In this document: piece by piece, positions 1 through 37,664 of the stretch
How the letters are laid out: every line of letters starts with the position of its first letter
How positions within the stretch are numbered: the first letter of the stretch is position 1
Source: a virus
Taxonomy: Duplodnaviria; Caudoviricetes
IMG/VR virus record: IMGVR_UViG_3300027892_000075
Span: 1-37,664 of that record
Length of the DNA: 37,664 nt
Direction: 5' to 3' (one strand)
Notes under the pieces: model-generated
Told to the model about the DNA's origin: nothing
The model's input: the letters and a program-made list of their open reading frames with translations, nothing else
The model's database searches: none
Translations under genes and position numbers: made by a program

Positions 1-2
1 TG

Positions 3-953
3 CCGTACCTAAAAGAAAAACTAAACTGGAACGACGAAGAGGCATTGTGGTTCGCATTCTTAAACGGCAACACGCAAAACCCAGTTACCAGTTACATACT
101 TCATAAACGATTCCCGAAGCCGGAACAGCACCGAGAGCTGCTGGCGTTCTACCGGGAGAATTACGCACGCCTAGAATTCGATACAGACCGCAGGTACCAT
201 AAAAAGTCGCTAGAAGAGGCAATACAAAGTTACATAGGGCTAGTTGGGAATAACCAGAGAGATTTCTGGTACGGCGCAGCTGCTTGGGGATTCGGGCAGA
301 TGTGGAGAGAGGCCAGCAAGATTGCTACGTTCGGCCGGCTAAGCACCTTCTCATACCTAGAATACTTACGGATAAGCGGAGTACCGTTTGATTGCGACAC
401 GCTATTTATTGACGACATAAGCGGCTCGCGCTCGCACCGAAATGGGTTATGTATAGTCACCGGGCTAGACAGATACGACTGGCACAAATCAAACCCAGAT
501 TTCGACGGGAAATACAGTAACGAATTGTTACAAGGATTAAAGAGCAAAGGCGAAGAGCTGCTAATACAGGCCAAGCAGCGAGCGCAGGGTAAGCCGTGGG
601 AGTATGACGTCTCATACTTCACGCTTGAATCAACACTCTGTACTTACAAGAGCTGGCATAGACCTAACCGGCGTTACCCAAATGTGTATAACGACATGCT
701 GGCCGGGCGCATAAAGAAAAACGAAACGAATTGGCCGGAGGAGGATTTAAGTATCTTCTGGGAGGCAAGAAGGGATTGCCTACCGGCGCACCTAAGAATT
801 GAAGACAGCGCAGACGACTTAGGGCTACACCCGATCAAACAAAACCATTACCGAACAACAGGGCAAGTGATTATGATGGACAAAGAGTATCCGGAGTACG
901 CTAACGATTACAACGACGCAGTAGACAAAGGCAAAATAAGGGAATGGCTATGA
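3..953 (+). CDS. Amino-acid:DNA transferase (aGPT-Pplase2-like, thymine hypermodification); 5'-truncated
   Basis: Frame is open from position 3 (PYLKEKLNWNDEEALWFAFLNG...). Motifs FGRLSTFSYLEYL (HhH-glycosylase-like) and ESTLCTYKSW..RYPNVYND resemble aGPT-Pplase2 proteins. Adjacent to a PLP enzyme and a P-loop kinase. Confidence 0.8.
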   Translation, partial: PYLKEKLNWNDEEALWFAFLNGNTQNPVTSYILHKRFPKPEQHRELLAFYRENYARLEFDTDRRYHKKSLEEAIQSYIGLVGNNQRDFWYGAAAWGFGQMWREASKIATFGRLSTFSYLEYLRISGVPFDCDTLFIDDISGSRSHRNGLCIVTGLDRYDWHKSNPDFDGKYSNELLQGLKSKGEELLIQAKQRAQGKPWEYDVSYFTLESTLCTYKSWHRPNRRYPNVYNDMLAGRIKKNETNWPEEDLSIFWEARRDCLPAHLRIEDSADDLGLHPIKQNHYRTTGQVIMMDKEYPEYANDYNDAVDKGKIREWL

Positions 954-1987
954 CAGATTCAATCTTTCCGGTATTAAGCATAAACCGGGATAAAGTTAAA
1001 TGGGAAGAGCACATGTACGACTACACGCCGGTTGAATTACGCGACGGGATTTGGTGGAAGCGGGAAGACTATTTCGCACCTCTAGGCTACGGCGGCATAA
1101 ACGGAAGTAAACTGCGACAGCTGGTATACCTATTCAACCAATTAGACGTGCCGGGAATTATTACAGGGGCAAGCGTACTAAGTCCACAATTAAGCATGGG
1201 CGCGTTGGTAGCAAAACATTACGGCCTACCGATCACTTGCGTACTGGGCGGCACGAAGCCAGAGACAGCGGTAAGACACGAAAACGTGGCAATCGCAGCT
1301 GACGCAGGAGCAGAGTTTTTATTTGGAAAAGTGGCATACAACCCGGGAATCCAGAGCAACGTAACTAAACTAATGGCAAGACCAGAGTACGAAGGCTATT
1401 ACAGATTGAACTATGGAATTACAGTAGACGATAACGCGACAGATGACGAAGTGAGAGCGTTCCACGAAGTAGGCGCGTATCAGGTACAAAACATACCGGA
1501 AGAAGTAACGCACCTAGCAATAACGGCGGGAAGTTGTAACAGCTGCGTAAGCGTGCTCTATGGATTAGCCAAGTATCGAACAAATGTTCGAAAGGTAACG
1601 CTATTCGGAATCGGTCCAACACGCCTACGCATGATCGAAGAGCGGCTGGCCAAGATTGAACGGGCAACAGGAGGAGTAATACGAGACAAGTACCGGCGTA
1701 AGTACGAACACCATAAAGACCTAGAAGACGAACATCAGACAGACGGCCAGATACTGCTACTACATTACGACTTACACGCAACAAAGTTCAGCGCGTATTC
1801 GGACAAAATGCCGTACCAGAAAAGCGGGATTACATTTCACCCTACCTACGAAGGTAAGGCGTTACAGTACATGGACAAAAACATAGGGGCGTTTGATTGG
1901 TGGAATGACCCAGACGGCAAAACATTGTTCTGGATAGTAGGCAGCGAACCAAAACGGGAGGCAATGAGATGGACACTATCTACCTAA
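944..1987 (+). CDS. PLP-dependent enzyme (fold type II), likely decarboxylase of amino-acid-modified thymine
   Basis: TPVE...WKREDYFAPLGYGGINGSKLRQ (Schiff-base Lys), AGSCNS phosphate-binding loop, HPTYEGK, LFWIVG. Sits between the transferase and the kinase. Start could be 944 or 950. Confidence 0.8.
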   Translation: MAMTDSIFPVLSINRDKVKWEEHMYDYTPVELRDGIWWKREDYFAPLGYGGINGSKLRQLVYLFNQLDVPGIITGASVLSPQLSMGALVAKHYGLPITCVLGGTKPETAVRHENVAIAADAGAEFLFGKVAYNPGIQSNVTKLMARPEYEGYYRLNYGITVDDNATDDEVRAFHEVGAYQVQNIPEEVTHLAITAGSCNSCVSVLYGLAKYRTNVRKVTLFGIGPTRLRMIEERLAKIERATGGVIRDKYRRKYEHHKDLEDEHQTDGQILLLHYDLHATKFSAYSDKMPYQKSGITFHPTYEGKALQYMDKNIGAFDWWNDPDGKTLFWIVGSEPKREAMRWTLST

Positions 1988-2520
1988 TAGGGCAACCGGG
2001 CAGCGGGAAGACGACGCTAACTAAAGAGCTTCAAAAGAATTGGGCAAAGATCAACCTGTACGCAAAGCCATTTAAGTATCAAGAGTACGAAGCGCCAAGA
2101 ATAGGCAAAGTGTATTCGCTGGGCTGGGATAGGGAACATTTCAGCGGAACGGATACGCTGGGTAATACTGTAATTACACTAATGCCACAATTTTACAAAG
2201 ACGCAGAGCAAGACGGGGCAACAATTTACGGAGAAGGCGACAGATTAGCAAGCCGGACATACTTCGACCTAGCAAAGTCGTACGGAAACTTGTACATCTT
2301 TTACCTAAACACAGACGACAGCACCGCAGCTGCCAGAAGAGAAGCCAGAAGCCAAGAGACGGGCAAGACACAAAACCCGTCATGGGCTAAGGGAAGAGCA
2401 ACAAAACACAGAAACCTAGCAAACGAATACGGGGCGATCGCACTACCCGGAGGATTGCTGCCTAGCGAGATCACTCAGGTTATGGCAGACTATTTATCCT
2501 ACGGAAAAGGAAACGCATGA
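1969..2520 (+). CDS. P-loop kinase, 5-hydroxymethyluracil-DNA kinase (5-HMUDK)-like
   Basis: N-terminal Walker A IGQPGSGKTT, FSGTDTL, GEGDRL and C-terminal QNPSWAKGRATK motifs, plus gene context. Confidence 0.8.
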   Translation: MDTIYLIGQPGSGKTTLTKELQKNWAKINLYAKPFKYQEYEAPRIGKVYSLGWDREHFSGTDTLGNTVITLMPQFYKDAEQDGATIYGEGDRLASRTYFDLAKSYGNLYIFYLNTDDSTAAARREARSQETGKTQNPSWAKGRATKHRNLANEYGAIALPGGLLPSEITQVMADYLSYGKGNA

Positions 2521-2987
2521 ACAGGAAAAAAACACCTCCACCGGCGGTGCTAGAGAAGGAAATAAAGATCATAGAATTACGCAGAGCCGGCGTAACGTGG
2601 GAGAAGATCGCCTTAGAAACGGGATTCAAAAACGCAAGCGGGGCGTACAAGATGTACCAGAGAGCCGCAGAGCGCATGGTAAGGCCGCACCTAGAAGAGT
2701 ACCGAGACATACAACTAGACAGGCTGGAACGGCTCCACATGGCGGTATGGCCAAGAGCTAAAGACGGCGACATACGGGCAATAGACGCAGCATTACGAAT
2801 AAGCGACAGGGAAGCAAAATTGTTAGGGCTAGACGCTCCAACAAAGATAACAGCGGAGGTAACAGTCTATGAGGGTCAGCAACTCATTGAGCACACAGCC
2901 AGAATTATTGAACTCATTAGACAATCTCGCGGCGCGCCGGGCAACATGGGAAGTGTTATTAGCGAGACCAGAGCAATTACCGACTAA
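2517..2987 (+). CDS. terS: Terminase small subunit
   Basis: HTH (ELRRAGVTWEKIA), LDRLERL...AIDAALRISDREAKLLGLDAP pattern; directly upstream of TerL. Confidence 0.75.
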   Translation: MNRKKTPPPAVLEKEIKIIELRRAGVTWEKIALETGFKNASGAYKMYQRAAERMVRPHLEEYRDIQLDRLERLHMAVWPRAKDGDIRAIDAALRISDREAKLLGLDAPTKITAEVTVYEGQQLIEHTARIIELIRQSRGAPGNMGSVISETRAITD

Positions 2988-4233
2988 CGATAACGACTGG
3001 ACAGTTTGGCTATACCTAGCCGGGCGCGGAGCTGGCAAAACGCGAACAGCTGCGGAATGGATAGTCTGGCAAGCGCTAACCCAGAATTGGTCACGATGGG
3101 CAGTAATCGCACCTACCTTCGGTGACGTGAGAGATACCTGCGCGGAGGGAGAGTCCGGGCTGATACCGATACTCCATCAGTACGGAGCACTCGATTATTA
3201 CAACAGATCAACGGGAGACATAAGGCTGACTAACGGAAGCCGGATAAAGTTATTCTCAGCTGACGAGCCTGACCGGTTGCGTGGTCCGCAACATCATGGA
3301 GCGTGGTGCGACGAATTAGCGGCATGGAGATACCCGGATACATACGACCAATTACAGTTTGGATTACGCTTAGGAGAGCACCCGAAGACAGTAATTACCA
3401 CTACTCCCCGGCCAATTCCTTTAATTAGACAATTAATTGCTAAGACCGACGGCAGCGTAAAATTAGTTAGAGGCTCGACCTTCGATAACGCGGCCAACCT
3501 AGCGCCAAGCGCACTCGTAGAATTACAGGCCAGATACAACGGAACAAGACTCGGCCGGCAAGAATTATACGGAGAGATACTAGACGACGTAGAGGGAGCA
3601 CTCTGGACAAAGGGAGTGATTGACAGAAACAGAATAGAGAGCGCACCGCCATTAGCACGCATAGCGGTAAGTATTGACCCGGCCGTAACGAATACAAAAG
3701 ACAGCGACGAAACCGGGATTATCGTATTAGGTAGCGACGCAGCTGGCAACGGATACGTTATTGCTGACTACTCATTTAAGGGAAGCCCTAACGAATGGGC
3801 GCAAAAGGCCGTAGCAGTATTCCGAGATCACAAAGCAGATTCAATCCTTGTAGAAGTAAATCAGGGAGGAGACATGGTTAGTGCGGTATTGCGCCAAGTA
3901 GACATGAGCCTACCGATTCAAGAAGTAAGAGCGCACGTCGGAAAGAAGCTGCGCGCCGAACCGGTAGCGGCCATGTACGAGCAAGGCAGAATTAAACACG
4001 TCGGTAAATTCGATAAATTAGAAGAGCAAATGACACTCTGGACACCGGATAGCGCAGATAGCCCGGACAGATTAGACGCAATGGTACAAGGATTTAGTAG
4101 CCTAATTGGAACGAGCAGCGCAGCTAGTTATTTCTCAGCACTAGCAAACTTCTGTACCGGCTGCGGATTACCAATGCCGAAGAGCGCGTCGCGTTGTTTT
4201 AAGTGTGGTACTGCTATGATTACGCAAGCCTGA
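2869..4233 (+). CDS. terL: Terminase large subunit with C-terminal Zn-ribbon
   Basis: Walker A AGRGAGKT, RLRGPQ..WCDE Walker B, TTTP coupling motif, nuclease IDPA..DETG and PDRLDA. Exact start uncertain. Confidence 0.95.
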   Translation: MRVSNSLSTQPELLNSLDNLAARRATWEVLLARPEQLPTNDNDWTVWLYLAGRGAGKTRTAAEWIVWQALTQNWSRWAVIAPTFGDVRDTCAEGESGLIPILHQYGALDYYNRSTGDIRLTNGSRIKLFSADEPDRLRGPQHHGAWCDELAAWRYPDTYDQLQFGLRLGEHPKTVITTTPRPIPLIRQLIAKTDGSVKLVRGSTFDNAANLAPSALVELQARYNGTRLGRQELYGEILDDVEGALWTKGVIDRNRIESAPPLARIAVSIDPAVTNTKDSDETGIIVLGSDAAGNGYVIADYSFKGSPNEWAQKAVAVFRDHKADSILVEVNQGGDMVSAVLRQVDMSLPIQEVRAHVGKKLRAEPVAAMYEQGRIKHVGKFDKLEEQMTLWTPDSADSPDRLDAMVQGFSSLIGTSSAASYFSALANFCTGCGLPMPKSASRCFKCGTAMITQA

Positions 4234-4264
4234 AATACAAGAGGCAACAACAGGGGAGATACAA

Positions 4265-6118
4265 ATGGGTCTACGCGGCCGTATCGCAAAAGCAATAGCC
4301 GGAACAGATGTAGAAAAGGCAGCACCGAATTTACCAGCTGGCGCAGTAGTAATGAACGAACAGCAAATGCGCAACGCAGTACCCGGGGCAATCGGCCAGA
4401 ATTACGGAACAGTAACCGCTCTCCCACGAAACCCACTATTAGCAGGAGTTCCATTCGGTCCGGGAATACCAATTACGCCGGGAGCAATCAACCCGGTAAA
4501 CCCACTCACCGGAAGACCAGAACCGCGACGCTACGAATACCAAGTAGCGCAAAACATAAACATTACAGAGACACGCCTAGTACCTTTCAAGACACTACGC
4601 GCAGCTGCCGATCAGATTGACATTCTGCGACGCTGCGTAGAAGTTATTAAGGGAAAAACAAGTGGCCTCGAATGGGACATTGTGCTCGGAAATGACGCAA
4701 GCGAAAAGATCGCAGCGGAAAGCGGCGGCGACCATGTACGCGCAATGATTAAAGCAAGAGAAGAATTAGGCGATGAGATAAACCGGGTTAGGAGCTTCTG
4801 GGAAAACCCAGACAAAGCAAACGGATTAACCTTCGCTGATTGGTTAAACATAGCGCTAGAAGAAATCCTAGTAATTGACGCGTTAGCAATCTGGCCACAA
4901 AAAACAGTAGGCGGCGAACTTTACGGGTTACAGATTTTAGACGGAGCAACAATTAAACCAATGCTCGACGATCGCGGAATGCGGCCAATGCCTCCGCAAG
5001 CTGCTTATCAGCAGATACTTTACGGATTCCCACGCGCAGAGTTCAGCGCTAATCAAGATGACCCGCAAGCAGATGGCGAATTTACTTGCGACGACCTCGC
5101 ATACCTAGTTAAAAACCGCCGTACAACAAGCGTGTACGGATACAGCCCGGTAGAGCGAGCACTACCACTAGCAGACATTTACCTACGCAGACAGCAATGG
5201 ATACGCGCTGAATACACAGATGGCGTACTGCCAGAGCTAATGTTCAGCACCGACGCAACATGGGGTACAAACCCAGACCTATTGCGCGCATGGGAGAACA
5301 TACTTAACGATGACCTAGCCGGCCAGACAGAGCAGCGCAAGCGCGCACGCCTACTACCAACAGGCATTACGCCAATCACTAACGACGCATACGGCGAAAA
5401 GTTTAAAGATACGCTAGATAACTTTCTTATTGAATCAATCTGCGGACACTTCGGGGTACAGCCAACAGAGATTGGCTATAACCCTAAAGGCGGATTAGGG
5501 GGAGCGGGATTCGAAGAAGGCAAAGCCGGAAGCGCAGAAGCCTTAGGCGTACAACCGCTAGTAAATTGGCTTAATAAAATGATAACAAATCTTTCATACG
5601 CTTACTTAGGTATGCCAAGAGAATTAGAATTCAGAATGATGCCAAGCAAGCGCCAAGACGACGAAGCAAGCGCACGCAAAGCGCAGATTGAATTGTTAAG
5701 CGCCGGCAAGACAGTAAACGAGCGACGCAGCGACCTAGGATTACCTTTACTAGATACACCGCAAGCAGACATGCCAATGCTGGTAACGGGAAATACAGTA
5801 TTCCTGTTCTCACCTGACGGAATGATTAACCCGGCAGAAATGGCAAGCGCGCCGCAGCTGGACTCAGACGGCCAAGACGCAATTTCAGAGACACTCATAC
5901 CGGAAGAAGAAGCGCCGGAAGAAGAAGCGCCGCAAGCTGCGCCGGAAGAAGTAGCGGCAGAAGTAAAAGCATTCATGAAGTGGGCGGCAAAGGGAACACG
6001 CAAACGAGAGTTTGAGTTCAAGATGATTGACCCGATAGTGGGCGAAGCGCTTAACCGCTGCGCAGTAGAAGGCGACCTCGATACGGCTAGGTCATTGGCA
6101 AAGGCCTACCTAGCATGA
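4265..6118 (+). CDS. Portal protein
   Basis: Follows TerL; 617 aa; YGYSPVE, ICGHFGVQPTEIG and TVNERRSDLGL portal-type motifs. Confidence 0.9.
   Translation: MGLRGRIAKAIAGTDVEKAAPNLPAGAVVMNEQQMRNAVPGAIGQNYGTVTALPRNPLLAGVPFGPGIPITPGAINPVNPLTGRPEPRRYEYQVAQNINITETRLVPFKTLRAAADQIDILRRCVEVIKGKTSGLEWDIVLGNDASEKIAAESGGDHVRAMIKAREELGDEINRVRSFWENPDKANGLTFADWLNIALEEILVIDALAIWPQKTVGGELYGLQILDGATIKPMLDDRGMRPMPPQAAYQQILYGFPRAEFSANQDDPQADGEFTCDDLAYLVKNRRTTSVYGYSPVERALPLADIYLRRQQWIRAEYTDGVLPELMFSTDATWGTNPDLLRAWENILNDDLAGQTEQRKRARLLPTGITPITNDAYGEKFKDTLDNFLIESICGHFGVQPTEIGYNPKGGLGGAGFEEGKAGSAEALGVQPLVNWLNKMITNLSYAYLGMPRELEFRMMPSKRQDDEASARKAQIELLSAGKTVNERRSDLGLPLLDTPQADMPMLVTGNTVFLFSPDGMINPAEMASAPQLDSDGQDAISETLIPEEEAPEEEAPQAAPEEVAAEVKAFMKWAAKGTRKREFEFKMIDPIVGEALNRCAVEGDLDTARSLAKAYLA
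5900..5957 (+). repeat. Imperfect 15-bp coding tandem repeat (CCGGAAGAAGAAGCG) in the acidic portal tail
   Basis: Encodes PEEEAPEEEAPQAAPEEVA. Confidence 0.7.
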
Positions 6119-7605
6119 GTTGGGGCGCACATAAAGCTGATGTGCGCATAGCGGCTAAAAACTCGGTAACAATGCGCGCAGCACTAAGAGCCAGCATTAA
6201 CGCGCAGACAATTTACGAGGCGTATCAAGAGACGCAGCCGTTTGTTACTGATAACAATACGCAAGATCGCACCCGGGCAAGAGCGTGGGCGATGCTTCAC
6301 GTCAAGATAAACCCGGAACCAATTAAGGCCGCGCTAATAAAAATTTACGCTGACGGATTCTTGCTAGGGCTAGACGCAAGCAAAGAAGCGGTCGGCCAAG
6401 CAGTCAGGGCGCAAGAAAAGGCCAAGACAAAGGCAATCAAAGACGAATTAATGAGCATGGCTGCTGGAGACGGCTCTGACTACGTTGATTGGAATAACTG
6501 GAAGCCGGGCAACAGAGCTGCCTCGCTCCTATACCGGCCTACTGGCGCGTTCGAGAAACTATTAAGCGACGCTGGCATTACAAGTAAGAAGATCGCGGCT
6601 AACGGGTACGACAGAATTGGAACGGCGCTAGCGGATTCAATCGCTGCGGGATTCAGCCCGGCCAGAGCTGCGAAAGTAATTACAGAGAAGATAGGCGACC
6701 CGGCCAGAGCGCTAACTATTGCGATCACCGAGCAAAACCGGGCAATGAGCCTAGCAAGCATGGAGAATTACGCTAAGTATGGGCTAGAAAAGATCGAATG
6801 GAGCGGGGCAAACCCTTGCGACATTTGCGCGCCTAACGAAGGGCAAGTAGTAACGCTAGGGGAACCATTTAACAGCGGAGACACAGAGCCGCCGGTACAC
6901 CCGAACTGCCGGTGCGCGGTATTGCCTGTAATAGACGAAGCGTTCTACGCTGACCCGAATACAACCGGAATGGACTTAGTCTCACCGCTAGGGGCAACAG
7001 CGGAAGCAACTGCCGAAGAAATAGCACGAATGACTCCTGATGAAGTAATGGGATACCAGCGCGAAATGGGATTCTCTAGCAACACAGTTCCGGAAAGACA
7101 GGCAAAAGCGGTATTAGAATACCGAGGCGCTACATACGACCCTATAAACGCATACCTACGCACCGGCGGAGAGTTTGTCGGCGGAGTGCCATTACCAACA
7201 CTTAAAAAATACATCGGTGAAATTACAACAGCGATTGACGCAGCGCCAAGATTGCCGGCTCCTATTACAACCTATCGAGGAGTTAGCGGCGCGTACGCCG
7301 AAACGATAGGCGCATACAAACCCGGAACAATTTACACAGACAAAGGATTCACGTCTACCTCCCTAAACGGCGGCCAAGCGTCATTTTTTGCTGACCTCAG
7401 AAATAACCAACAATTCCTCAGAATAGAAATAGACGTACCAGCTGGCACTAAAGGTCTCGACATGACTGGATTCTTCTCAGAAAGAAACCCGAAAACAGGC
7501 AAAATAAAAAACCCGGGCGAACAAGAGTGGCTATTACCTAGAGATTCTAAATTTGAAGTAGTATCCAATGACGGGAAGACGATGAAAGTGAGACTAATAC
7601 CATGA
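6115..7605 (+). CDS. MuF/SPP1-gp7-like minor head protein fused to a C-terminal ADP-ribosyltransferase (R-S-E class)
   Basis: MuF motifs CDIC and PPVHPNCRC; ART motifs Y..INAYLR, TYRG, DKGFTSTS, EQEWLLPR. Confidence 0.9.
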   Translation: MSWGAHKADVRIAAKNSVTMRAALRASINAQTIYEAYQETQPFVTDNNTQDRTRARAWAMLHVKINPEPIKAALIKIYADGFLLGLDASKEAVGQAVRAQEKAKTKAIKDELMSMAAGDGSDYVDWNNWKPGNRAASLLYRPTGAFEKLLSDAGITSKKIAANGYDRIGTALADSIAAGFSPARAAKVITEKIGDPARALTIAITEQNRAMSLASMENYAKYGLEKIEWSGANPCDICAPNEGQVVTLGEPFNSGDTEPPVHPNCRCAVLPVIDEAFYADPNTTGMDLVSPLGATAEATAEEIARMTPDEVMGYQREMGFSSNTVPERQAKAVLEYRGATYDPINAYLRTGGEFVGGVPLPTLKKYIGEITTAIDAAPRLPAPITTYRGVSGAYAETIGAYKPGTIYTDKGFTSTSLNGGQASFFADLRNNQQFLRIEIDVPAGTKGLDMTGFFSERNPKTGKIKNPGEQEWLLPRDSKFEVVSNDGKTMKVRLIP

Positions 7606-7736
7606 CAAGCAGATTTATACTGACAAGCAACGACGCACCGGGAATAGAAGTCCTTTACGCGCCGGCCGAACCGACTCCGCACGAAACGCCAACAACAGAG
7701 GGTACAATTACCGAACAATTAGAGGAGAATTCATAA
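7602..7736 (+). CDS. Small acidic 44-aa protein (not in the ORF track)
   Basis: MTSRFILTSNDAPGIEVLYAPAEPT...EENS; ATGA overlap with MuF-ART and TAATG overlap with the next gene. Confidence 0.55.
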   Translation: MTSRFILTSNDAPGIEVLYAPAEPTPHETPTTEGTITEQLEENS

Positions 7737-8017
7737 TGCCATTTGAACACGTCAATGCGAGCACTTTAACCGCAACATCAATTCTATTTCAGGTTGACAA
7801 GAATGCCAGACCGCTAACTCCAGTAAACATTTACAACGGGCATAGCGCGTCAATCTTTATTGGCGACAGCACAATTACAACAAGCGGCGCAACAATCGGG
7901 CGCACTATCGCAACAGCAACCTCGCAAATCTTTTACGTTAATCCTAACGACATTATTTACGCAATTTCGGCCGCAGCCTCGGCAGCTGGCGCGATCGTAA
8001 TTACTTATTCAGCATAG
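7736..8017 (+). CDS. Hypothetical small beta-rich protein, possibly a virion component
   Basis: GAGGAG RBS, 93 aa, Ala/Thr/Ile rich, within the head module. Confidence 0.6.
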   Translation: MPFEHVNASTLTATSILFQVDKNARPLTPVNIYNGHSASIFIGDSTITTSGATIGRTIATATSQIFYVNPNDIIYAISAAASAAGAIVITYSA

Positions 8018-8019
8018 TC

Positions 8020-10089
8020 ATGGCCGGATTTGTACCGCCGCAAGAAGTACGCAATAACGCTAAACGCGGATTAGAGCTGCGCGCAAAATACAACCGGGGC
8101 GGAACCGAAGTAGGAGTAGCACGCGCAAGAGATTTATCCAACGGAGCAGCGCTATCATTAGACACAATTAAACGCATGAGTTCCTATTTCTCGCGGCACG
8201 AAGTAGACAAGAAGGGCGAAGGCTGGGGCAAAGATAGCGCCGGCTACATTGCTTGGCTACTCTGGGGCGGTGACGCAGGGTGGACATGGGCTAGAAAAAC
8301 AATCAGAGAAAATGAAACTAAGGAGAAATCAATCGTGAAAGACTTAACTACGGCGTTCTTTGAAATCGTAAAGGCAGATAAAAACGCAGACGGCACGATG
8401 ATGGTCTACGGCAAGGCTACTGACGACTCCTTAGACATAGATCAACAGATTTGCGACCCTACATGGCTAGACCGGGCAATGCCTGATTGGTTCAAAAGCG
8501 GCGGCAACATTAGAGAGCAGCACTCAAACATAGCAGCTGGCGTCGCAAAAGAATACGAGAAGAAGGCAGACGGCCACTACATACACGCGTTAGTAGTAGA
8601 CCCGATCAGCGTAAAGAAGGTAGACACCGGAGTATTAAAAGGATTCAGTATTGGTATTAAGTCACCGCGCATAATTCGAGACGAAAAGGCAGCCAACGGG
8701 CGTATTGTAGATGGCCAGATCGTCGAAGTAAGCCTAGTAGATCGCCCGGCCAACCCTAATTGCCAGCTTCTATTAGCCAAGAGCGTAAACGGCGAAACCG
8801 GAATCTGGAAAGTAGAAGAGCTGATTGAGAAGGCCGAAGACAAGCCTAATTACGAAGCCGTAAACGCCGGCGGAGGCAGTTCAGAGCCAGCGGATAAAGA
8901 ATTATACAATCGCGTAAAGGCGGAGGCAAAAGCCAAGTTCGACGTATACCCGTCTGCTTACGCTAATGCTTGGTTAGTACGCGAATACAAGAAGCGCGGC
9001 GGAACTTACAAGAAGAAAACAAAGAAGGGCGTTAATGTTATAGACTTTGATCGTAACTTAACAGAGAGCGACAAGATGACAACAGCCTCAGACCTTATTG
9101 ACGAAGCCAAGTCTCTCGTATCCGGCGAAACCCTAAAGTTCGATAAGAAACTTTACGAGTCAGCACGCAGCGCACTCGCGCAACTAATTGTGGTTGAAGC
9201 GAACGAAATGGATACGACGGGCAGCAACGAAGAAATGTCTATTGCTCATCTCCTTTCTGCCGTACACCATTTATTCGCTTGGTACGAGGGCGAAGAAGCA
9301 GAGGGAGAAGTCATGGAAGAAACAATCGAAATGTCCGCGAGCACCGAAAAGAAAATGGACAAAGCAATGTGTAAAGTTTGCGATAAAGCGGAAGACGCTT
9401 GTAACTGCGAAGGCGGATTTAAAGCTGCCGACGACGAAGAAACAGAAAAGGCCGCGCACAAAGAAATGAAGCCCAATAAAGGCGAAACAGAAAACGAATT
9501 CAAAGCCCGTTGTAAAGAAGCTGGCATGGAAGACGACGCGATCAAGGGCATGTGCGGTAAATACTTCGGCGCAGAAGCGGAGAAGAGCGCAGAAAACAAG
9601 TGCCTAGAATGCGGTTGCCATACACCGGAAGAATCCCATGGCCGTACTGATGTAAGTACAGCTGACATGGTATCCCCGGCTGACACGCCTAAGAGCGCAG
9701 AGTCCGCAGATACCGAAGAAGAAGAAACAAAAGATTCCACTACCGAAAGCGTAGAGGATGAAGTAAAAGCCATCGTAGAAGAGGCAGTAAAGAGCGCAAC
9801 GAAGTCTCTAACCGCAGAGATTGCCAATCTGATCGCCGCAAAAGAGGCAGCGTCAGATAAAGCAGTAGGTTTGGAAACAGAGTTAGCGGTTGCTAAGTCA
9901 CTCGCGGTTGCTGGTGGTCCAAAACGAACCATCAGGCCAGTAGATCACGCGTCAACAGATTTATTGGTGAAGGCCGCAACATACAAGGCTAAAGCAGACG
10001 CAACAACCGACCCGGATTTAGCAAAGGGATACAAGGCGCTATACCAAGAGTTTCTCGGTAAAGCGTCAGCCCTGAACGAATCCAACTAA
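8020..10089 (+). CDS. Multi-domain prohead protease / scaffold protein
   Basis: Protease core (VYGKAT..D..IREQH..GFSIG..EVSLVDRPANP), N-terminal AWLLWGGDAG domain, internal YPSAYANAWLVREYKKRGG domain, long acidic C-terminus; directly before the capsid gene. Confidence 0.8.
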   Translation: MAGFVPPQEVRNNAKRGLELRAKYNRGGTEVGVARARDLSNGAALSLDTIKRMSSYFSRHEVDKKGEGWGKDSAGYIAWLLWGGDAGWTWARKTIRENETKEKSIVKDLTTAFFEIVKADKNADGTMMVYGKATDDSLDIDQQICDPTWLDRAMPDWFKSGGNIREQHSNIAAGVAKEYEKKADGHYIHALVVDPISVKKVDTGVLKGFSIGIKSPRIIRDEKAANGRIVDGQIVEVSLVDRPANPNCQLLLAKSVNGETGIWKVEELIEKAEDKPNYEAVNAGGGSSEPADKELYNRVKAEAKAKFDVYPSAYANAWLVREYKKRGGTYKKKTKKGVNVIDFDRNLTESDKMTTASDLIDEAKSLVSGETLKFDKKLYESARSALAQLIVVEANEMDTTGSNEEMSIAHLLSAVHHLFAWYEGEEAEGEVMEETIEMSASTEKKMDKAMCKVCDKAEDACNCEGGFKAADDEETEKAAHKEMKPNKGETENEFKARCKEAGMEDDAIKGMCGKYFGAEAEKSAENKCLECGCHTPEESHGRTDVSTADMVSPADTPKSAESADTEEEETKDSTTESVEDEVKAIVEEAVKSATKSLTAEIANLIAAKEAASDKAVGLETELAVAKSLAVAGGPKRTIRPVDHASTDLLVKAATYKAKADATTDPDLAKGYKALYQEFLGKASALNESN

Positions 10090-10107
10090 CCCGAAAGGAC
10101 AATAACC

Positions 10108-11775
10108 ATGGCCGAAATGCCACGCGCTAAAGACCTCTTCGGCGACGCAACACCTATTGAAGCAGCAAACCGCATGGAGGAGTACACCGATTCACTCGGT
10201 AAGTCTCTCTCAAATGCGTCGTCTGTTCCGGGTCTTGCTCCAGCCGCCGATCCAGTCTCAGCAATCGAAGCGCTCGTTGCTAACAAGTCACTAACCGGAG
10301 ATGCCCTTGCTAACCTAAACAGCGCTCTCGCCTCACAGCGAACAGCGATGCAGGACATTCAAAAAGACGTAACACTTACATCTCCACTCTCAACATCTTT
10401 TGCTGCCTTCGACTTAGAAGCACCGGCAAAGCTGCTAACACCTCGCCCTACTCCACTCCGTAACCGAATCCCACGCAAAAAGGGAATTGGTACATCACAC
10501 CGCGTCAAGCGTATCCTCGGATACACAGGTACCGGTACAGGCGGAGTCGGCAATACATGGCCGGGAATTACAGAATCAACAACAACAGCATTTGGCTCGA
10601 TCAACTTCGAGCGTGGTCCAAAAATCTCGTATGCTGCTGATGATTTAATTCTGCCTTACAACTCTTACTCACTATCCGATAGCGTTTCATTTGACGCTAA
10701 CTTCTCGGGTCTGGGTTACCAAGACCTACGCCAACTTTCATCTACATCTACCCTCTACGCAACTATGTTGATGGAAGAGCGCATGATGTTGATGGCACGC
10801 GGAACAGCAAGCGGATACGCAGGAGCCTTAACAGCACCTACATTCGCACTTGCTTCTCCAGTAGCGTCAGGTTCACAGACAGCACTAGCCGCAACTACCT
10901 ACTACGTTAACGTCACAGCTGACGCAGGTATTTCAGGCTCAGGATTCGGTGAGTCAATCCTTGGAACAGAAGCGAGCACCGCCGTTGCTTCCGGAGACGT
11001 ACTAACAGTCGCCGTATCAACTGCCGTCTCAGGCGCACTTGGTTACAACATTTATGTTGGAACAGCAACAGGCGCAGCAAACTTGAAGTATCAGGGAACT
11101 CTAAAGGGAACTGGTACATTCACAATTCAGGGTGCTACTTCAATCCAGACAACAGGCAATACAGCACCATTCAAGACAACAACTGCCGCAGCTTCTCGCG
11201 CGTCTGCTGATACATCAGCATACGCAACAGGCTACGACGGAATCTTGCCAACAGTCTTGGGCGCAAACTCAGGCATTAACAGCGCCATTAACAGCACTTT
11301 CTCAACATCAAATCCGGGAGCTGAATACCAGACAGTATTCGCAAGTCTTTACGATTCAGTTAAGGCTGACCCAGACTTGGTATTGCTAAACGGCAATGAC
11401 CGCAAGCAACTTTCTGACGCGATCAAATCAGGCTCAACTGCTAACTACCGTCTAACTATTGACAATCCGGGAACAGGCGGAACTACTTATGGTTCCATCG
11501 TTACTGGACTACAAAACGAAGTTACCGGCAAGGCAGTAGACCTAGAGGTACACCCATGGCTACCGCAGGGCGTATCTCCAGTTCTCTCATTCACACTACC
11601 AATTCCAGATACCGAAGTTTCAGACGTATGGTCTAACTTTATGGTTCAGGATTACATGGGTATTCAATGGCCAGTTACACAATTTGCCTACGAATTCTCA
11701 ACTTATTTCCGTGGAACATTCTTCTGTACCGCTCCAGCATGGAACGGCGCAGTCTCAGGTATCGTTTCTGCTTAA
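10108..11775 (+). CDS. Major capsid protein with Ala/Thr/Gly-rich insertion
   Basis: Position after the protease, GAAAGGA RBS, FDLEAPAKLL.P.PTPLRNRIPR motif, followed by a hairpin. Confidence 0.8.
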   Translation: MAEMPRAKDLFGDATPIEAANRMEEYTDSLGKSLSNASSVPGLAPAADPVSAIEALVANKSLTGDALANLNSALASQRTAMQDIQKDVTLTSPLSTSFAAFDLEAPAKLLTPRPTPLRNRIPRKKGIGTSHRVKRILGYTGTGTGGVGNTWPGITESTTTAFGSINFERGPKISYAADDLILPYNSYSLSDSVSFDANFSGLGYQDLRQLSSTSTLYATMLMEERMMLMARGTASGYAGALTAPTFALASPVASGSQTALAATTYYVNVTADAGISGSGFGESILGTEASTAVASGDVLTVAVSTAVSGALGYNIYVGTATGAANLKYQGTLKGTGTFTIQGATSIQTTGNTAPFKTTTAAASRASADTSAYATGYDGILPTVLGANSGINSAINSTFSTSNPGAEYQTVFASLYDSVKADPDLVLLNGNDRKQLSDAIKSGSTANYRLTIDNPGTGGTTYGSIVTGLQNEVTGKAVDLEVHPWLPQGVSPVLSFTLPIPDTEVSDVWSNFMVQDYMGIQWPVTQFAYEFSTYFRGTFFCTAPAWNGAVSGIVSA

Positions 11776-11787
11776 TAAGTAAGGCGA

Positions 11788-11825
11788 GAGGGGGAGCGTT
11801 CTTAACGGAGCGCTCCCTCTTCTTC
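11788..11825 (+). terminator. Probable intrinsic terminator after the capsid gene
   Basis: GGGAGCGTTC-ttaac-GGAGCGCTCCC stem-loop followed by TCTTCTTC. Confidence 0.6.
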
Positions 11826-11846
11826 ATAAAAACAGGAGGAGGCAGC

Positions 11847-12125
11847 ATGGCAAAGAGAATGGTTGCGCCGGATAAAGGCGTAAAAGAAACAGTAGTAGGC
11901 AACAGAAGTTACACACCAAACAGGCAAGGCATTTATACAGTCAGCAACAGCGACGCAAAGGCAATGAAATCAGAAGGATTTATTGAAGCCTCTCTAATGG
12001 GGGCAACGATTAACAATGAAAATCTCGGATACACTTGCGTAGAGTGCGGATTCGGCAGCTGGTTTAAGATGTGCGGCCGGTGCGGACACGATAACGGCAA
12101 CGGGATTAAAACAGACGGGGATTAG
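11847..12125 (+). CDS. Hypothetical protein with C-terminal Zn-ribbon
   Basis: AGGAGG RBS then ATG at 11847; CVEC..CGRC. Confidence 0.7.
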   Translation: MAKRMVAPDKGVKETVVGNRSYTPNRQGIYTVSNSDAKAMKSEGFIEASLMGATINNENLGYTCVECGFGSWFKMCGRCGHDNGNGIKTDGD

Positions 12126-12127
12126 AC

Positions 12128-13015
12128 ATGGCGACCGGAGTAACTACGCAGCAAGCGTTCAATGAAAATCCATACCTAACCATCGCCGAATACAAGAATG
12201 CTCCGACAGCGATTGACATAGATAACTTAGTAGTAGGCGGTAACTCAGGAGCGCAAGACGCAGAGCTGGCTAACGTCATTCTAAGAGCTTCTAGTTTTAT
12301 GAACGAATACCTTAACCAAAACTTAAACGCGTCTACCCAGATCGAAAATCAGCGAACCCGAATGAACTCGCAGGGCTACTTAATAATACACCCGAACAAT
12401 AACCCGATCATTTCGCTACAAAGCCTTTCATACGGAACTGACCCAAATAACCTTATTGCGCTAGCCGACCCGTCAAAGTCATGGTTCGAGGAGCAGCAAA
12501 TAATTGTGCCACTTTCACAGCTGGCATTAACTTATTCCTCTCAGGGAGCACTCTCGTTCGGCGGAGCAGCACCGAGACAACAAATGTTTGTAACATACCA
12601 ATACACTTCCGGATACGCTAATAACCTAATCGCAACGGCAACAGCAACCCAGAGCACGCTGACAGTTCAGACAGCTGACGGAATAGTGGCCGGAATGACG
12701 CTAAGGATTTCAGACGGGGCAAGCAGCGAGCGAGTAGTCGTGGCCAGCACCTATACCTACGGCTCTACAACAGTTCCATTAACGGCTGCGTTGACCTATA
12801 CGCACGCTAGCGGCGTGGCCATAGGTAATTTACCAAATACGATTAAACAGGCCTGTATCCTCATTACAACGGCATTCTTGAAAATGCGCGGAGACAATTC
12901 CCTCACCATGAACATTACGACGCAGCCTAACGGCAACGTAAGCGGAGCAACGATGTACGGCGGAGACATTCAAACTGCCTTAACGATGCTTGATCTATAC
13001 AGACGGATTCGCTAG
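12128..13015 (+). CDS. Head-tail adaptor/neck protein
   Basis: Position; PYLTIAEYK N-terminus and LPNTIKQAC...LDLYRR C-terminus typical of adaptors. Confidence 0.65.
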   Translation: MATGVTTQQAFNENPYLTIAEYKNAPTAIDIDNLVVGGNSGAQDAELANVILRASSFMNEYLNQNLNASTQIENQRTRMNSQGYLIIHPNNNPIISLQSLSYGTDPNNLIALADPSKSWFEEQQIIVPLSQLALTYSSQGALSFGGAAPRQQMFVTYQYTSGYANNLIATATATQSTLTVQTADGIVAGMTLRISDGASSERVVVASTYTYGSTTVPLTAALTYTHASGVAIGNLPNTIKQACILITTAFLKMRGDNSLTMNITTQPNGNVSGATMYGGDIQTALTMLDLYRRIR

Positions 13016-13503
13016 TGGCAGGGCGCACCGGCGTACGCGCTACCCTTTACAACTGGCTAAACACCGGAAGCATTACAGGGCTAAACCAGATTTTTACATC
13101 ATTCCCGAAGCGCATTAACTACCAAGTTAATTCCACGCCCGGCCAACTAAGCAGAGCTGCGGTAGTAATCTTTATTCAAAGCGAGCGCGAGAGCCGTATA
13201 GCAATAGGCGGGGCAACTAACGGCTGGAAGAGAATTGACTACTCAGTAATTTTACAGGTCTACCAGCATTCAATGGAGCGCAACGCAGAAGCAGCGATGA
13301 CGACATTTGACACGCTGATTGACTCAATCAAAACCCGGCTGCGAGCTGACCATAATTTCGGAGACGCAACGGGCAATCTAGTCTGGCAAGGCGCAGAGCC
13401 GGCCATAAATACAACTTACGGAGAGCCGGCAACAGATAACGGCGGAGCGACGGAGACGTTTGCTGAGATACAATTCGATGTAACAGAGATGATACAAGCA
13501 TAG
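13015..13503 (+). CDS. Neck/tail terminator-like protein
   Basis: 162 aa, between adaptor and tail tube. Confidence 0.5.
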   Translation: MAGRTGVRATLYNWLNTGSITGLNQIFTSFPKRINYQVNSTPGQLSRAAVVIFIQSERESRIAIGGATNGWKRIDYSVILQVYQHSMERNAEAAMTTFDTLIDSIKTRLRADHNFGDATGNLVWQGAEPAINTTYGEPATDNGGATETFAEIQFDVTEMIQA

Positions 13504-13510
13504 GAGAAAC

Positions 13511-13672
13511 ATGAAGATCACAAACGAAGGTAACGACGAGCGGGTGTATCCTACGCTTGGCGTCACTCTAAAAGCCGGAGAGTCATTTGACGACGCGAAA
13601 GCAACAGCAACAAAGCCAACAGCACTAATACCGTCAGCCGCGTCTGACTCTACCGAAAAAGAGGTGAAGTAA
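13511..13672 (+). CDS. Small 53-aa hypothetical protein (not in the ORF track)
   Basis: AGGAG RBS; MKITNEGNDERVYPTLGVTLKAGESFDD...; fills the gap exactly. Confidence 0.7.
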   Translation: MKITNEGNDERVYPTLGVTLKAGESFDDAKATATKPTALIPSAASDSTEKEVK

Positions 13673-14659
13673 ATGTCCGTACAAAATTCCGTTCGCAGTT
13701 ACCTTGGAATTGCTAAAGAGGCAACTAAGGGAACCGCAGTAACGCCAACAGATTTCATACCAGTAATGGCCGGAAGCCTAAAGCCAGTAGACGTGATTGA
13801 CCCACTCTACGACGAAGGCCTACGCGGTTCACTCGTAAAGAATTACAACTACTTACCGGGTCGTACGCGCTCGACATACGACTTTGGCGGATCAGTATTC
13901 CCAGACACTATTGGATACGCGATCGCTGGCCTACTTGGCGACGTAGCAACAACAGGAGCAAGCGCGCCATTTACACACACTATTTCGCTAGAAAACAGCG
14001 CAGTAGCAGCGGCAGACGCTCAACCACTTTCATACACTATTACTGACTTCTACGCAGCGGCAGTACGCGCATACCCGGGTTGCCAATTCTCAGACTTCAC
14101 ATTGAAATTCAATGCTGACGGAATGTTGGAATACGACGCAAAGACAACAGGATTCGCAAGCGCGGCAGCGGCAACACCTACACCGAGCTTCTCAACTATC
14201 CTGCCTACTCAGGTATGGAAGGGTTCCGTGAGCATTGGTGCGACAACAATTACTAACAGCATTAGCGGCGAAATCGCCATGAAGCGACCAGTAACACCTA
14301 TTTACGGAATCTCAACAACACAAAACCCTTACAGCGTGTTCCTCGGAGCGCTAGAAGTAACCGGTAAGATCACTTTCGTAATGGAAGCTGACACAGAATT
14401 AACCCGTTACCTAACTAACACTCAGCCAGCCCTAGTCTTTAACTGGGCATACGGCGCGGCCGCAGCTGCGGTACAAATCCAAGCAACTCTAACAAAGGGC
14501 GCATACGTTGCGTCAGCGATCGAGCGCGGCTCAGATTTCGTACAGATTTCTGTTGACATTAACGGAATCGGTAACACTACCGACGCAGGAGCAAGCGCAG
14601 GATTCTCACCTATCAAGTGGGTATTACAGAACGCAAAGCCAAGCGGTACATACGCATAA
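13673..14659 (+). CDS. Major tail tube protein
   Basis: YLGIAKEATKGT N-terminus, 328 aa, precedes the chaperone and tape measure genes. Confidence 0.85.
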   Translation: MSVQNSVRSYLGIAKEATKGTAVTPTDFIPVMAGSLKPVDVIDPLYDEGLRGSLVKNYNYLPGRTRSTYDFGGSVFPDTIGYAIAGLLGDVATTGASAPFTHTISLENSAVAAADAQPLSYTITDFYAAAVRAYPGCQFSDFTLKFNADGMLEYDAKTTGFASAAAATPTPSFSTILPTQVWKGSVSIGATTITNSISGEIAMKRPVTPIYGISTTQNPYSVFLGALEVTGKITFVMEADTELTRYLTNTQPALVFNWAYGAAAAAVQIQATLTKGAYVASAIERGSDFVQISVDINGIGNTTDAGASAGFSPIKWVLQNAKPSGTYA

Positions 14660-14664
14660 CTAAT

Positions 14665-14750
14665 CAAGAGTAGGGGTAAGGTTGAGATCGAACGCCTTCC
14701 CGGTCTCCCTTCCCCTACTCCCTTGATTTACGCTAAGATAATTGGAAGGC
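14665..14750 (+). ncRNA. Long hairpin with possible pseudoknot (candidate cis-regulatory RNA)
   Basis: GAGTAGGGG/CCCCTACTC, AAGG/CCTT and GAGATCG/CGGTCTC stems; loop GCCTTCC (14694-14700) is complementary to GGAAGGC (14744-14750). Confidence 0.5.
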
Positions 14751-14768
14751 AAACAACAGGAGGCAATC

Positions 14769-15122
14769 ATGGAAAAAAACATCACTCTACCATCAGGCGC
14801 AACAGTTAAATTCAAAGACCCGGCACTACTACGGGTCAAAGACCGCAAGAAGGTAATGAAGGCGGCAGATTCAGAAACCGGCGACCTAGGCAAAGCGCTA
14901 GCGCTAGGCGAATCCATTATTGCGATGCTCGTAGAAGAGTGGTCATTTGACTTACTGATTCCGTCAATCAAGATTGAGTCAATCGAAGAATTAGAAATGG
15001 CCGATTACGACGCGCTAGTAGAGGCAACAGCTGACGCAAACAAAGTGCTATTCCCGTCATTGGCCAAGAATGACAAAAACGAGGCAGACCCAAAAGCGAT
15101 TACCGACAACTCGAAAGATTAA
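14769..15122 (+). CDS. Tail assembly chaperone (G-like)
   Basis: AGGAGG RBS at 14758-14763, ATG at 14769; slippery CCCAAAA near the 3' end. Confidence 0.8.
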   Translation: MEKNITLPSGATVKFKDPALLRVKDRKKVMKAADSETGDLGKALALGESIIAMLVEEWSFDLLIPSIKIESIEELEMADYDALVEATADANKVLFPSLAKNDKNEADPKAITDNSKD

Positions 15123-15319
15123 AATGGGTAATTAACGGAGGCAGCCGAGCTGACGAATTCGATTACCCTGATGAGCAATGGTTTTACTTTACAATGGCAG
15201 ATAGGTTCGGGTGGACACCGGAGCAAGTAGATAACCTGCCAGCTGGAACGGGAGATTGGCTAATTGCGATCGCGGGGGCGGTAGAAGAAATCAAAGCAGA
15301 GAGAGCAGAGCGTAACTAA
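15089..15319 (+). CDS. Tail assembly chaperone frameshift extension (GT-like), -1 frame
   Basis: C CCA AAA heptamer at 15089-15095; the -1 frame reads SDYRQLERLKW...MADRFGWTPEQVDNLP...RN* and ends immediately before the next ATG. Confidence 0.8.
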   Translation, partial: PKSDYRQLERLKWVINGGSRADEFDYPDEQWFYFTMADRFGWTPEQVDNLPAGTGDWLIAIAGAVEEIKAERAERN

Positions 15320-15751
15320 ATGGGCGCAATAATCGTACGCAATCTCTCGCAAGTAATGAACGGGCTAACGGCCTTTGAAAAAAACATAATGGAGGCCGGA
15401 GAATTTGCGATCGCTCAGGCAGGATTTGCGCTAGAACGAGAAGCCAAGAAAAACGCTAATACCGGCACTCACGCAAGAGGCGAAGGCCATCTCCCGGGAA
15501 CGGGTCCGGGTCCGAACGTAGTTACCGGAACTTTACGCCGAAGCATTACAACAGAAGTGCGATACGGATTTGGAAGTTACATTGCTACGGTGGGTCCAAC
15601 AGTAGAATACGCACGCGCCGTAGAATTAGGACACCCAAAATGGCGCGGCAAGCGGTATCCTTACCTAATACCAGCGGCAGGGAAGTTGATCGGTAACGGA
15701 ACTTTAAACCGGGTATTTACTAACGCGTTCAAATCTAGGTATAAGGGGTAA
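15320..15751 (+). CDS. HK97-gp10-like tail completion protein
   Basis: VVTGTLRRSI, VGPTVEYARAVELG and YPYLIPA motifs. Confidence 0.75.
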   Translation: MGAIIVRNLSQVMNGLTAFEKNIMEAGEFAIAQAGFALEREAKKNANTGTHARGEGHLPGTGPGPNVVTGTLRRSITTEVRYGFGSYIATVGPTVEYARAVELGHPKWRGKRYPYLIPAAGKLIGNGTLNRVFTNAFKSRYKG

Positions 15752-15753
15752 AA

Positions 15754-18700
15754 GTGGCAAACTCAATTCCACCGGTACTCATTGAATTACAACTAGAGAC
15801 CGCAAAAATTGCGTCACAGATGAACCAGCTGACAGGCGATTTCCAAAACTTCGGAAAGACAGTCGAGAAGCAAACCGGATTTATGGCTAACTTTAAGGCG
15901 GCAGCTGCCGGCGTATTCGCTGGAGACCTGATGACCTCCGGCCTAAACATGCTAAAGACCGGAATACAAAGCGCAATACTCGACGCGCAAGAATACGAAA
16001 AAGTATCAGCGCAATTAGCAGCCGGTATTGCCTCAACAGGCAACGCGGCCGGATTGAGCGTAGAAGGATTACAAGCGCAAGCAAGCGCGCTAGAAAAATT
16101 ATCAGCGGTAGACGAAAACTTGATTATACAATCGCAAGCGGTATTCCAGACCTTTACAAACATACGCAACGTAGCCGGCGAAAATAACGACATTTTTAAT
16201 CAAGCAAGCCAATCAGCGCTAGACCTGTCAGTAAAAATGGGCGGAGATTTACAAGGGGCAACTGTTCAATTAGGTAAAGCGCTTAACGACCCTATAAAAG
16301 GTATAACAGCCCTGACTAGAGTAGGCGTAGTCTTTACCGACGCGCAGAAGGCGCAGATCAAAGCATTACAAGAATCTGGCGACATGATGGGCGCGCAGAA
16401 GATCATTCTGGCAGAAATGAACACCGAATTCGGAGGAGCAGCAAAGGCAGCTGGCGATACCTTCGCGGGAGCAGTATTCAGGGCAAAAGACAAAGTTGCC
16501 GATTTCGCTCGGGAGTTTATTACAAATTTACAGCCAATCCTGCTAAAAATCGGAAAGACTATTGGCGACTTATACACAAAGTACCTAGCGCCGTTACTAA
16601 GTTTCATTAACAGAAACAAAGAGGCACTAGGTTTATTTGTTGCGATTATTGGAACGGCGGTCGTGGCGTTTAAGGTTTACCACGCGGTCATGGCAATAGG
16701 TACAACTATTTCAAGCCTTTATTTGGTAGCAACAACTTTATTACGAGGCGCAAAGCTGATAGACGTCGTAGCGACAGATCAACAGACCAGAGCAATGGTA
16801 ATGCTCAATGCCGTAATGAACGCCAACCCGATTGCCCTAGTAGTGCTCTTGTTAGCAGCGCTGGCGGCCGGATTTGTTTACGCGTGGAACAACAGCGAAT
16901 CATTTAGAAAAATAATGATCTCGGTAGGCAAAGCCGGATTAACTGCCCTAGCATTTATTATTGAACAAGTCGGTAATTTAGCCGTGGGAGTATTAAAAGT
17001 AGTAACGGGTCCGATGAGATTACTACTTAAAGGTTTAGACATGCTTGGGGTCGCAGGCGCAGGAGAGGCTCTCAAAGACATTAACGGCGCGATAGACAGC
17101 GTGGGCAAGTTCTTTGACGGAGCAGCAAAGAAGGTTGAGTCGTACAAAAAAACATTAGACGGGCTGGCTGACAAGAAAATCAAGCTGCCAAGTTTTGGAG
17201 CACCGCCAAAAGTGCCAACCGGAGAAGAAGGCGGCGCAGCTGCCCCGGGAAGCGGCGGCGCATTAACAGCCGACCAGTTAAAGAAAATCAAAGCCGACGC
17301 AGACAAGACAAAGGCGACTCTGAAAAAACTTAACGAAGACGTGAAAAAGTCTTACGCAGACATGAACAAAGTAATAGCCGAATCAGCGGAAAAGCGCAGC
17401 GAGATACAAGCAAATTACGACGAAACTATCCTAGAGTTACACGCAAGACACGCTGAAAGAAAATTAGAAATAACCGCTGACTACGAAGAAGACATAGCCA
17501 GCGCATTAACCTCTTACGAAGAAGACAAAGTACAAATAGCAAAGCGGTACGCGCAAGACACAGAGCGCGCACTAAAAGCGCACAATGACGCAAAAGAGCG
17601 CATAGCCAAGACTTACGAAGACTCTACCGCACGCGCATTACAGACCTACAATAAGTCAAAAGAAAAGATCGCCAAGAATTACCAAGACACAGTCACAAAA
17701 GCGCTCAAAGATTTCAATGACAGAAACCAAAAGATCAGCGAAGACTACGCTAATAAGGCGGTCAAACTAGAAGAGAGCGCAACCCAAAAAAGAGCTTCTA
17801 TTATTGAGAAGGGTCGCGCACTCTTAACAAATGCGTTTGAAAGCGGAACCAAAACAGACCTAGCAAAGATGTTCCAAGACAGCGACAAGAGCGGTGCTGG
17901 ACTCGCAGCTGCGATGAAAAACAAGTTAGCCAAGATCGTCGAACTCCAGCAAAATGCTGGCAAGCTGGCAAGCCTCGGATACACACAGACATTTATTCAA
18001 CAGATCGTTGCGTCGGGAACAGACACCGGCAACGCGATGGCGCAAGCAATTTTACAGGCAACGCCGGATACTCAGGCGCAATTAAAAGACCTTTACGGCG
18101 CAATGGAGGATACAAGCAAGAATGGATTAAACGGCCTAGCAAGCCAGATGAGTACCTCAACAAGTTTCGCTACGGAAGAGCTTCTAAACGAATACCAGCA
18201 AGTAGGGGCAGACTTAAATACTGCGCTTGCCGACAATCAAACAAGCCTGACCGCAGCACTAGGCGACAGCCAGAGCAAATACAGCGAAGCGCTAACAAGC
18301 GCGGCAAGTTCACGCATGGAAGCATTGGCCGAAGCAAAAGCAAGTTACAGCGAGGCAATGGCAGACGCAGCAAAGGCGCAGCAAGAAGCCTTAGCAGAAG
18401 CGCAGAAAAATTACAACGAAGCAATGACAGAAGCGGCTAAAGCCCAAACGGAAGCCCTAGCAGAAGCAAAGAAAAATTACGACGAAGCGGTAGCAAAAGC
18501 AGCAAAGGCGCAAGCAGACGCGCTAACAAAGATCAAGAAGGATTTGGAAAAATCTTTACTTGATGCTGCCAAGATTTTTAATGACCAGATTGACAAACTA
18601 AACAAAGCGACCATAAAGAAGTTAAATGAATTACAAGCCGCATTAGTAAAAACTGCTTCTATGATTACAACTCTAGGAGGCGCAAAGGCAGGAGTAAAAG

Positions 18701-18930
18701 CATTAGCCGGATCGCCAATGGCTGGAATTCTTTCAGGTACAGGCGCACAAAGCGCCAATACAGAAGTCGCTACAATTACCAATTACTACCAGACCGACAT
18801 TACAGGGGTAAACTTAACAGACCCAAATCAAACTGCTACGGTGGTAAAAAACGCGGTGCTATTCGGGCAAACGCAGGGGTTGGCAACGGATGGCGATTTT
18901 ATTACCATAAACGGCAGAGTGGGAAGGTAA
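15754..18930 (+). CDS. Tape measure protein
   Basis: 1058 aa, Ala-rich helical, QLGKALNDPIKG motif, hydrophobic segment, periodic Tyr repeats. Confidence 0.92.
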   Translation: MANSIPPVLIELQLETAKIASQMNQLTGDFQNFGKTVEKQTGFMANFKAAAAGVFAGDLMTSGLNMLKTGIQSAILDAQEYEKVSAQLAAGIASTGNAAGLSVEGLQAQASALEKLSAVDENLIIQSQAVFQTFTNIRNVAGENNDIFNQASQSALDLSVKMGGDLQGATVQLGKALNDPIKGITALTRVGVVFTDAQKAQIKALQESGDMMGAQKIILAEMNTEFGGAAKAAGDTFAGAVFRAKDKVADFAREFITNLQPILLKIGKTIGDLYTKYLAPLLSFINRNKEALGLFVAIIGTAVVAFKVYHAVMAIGTTISSLYLVATTLLRGAKLIDVVATDQQTRAMVMLNAVMNANPIALVVLLLAALAAGFVYAWNNSESFRKIMISVGKAGLTALAFIIEQVGNLAVGVLKVVTGPMRLLLKGLDMLGVAGAGEALKDINGAIDSVGKFFDGAAKKVESYKKTLDGLADKKIKLPSFGAPPKVPTGEEGGAAAPGSGGALTADQLKKIKADADKTKATLKKLNEDVKKSYADMNKVIAESAEKRSEIQANYDETILELHARHAERKLEITADYEEDIASALTSYEEDKVQIAKRYAQDTERALKAHNDAKERIAKTYEDSTARALQTYNKSKEKIAKNYQDTVTKALKDFNDRNQKISEDYANKAVKLEESATQKRASIIEKGRALLTNAFESGTKTDLAKMFQDSDKSGAGLAAAMKNKLAKIVELQQNAGKLASLGYTQTFIQQIVASGTDTGNAMAQAILQATPDTQAQLKDLYGAMEDTSKNGLNGLASQMSTSTSFATEELLNEYQQVGADLNTALADNQTSLTAALGDSQSKYSEALTSAASSRMEALAEAKASYSEAMADAAKAQQEALAEAQKNYNEAMTEAAKAQTEALAEAKKNYDEAVAKAAKAQADALTKIKKDLEKSLLDAAKIFNDQIDKLNKATIKKLNELQAALVKTASMITTLGGAKAGVKALAGSPMAGILSGTGAQSANTEVATITNYYQTDITGVNLTDPNQTATVVKNAVLFGQTQGLATDGDFITINGRVGR

Positions 18931-18933
18931 CAA

Positions 18934-20052
18934 ATGCCAACAGTAGCCTCTCTAAATAATTACTCGTTTGCCTTTAACGGATACATCTTCGGCGGAGCTG
19001 ATTCCTGCCATCAAGTTTATGCGGTAGACGGGCTAGAAGCGCTACCTAACATACGAAATCAAGACGATAACCGAGGCTACTCAGACGGCATGTTTACCGG
19101 CAACGATTTCCTATCAGGCCGCGACATTACAATTACAATTTTAACCCTAGGCAATAGCAGCACCGCCACGATTTCAAGCGCAACGGCAACCGGAACCGGA
19201 GTAATTACTTACAACACTTCAACGGCGCACAAACTAATTACAGGCCAAAAGGTTACGATCACCGGAGTGCTCTCAACCGGCAATCCAACCGGAACAGCTG
19301 GAGCAGGATTTAACCAGATTTTACAAGAAGCGACAGTATTAACCACTACTCAATTCACAATACCGGTAACGCTAACGGACACCCGGACAAGCGGCGGAAC
19401 TATGAACATGAGTTCAAGCGCGCAGACTAATTACAATTTGTTACAAAGAAATGTCCTACCGCAGACAACCGGAACAACAGTATTACAGTTCCAGATGAGT
19501 ACGGCAGAAGGGCTACAAAGAGTAAATGCTCGTACCCGCGCAAACCGAACCATGGTAGACCCGGATTTTACATACGGATACATCAAGAGCCAATACACCT
19601 TCTTCTGCCCAGACCCACGCTATTACGACGACGCGCTACAAACGGGAACGCTGGCAATTTCTAACCCGCTAGGCCGTACCTACAACCGCGTGTACCCTCT
19701 GGTATACGGTGGCGGCTCACTAAGCACCTCGACAACAGTATTGAATAACGGCTGGGCAACGACTTACCCAACTATTACAATGAATGGTCCTATTACAAAC
19801 CCAACTTTCGGTAACATCACGCAGGGTTATTACATAACAATTTCAGGTACTTACACAAATACAGATACAGTAGTAATTAACTTAGACGAAAAGTTAGTAA
19901 CGATCAACGGAGTATCCGGCCGCAACCTAGTCGCAGGCGGCTCAAACTGGTTCTCAGCGCCGCCGGGAACTAACTCGTTTTACATGACCGGTACGGGTAC
20001 ACTAGGCGGTACAACAGCTGCTACCGTTACTTGGCGCTCGGCATACATTTAG
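18934..20052 (+). CDS. Distal tail protein (Dit-like) with inserted domain
   Basis: Follows tape measure; FFCPDPRYY, NNGWATTYP and WRSAYI motifs. Confidence 0.75.
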   Translation: MPTVASLNNYSFAFNGYIFGGADSCHQVYAVDGLEALPNIRNQDDNRGYSDGMFTGNDFLSGRDITITILTLGNSSTATISSATATGTGVITYNTSTAHKLITGQKVTITGVLSTGNPTGTAGAGFNQILQEATVLTTTQFTIPVTLTDTRTSGGTMNMSSSAQTNYNLLQRNVLPQTTGTTVLQFQMSTAEGLQRVNARTRANRTMVDPDFTYGYIKSQYTFFCPDPRYYDDALQTGTLAISNPLGRTYNRVYPLVYGGGSLSTSTTVLNNGWATTYPTITMNGPITNPTFGNITQGYYITISGTYTNTDTVVINLDEKLVTINGVSGRNLVAGGSNWFSAPPGTNSFYMTGTGTLGGTTAATVTWRSAYI

Positions 20053-20061
20053 GAGATAAAA

Positions 20062-21126
20062 ATGGCATTACGGACACCGCCAAGCTGGTTACAAAACGGC
20101 TCGCACCCGGCAGAAAATGATCGTCTCACTACGCAAGCAATTTACGCTACGACGGGAATAGTCGGCACATCTTCATTAGCGGTAACACAGAATTCACCCG
20201 CTGGAATGTCAGTATTGATTGCGGCTGGCTGGGGAGCAATCGTAGGTACAACGCAAGCCAACATGGGCGTGTACCAGTTTTACAACGACGCAACAGCAAC
20301 GGCAACCATTACTACGGCTAACCCGTCAAACCCAAGAATTGACCGCGTATGTATTACCGTATCCGACGCTTACTACACAGGAGCACTAAACACAGTAGCA
20401 ATTAACGTAGTCGCCGGAACCGCAGCTGCCTCGCCGGTCGCGCCTGCTATACCTGATAACTCAATTTCTTTAGCAACTATCGCGGTAGGCGCTGGCGTAA
20501 CTTCAATTCTAACAGCCAACATTACCGATACAAGAGCAAATGTAACAACCAATTTACCTACTGGCGATTTAACCGAAGTGGCCTCTGGAACTGGTATTAC
20601 CGTGACAAGCGGAACGGGTCCAATTCCGTCTGTGGCTATTAATACAGCCGTAACAGCTGACTTAACAACAGCGCAAACATTGACTAATAAAACTCTTACT
20701 GCCCCGGCGGTCAACGAAGCAGTCTTTACAGATGGAGTAGTCAAAGGCTTAGAAGAAGACGTCAATGTAGTCGCAGCCGCCGCAACCGGAACAATTAACT
20801 TCGAAGTTTCAACTGCCTCGGTTTGGTATTACACGACAAACGCGACAGCAAATCACACACTAAACTTCCGTTACAGTTCTGGCGCAACATTAAACAGCAA
20901 ACTTGCGGTAGGCGACGCGATCACTTTGGTATGGCTTAACACAAATGGCGCAACCGCTTACTATCCAAACGTCATTCAGATTGACGGAACAACAGTAACG
21001 CCAAAAGTTCCGGCAGCAATTACCGCAGGCAACGCGAGCGCGATTGACGCTTACACTTTCACCATCATCAAAACCGCAGCAACGCCTACCTACATCGTGC
21101 TTGAATCGCAAACGAAGTTCGCATAA
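20062..21126 (+). CDS. Minor tail / tail fibre protein
   Basis: ANPSNPRIDRV motif, QTLTNKTLT repeat, Thr/Ala rich. Confidence 0.7.
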   Translation: MALRTPPSWLQNGSHPAENDRLTTQAIYATTGIVGTSSLAVTQNSPAGMSVLIAAGWGAIVGTTQANMGVYQFYNDATATATITTANPSNPRIDRVCITVSDAYYTGALNTVAINVVAGTAAASPVAPAIPDNSISLATIAVGAGVTSILTANITDTRANVTTNLPTGDLTEVASGTGITVTSGTGPIPSVAINTAVTADLTTAQTLTNKTLTAPAVNEAVFTDGVVKGLEEDVNVVAAAATGTINFEVSTASVWYYTTNATANHTLNFRYSSGATLNSKLAVGDAITLVWLNTNGATAYYPNVIQIDGTTVTPKVPAAITAGNASAIDAYTFTIIKTAATPTYIVLESQTKFA

Positions 21127-21136
21127 AGGATAGATC

Positions 21137-22045
21137 GTGCCAATAATTTCTACATTAGCAAACGGGTCGGGGCGTGGTTACAGGGCAGGAGGAGCGCTGC
21201 CTCCTACAAGCATTGACTACCTAGTGATTGCGGGTGGCGGTGGAACCAATAGCCCAAACGCGAACTCTCGCGGTGGTGGTGGAGCTGGTGGTTATCTCAC
21301 ATCTTCTTTGGCCGTTACTGCTGGAACTTCTTACACAGTTACTGTTGGCGCTGGTTCTGACGGATCATCTAACGGATCAGACTCAGTTTTTGCAAGCATT
21401 ACCACATCAGGCGGCGGAATGGTACGAACAGTCAACCCGGGTTCGGTGCTAACAATCGGTAGTGGCGGTTCGGGCGCTGGCGATTTTAGTGTTCCTTCAA
21501 CGGGTAACACACCCGCAACATCTCCAAGTCAAGGAAATGCTGGTGGGCTTGGTGCCGCAAATCCGGGTAGCGGAGGAGCAGGAGGAGGCGGAGGAGCAGG
21601 TAGTGTTGGTGGAACTGGCGCGTCAGGCTCACCTGCAACGGGAGGCAACGGCGGTTCAGGAGCTACATCTTCAATTAACGGAACTTCAACTGCGCGCGCG
21701 GGTGGTGGAGGCGGTGGTGCCTACAACAACTCAACGCCTTCGGCCGTAACTCCGGGAACCGGTAGCGCTGGTGGTGGTCCAGCGGGTGGTTACTTGTCAG
21801 CGTTAAACCAAACATCGTCTAAGAATGCGACTGCGAATACGGGCGGTGGTGGTGGCGGAAATGGAACAGGCGCAAGTGGCGCTCCGTATGTTTCCAATGG
21901 TGGTTCGGGAATAGTTATTCTTGCCTACCCTGATTCTTTTGCTGCTTTAACTTCAATTAGCGGTGGACTAACTTATTCTCAACCAACAAGAGCTGGCTAC
22001 CGTGTTTACCAATTCACAAGCGGAACAGGTACGGTGACAATCTAA
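21137..22045 (+). CDS. Glycine-rich tail-associated protein
   Basis: IDYLVIAGGGG...GGGGAGG...ANTGGGGGG...GGSGIVIL..YP glycine-rich domain pattern. Confidence 0.75.
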   Translation: MPIISTLANGSGRGYRAGGALPPTSIDYLVIAGGGGTNSPNANSRGGGGAGGYLTSSLAVTAGTSYTVTVGAGSDGSSNGSDSVFASITTSGGGMVRTVNPGSVLTIGSGGSGAGDFSVPSTGNTPATSPSQGNAGGLGAANPGSGGAGGGGGAGSVGGTGASGSPATGGNGGSGATSSINGTSTARAGGGGGGAYNNSTPSAVTPGTGSAGGGPAGGYLSALNQTSSKNATANTGGGGGGNGTGASGAPYVSNGGSGIVILAYPDSFAALTSISGGLTYSQPTRAGYRVYQFTSGTGTVTI

Positions 22046-22416
22046 TGGCTCATTACGCTTTAATGAATCAAAATAATGTTGTTCTGCAAGTAATAACAGG
22101 AAGAAACGAAGACGAGGTCGTTGACGGGATTACGGATTGGGAAGCCCATTACGCAGAAGTAACTGGTTTAAAGTGTAAACGAACTTCCTACAACACTAAC
22201 TCTGGTCGCCATGCTTTAGGAGGCACTCCTTACAGAATAACTTTTGCTGCGATTGGTTTGGTTTATGATGAAAACCTAGATGGTTTTATTCATCAACAGC
22301 CATTTCCTTCTTGGATACTAGATACAACTACTGGCAGCTGGAGCGCACCAACACCATCTCCAGATAATGATTTACCTTATACTTGGAATGAAAAAAATTT
22401 ATCTTGGGAGTTATGA
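22045..22416 (+). CDS. Conserved small partner of glycine-rich tail proteins
   Basis: MAHYA..NVVLQVI, KRTSYN, QPFPSWILD..WSAPTP..Y.WNE motifs. Confidence 0.7.
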   Translation: MAHYALMNQNNVVLQVITGRNEDEVVDGITDWEAHYAEVTGLKCKRTSYNTNSGRHALGGTPYRITFAAIGLVYDENLDGFIHQQPFPSWILDTTTGSWSAPTPSPDNDLPYTWNEKNLSWEL

Positions 22417-23130
22417 GTAAGTTTTTTTAGACCAAACCTTCTTCATGTAATGGTTAACAAGAGTTCCGCCAAAATTCCTATCTTCTAATTTTTGATACTC
22501 GCCATCTTTTAAGTATGAGTATTCTGCTTTCCAATCAGATCGCTTAAAAGGAATAACCTGAACCATAGGAGTACCTTTCTCGAGTATGCCTTCAAAATCA
22601 TTTGTTAACCAAACAGGCGGCAAGATTTCAAGATTATTTTTATCAGTGTCAATGACTGCTGGTATTGCTTGAACACCAGTTTCTCGATAGCCAAAAGGTT
22701 GAGTGATTAAACATGAGTAACCTTTGGGTGTAATAATCCTCCACTTATTCATAAACTTAAATACCTGTTCATTGTAGCCAACAGGAGTCTGAACATCTCT
22801 TGCTTGATTTCCGTGTTCCATAAACACTTGTTCTGTTGTACGCCAAGTAATTAATTTATTCAGACCTTCGTTCTTAACTTGCACATCAGCCCACAAAGGG
22901 ATTATGTAACCCGAAGTAATGGCGTCTAGCATCGGTACGCATTTTTTAGGTCCAGCATTTGATACACGATCTTTAATAATTAACTTTTTACCTTTAGGGT
23001 TATCTTCACTTTTACTATAAGGAGTCATAGCCTTCCACCAATCAGGCACAGCCTGACTCGCCGGGTACGGGCGGCCTGCTACTTCCCAGCCGTATTCGTC
23101 TCTCGCCTCAAATTTAATTGTTCGACTCAT
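22411..23130 (-). CDS. Hypothetical protein (DUF6065-like), inverted within the tail module
   Basis: GGAGG RBS before ATG at 23130; KKCVPMLDAITSGYII, TPKGYSCLITQP, IDTD, KGTPMVQVIPFKR motifs. Confidence 0.7.
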   Translation of the reverse strand: MSRTIKFEARDEYGWEVAGRPYPASQAVPDWWKAMTPYSKSEDNPKGKKLIIKDRVSNAGPKKCVPMLDAITSGYIIPLWADVQVKNEGLNKLITWRTTEQVFMEHGNQARDVQTPVGYNEQVFKFMNKWRIITPKGYSCLITQPFGYRETGVQAIPAVIDTDKNNLEILPPVWLTNDFEGILEKGTPMVQVIPFKRSDWKAEYSYLKDGEYQKLEDRNFGGTLVNHYMKKVWSKKTYS

Positions 23131-23177
23131 TTCGCCTCCAAGATAAGTTGAGAAGAGATTACTGGTATTCTGCGGTA

Positions 23178-24281
23178 ATGGCAACTTACCGATACTTGTT
23201 TGCTGACCTCGCTACAAATGCGATCTTGGCAGAGCTGCCAATCACCGGGGTAAGTTTTACGCAACAACTAAATACCTCGGGAACCTTAACGGGTCGGCTA
23301 TTACTCTCAGGAGTAAACGCAGCTGGCTTAAACGTCGCTAACGGAACAATACCCGGCCGAACTGTCGTATACGTTGACCGAGACGGCACGCTAGTTTGGG
23401 GCGGAATAATCTGGGGGCGGGAATACAGTTCAACAAGCCAGACGCTAACATTCCAAGCAAGAGAATTCATGTCTTATTTCGAGCGACGCAGAATTATTAG
23501 CACTCAGGCATACACAAACATTGACCAATTAGATTTAGCGCAAGCCCTAATCAGCAACGCGCAAGGCGAGCCGTACGGAAACATCGGGTTACTTTACAAT
23601 CAAGACCCGGCCTCTACTACTACCTCGGGAAACCTAGTGACGCGAACCTATTACGGCTACGAATACAAGACAGTATTCTCGGCGGTTCAAGACCTATCAA
23701 AGCAATTAGACGGATTCGACTACGAGATTAATGTTTATTACGACGGAGGCAACAACCCGGCCAGATCGTTTAACACTTACTACCCACGCGTCGGAACAGA
23801 TTATTCCAGCACTAACGCGACAGCGCCGGTATTTCAATTACCGGGCAACATGGTGGAATACAATTACCCGGAAGACGCGTCAATCGCAGCAAACACAATT
23901 TACGCGTTAGGAGCTGGCAGCAACGAAGGCAAGCTGATTCAGACAGCAACCGACGCAACTAAGTTTACAGACGGCTGGGCGCTGCTAGAAGATCAAGCCA
24001 ATTACTCTGACATAACTGATACAACAGTATTAGCAGGATTAGCGCAAGGCCAGATCACAGCGGTTTCTTACCCGCCAACAACACTCAAAGTGGTAGCGCC
24101 GCCATCACAAAACCCAGTATTCGGAACTTACCGCGTAGGCGACGAAGTGCGAATTATTATTACAGACAACAGATTCCCTACGACGCTAGACGCAATTTAC
24201 CGCCTAGTCGCGCTAAGTGTTACACCGGGAGAAGACAGCCCGGAAAGAATTACATTAACGCTAACGACGGGAACGTACTAA
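23178..24281 (+). CDS. Minor tail protein (ReqiPepy6 gp37-like hub)
   Basis: YRYLFADL..LAELP, VYVDRDGTLVWGGIIWGR and GDEVRI motifs; start placed at ATG 23178. Confidence 0.75.
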   Translation: MATYRYLFADLATNAILAELPITGVSFTQQLNTSGTLTGRLLLSGVNAAGLNVANGTIPGRTVVYVDRDGTLVWGGIIWGREYSSTSQTLTFQAREFMSYFERRRIISTQAYTNIDQLDLAQALISNAQGEPYGNIGLLYNQDPASTTTSGNLVTRTYYGYEYKTVFSAVQDLSKQLDGFDYEINVYYDGGNNPARSFNTYYPRVGTDYSSTNATAPVFQLPGNMVEYNYPEDASIAANTIYALGAGSNEGKLIQTATDATKFTDGWALLEDQANYSDITDTTVLAGLAQGQITAVSYPPTTLKVVAPPSQNPVFGTYRVGDEVRIIITDNRFPTTLDAIYRLVALSVTPGEDSPERITLTLTTGTY

Positions 24282-24496
24282 TGGGATACATAAATCAGCC
24301 ATTTGACCTACGAACTTATTTTGATGACATAATTTCGCGGATTAGAAAACTAGAAACGGCCACGCGGTTCACCTTTCCTAATGTAACATCAGACCCTACA
24401 AACCCTCGCAAGGGCGACGCATGGCTAAATACAACAACCAATCAAGCCAAGATAGTAGACAGCGCCGGTACGGTGCGCGTCATTACTTGGACATAA
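24281..24496 (+). CDS. Small tail-associated hypothetical protein
   Basis: TAATG coupling; RIRKLET coil, DPTNPRKGDAWLN. Confidence 0.65.
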   Translation: MGYINQPFDLRTYFDDIISRIRKLETATRFTFPNVTSDPTNPRKGDAWLNTTTNQAKIVDSAGTVRVITWT

Positions 24497-24511
24497 CTCG
24501 AAAGAGCGCAA

Positions 24512-24763
24512 ATGAACCTAGACACCGCACTTACCGTAGCGCAACTTATTTCCATTCTAATTATTCTGCCGGCCTCGGGGTTCAGAGCATGGCGCAGGAT
24601 TGACCAGAGATTGACCTCGCAAGACATGAAATTAGAAAAAATCCACGCGCAATTTCACCGCAACGGCGGCTCTAGCCTTAGAGACCAGAATGACCGCATG
24701 GAAAGAGATTTGGCTAGACTTACAGGCAGATTCGATCAACACATAGAGGAGGGTGCGAAATGA
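24512..24763 (+). CDS. Membrane-anchored lysis-module protein
   Basis: N-terminal TM helix, NGGSSLRD motif, upstream of the endolysin. Confidence 0.65.
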   Translation: MNLDTALTVAQLISILIILPASGFRAWRRIDQRLTSQDMKLEKIHAQFHRNGGSSLRDQNDRMERDLARLTGRFDQHIEEGAK

Positions 24764-25227
24764 AGGTATTAGAAATAGCAGCTGGATTAGTTGGCTACGA
24801 AGAAGGCACAAATAACGACACGCCGTTTGGCAAGTGGTACGGGCTAAACTATCAACCTTGGTGCGCAATGAGCGCGTCTAAAATCTTCTACGACGCAGGA
24901 GCAATCTTGAGCGTAGCGCCAAAAACAAAGCCAAAAGGATTTGCCAGCTGCGACGAATGGCTAAAGTATTTGGCTAAGAATAACCAGCTGGTGCCGGTTG
25001 GCCAAGCAGCGCCGGGCGACCTAGTGTTCTACCAATTCGACACAGACGCGCAGCCAGATCACGTCGGTATTATTAAAAGCAATAACGCAAAATTAAAAAC
25101 TATTACGGCTTACGAGGGCAATACCAGCAACAGCAAGAAGGGCAGCCAGAGCAACGGCGGCGGATTCTACATAAAGAAGCGCGGCTACGCTACGATTATC
25201 GCGGTAGGCAGACCAAAAGGAGCATAA
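24760..25227 (+). CDS. Endolysin, CHAP-domain
   Basis: QPWCAM (catalytic Cys), PGDLVFY, DHVGI, EGNT. Confidence 0.88.
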   Translation: MKVLEIAAGLVGYEEGTNNDTPFGKWYGLNYQPWCAMSASKIFYDAGAILSVAPKTKPKGFASCDEWLKYLAKNNQLVPVGQAAPGDLVFYQFDTDAQPDHVGIIKSNNAKLKTITAYEGNTSNSKKGSQSNGGGFYIKKRGYATIIAVGRPKGA

Positions 25228-25479
25228 ATGAGTAAAGAATTAAAAGCAGCGATTGCCTCTTACGGCCGCGCAGCGCTAGTGGCAGTATGCGTAGCAATCT
25301 CAATGGGCAAAACAGACCCACGCGATTTACTTACAGCTGCGGCGATCGCGGTAGCAGCACCACTATTACGCGCACTCAATTCTAAAGACTTAGCGTTTGG
25401 AATTAAAGCAGTAGAAGCGGCAGCCGAAATTGACAAGCTGCTAAAGGCAGAAACAAAGAAGGCCAAGAAGTCCGCCTAG
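25228..25479 (+). CDS. Putative holin
   Basis: Two hydrophobic segments, basic C-terminus, follows the endolysin. Confidence 0.6.
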   Translation: MSKELKAAIASYGRAALVAVCVAISMGKTDPRDLLTAAAIAVAAPLLRALNSKDLAFGIKAVEAAAEIDKLLKAETKKAKKSA

Positions 25480-25491
25480 CGGATAAAACTT

Positions 25492-25542
25492 AATAGCAAA
25501 GAGCCTCTAGCCGGTGGGAAGCGGTTGGAGGTTCTTGCTATT
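25492..25542 (+). terminator. Hairpin ending the late operon
   Basis: AATAGCAA-GAGCCTCTAGCCG-gtgggaag-CGGTTGGAGGTTC-TTGCTATT. Confidence 0.65.
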
Positions 25543-25571
25543 TAAGGCTACGATTATCCACAGGAGGCAAC

Positions 25572-25814
25572 ATGACGCTGGCTAAAAAATTAAACGACAT
25601 AGACGCAAAGAAGACCAAAAGAAACCCATGCGCCTACATGGAAATGTATAACTCCTTAACACCGGAAGATCGTAAAGCGCTAGATGCGGCTTGGTCTAAA
25701 GGCTACTCAGCAAATGAAGTGCTAATGGCGTTGCGCAGCGAAGGCATTAAAAGCAGTAACGAGGCAATACGCCGCCATAGATTGGGAGCGTGCCCATGCC
25801 AAGAAAAGAAATAA
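25572..25814 (+). CDS. Small hypothetical, possible HTH/Zn-binding protein
   Basis: AGGAGG RBS; IRRHRLGACPC. Confidence 0.65.
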   Translation: MTLAKKLNDIDAKKTKRNPCAYMEMYNSLTPEDRKALDAAWSKGYSANEVLMALRSEGIKSSNEAIRRHRLGACPCQEKK

Positions 25815-26056
25815 AAGAAATCCTAGACGAAAGACAAAACATCTACGGAGACGCTCATAAAAACTTCGCCATGACGGGCAGGATTTGGGGCGCAATGCTA
25901 CAAACCGAAGACATACCGGCGTGGCAAGTAGCGCTAATGCTAGACGCATACAAGAGCGTAAGATGCTTCGCTAACCCGGCGCACGAAGACTCATGGCAAG
26001 ACAAATTAGGCTACACAATACATGGCCGAGAAATTGCGATGACAGATGAGCCTTAA
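25796..26056 (+). CDS. DUF6378-like protein
   Basis: ERQNIYGD...NF...VALML..K..R...HEDSWQDKLGY. Confidence 0.7.
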   Translation: MPRKEIKEILDERQNIYGDAHKNFAMTGRIWGAMLQTEDIPAWQVALMLDAYKSVRCFANPAHEDSWQDKLGYTIHGREIAMTDEP

Positions 26057-27080
26057 AGATAAATTTGACGAGCTTCCAGAAGGCATTGAAAGCAACGACG
26101 TAACAGAGCTGCGCCGGGCGCTTATGCGTACTCAGAAAAAACTAATGGAGACAAAGCAGAAGGTTGATGACCTAGTAATAGCAACACATCAAGCCTCTTA
26201 CGACGCGACGCTATCCGCCGGAAGAATCAACCCAGTACCGGAACCAAAATTAGAAAAACATAAGAAGAAGCCAGAAGTAGCACTATGGCATTTAACAGAC
26301 TGGCAAGGCGCAAAGAAGACAACAAGTTACAACAGCGAAGTAATGCGCCAACGAGTAATGACATTCGCAGAGAAGGCAACAAGAATTACAGAAATACACA
26401 GAGCAGATCACCCGGTAGATGAAGTATTTATCCTCTTCGGAGGAGACATGATTGAAGGGCTATTTAACTTCCCAAGCCAAGCGTTCGAAATTGACGCAAC
26501 TTTATTTGAACAATACGTTAATGTAAGCCGCCTATGCGTAGATGTGGTGCGATACGCGCTGGCTAATTACAAGAAGGTAACAGTAGTTCCAGAATGGGGA
26601 AATCATGGGCGAATTGGAAGTAAGCGCGATAACGTTCCTCGCAGCGATAATTTTGACCGCATGTGTTACGAGCTGGCTAAACAATTACTCGCAGGAGAAA
26701 AGCGATTGGATTGGAAAGATTGCCCGGAAGACATTCAAAGGGTGGAAATAGGTAATTACAGAGCGCTACTAATTCATGGAGACGAAGTAGGGCGCAACGG
26801 ATTTGCTTCACCCGGCGCAATCGTTCAGCACGCTAACCGCTGGAGATCAGGGGCGTACCCTTGGGAATTCAGAGACGTATACATCGGGCATTACCATACG
26901 CACGCAGAATGGGCGATGGCTAACGGACAGGGCAGCGTCTACCAGACAGGCAGCACCGAGAGCGACAACAGATACGCAGGGGTCATGTTAGCGGCAAGCG
27001 CAACGCCAAGCCAGCGCCTACATTTCATTGACCCGGAAAAAGGCCGCGTTACAGCTGGATACAAAGTGTGGTTAGACTAA
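26046..27080 (+). CDS. Calcineurin-like metallophosphoesterase with N-terminal coiled coil
   Basis: TDWQ, GGDMIEG, GNHGR, HGD and GHYH motifs. Confidence 0.85.
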   Translation: MSLKDKFDELPEGIESNDVTELRRALMRTQKKLMETKQKVDDLVIATHQASYDATLSAGRINPVPEPKLEKHKKKPEVALWHLTDWQGAKKTTSYNSEVMRQRVMTFAEKATRITEIHRADHPVDEVFILFGGDMIEGLFNFPSQAFEIDATLFEQYVNVSRLCVDVVRYALANYKKVTVVPEWGNHGRIGSKRDNVPRSDNFDRMCYELAKQLLAGEKRLDWKDCPEDIQRVEIGNYRALLIHGDEVGRNGFASPGAIVQHANRWRSGAYPWEFRDVYIGHYHTHAEWAMANGQGSVYQTGSTESDNRYAGVMLAASATPSQRLHFIDPEKGRVTAGYKVWLD

Positions 27081-27247
27081 TGGAGAAAACAATCGAGATA
27101 CGACTAGCCGAACAAAGAGACGCAATACGGCAAGCAATTATTGACGAGCCAGAGCCGGACACGATGAGCTGGCCAAGCAAAGTGATTTGGGAAATAGCAA
27201 GAATCAGATTTACCGCAATCGTAAACGAGGCCGGGGGAGGGAAATGA
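27080..27247 (+). CDS. Small 55-aa hypothetical protein (not in the ORF track)
   Basis: TAATG and ATGA overlaps on both sides; MEKTIEIRLAEQRDAIRQAII... Confidence 0.6.
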   Translation: MEKTIEIRLAEQRDAIRQAIIDEPEPDTMSWPSKVIWEIARIRFTAIVNEAGGGK

Positions 27248-27960
27248 GACCAGCAAAACTACTAACGCAAAACAGCGAGCTGCGACCGGAGGGTATTTTT
27301 AATTGGTCACTACCAGCGTTCGCAATTCAATTAACTAACGGCCAAAACTTTAACGTGTGCCCTAACGCAGGAGCGTGCGCAAGTTTCTGCTATGCGCGCA
27401 ACGGCACTTATTTATTCAGCAACGTCAGAGGGCGACACATACAAAACTTGGAATACACGCTAGAAGACCCAGAAGGCTGGTTTGGGCAAATGCTCGAAGA
27501 AGTCCAGAAACCGAAGATGGCCGGAAAGTTTATACGGATACATGACGCGGGAGATTTCTACTCAAAAGAGTATTTAGAACTATGGCTAAAAATTGCCCGG
27601 CTAACACCGGCGGTAACTTTCTATTGCTACACAAAAGAAGTCGCCATGTTCAAAGAGATCGTCGAGCCGAACTGCCCGGACAATTTTAAATACCTTTATT
27701 CAATGGGCGGAAAACAAGATCACCTAATCAACAAAGAAACAGACCGGCACGCAGAAGTGTTCCCAGATGACGCGGCAATACTAGACGCGGGATACGGCAA
27801 TCAAGACGCAAGCGACCTATTAGCAATTACCTTGCCTACAAACAAGATTGGCATACCGGCAAACAACATCAGACATTTCAACAAGAAGATGGCGCGCCGG
27901 ACATTTGGTCAATTACAAGAAGAGCGCGACGACAAGAAGGCCAACAAACTTACCCGTTAG
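27244..27960 (+). CDS. GP88-like protein (Cys-rich, radical-SAM-like)
   Basis: WSLPA, CPNAGACASFCYA, FIRIHDAGDFYS, FYCYTK; GGAGG RBS before ATG 27244. Confidence 0.75.
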   Translation: MRPAKLLTQNSELRPEGIFNWSLPAFAIQLTNGQNFNVCPNAGACASFCYARNGTYLFSNVRGRHIQNLEYTLEDPEGWFGQMLEEVQKPKMAGKFIRIHDAGDFYSKEYLELWLKIARLTPAVTFYCYTKEVAMFKEIVEPNCPDNFKYLYSMGGKQDHLINKETDRHAEVFPDDAAILDAGYGNQDASDLLAITLPTNKIGIPANNIRHFNKKMARRTFGQLQEERDDKKANKLTR

Positions 27961-28540
27961 TAATCCAAGACTTACCGCCGGTATCTTGGAGGGCAAACTG
28001 GACAGAGCCGCCGGAGTAAATGTCGTACTTGATAGCGGTATTGACAGCTGCTTCAACGACTGTAACAGCTTCTTCCCAATCTTCAATTTCCGCAACGCCA
28101 AGAGCATGGGCAGCACCGAGGGCTAATTCCATGCCAGAGCCAGTTACATAGACCCGATCAGAAGTACGCTCAACGCCATAAGCCTCGTCAATCAAATACA
28201 AAACGCCATTAGCGGCAACAATAAACTCGTTATCGTGCGAGGCAATGTCGCCGTCATCTTTCATGTCATACCCGGCTGATTGAAAACACTTACGCAGAGC
28301 TGGCACAAAGACATTGACCATAAATTTATCAAGATTAGATTTAGGGGGAGGAGGCGGATTAAAAGAATGTTGAATTAAATTCATGCCGCGAACAAGGCCA
28401 GCGGCGGCAACAAGGTATTTCCCGTTCTGCGCAATCTTTCCCATTGGAGAGCAATCAGCGGAAAGATGATACGACGTAGTTTGCGAGTCGCCGGCGATCA
28501 AACACCAGTTCTCATTCTGAACGGCTATCAAAGTTGTCAT
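27950..28540 (-). CDS. Proteasome-beta/HslV-like Ntn hydrolase
   Basis: M-T-T N-terminal nucleophile, AGDSQ, K33-equivalent GKI, GSG, DIYSGG. Confidence 0.8.
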   Translation of the reverse strand: MTTLIAVQNENWCLIAGDSQTTSYHLSADCSPMGKIAQNGKYLVAAAGLVRGMNLIQHSFNPPPPPKSNLDKFMVNVFVPALRKCFQSAGYDMKDDGDIASHDNEFIVAANGVLYLIDEAYGVERTSDRVYVTGSGMELALGAAHALGVAEIEDWEEAVTVVEAAVNTAIKYDIYSGGSVQFALQDTGGKSWITNG

Positions 28541-28583
28541 GCCTAATCCTCTCATACGACGCGCCAAAAACTCAGATTACAAG

Positions 28584-28644
28584 ATGGGCGACAAATTACA
28601 AAAAGTAAGGCAAGATTAGCGCCAACAGATTCTAAAACGGAATC
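28584..28644 (+). promoter_or_regulatory. Repeated promoter element, copy 1
   Basis: ATGGGCGACAAA..AGTAAGG CAAGAT..AACA plus GATTC/GAATC hairpin. Confidence 0.7.
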
Positions 28645-28664
28645 CATTACGGAAGGCATAGAAA

Positions 28665-29216
28665 ATGGCTGGAAAATTTGACCTTGACTCATACGAGACA
28701 GTTGAAAGCAGATTAGCAAAATTCTGGAAAGATCACCCAAATGGCCGGACATGGACAGAAATGGTATTCATGGATGACCGAAAGTTTGTTGTAAGGTCAG
28801 AGATTTATTTTGACAAAGAAGACTTAAATCCTACGGCAACAGGTTACGCCGAAGAGATCGTCGGAGCGTCACCGGTAAACCGAACATCAGCCCTAGAAAA
28901 TTGCGAGACCAGTAGTCTGGGTCGCGCATTAGCAAACTGTAATTACGCGTCGCAGGGCAAGCGAGCAAGCCGCGAAGAGATGGAGAAGGTTGAGCGCTAC
29001 GGAACCGAACCGCGCAAAGCTGTTAAAGCAAAAGTATTTACACCGGAACAAATCGCGGCTGCACAATTAGCGATGAACGAAGTACCTATCTTGCCTAACA
29101 AAGAAGAGGCAACAAGATTTTGGTACTTACACAAAGAAATCTTAGAAGTACCGGTCGAAGGCACGACATTAAAAGACGCGCTAGGAAAATTAGTAGTAGA
29201 CAAAGGTTGGGCGTAA
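28665..29216 (+). CDS. Single-strand annealing protein-like recombinase (Rad52/Sak-like)
   Basis: YETVESRL..F...P.G, ATGYAEE, SALENCETSSLGRAL; co-occurs with an exonuclease and SSB. Confidence 0.55.
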   Translation: MAGKFDLDSYETVESRLAKFWKDHPNGRTWTEMVFMDDRKFVVRSEIYFDKEDLNPTATGYAEEIVGASPVNRTSALENCETSSLGRALANCNYASQGKRASREEMEKVERYGTEPRKAVKAKVFTPEQIAAAQLAMNEVPILPNKEEATRFWYLHKEILEVPVEGTTLKDALGKLVVDKGWA

Positions 29217-29590
29217 TGAGCGACCTACAACTACCGCTAACGCCATACGCCGGAACAAGCGGGTGGCGGGGCAGCGAGGCTAGCCGCGATCGCGTAAAAG
29301 AAGATGACGCTAACGGCGCTACATCTTTACGGCAGCGTGTAAGCCTTTACCGGGTCTACACGCAAGGCGCTCGCGGATTGACGTGGAAAGAGCTAGGAGA
29401 GATTGAGAATTGGCACGCCGGGCAATCTAGCGGCTCGTTATCAGTCCTCCATAAAGAGGGATTAATTTACCGCCTAACGGAAAAGCGCAACCGCTGTTCC
29501 GTATACGTTATTGAAGAATTCATTAACGGCCGGCCAACATCAGAGCGCAAAACCCAGACTACCTGTAAGCATTGTGGAGGCAAACTATGA
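29216..29590 (+). CDS. Winged-HTH DNA-binding protein
   Basis: GLTWKELG..SGSLSVLHKEGLI; C-terminal CKHC. Confidence 0.6.
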   Translation: MSDLQLPLTPYAGTSGWRGSEASRDRVKEDDANGATSLRQRVSLYRVYTQGARGLTWKELGEIENWHAGQSSGSLSVLHKEGLIYRLTEKRNRCSVYVIEEFINGRPTSERKTQTTCKHCGGKL

Positions 29591-29898
29591 GTGACAAGAC
29601 AAAGAAGTTTGAACCGAGTACCGGTTGGCTAGTAGCAATTAATTACCAACAAGTAAATGTCCACCGACTAGCAGAGGCGCTAGGGATAGAGCCAATAGCG
29701 GTGGGCAAGGCGCTAGACACAGCTGGATACTTATTAGAAGCAGACCCATTCGGATACATTTCAGACGTCTGGAAGATAATTGAAATTGAAAAGCGCAAAG
29801 GCAAAGAGCACCTATCCGTCGTAGAAGATAAAACGGAGATAGCGGAAAGCATTAGCGAGCTGGACGAAGAAGAAATGGAACAACAAAATGTTGATTAG
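29587..29898 (+). CDS. Hypothetical protein
   Basis: GGAGG RBS and ATGA overlap. Confidence 0.65.
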   Translation: MSDKTKKFEPSTGWLVAINYQQVNVHRLAEALGIEPIAVGKALDTAGYLLEADPFGYISDVWKIIEIEKRKGKEHLSVVEDKTEIAESISELDEEEMEQQNVD

Positions 29899-30022
29899 TG
29901 TCTTAAAACAAGCAAGCAACACAATTAAACGCATAGCAATTTGCTCATGGGCTGGCCACATCTTTATGACTACCAGACGGACAACAGAATGCGGCACTTG
30001 CGGGAAATGGAAAATGTTATGA
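29888..30022 (+). CDS. Small Cys/His protein, 44 aa
   Basis: ICSWAGH...CGTCGK; ATGA overlap with the next gene. Confidence 0.45.
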   Translation: MLISVLKQASNTIKRIAICSWAGHIFMTTRRTTECGTCGKWKML

Positions 30023-30387
30023 ATAACGTGGTAACGCCGGCGCAGATCGAAAAGCGCCTATACGACCTAAGCAAAGAGATTGACGATTCACACAGCGAGC
30101 TGGTAGAAGTCGAAAGCCACTACCACTCACACAAAGCGCAATACGAGATTGCGGTGGCCAGAAGCAGAATGACATACAGCACAAAGTCATCTCCAACCGG
30201 GAAGAATTACACAGTCCAACAAGTAGAAGCATTAGCGCTAATTGAAAATGAAGAGCTTCATCTGCGATTAGCAATGACAGAGGCGCAAGTAAAAGCAGCA
30301 AGAGCAAACGCGGCTCGCATTAAAACGCAGGTCGAGATTGCTCGCTCAATCGGAACGTCGGTGCGATCGTCTATGGAGGCGCTATGA
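30019..30387 (+). CDS. Coiled-coil hypothetical protein
   Basis: Helical 122-aa ORF; start inferred from overlap. Confidence 0.65.
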   Translation: MNNVVTPAQIEKRLYDLSKEIDDSHSELVEVESHYHSHKAQYEIAVARSRMTYSTKSSPTGKNYTVQQVEALALIENEELHLRLAMTEAQVKAARANAARIKTQVEIARSIGTSVRSSMEAL

Positions 30388-30548
30388 CAAAAAAGATAGA
30401 CGAAAACAATTTCTACACAATCCATGAACCGACATTTATGTGCTGCGATCAAAGCCAATTCCGTCACGTCTGTAAAAAACATGGGGAATTCATGGGTTGC
30501 TATTTTTGCCAATTCAATTACAGCCAGCCATGCGAGGAGCAACACTAA
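30384..30548 (+). CDS. Small Cys-rich protein, 54 aa (not in the ORF track)
   Basis: GGAGG RBS; CC..CKKH..CYFC..C; overlaps both neighbours. Confidence 0.6.
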   Translation: MTKKIDENNFYTIHEPTFMCCDQSQFRHVCKKHGEFMGCYFCQFNYSQPCEEQH

Positions 30549-30682
30549 TGAAAGAAGAGCGGGAGCACCTAAACCAATCACTCATGGAAAGTTTCATAGA
30601 CGCTTACATAAAGACGCACCCGGGAATAACGCGGGAGCAAGCTGCGAAAGAAGTCGCAGAAGCGGCCATGCTCCATGATTGA
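30548..30682 (+). CDS. Small hypothetical protein
   Basis: GAGGAG RBS, TAATG overlap. Confidence 0.55.
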   Translation: MKEEREHLNQSLMESFIDAYIKTHPGITREQAAKEVAEAAMLHD

Positions 30683-30956
30683 AAAGATACATCTATACGA
30701 TCAAAGCCTCGCATTCATACGACAAGACGCAAGATTCATAAGTGTGAAAGATTCAGGGCTAAAAAATTATTACGGCGGAGACGAAGTGAACGCGTGGGAA
30801 GTATTGGCGCACGAATTTGAAACCTACTGGAGAGCGATTATTGCGGAAGAAGTAATCAAGGCGCTAAACCTAAACCTAAACGAACCCATGCCGGCGGTAT
30901 TACTTGACAGACATTACTTACTCAACATAATTTGGAAGACGGAGCAAAATGATTGA
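30675..30956 (+). CDS. Hypothetical protein
   Basis: In-operon ORF overlapping both neighbours. Confidence 0.6.
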   Translation: MIEKIHLYDQSLAFIRQDARFISVKDSGLKNYYGGDEVNAWEVLAHEFETYWRAIIAEEVIKALNLNLNEPMPAVLLDRHYLLNIIWKTEQND

Positions 30957-31617
30957 ATTAAACGATTTACTAAGTAAGAGCCTAAATGCCTACGATAAAA
31001 ACAGAGACCGCAGCAAACAAGTCGAGATCGGTCCGAGCAGTATTGGCGGTTGCCGTCGGCAAGTTTATTACCAGCTTCTCGAAGCGCCTAAGACAAATCC
31101 GGACACCGAGGCGCTAGCGGCAATCCTCGGAACCTTTATTCACACCGGAATAGCAGACGCAATCAAACGCGAAGACCCATTTGGCGATAACTTCCTGATC
31201 GAACAGATGTTCGAATACGAAGGGCTAAAAGGCCATTGCGATTTATTTATTAAAGACATAGGGCTAGTGGTAGATTGGAAGACCACAAAGAAGAAGAGCC
31301 TACGTTACTTCCCGAGCGAGCAGCAACGATGGCAAGTACAACTTTACGGATACCTACTGAGTAAAAACGGATACGAAGTAAAAGAAGTTTCATTGGTAGC
31401 AGTACCCAGAGACGGCGAAATGGCAGAGATCAGATCGCACCGGGAGCCATACGACGAAAACATGGCGCTGGCAGCAATCAAGTGGCTAGAAGAAGTCAAG
31501 CAGCTGGCAAAAGCAAACACGCCGCCGCCGGCAGAAAAGTGGGCAGGGTTCTGCTCTAACTATTGTTCATACTACGAAGCGAGCGGAGTAACCGGATGCC
31601 CGGGTACGACGAAATAA
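30949..31617 (+). CDS. PD-(D/E)XK exonuclease (Cas4/RecB-like, Fe-S)
   Basis: GPSSIGGCRRQ, GTFIH, GHCD..VVDWKT, QVQLY, C-terminal CSNYC...C. Confidence 0.85.
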   Translation: MIELNDLLSKSLNAYDKNRDRSKQVEIGPSSIGGCRRQVYYQLLEAPKTNPDTEALAAILGTFIHTGIADAIKREDPFGDNFLIEQMFEYEGLKGHCDLFIKDIGLVVDWKTTKKKSLRYFPSEQQRWQVQLYGYLLSKNGYEVKEVSLVAVPRDGEMAEIRSHREPYDENMALAAIKWLEEVKQLAKANTPPPAEKWAGFCSNYCSYYEASGVTGCPGTTK

Positions 31618-31997
31618 ATTGGAGCAAAGCTGCGTGCGAGGGAGCACCGACAAACTTGTTCTACATTATTGAAGAAGACAAGCGGGTGATAAACCTCGTC
31701 GGATACGAGCCGACAAGACGCATTTGCGGCACTTGTCCTATTTGGAAAGAATGCCTGAATTACGCAATGGCAAACGAAGGTTACGGAATGTGGGGCGGTC
31801 TGATTTCTAAAGAACGCAACGCACTCCGAAAACGCGACGGCTCGCAGCTGCGGGAAAACGCAATCAGGGAACTAACCAAATACGGAATTCTAAGAGAAGA
31901 GATCGAGGCAATAGCAAATGAGCATACGGATTATGAGCGAAGTGTGGAGAACAAATTTACCTACTACGGAGAAGATGATACTGCTGGTAATTGCTGA
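31596..31997 (+). CDS. whiB: WhiB-family transcriptional regulator
   Basis: W..AAC...ICGTCP..EC..A...GMWGG: four Cys plus the G[IVM]WGG turn. Confidence 0.9.
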   Translation: MPGYDEINWSKAACEGAPTNLFYIIEEDKRVINLVGYEPTRRICGTCPIWKECLNYAMANEGYGMWGGLISKERNALRKRDGSQLRENAIRELTKYGILREEIEAIANEHTDYERSVENKFTYYGEDDTAGNC

Positions 31998-32718
31998 CCA
32001 CGCTACTGACGAAGGCGATAACGCATGGCCAAGCCAACAAACGATTGCTACCCGGGCAAGTTGTAATGTGCGAACAGTCCAGCGCAGCATTAACGAGCTG
32101 GTAACAAAAGGTTACCTTTGGGTCGAGAAAAGAGGAGGAGGCTCGGCCAGCTGCCGAGACGACAGGAGACCGCACCGCTACACAATCGTTTTAAAGAAGT
32201 TACGGGGCGACAAAACGCCGCCGCGTAGGTCTGAACGAGACGACATTGACGACATTATCGAGGCGACAATTACGACGGCTACGGGGCGACTCTCACGACC
32301 TATGAAACACCCTAAAGAAACACCCATAGAAACACCCGGAGAATTCGAAATCTTCTGGAAGGTCTATCCAAGAAAAACAGCAAAAGGCGCAGCCCGAAAA
32401 GCATGGGAAAAATTGACGGCCGAAGACAGAGCTGCGGCGATCACCGGGGCAAAGAGATTCGCAGCTGACCCGAACCGGGAAGACACTTTTACTCCATACC
32501 CGGCTACTTGGCTTAACGCGGAGCAATGGGAAGATGAGCCGTTACCTGTGGCTAAGAAGTCACCAGAGGCCATTAGAGCGGAGGAGATCACCCGGGCTAA
32601 GGAAAGGGGTAGGCAAGACAGGGAAGCGTCGCAGCGGCTCGCAGAGCTGGAAGAAGCGGCAAGGGCAAAAGCGGTTCCAATGCCGGAATACCTAAAGGAT
32701 TTATTGAAGCGGGTCTAG
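31918..32718 (+). CDS. HTH replication initiator-like protein
   Basis: LLVIADHA..AWPSQQTIA..RTVQRSINEL N-terminal HTH; FEIFWKVYPRK..K..A..AW and PATWLNAEQWED C-terminal domain. Confidence 0.8.
   Translation: MSIRIMSEVWRTNLPTTEKMILLVIADHATDEGDNAWPSQQTIATRASCNVRTVQRSINELVTKGYLWVEKRGGGSASCRDDRRPHRYTIVLKKLRGDKTPPRRSERDDIDDIIEATITTATGRLSRPMKHPKETPIETPGEFEIFWKVYPRKTAKGAARKAWEKLTAEDRAAAITGAKRFAADPNREDTFTPYPATWLNAEQWEDEPLPVAKKSPEAIRAEEITRAKERGRQDREASQRLAELEEAARAKAVPMPEYLKDLLKRV
32201..32337. repeat. Iteron-like repeats, candidate replication origin
   Basis: TACGGGGCGAC x2 (32201, 32280), seven CGAC cores, GAAACACCC x3 (32304, 32317, 32329) in the linker of the initiator gene. Confidence 0.55.
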
Positions 32719-32727
32719 TTGCTCAGA

Positions 32728-32768
32728 TTACCCGTAAGGGTTACACTTATCCGTAATCTTACTCGTAA
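32728..32768. promoter_or_regulatory. Three quasi-palindromic TTAYYCGTAA boxes
   Basis: TTACCCGTAA 32728, TTATCCGTAA 32747, TTACTCGTAA 32759. Confidence 0.55.
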
Positions 32769-32782
32769 AAGGGGGAGGTGAA

Positions 32783-32974
32783 ATGGCAACACTCGTAGCA
32801 ACAGAAGCCAGCAAATTACAATTTGGCGACCGCGTAATTCTCAATTCCAAGCGATGGACAATCAAAGGGATTATGGGTCCGGATTCAATCGGTACTTACG
32901 ACCTGTATTTATTAGATGACGAATACAACCCGGGAACAGCGATCGTCAATGGTCTAGTTACACTAGAGGCGTGA
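32783..32974 (+). CDS. Small hypothetical protein
   Basis: GGAGGTG RBS. Confidence 0.7.
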   Translation: MATLVATEASKLQFGDRVILNSKRWTIKGIMGPDSIGTYDLYLLDDEYNPGTAIVNGLVTLEA

Positions 32975-33345
32975 TCGAATTCAGAGTCAACGGATTACCG
33001 GTGCCGCAGGGCAGCATGAAGGTAATTAACGGGCGCGTACTTCACTCGCAGGGAAGCGCATTGGCGGTTTGGCGTTCCACAATCGCATGGGAAGCGACGC
33101 TGGCGGGATGTAAACCGGAGCAAGGGGCAATGAAGGTAACGCTGCTATTCATAATGCCAAGACCGAAAACAATTAAAAGAGCTTCTCCAAGTGTTGCGCC
33201 GGATTTAGATAAACTAACAAGAGCTGCGCTAGACGCATTAACGTCGGTGGCTTACGAAGACGACGGGCAAGTAACAGAGATCCATGCGCTAAAAGTTTAC
33301 GGAGCAATCCCCGGGCTGGAAGTCAGAGTAGAAAAAATAAATTAA
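32971..33345 (+). CDS. rusA: RusA-like Holliday junction resolvase
   Basis: PVPQGS, PDLDKL.RA.LDAL...YEDDGQV. Confidence 0.9.
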   Translation: MIEFRVNGLPVPQGSMKVINGRVLHSQGSALAVWRSTIAWEATLAGCKPEQGAMKVTLLFIMPRPKTIKRASPSVAPDLDKLTRAALDALTSVAYEDDGQVTEIHALKVYGAIPGLEVRVEKIN

Positions 33346-33359
33346 AAAAAGTTGCCAAC

Positions 33360-33420
33360 ATGGGCGACAAATCGCAAATAGTAAGGCAGAATTAGCCCTA
33401 ACAGAGACCAAGAAGGTCTC
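33360..33420 (+). promoter_or_regulatory. Repeated promoter element, copy 2
   Basis: ATGGGCGACAAA..AGTAAGG CAGAAT..AACA plus GAGACC/GGTCTC hairpin; A-tract upstream. Confidence 0.75.
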
Positions 33421-33439
33421 CCAAAAGAAGAGGGCAACA

Positions 33440-33598
33440 ATGAGCACTAACGCAAAAACAATAGAAACACTAGGGTTATTACCCGTCAAAGTTATAGAAG
33501 GCAAAACAGTAGTTCGCCCAAAATGCGATAACTGCGTAGATGGAGAACACGAATACTGCGCTAAGCGTTGCGGTTGCGACTGCTGGAAGAAAAACTAA
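33440..33598 (+). CDS. Small Cys-rich protein, 52 aa (not in the ORF track)
   Basis: First ORF after promoter copy 2; CDNC..H..C...CGCDC. Confidence 0.6.
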   Translation: MSTNAKTIETLGLLPVKVIEGKTVVRPKCDNCVDGEHEYCAKRCGCDCWKKN

Positions 33599-33599
33599 G

Positions 33600-33830
33600 A
33601 TGACTAAATTCAAAGCAGCTGGATACGACCTATTTCGCAATTCAGAAAAGAAGGTATTTACCTACGCGGTCATTTACCGCAATGACTGGATGGTTGCCAG
33701 AGGCGACTCAGACTGCGTCGGCGCAACATTTCACATCAGCCTAGAAAAGGCAGAAGCAGATTTCAGATCAATGAACAAGCGCTCTCATTTAACATCTCTT
33801 GAAATAGTAAAAGCAGAGGAGGCCAACTAA
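33600..33830 (+). CDS. Hypothetical protein
   Basis: ATG directly after the upstream stop. Confidence 0.6.
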   Translation: MTKFKAAGYDLFRNSEKKVFTYAVIYRNDWMVARGDSDCVGATFHISLEKAEADFRSMNKRSHLTSLEIVKAEEAN

Positions 33831-34027
33831 TGACTACTGAAATCCTAAAATGTACAGAGTGCGGATTCGCTTGCGATCGCGCATGGAAGTCCTATAAGCA
33901 CGCAGACTACGGCCTAATCTGGTTAGAAGCCGGAGTATGCCGTCAATGTTGGAACTCATTTATTGCTCGTTCAAACAAAGCTGCGCAAACAGAAGTAGCG
34001 GCCGCTGGATACCGGGAGGCGTTCTAA
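33830..34027 (+). CDS. Small Zn-finger-like protein
   Basis: GGAGG RBS; CTEC..CRQC. Confidence 0.6.
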   Translation: MTTEILKCTECGFACDRAWKSYKHADYGLIWLEAGVCRQCWNSFIARSNKAAQTEVAAAGYREAF

Positions 34028-34164
34028 TGAGCAGATTCATTACTGACGGCAAAGGCATTATTAAGACAAAAGCCAAGTGCCCGGAATGTAAAAGGGTATT
34101 CAATTTGCTAGACAGCAACGACGCAAACGAATGGGCATACGGCCACGATTGCGAATCAAAATAA
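34027..34164 (+). CDS. Small Zn-finger-like protein
   Basis: GGAGG RBS; CPEC...YGHDCE. Confidence 0.6.
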   Translation: MSRFITDGKGIIKTKAKCPECKRVFNLLDSNDANEWAYGHDCESK

Positions 34165-34183
34165 ATAAAAAAACTTGCCCGGA

Positions 34184-34242
34184 ATGGGCGACAAAGCTGG
34201 AGAAGTAAGGCAGAATTAAACTCAACAGAGACGGAAAGTCTC
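34184..34242 (+). promoter_or_regulatory. Repeated promoter element, copy 3
   Basis: ATGGGCGACAAA..AGTAAGG CAGAAT..AACA plus GAGAC/GTCTC hairpin; A-tract upstream. Confidence 0.75.
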
Positions 34243-34261
34243 CCTAACAAAGGACAGGCAA

Positions 34262-34630
34262 ATGAACTTAACAGTAGAAAACAATAGAATTACTAGCGTT
34301 ACAGCAACAGATGAAGTAAATGGAACTTGCTTACAAGGTTACATAACTGCTACACGCGAACAATTAGAAACAGTATTTGGCAAGCCGGGCAACGGCGACG
34401 GCGGATACAAGTTTTATTTCAACTGGGGCGCAAAGATCACAGAGCGCGACGGAACCGAAACAATCGCAACTATTTACGATTGGAAGTTCGAGCGCGTAGT
34501 CGGCTTGACCGAAAAGGTAGAATGGAACATAGGCGGCAATTCACGCCTAGCGGTACACCTAATCAACGACATTCTTTGTACTGAACTCAGCCTAAAAGCC
34601 TCTTACACTCAGGCCAGAGCTGCCCGATGA
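34262..34630 (+). CDS. Conserved phage hypothetical protein
   Basis: GTCLQGYI..L..VFGKP, ATIYDWK, WNIGG motifs. Confidence 0.7.
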   Translation: MNLTVENNRITSVTATDEVNGTCLQGYITATREQLETVFGKPGNGDGGYKFYFNWGAKITERDGTETIATIYDWKFERVVGLTEKVEWNIGGNSRLAVHLINDILCTELSLKASYTQARAAR

Positions 34631-34809
34631 ACATGGAACGCAAATACATCATGCGCCGCAGAGTAGCGGCGTTTGCTGCGGCTACATTACTCCTAAGTTT
34701 ATTTACATACGCGACCCGCGATCTTTGCTACGTTGGGCAAACCGGCAACGCATTGGGCTACGGCAGCTGCCAAAAGATGATTGAAGACACAGTTAACGGA
34801 GGTAAATAA
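34627..34809 (+). CDS. Small membrane protein
   Basis: YIMRRRVA followed by a hydrophobic helix. Confidence 0.6.
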   Translation: MNMERKYIMRRRVAAFAAATLLLSLFTYATRDLCYVGQTGNALGYGSCQKMIEDTVNGGK

Positions 34810-35271
34810 ATGGAAATGACAAGAGCAGAGATTGACCTACGCGAGAAGATCGCAGATGAGATTATTGCGGCGGCAGAGATCACCGACGGCAAGTGGGCAA
34901 TGCTGCGCGCAGCTGGCTTAGTACGCCAAAACATTTGGCATAGCAACGCTTGCCCTTGCTCCCGGTGCGCTAAGTTTGAAATAAAGACTTGCTCAAACAT
35001 TAGCGGCGTATACCGCAAGATCACCCGAGAAGAAGTCCAGCAATTCACAGAGATACACAGCATTACTAACGGCGCTTGGGTTTGCGATTGGTGCGCCGGA
35101 AATAACGAATGGCAAATAACAGAGCTTCTCTGGAGCGTTGAAGACGATTTCGCAATAACACCATGCTGCCATACCGAAGCAACAGAGGCGCTAGACCTCC
35201 CGGAGCCAGAAGACGACGGCCAGCGCCAAGAAGATGAACAATCATTCCGCTACTCAGTTACGGGGCGTTAA
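34810..35271 (+). CDS. Hypothetical Cys-rich protein
   Basis: GGAGG RBS; CPCSRC, CDWC, PCC. Confidence 0.65.
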   Translation: MEMTRAEIDLREKIADEIIAAAEITDGKWAMLRAAGLVRQNIWHSNACPCSRCAKFEIKTCSNISGVYRKITREEVQQFTEIHSITNGAWVCDWCAGNNEWQITELLWSVEDDFAITPCCHTEATEALDLPEPEDDGQRQEDEQSFRYSVTGR

Positions 35272-35406
35272 ATGGACAATAGATGGTGCGATAAATGTAC
35301 GGAGTATGTAACAGTAATTGACGGAGAAGAATTAGGCGACATTTGCCCTACTTGTAAAACAGGATTTTACTTAGATTTAAGCATTAACGGGAGGGAAGCC
35401 AAGTGA
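35272..35406 (+). CDS. Small Zn-ribbon protein, 44 aa (not in the ORF track)
   Basis: WCDKC...ICPTC; GTGA overlap with the next gene. Confidence 0.55.
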   Translation: MDNRWCDKCTEYVTVIDGEELGDICPTCKTGFYLDLSINGREAK

Positions 35407-35696
35407 CGCTACGACAAGCAAACACAGAAAACCGGGAATACGACGGCTGGAAGAATTACGCGAGCTGGAACGTCATGTTACACATAGATAACGATTACGG
35501 AATCTATACAGGCGCGGTCAAGTTCATGTCAGATTACAAAGGCAAGCGGCCATACATAGATTTCTGTAAAGACTCAGGATTAGACACCCAGAAAACACCC
35601 GATCGTATAAATTGGATTTCGGCTAAATTGGACTACGAAGCGCTAAACTCGGCGATGTGGGAATTAGCGCCAGAGGGAGCCAGAAGAGTCCAATGA
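35403..35696 (+). CDS. Conserved phage hypothetical protein
   Basis: YDGWKNYASWNV.L.IDND motif; GGAGG RBS. Confidence 0.7.
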   Translation: MTLRQANTENREYDGWKNYASWNVMLHIDNDYGIYTGAVKFMSDYKGKRPYIDFCKDSGLDTQKTPDRINWISAKLDYEALNSAMWELAPEGARRVQ

Positions 35697-35944
35697 AGTA
35701 TGACCCGATCGTTCGAGAGTTTATGATTACCTCTTCTAAATTGCTGCGCAAAGGCGCACGCCGGAAAGACCCAAAACTCATGTGGGCAATTCTGGTAAAC
35801 ATAGAAGGCGTGTTAGAGACTTTCCTACAAGCGGCGGAAGAGCAATACCTAGTTACACAGCTGCGCGAAGACATAAAGAAACGAGAAGAGCAAGAAACAA
35901 AATTCAGGGAAACCGAGCGTCAAAGCGGCAGTTCATTCCGCTAA
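35693..35944 (+). CDS. Hypothetical protein
   Basis: ATGA overlap. Confidence 0.55.
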   Translation: MKYDPIVREFMITSSKLLRKGARRKDPKLMWAILVNIEGVLETFLQAAEEQYLVTQLREDIKKREEQETKFRETERQSGSSFR

Positions 35945-35993
35945 GGCTGGTCATGATGGCAGCCCTATCACGCCTAGCCAGACCTGCGCTCCC

Positions 35994-36035
35994 TTTAGTC
36001 GCCGGGATCTTAAACCTTTCTACCCGGCGGCTAAA
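35994..36035. terminator. 13-bp stem-loop (terminator or structured RNA)
   Basis: TTTAGTCGCCGGG-16 nt-CCCGGCGGCTAAA. Confidence 0.6.
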
Positions 36036-36125
36036 CCTGAAATTACCGATACAATTTAACCAACTATTCGCTATCACCAATCAAAGGGGAACGAAAATGA
36101 ATAGCAACGACAGCATGATTAATAG

Positions 36126-36623
36126 ATGCGCTTACGGCGCGTGGCATTACGGAGAGCAACTCTGCGGGGTTTGCGCGAAAGGGCGGAAGGCCGCTCGATA
36201 ACATTACGGGGTACAGTCCTCTCAGTAGCCTTTATGGTTGGACTTTGCCACTCAATTATTCCCGGAATAGCAGTACCGCTAACCCTAAACCCGGCGCAAG
36301 TCGAGATGACTACGCCAAAAGCCCTAGCGCATAGCGCGGTAATAAAGCAATGGGGCAAGACAAGCGAATACAAGTGCTTAGAGCAGCTGGTACAGCGCGA
36401 GAGCGGCTGGCGCGTAGAGGCGCATAACAAGTCCTCCGGCGCGTTTGGGTTATTCCAATTCCTGCCGGGAACATGGGCTAATTACAAATACCCTTACAAA
36501 CCGAAAGAGGCTAGTATTCAGATCAAAGCCGGGTTACGCTACATAACGAAGCGTTACGGAACACCTTGTAAAGCATGGGCGTTCTGGCAGAGTAACGCGC
36601 AAAAGGGGAACCCTTGGTATTAG
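36126..36623 (+). CDS. Lytic transglycosylase (SLT/lysozyme-like) with N-terminal signal or anchor; start uncertain
   Basis: RESGW, SGAFGLFQFLPGTW, QI.AGLRYI..RYG. Confidence 0.85.
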   Translation: MRLRRVALRRATLRGLRERAEGRSITLRGTVLSVAFMVGLCHSIIPGIAVPLTLNPAQVEMTTPKALAHSAVIKQWGKTSEYKCLEQLVQRESGWRVEAHNKSSGAFGLFQFLPGTWANYKYPYKPKEASIQIKAGLRYITKRYGTPCKAWAFWQSNAQKGNPWY

Positions 36624-36635
36624 CAAAGGATAAAC

Positions 36636-36971
36636 ATGGACAAGAAGATCGTAGCGATTGTCCAGCAACGCGCAGGAGATTATTGCGAGGCGTGCGGCGC
36701 AGCTGCGCAAGAGAGCATGGCGCTACACCATAGAAAACTAAAATCAAGAGGAGGCAAAGATTCACCGGCCAACTTAATTTGGGTACACCATAAATGCCAT
36801 AACTTAGGTACGGACAGTATTCACCTAAACCCGGCTTGGGCGGAAGACAAAGGGTTCATGGTTCCCAGCTGGAAAGAGCCAATAGAGACTCCAATAAGTT
36901 TACCTAACGGCGGATTCGCATTACTATTAGACGACGGAACAAAGAAAATACTAGGAGGAGAAGGCGCATGA
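36636..36971 (+). CDS. HNH endonuclease
   Basis: CEACG, HHRK..SRGG, NL..VHHKCH. Confidence 0.85.
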   Translation: MDKKIVAIVQQRAGDYCEACGAAAQESMALHHRKLKSRGGKDSPANLIWVHHKCHNLGTDSIHLNPAWAEDKGFMVPSWKEPIETPISLPNGGFALLLDDGTKKILGGEGA

Positions 36972-37345
36972 ATAACATTACAACTAAAGGCAACATCGGT
37001 AGCGAGCCAGAGATCAAGTTTGTAGGCGACCTTGCTATTGCCAGCTTCTCGGTTGCGCATACACCGCGCAAGAAAAACAAGAGCACTCAGGCATACGAAG
37101 ACGGAGAGACGATGTGGTATCGCGTCACTTTCTTCGGCACAAAGGCAGAGGGAATAGTAGATAACTACGCTAAAGGCGACTCCGTAATTCTAGTCGGAAT
37201 GCTTGCGCAGAATACCTACACAAACAAAGAAGGCAAGACAGTAACCGGCCTAGAGATCACCGGAACAGAGATCGCAAAAATTGCCAAGAGCCAAGCTGCC
37301 AGAGGCAAGTTTATTGAAGAGAAGATCGAAGCGCCGGCATGGTAA
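36968..37345 (+). CDS. ssb: Single-stranded DNA-binding protein
   Basis: GNIGSEPE, FSVA, TMWYRVTFFG, KGDSV OB-fold motifs; C-terminal APAW. Confidence 0.9.
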   Translation: MNNITTKGNIGSEPEIKFVGDLAIASFSVAHTPRKKNKSTQAYEDGETMWYRVTFFGTKAEGIVDNYAKGDSVILVGMLAQNTYTNKEGKTVTGLEITGTEIAKIAKSQAARGKFIEEKIEAPAW

Positions 37346-37539
37346 TACACGAAGTCGTACTAACTGAGATGAGTTCGCAGCAAGTCGCGGAATACCTAGG
37401 AATAACGATCAACAACCTACGGCAGATTCAGCACCGCAAAACTCTACAATGGAAACGCCGGGAATGGCGAAATGTGTATTACGAGCGCGCAGAAGTAGAG
37501 GCATACAAAATCAAGCGCGACCAGCGTAAGCAACGCTAA
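37339..37539 (+). CDS. Small HTH (MerR/excisionase-like) DNA-binding protein
   Basis: MSSQQVAEYLGITINNLRQ...YERAEVEAY. Confidence 0.7.
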   Translation: MVIHEVVLTEMSSQQVAEYLGITINNLRQIQHRKTLQWKRREWRNVYYERAEVEAYKIKRDQRKQR

Positions 37540-37548
37540 TGTATCCGT

Positions 37549-37664
37549 ATGGCAATAGTCATTACGGAAGAGGCCAGCGTCACCGACATTGACGAGGCCA
37601 TGCGTCACATACAAAGTATGCTGGCGGTTCCGGGCATTGAAAAAAACCGGCGCAATCTTCTATT
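37549..37664 (+). CDS. Hypothetical protein, 3'-truncated
   Basis: ATG at 37549, frame open to the window end. Confidence 0.5.
   Translation, partial: MAIVITEEASVTDIDEAMRHIQSMLAVPGIEKNRRNLL

What the first reader, a model, noticed from the sequence alone, without database searches (positions are those of the whole stretch)
3..2520. Thymine hypermodification cassette in a small actinophage with no visible 5hmU supply
Seen: three overlapping genes with motifs of an amino-acid:DNA transferase (aGPT-Pplase2), a PLP enzyme and a 5hmU-DNA kinase. Known: in proteobacterial phages such as ViI and M6 these families phosphorylate 5hmU in DNA, attach Ser or Gly and decarboxylate it. Those phages make 5hmdUMP with a thymidylate-synthase-like hydroxymethylase and encode their own polymerase. 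Seen: this window runs from packaging through structure, lysis and replication with no DNA polymerase, thymidylate synthase homologue or dCMP deaminase, and uses an HTH initiator. Inference: the hydroxymethyl substrate is made post-replicatively, e.g. by a TET/JBP dioxygenase just outside the window acting on T or on 5mC, giving a site-selective amino-modified base. With no adjacent canonical radical SAM gene visible, the serine route (aminoethoxymethyl-type product) is the simplest guess.
Basis: partly seen in the sequence, partly recalled or inferred. Interest (0 to 1): 0.85.

Follow-up and report, generated by a model that had tools for sequence, protein, structure and literature searches.

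The report
Dioxygenase-fed thymine hypermodification cassette, freshwater phage
A lake phage, likely of Actinobacteria, carries three real thymine-modifying genes whose missing first step is a TET/JBP dioxygenase lying just off the end of the contig, so it likely turns some thymines of finished DNA into a bulky amino-ether base; this pathway design is already in print, so it is a good new example, not a new principle.

Summary
Observation confirmed: 3-953 amino-acid:DNA transferase (ADDT, 4e-20, catalytic Glu/Cys kept), 944-1987 PLP enzyme (39% to ViI gp226, same Lys), 1969-2520 P-loop kinase (PF18751); no polymerase, thymidylate synthase, dCMP deaminase or C5-methylase hit. The contig is a ~39.95 kb genome broken inside the cassette. 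All 10 of 15 close relatives with enough upstream DNA have TET/JBP directly before the transferase, behind two ParB genes. Public contigs >99% identical to the window run on into that TET gene. The transferase and PLP enzyme are ViI-type, not M6-type, and no M6-type radical SAM exists, so the likely product is 5-NeOmdU (about 60%); donor and T-oxidation are untested. The design is published: predicted by Lee 2022, ParB-activated T-dioxygenases shown by O'Toole 2026, annotated in phage Tonitrus. This scan already reported it on at least five other genomes. Still open: this actinophage TET subclade looks untested, it has two ParB paralogues, and the transferase pocket differs from ViI. The genome has no ATAT and 6 TGCA sites, so the modification is not a blanket shield. 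New member of a known kind; interest 0.3.

The parts
3..953 (+). Amino-acid:DNA transferase (AADT / aGPT-Pplase2), ViI (serine) branch; 5' end cut by the contig (36 aa missing). Catalytic Glu209 (nt 627-629) and Cys213 (nt 639-641), counted from nt 3.
   Evidence: PF18724 4e-20; 27% to ViI gp247, E 7e-21, no significant match to M6 gp51, PaMx11 gp46 or PhiW-14 gp109; groups with ViI gp247 at 100/100
944..1987 (+). PLP-dependent enzyme, orthologue of the ViI gp226 O-SerT decarboxylase; Schiff-base Lys56 (nt 1109-1111) aligns with ViI K92
   Evidence: 39% over 380 columns, E 3e-78 to gp226; E 0.17 to M6 gp52; phrog_3650
1969..2520 (+). P-loop kinase (Ploopntkinase3), predicted 5hmU-DNA kinase; Walker A GQPGSGKT
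   Evidence: PF18751 5e-23; profile match to M6 gp54/PaMx11 gp49/ViI gp243, hhalign 95.2%, E 2.5e-8
2517..2987 (+). Putative small terminase subunit, ATGA-coupled to the kinase (function inferred from position before TerL)
   Evidence: (phrog_645)
2869..4233 (+). Terminase large subunit, directly behind the cassette
   Evidence: PF03237 1.5e-24, PF17289 8.8e-17
37549..37664 (+). Start of the ~83-aa ORF that in relatives precedes ParB1-ParB2-TET/JBP; marks the other side of the ~2,286-bp assembly gap that holds ParB1, ParB2, TET/JBP and the AADT N-terminus
   Evidence: 96% over 27 aa to L002 orf; gap 2,280-2,419 bp in 8 of 8 relatives with both anchors; public contigs continue from here into ParB1

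Best explanation
The three genes are the back half of a six-gene cassette (ParB, ParB, TET/JBP, transferase, PLP enzyme, kinase) that likely modifies thymine after host-driven replication: the dioxygenase, probably switched on by ParB, would oxidise some T to 5hmU, the kinase would phosphorylate it, the transferase would likely attach serine through its side-chain oxygen, and the PLP enzyme would decarboxylate it to 5-(2-aminoethoxy)methyl-dU (5-NeOmdU). Shown: gene identities, catalytic residues, gene order, absence of a pre-replicative supply. Inferred from characterised homologues: every chemical step, ParB dependence, the serine donor. The modification is likely partial and sequence-selective, and likely blocks some host nucleases but not all.
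For: TET/JBP (PF12851; H176-x-D178, H226, R240 present; model pLDDT 82 with top fold matches CcTet, NgTET1, TET2) lies directly before the transferase in 10 of 15 close relatives, the other 5 having 155 bp or less upstream. A 1,806-nt contig in run X1 fits window 1-1059 with 4 differences and, in matching register, the L001 TET gene from codon 72 on; a 1,029-nt contig in X2 does the same. The gap (2.29 kb) is filled by these genes. No TS, polA, dCMP deaminase or Radical_SAM hit in 5 of 5 relatives searched per family, among them one complete genome with terminal repeats; C5-methylase in 1 of 5 only, 5 kb away. Transferase shares ViI's L139, D88 and R238 and lacks the Gly-pocket K227/Y238 and the diamine-pocket G227/D238 (15599 numbering). 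PMC13229309: ParB-associated phage dioxygenases next to AADT and PF18751 kinases oxidise T in DNA, up to 35% in E. coli.
Against: The transferase is only 27% identical to ViI gp247, and several pocket positions differ from it (T vs W227, S vs K230, G vs N25, Y vs D243; alignment-dependent), so the donor may not be serine. The kinase is PF18751, not the HMUDK families of M6 gp54 or ViI gp243, and pairwise BLAST to those is not significant. By eye, this TET subclade differs from all tested 5mYOX sequences I read (parts 1-2 of 4 of Dataset S11), and several tested ParB-linked enzymes were inactive. Tested 5mYOXs also oxidise 5mC in vitro. The ViI branch in the tree is long and flagged. The own-genome TET was seen only as aligned contigs, not as a translated sequence.
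Confidence: 0.6

Rival explanations
1. Same TET-fed route, but the transferase uses another donor with a free alpha-amine left for the PLP enzyme (for example threonine, cysteine or homoserine), giving a base not yet described.
For: 27% identity to gp247 and different pocket residues; PMC13458397 shows that two pocket changes switch donors and that enzymes in one cluster can differ. Cluster B4 mycobacteriophage Fortunato has this transferase type without an adjacent PLP gene.
Against: The decarboxylase is a clear gp226 orthologue (39%, E 3e-78) and travels with this transferase type in the window, L043, L113 and Montesquieu.
Confidence: 0.22
2. The dioxygenase acts mainly on 5mC (made by a host or phage methylase), and the cassette builds an amino-modified cytosine.
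For: Tested phage T-dioxygenases also oxidise 5mC in vitro; one relative (G001) has a short C5-methylase.
Against: No C5-methylase in the window or in 4 of 5 relatives; 5mC-type phage TETs sit beside their methylase; all characterised AADTs in the papers read act on 5-phosphomethyl-dU.
Confidence: 0.07
3. M6-like route: glycine transfer, isomerisation by the GP88-family Fe-S protein at 27187-27960, decarboxylation to 5-NedU.
For: GP88 gene with a CX5CX3C motif in the window and in 2 of 5 relatives.
Against: GP88 is absent from the complete cassette-bearing relative G003, has no similarity to M6 gp53, lies 10 kb or more from the cassette; the Gly-pocket K/Y residues are missing; PLP enzyme is not M6-type.
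Confidence: 0.03
4. Known pre-replicative route: a dUMP hydroxymethylase and polymerase lie in the missing DNA.
For: Montesquieu pairs the same transferase and PLP types with a TS-like hydroxymethylase and polA.
Against: The gap is 2.29 kb and is filled by ParB, ParB and TET; no TS or polA in 5 of 5 relatives.
Confidence: 0.01
5. The cassette works but little of the DNA is modified or the product stops early (5hmU or phospho-5hmU), with a packaging or regulatory role more than a defensive one.
For: Close relatives L028-L030 keep ParB, ParB, TET and kinase but lack transferase and PLP genes; carriers still purge T-containing restriction-type sites; cassette is coupled to TerS/TerL.
Against: All catalytic residues are kept and the genes are 85-88% conserved and intact across 15 relatives.
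Confidence: 0.07

Closest known systems
ParB-dependent phage T-dioxygenase clusters (5mYOX clade C1, e.g. 5mYOX176/ParB176; O'Toole et al. 2026, PMC13229309)
   Same: TET/JBP with adjacent ParB, no neighbouring C5-methylase, linked AADT (PF18724), PF18751 kinase and terminase; C-terminal extension after the last conserved Cys; a two-ParB contig (166) is in their set.
   Different: By eye a different TET subclade (SRTFGMAPRK / WTSGV motifs, short insertion), closest to actinophage proteins (Tonitrus 51%, Nigel 45%). Their paper stops at 5hmU; downstream chemistry and a PLP enzyme are not treated in the parts read.
Salmonella phage ViI 5-NeOmdU pathway (gp67/gp243 kinases, gp247 serine:DNA transferase, gp226 decarboxylase; Lee et al. 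2022, PMC8989533)
   Same: Orthologous transferase (27%) and PLP enzyme (39%), same catalytic Glu/Cys and Lys, no radical SAM needed.
   Different: ViI makes 5hmdU before replication and has its own polymerase; here 5hmU would be made in DNA by a dioxygenase; kinase is another Pfam family; genes are one compact cassette beside the terminase.
TET_JBP-linked hypermodification contigs, Fig. 2 sequences 22-25 of Lee et al. 2022
   Same: Lack a dUMP hydroxymethylase and encode TET_JBP beside kinase and transferase; T predicted as substrate.
   Different: I could not see the figure, so whether one of them has exactly TET+AADT+PLP+kinase is not checked.
Rhodococcus phage Tonitrus (PMC11955845) and cluster B4 mycobacteriophages (Fortunato)
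   Same: ParB-TET/JBP-AADT-kinase directly before terminase in actinophages; TET 51% and 43-44%.
   Different: Tonitrus has the M6/PhiW-14-branch transferase and no PLP orthologue; Fortunato has this transferase type (43%) but no adjacent PLP gene; both have one ParB; neither is chemically tested in what I read.

Membership tests
ParB-dependent phage T-dioxygenase cluster (5mYOX clade C1) | TET/JBP gene with HxD...H...R active site | tested here: met
   In relatives. In the window's own population as aligned contigs covering codons 72-287.
ParB-dependent phage T-dioxygenase cluster (5mYOX clade C1) | Adjacent ParB-like gene | tested here: met
   Two ParB_N genes, 43% alike, directly upstream; own-population contigs run from the window's 3' end into ParB1.
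ParB-dependent phage T-dioxygenase cluster (5mYOX clade C1) | No neighbouring C5-methyltransferase; linked AADT and PF18751 kinase | tested here: met
ParB-dependent phage T-dioxygenase cluster (5mYOX clade C1) | C-terminal extension beyond the last conserved Cys | tested here: met
   C254 invariant, followed by a helix 254-280
ParB-dependent phage T-dioxygenase cluster (5mYOX clade C1) | Phylogenetic placement in clade C1 and a C1-type variable insertion | not tested
   Published sequences were read but not aligned; by eye the motifs differ and the insertion is shorter.
ParB-dependent phage T-dioxygenase cluster (5mYOX clade C1) | T-to-5hmU oxidation that needs ParB | not testable with these tools
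   needs co-expression and LC-MS
ViI 5-NeOmdU pathway | gp247-type transferase with catalytic Glu and Cys | tested here: met
ViI 5-NeOmdU pathway | gp226-type PLP decarboxylase with Schiff-base Lys | tested here: met
   K56 = ViI K92
ViI 5-NeOmdU pathway | 5hmU-DNA kinase | tested here: inconclusive
   PF18751, not PF18747/PF18748; profile match 95.2%; ViI gp67 not compared
ViI 5-NeOmdU pathway | Serine as donor | tested here: inconclusive
   shares L139, D88, R238 with gp247, differs at 25, 227, 230, 243
ViI 5-NeOmdU pathway | Pre-replicative 5hmdU supply (dUMP hydroxymethylase, own polymerase) | tested here: not met
   so it works like ViI downstream but is not a member of the full ViI system
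M6 5-NedU pathway | Glycine-pocket Lys and Tyr in the transferase | tested here: not met
   T and R at these positions
M6 5-NedU pathway | gp53-type radical SAM isomerase | tested here: not met
   GP88 dispensable in G003

The most novel reading that the evidence does not exclude
An untested actinophage subclade of T-dioxygenase, needing two different ParB paralogues together, feeds a transferase whose pocket has drifted from ViI's to a new donor, so the phage carries an undescribed base at selected T contexts; the sites this phage has purged (ATAT, TGCA) mark contexts the base does not protect, while one gene slot in this phage family swaps at least five tailoring modules behind the same ParB-TET start.
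Probability: 0.2. Interest if true: 0.55.

Novelty: new member of a known kind. Interest (0 to 1): 0.3.

Why it matters
The principle is not new, but the full chain from unmodified T to a finished amino-ether base using only DNA-level enzymes was not found reconstituted in the papers my searches returned. This compact 5-kb cassette is a practical kit to do that in E. coli, with natural controls in the same slot (kinase only; other transferases; transferase plus FAD enzyme; no cassette). It would show how a small phage that relies on host polymerase gains hypermodified DNA, and would give enzymes that put primary amines on ordinary DNA.

Tried and rejected
Exact pattern from the 3' end found nothing in viral contigs; pattern from the 5' end found only the window's own record in metagenome contigs (L018). 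No terminal repeat in the window. GP88 as M6-like isomerase: rejected. ATAT absence as a footprint of the cassette: rejected, since ATAT is purged in 5 of 17 TET-bearing and 6 of 18 cassette-free loci. Fewer purged T-palindromes in carriers (mean 1.4, n=17, vs 3.1, n=18; naive P 1e-4) is not accepted as shown: the TerL tree (33 rows, G002 and G003 left out) gives about three independent contrasts, one a tie; loci were hand-picked from 80 by length of 10 kb or more and a visible slot, and L086 was left out by oversight. PDB sequence searches gave nothing for the transferase and only E 0.8 to ACC deaminase for the PLP enzyme. Iyer et al. 2013 is not held: seen only as cited in PMC8989533 and PMC8256090. 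Paper search was off target; one search returned 0; one search found no paper with ATAT among methylated-motif studies. Host: scan of species genomes gave two MAG contigs (Actinomycetota; Rhodoluna) with 68-69% TET relatives that look like phage DNA, a weak host hint only. No complex prediction was run, since binding is not claimed.

Full report
Observation. Of 62 ORFs scanned, the first hits ADDT (PF18724, E 4e-20), the second PALP weakly (E 0.0077) and phrog_3650, the third Ploopntkinase3 (PF18751, E 5e-23); none hits a DNA polymerase, thymidylate synthase, dCMP deaminase or C5-methylase. tblastn with the M6 and ViI supply genes found nothing in the window or five relatives while two controls rang. 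WhiB, 48% GC, freshwater runs and actinophage relatives point to a freshwater actinobacterial host; that is inference.

The missing part. The held genome is the window alone. A scan of viral contigs gave 15 relatives at 78-99% identity in the transferase. Ten have enough upstream DNA and all ten carry a 287-aa TET/JBP gene directly before the transferase; in the nine that reach far enough, two ParB_N genes (43% alike) precede it. The window's 3' end (37549-37664) is the start of the small ORF that precedes ParB1 in relatives, so the contig is a circularly permuted genome broken in this cassette; the gap is 2,280-2,419 bp in 8 of 8 relatives with both anchors, giving about 39.95 kb. For the window's own population: in run X1 a 1,806-nt contig (depth 25.7) lies on window 1-1059 with 4 differences, and a contig of the same length and depth lies on L001 3591-4620 in matching register, that is on the TET gene from codon 72; a 1,029-nt contig in X2 behaves alike. 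Records are numbered per answer, so their identity rests on length, depth and register. In four runs, contigs whose loose ends match window 37518-37547 exactly continue into ParB1. These runs may include the source sample, so they show linkage, not spread. The TET keeps H176-x-D178, H226 and R240; its model (pLDDT 82) matches CcTet, NgTET1 and TET2 best. Five relatives, one complete with terminal repeats, gave 0 of 5 for thymidylate synthase, polA and Radical_SAM, 0 of 5 for dCMP deaminase (L043 in place of L003) and 1 of 5 for a C5-methylase, which lies 5 kb from the cassette.

Which chemistry. Against characterised enzymes fetched from annotated records, the transferase matches ViI gp247 (27%, E 7e-21) and not M6 gp51, PaMx11 gp46 or PhiW-14 gp109; the PLP enzyme matches ViI gp226 (39%, E 3e-78) and not M6 gp52. 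In an 11-row tree the window groups with ViI, Fortunato and Montesquieu at 100/100, with a warning for the long ViI branch. The essential Glu and Cys (PMC8989533) are E209 and C213; K56 aligns with ViI K92. At the donor-pocket positions defined in PMC13458397 the window has neither the glycine pair (K227/Y238) nor the diamine pair (G227/D238); it shares L139, D88 and R238 with ViI but differs at 25, 227, 230 and 243. A PLP decarboxylase needs a free alpha-amine, which an O-linked serine leaves and an N-linked glycine does not without the radical SAM step (PMC8989533). The GP88 gene with a CX5CX3C motif (27187-27960) is unrelated to M6 gp53 and missing from the complete relative G003. The kinase is tied to proven 5hmU kinases only at profile level (95.2%). 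Best reading: T to 5hmU (TET with ParB), to 5-phosphomethyl-dU, to O-seryl-T, to 5-NeOmdU; about 0.6, with about 0.22 for another donor.

What is known. PMC8989533 (passages and sections 16 and 21 read, figure not seen) describes metavirome contigs that lack the hydroxymethylase and carry TET_JBP, and predicts T oxidation. PMC13229309 (parts 1-5 of 7, Dataset S2 part 1, Dataset S11 parts 1-2, SI part 3 read) shows ParB-activated, sequence-selective T-dioxygenases consistently linked to AADT and P-loop kinase genes, up to 35% of T in E. coli, some pairs inactive, activity also on 5mC in vitro. PMC11955845 (part 1 of 2 read) names the same kind of cassette in Rhodococcus phage Tonitrus. PMC8256090 and PMC11472151 were seen as passages; PMC13458397 as abstract, passages and sections 33, 37, 38, 45. 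Iyer 2013 was not available. In the cultured-phage collection 105 records have a homologue of this TET, mostly actinophages. Earlier notes of this scan report the same design on at least five other genomes; I reached the reading before that look-up. So this is a new member of a known kind. It works like ViI downstream but fails ViI membership on the 5hmU supply; it meets the gene-context features of the ParB-dependent class, with clade placement untested. My searches returned no paper that reconstitutes TET, kinase, transferase and PLP enzyme together or measures the base in such a phage; unseen supplements and figures could change that.

Beyond the finding. Among 80 TerL relatives the slot before TerS holds different modules behind ParB-TET: ViI-type transferase, PLP and kinase (L043); kinase only (L028-L030); Tonitrus-type transferase and kinase (L041), plus an FAD enzyme (L048, L062); an unassigned 312-336-aa gene without kinase (L031, L032, L036); a ParB-N6/N4-methylase fusion (L035); or nothing (L059, L079). 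The window has no ATAT in 37,664 bp (about 71 expected) and 6 TGCA (about 153 expected), while its closest relatives purge GATC or ACGT instead. Such purging is family-wide and not caused by the cassette, but it shows that carriers still need to avoid some T-containing sites, which fits partial, context-selective modification. Carriers purge fewer such words than non-carriers (1.4 vs 3.1), yet with only about three independent contrasts this is a lead, not a result.

Verdict. Real, correctly guessed, and already described in kind. Interest 0.3; the value is as a compact test kit and for the open points (donor, two ParBs, untested TET subclade).

Noticed in passing
window 1-37664: ATAT is wholly absent (0 vs about 71 expected) and TGCA nearly so (6 vs about 153; 4 of the 6 lie in the tail-fibre region 21391-22880); CCWGG and GGGCC/GGCCC are also absent; GATC is normal although close relatives G002-G005 have none. 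Looks like restriction-site avoidance after a host switch; no paper with an ATAT motif came up in one search.
   Followed up: partly
L028-L030, L031, L032, L036, L041, L043, L048, L062, L035, L114 (slot before TerS): One gene slot swaps at least five tailoring modules behind ParB-TET, including a kinase-only version and 312-336-aa genes without Pfam hit (glycosyltransferase-like by my impression only), some with a HAD-like 148-aa neighbour.
   Followed up: partly
TerL-anchored loci: TET carriers purge fewer T-containing 4-bp palindromes (mean 1.4, n=17) than non-carriers (3.1, n=18), mainly ACGT, AGCT and TCGA; confounded by kinship.
   Followed up: partly
window 27187-27960: GP88-family gene (PF17338, E 1e-50) with a CX5CX3C motif, patchy among relatives (2 of 5); function unknown.
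   Followed up: partly
window 6115-7605: Head-morphogenesis (MuF) protein fused to a C-terminal ADP-ribosyltransferase domain (PF04233, PF03496 E 7e-18).
   Followed up: no
window 1-37664: Strong coding-strand AT skew (A 0.32, T 0.19; T at third codon positions about 0.09-0.21 in most genes), weaker in the tail-fibre region 20001-24000; this close clade has skew 0.2-0.3 against about 0.1 in most farther TerL relatives.
   Followed up: no
window 27950-28567 (-) and 22411-23184 (-): Two of the few minus-strand genes: an HslV-like peptidase (phrog_1040) and a DUF6065-like gene (phrog_7084).
   Followed up: no
L016 800-1621 (Mycobacterium phage Fortunato) and other cluster B4 records: TET/JBP homologues (43-45%) are often annotated as queuine tRNA-ribosyltransferase and the kinase as small terminase; these phages have the ViI-type transferase without an adjacent PLP gene.
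   Followed up: partly
L017 (Glutamicibacter phage Montesquieu): Same transferase and PLP types, but paired with a TS-like hydroxymethylase, clade 1 Pplase and polA: the tailoring module runs on either 5hmU supply.
   Followed up: partly
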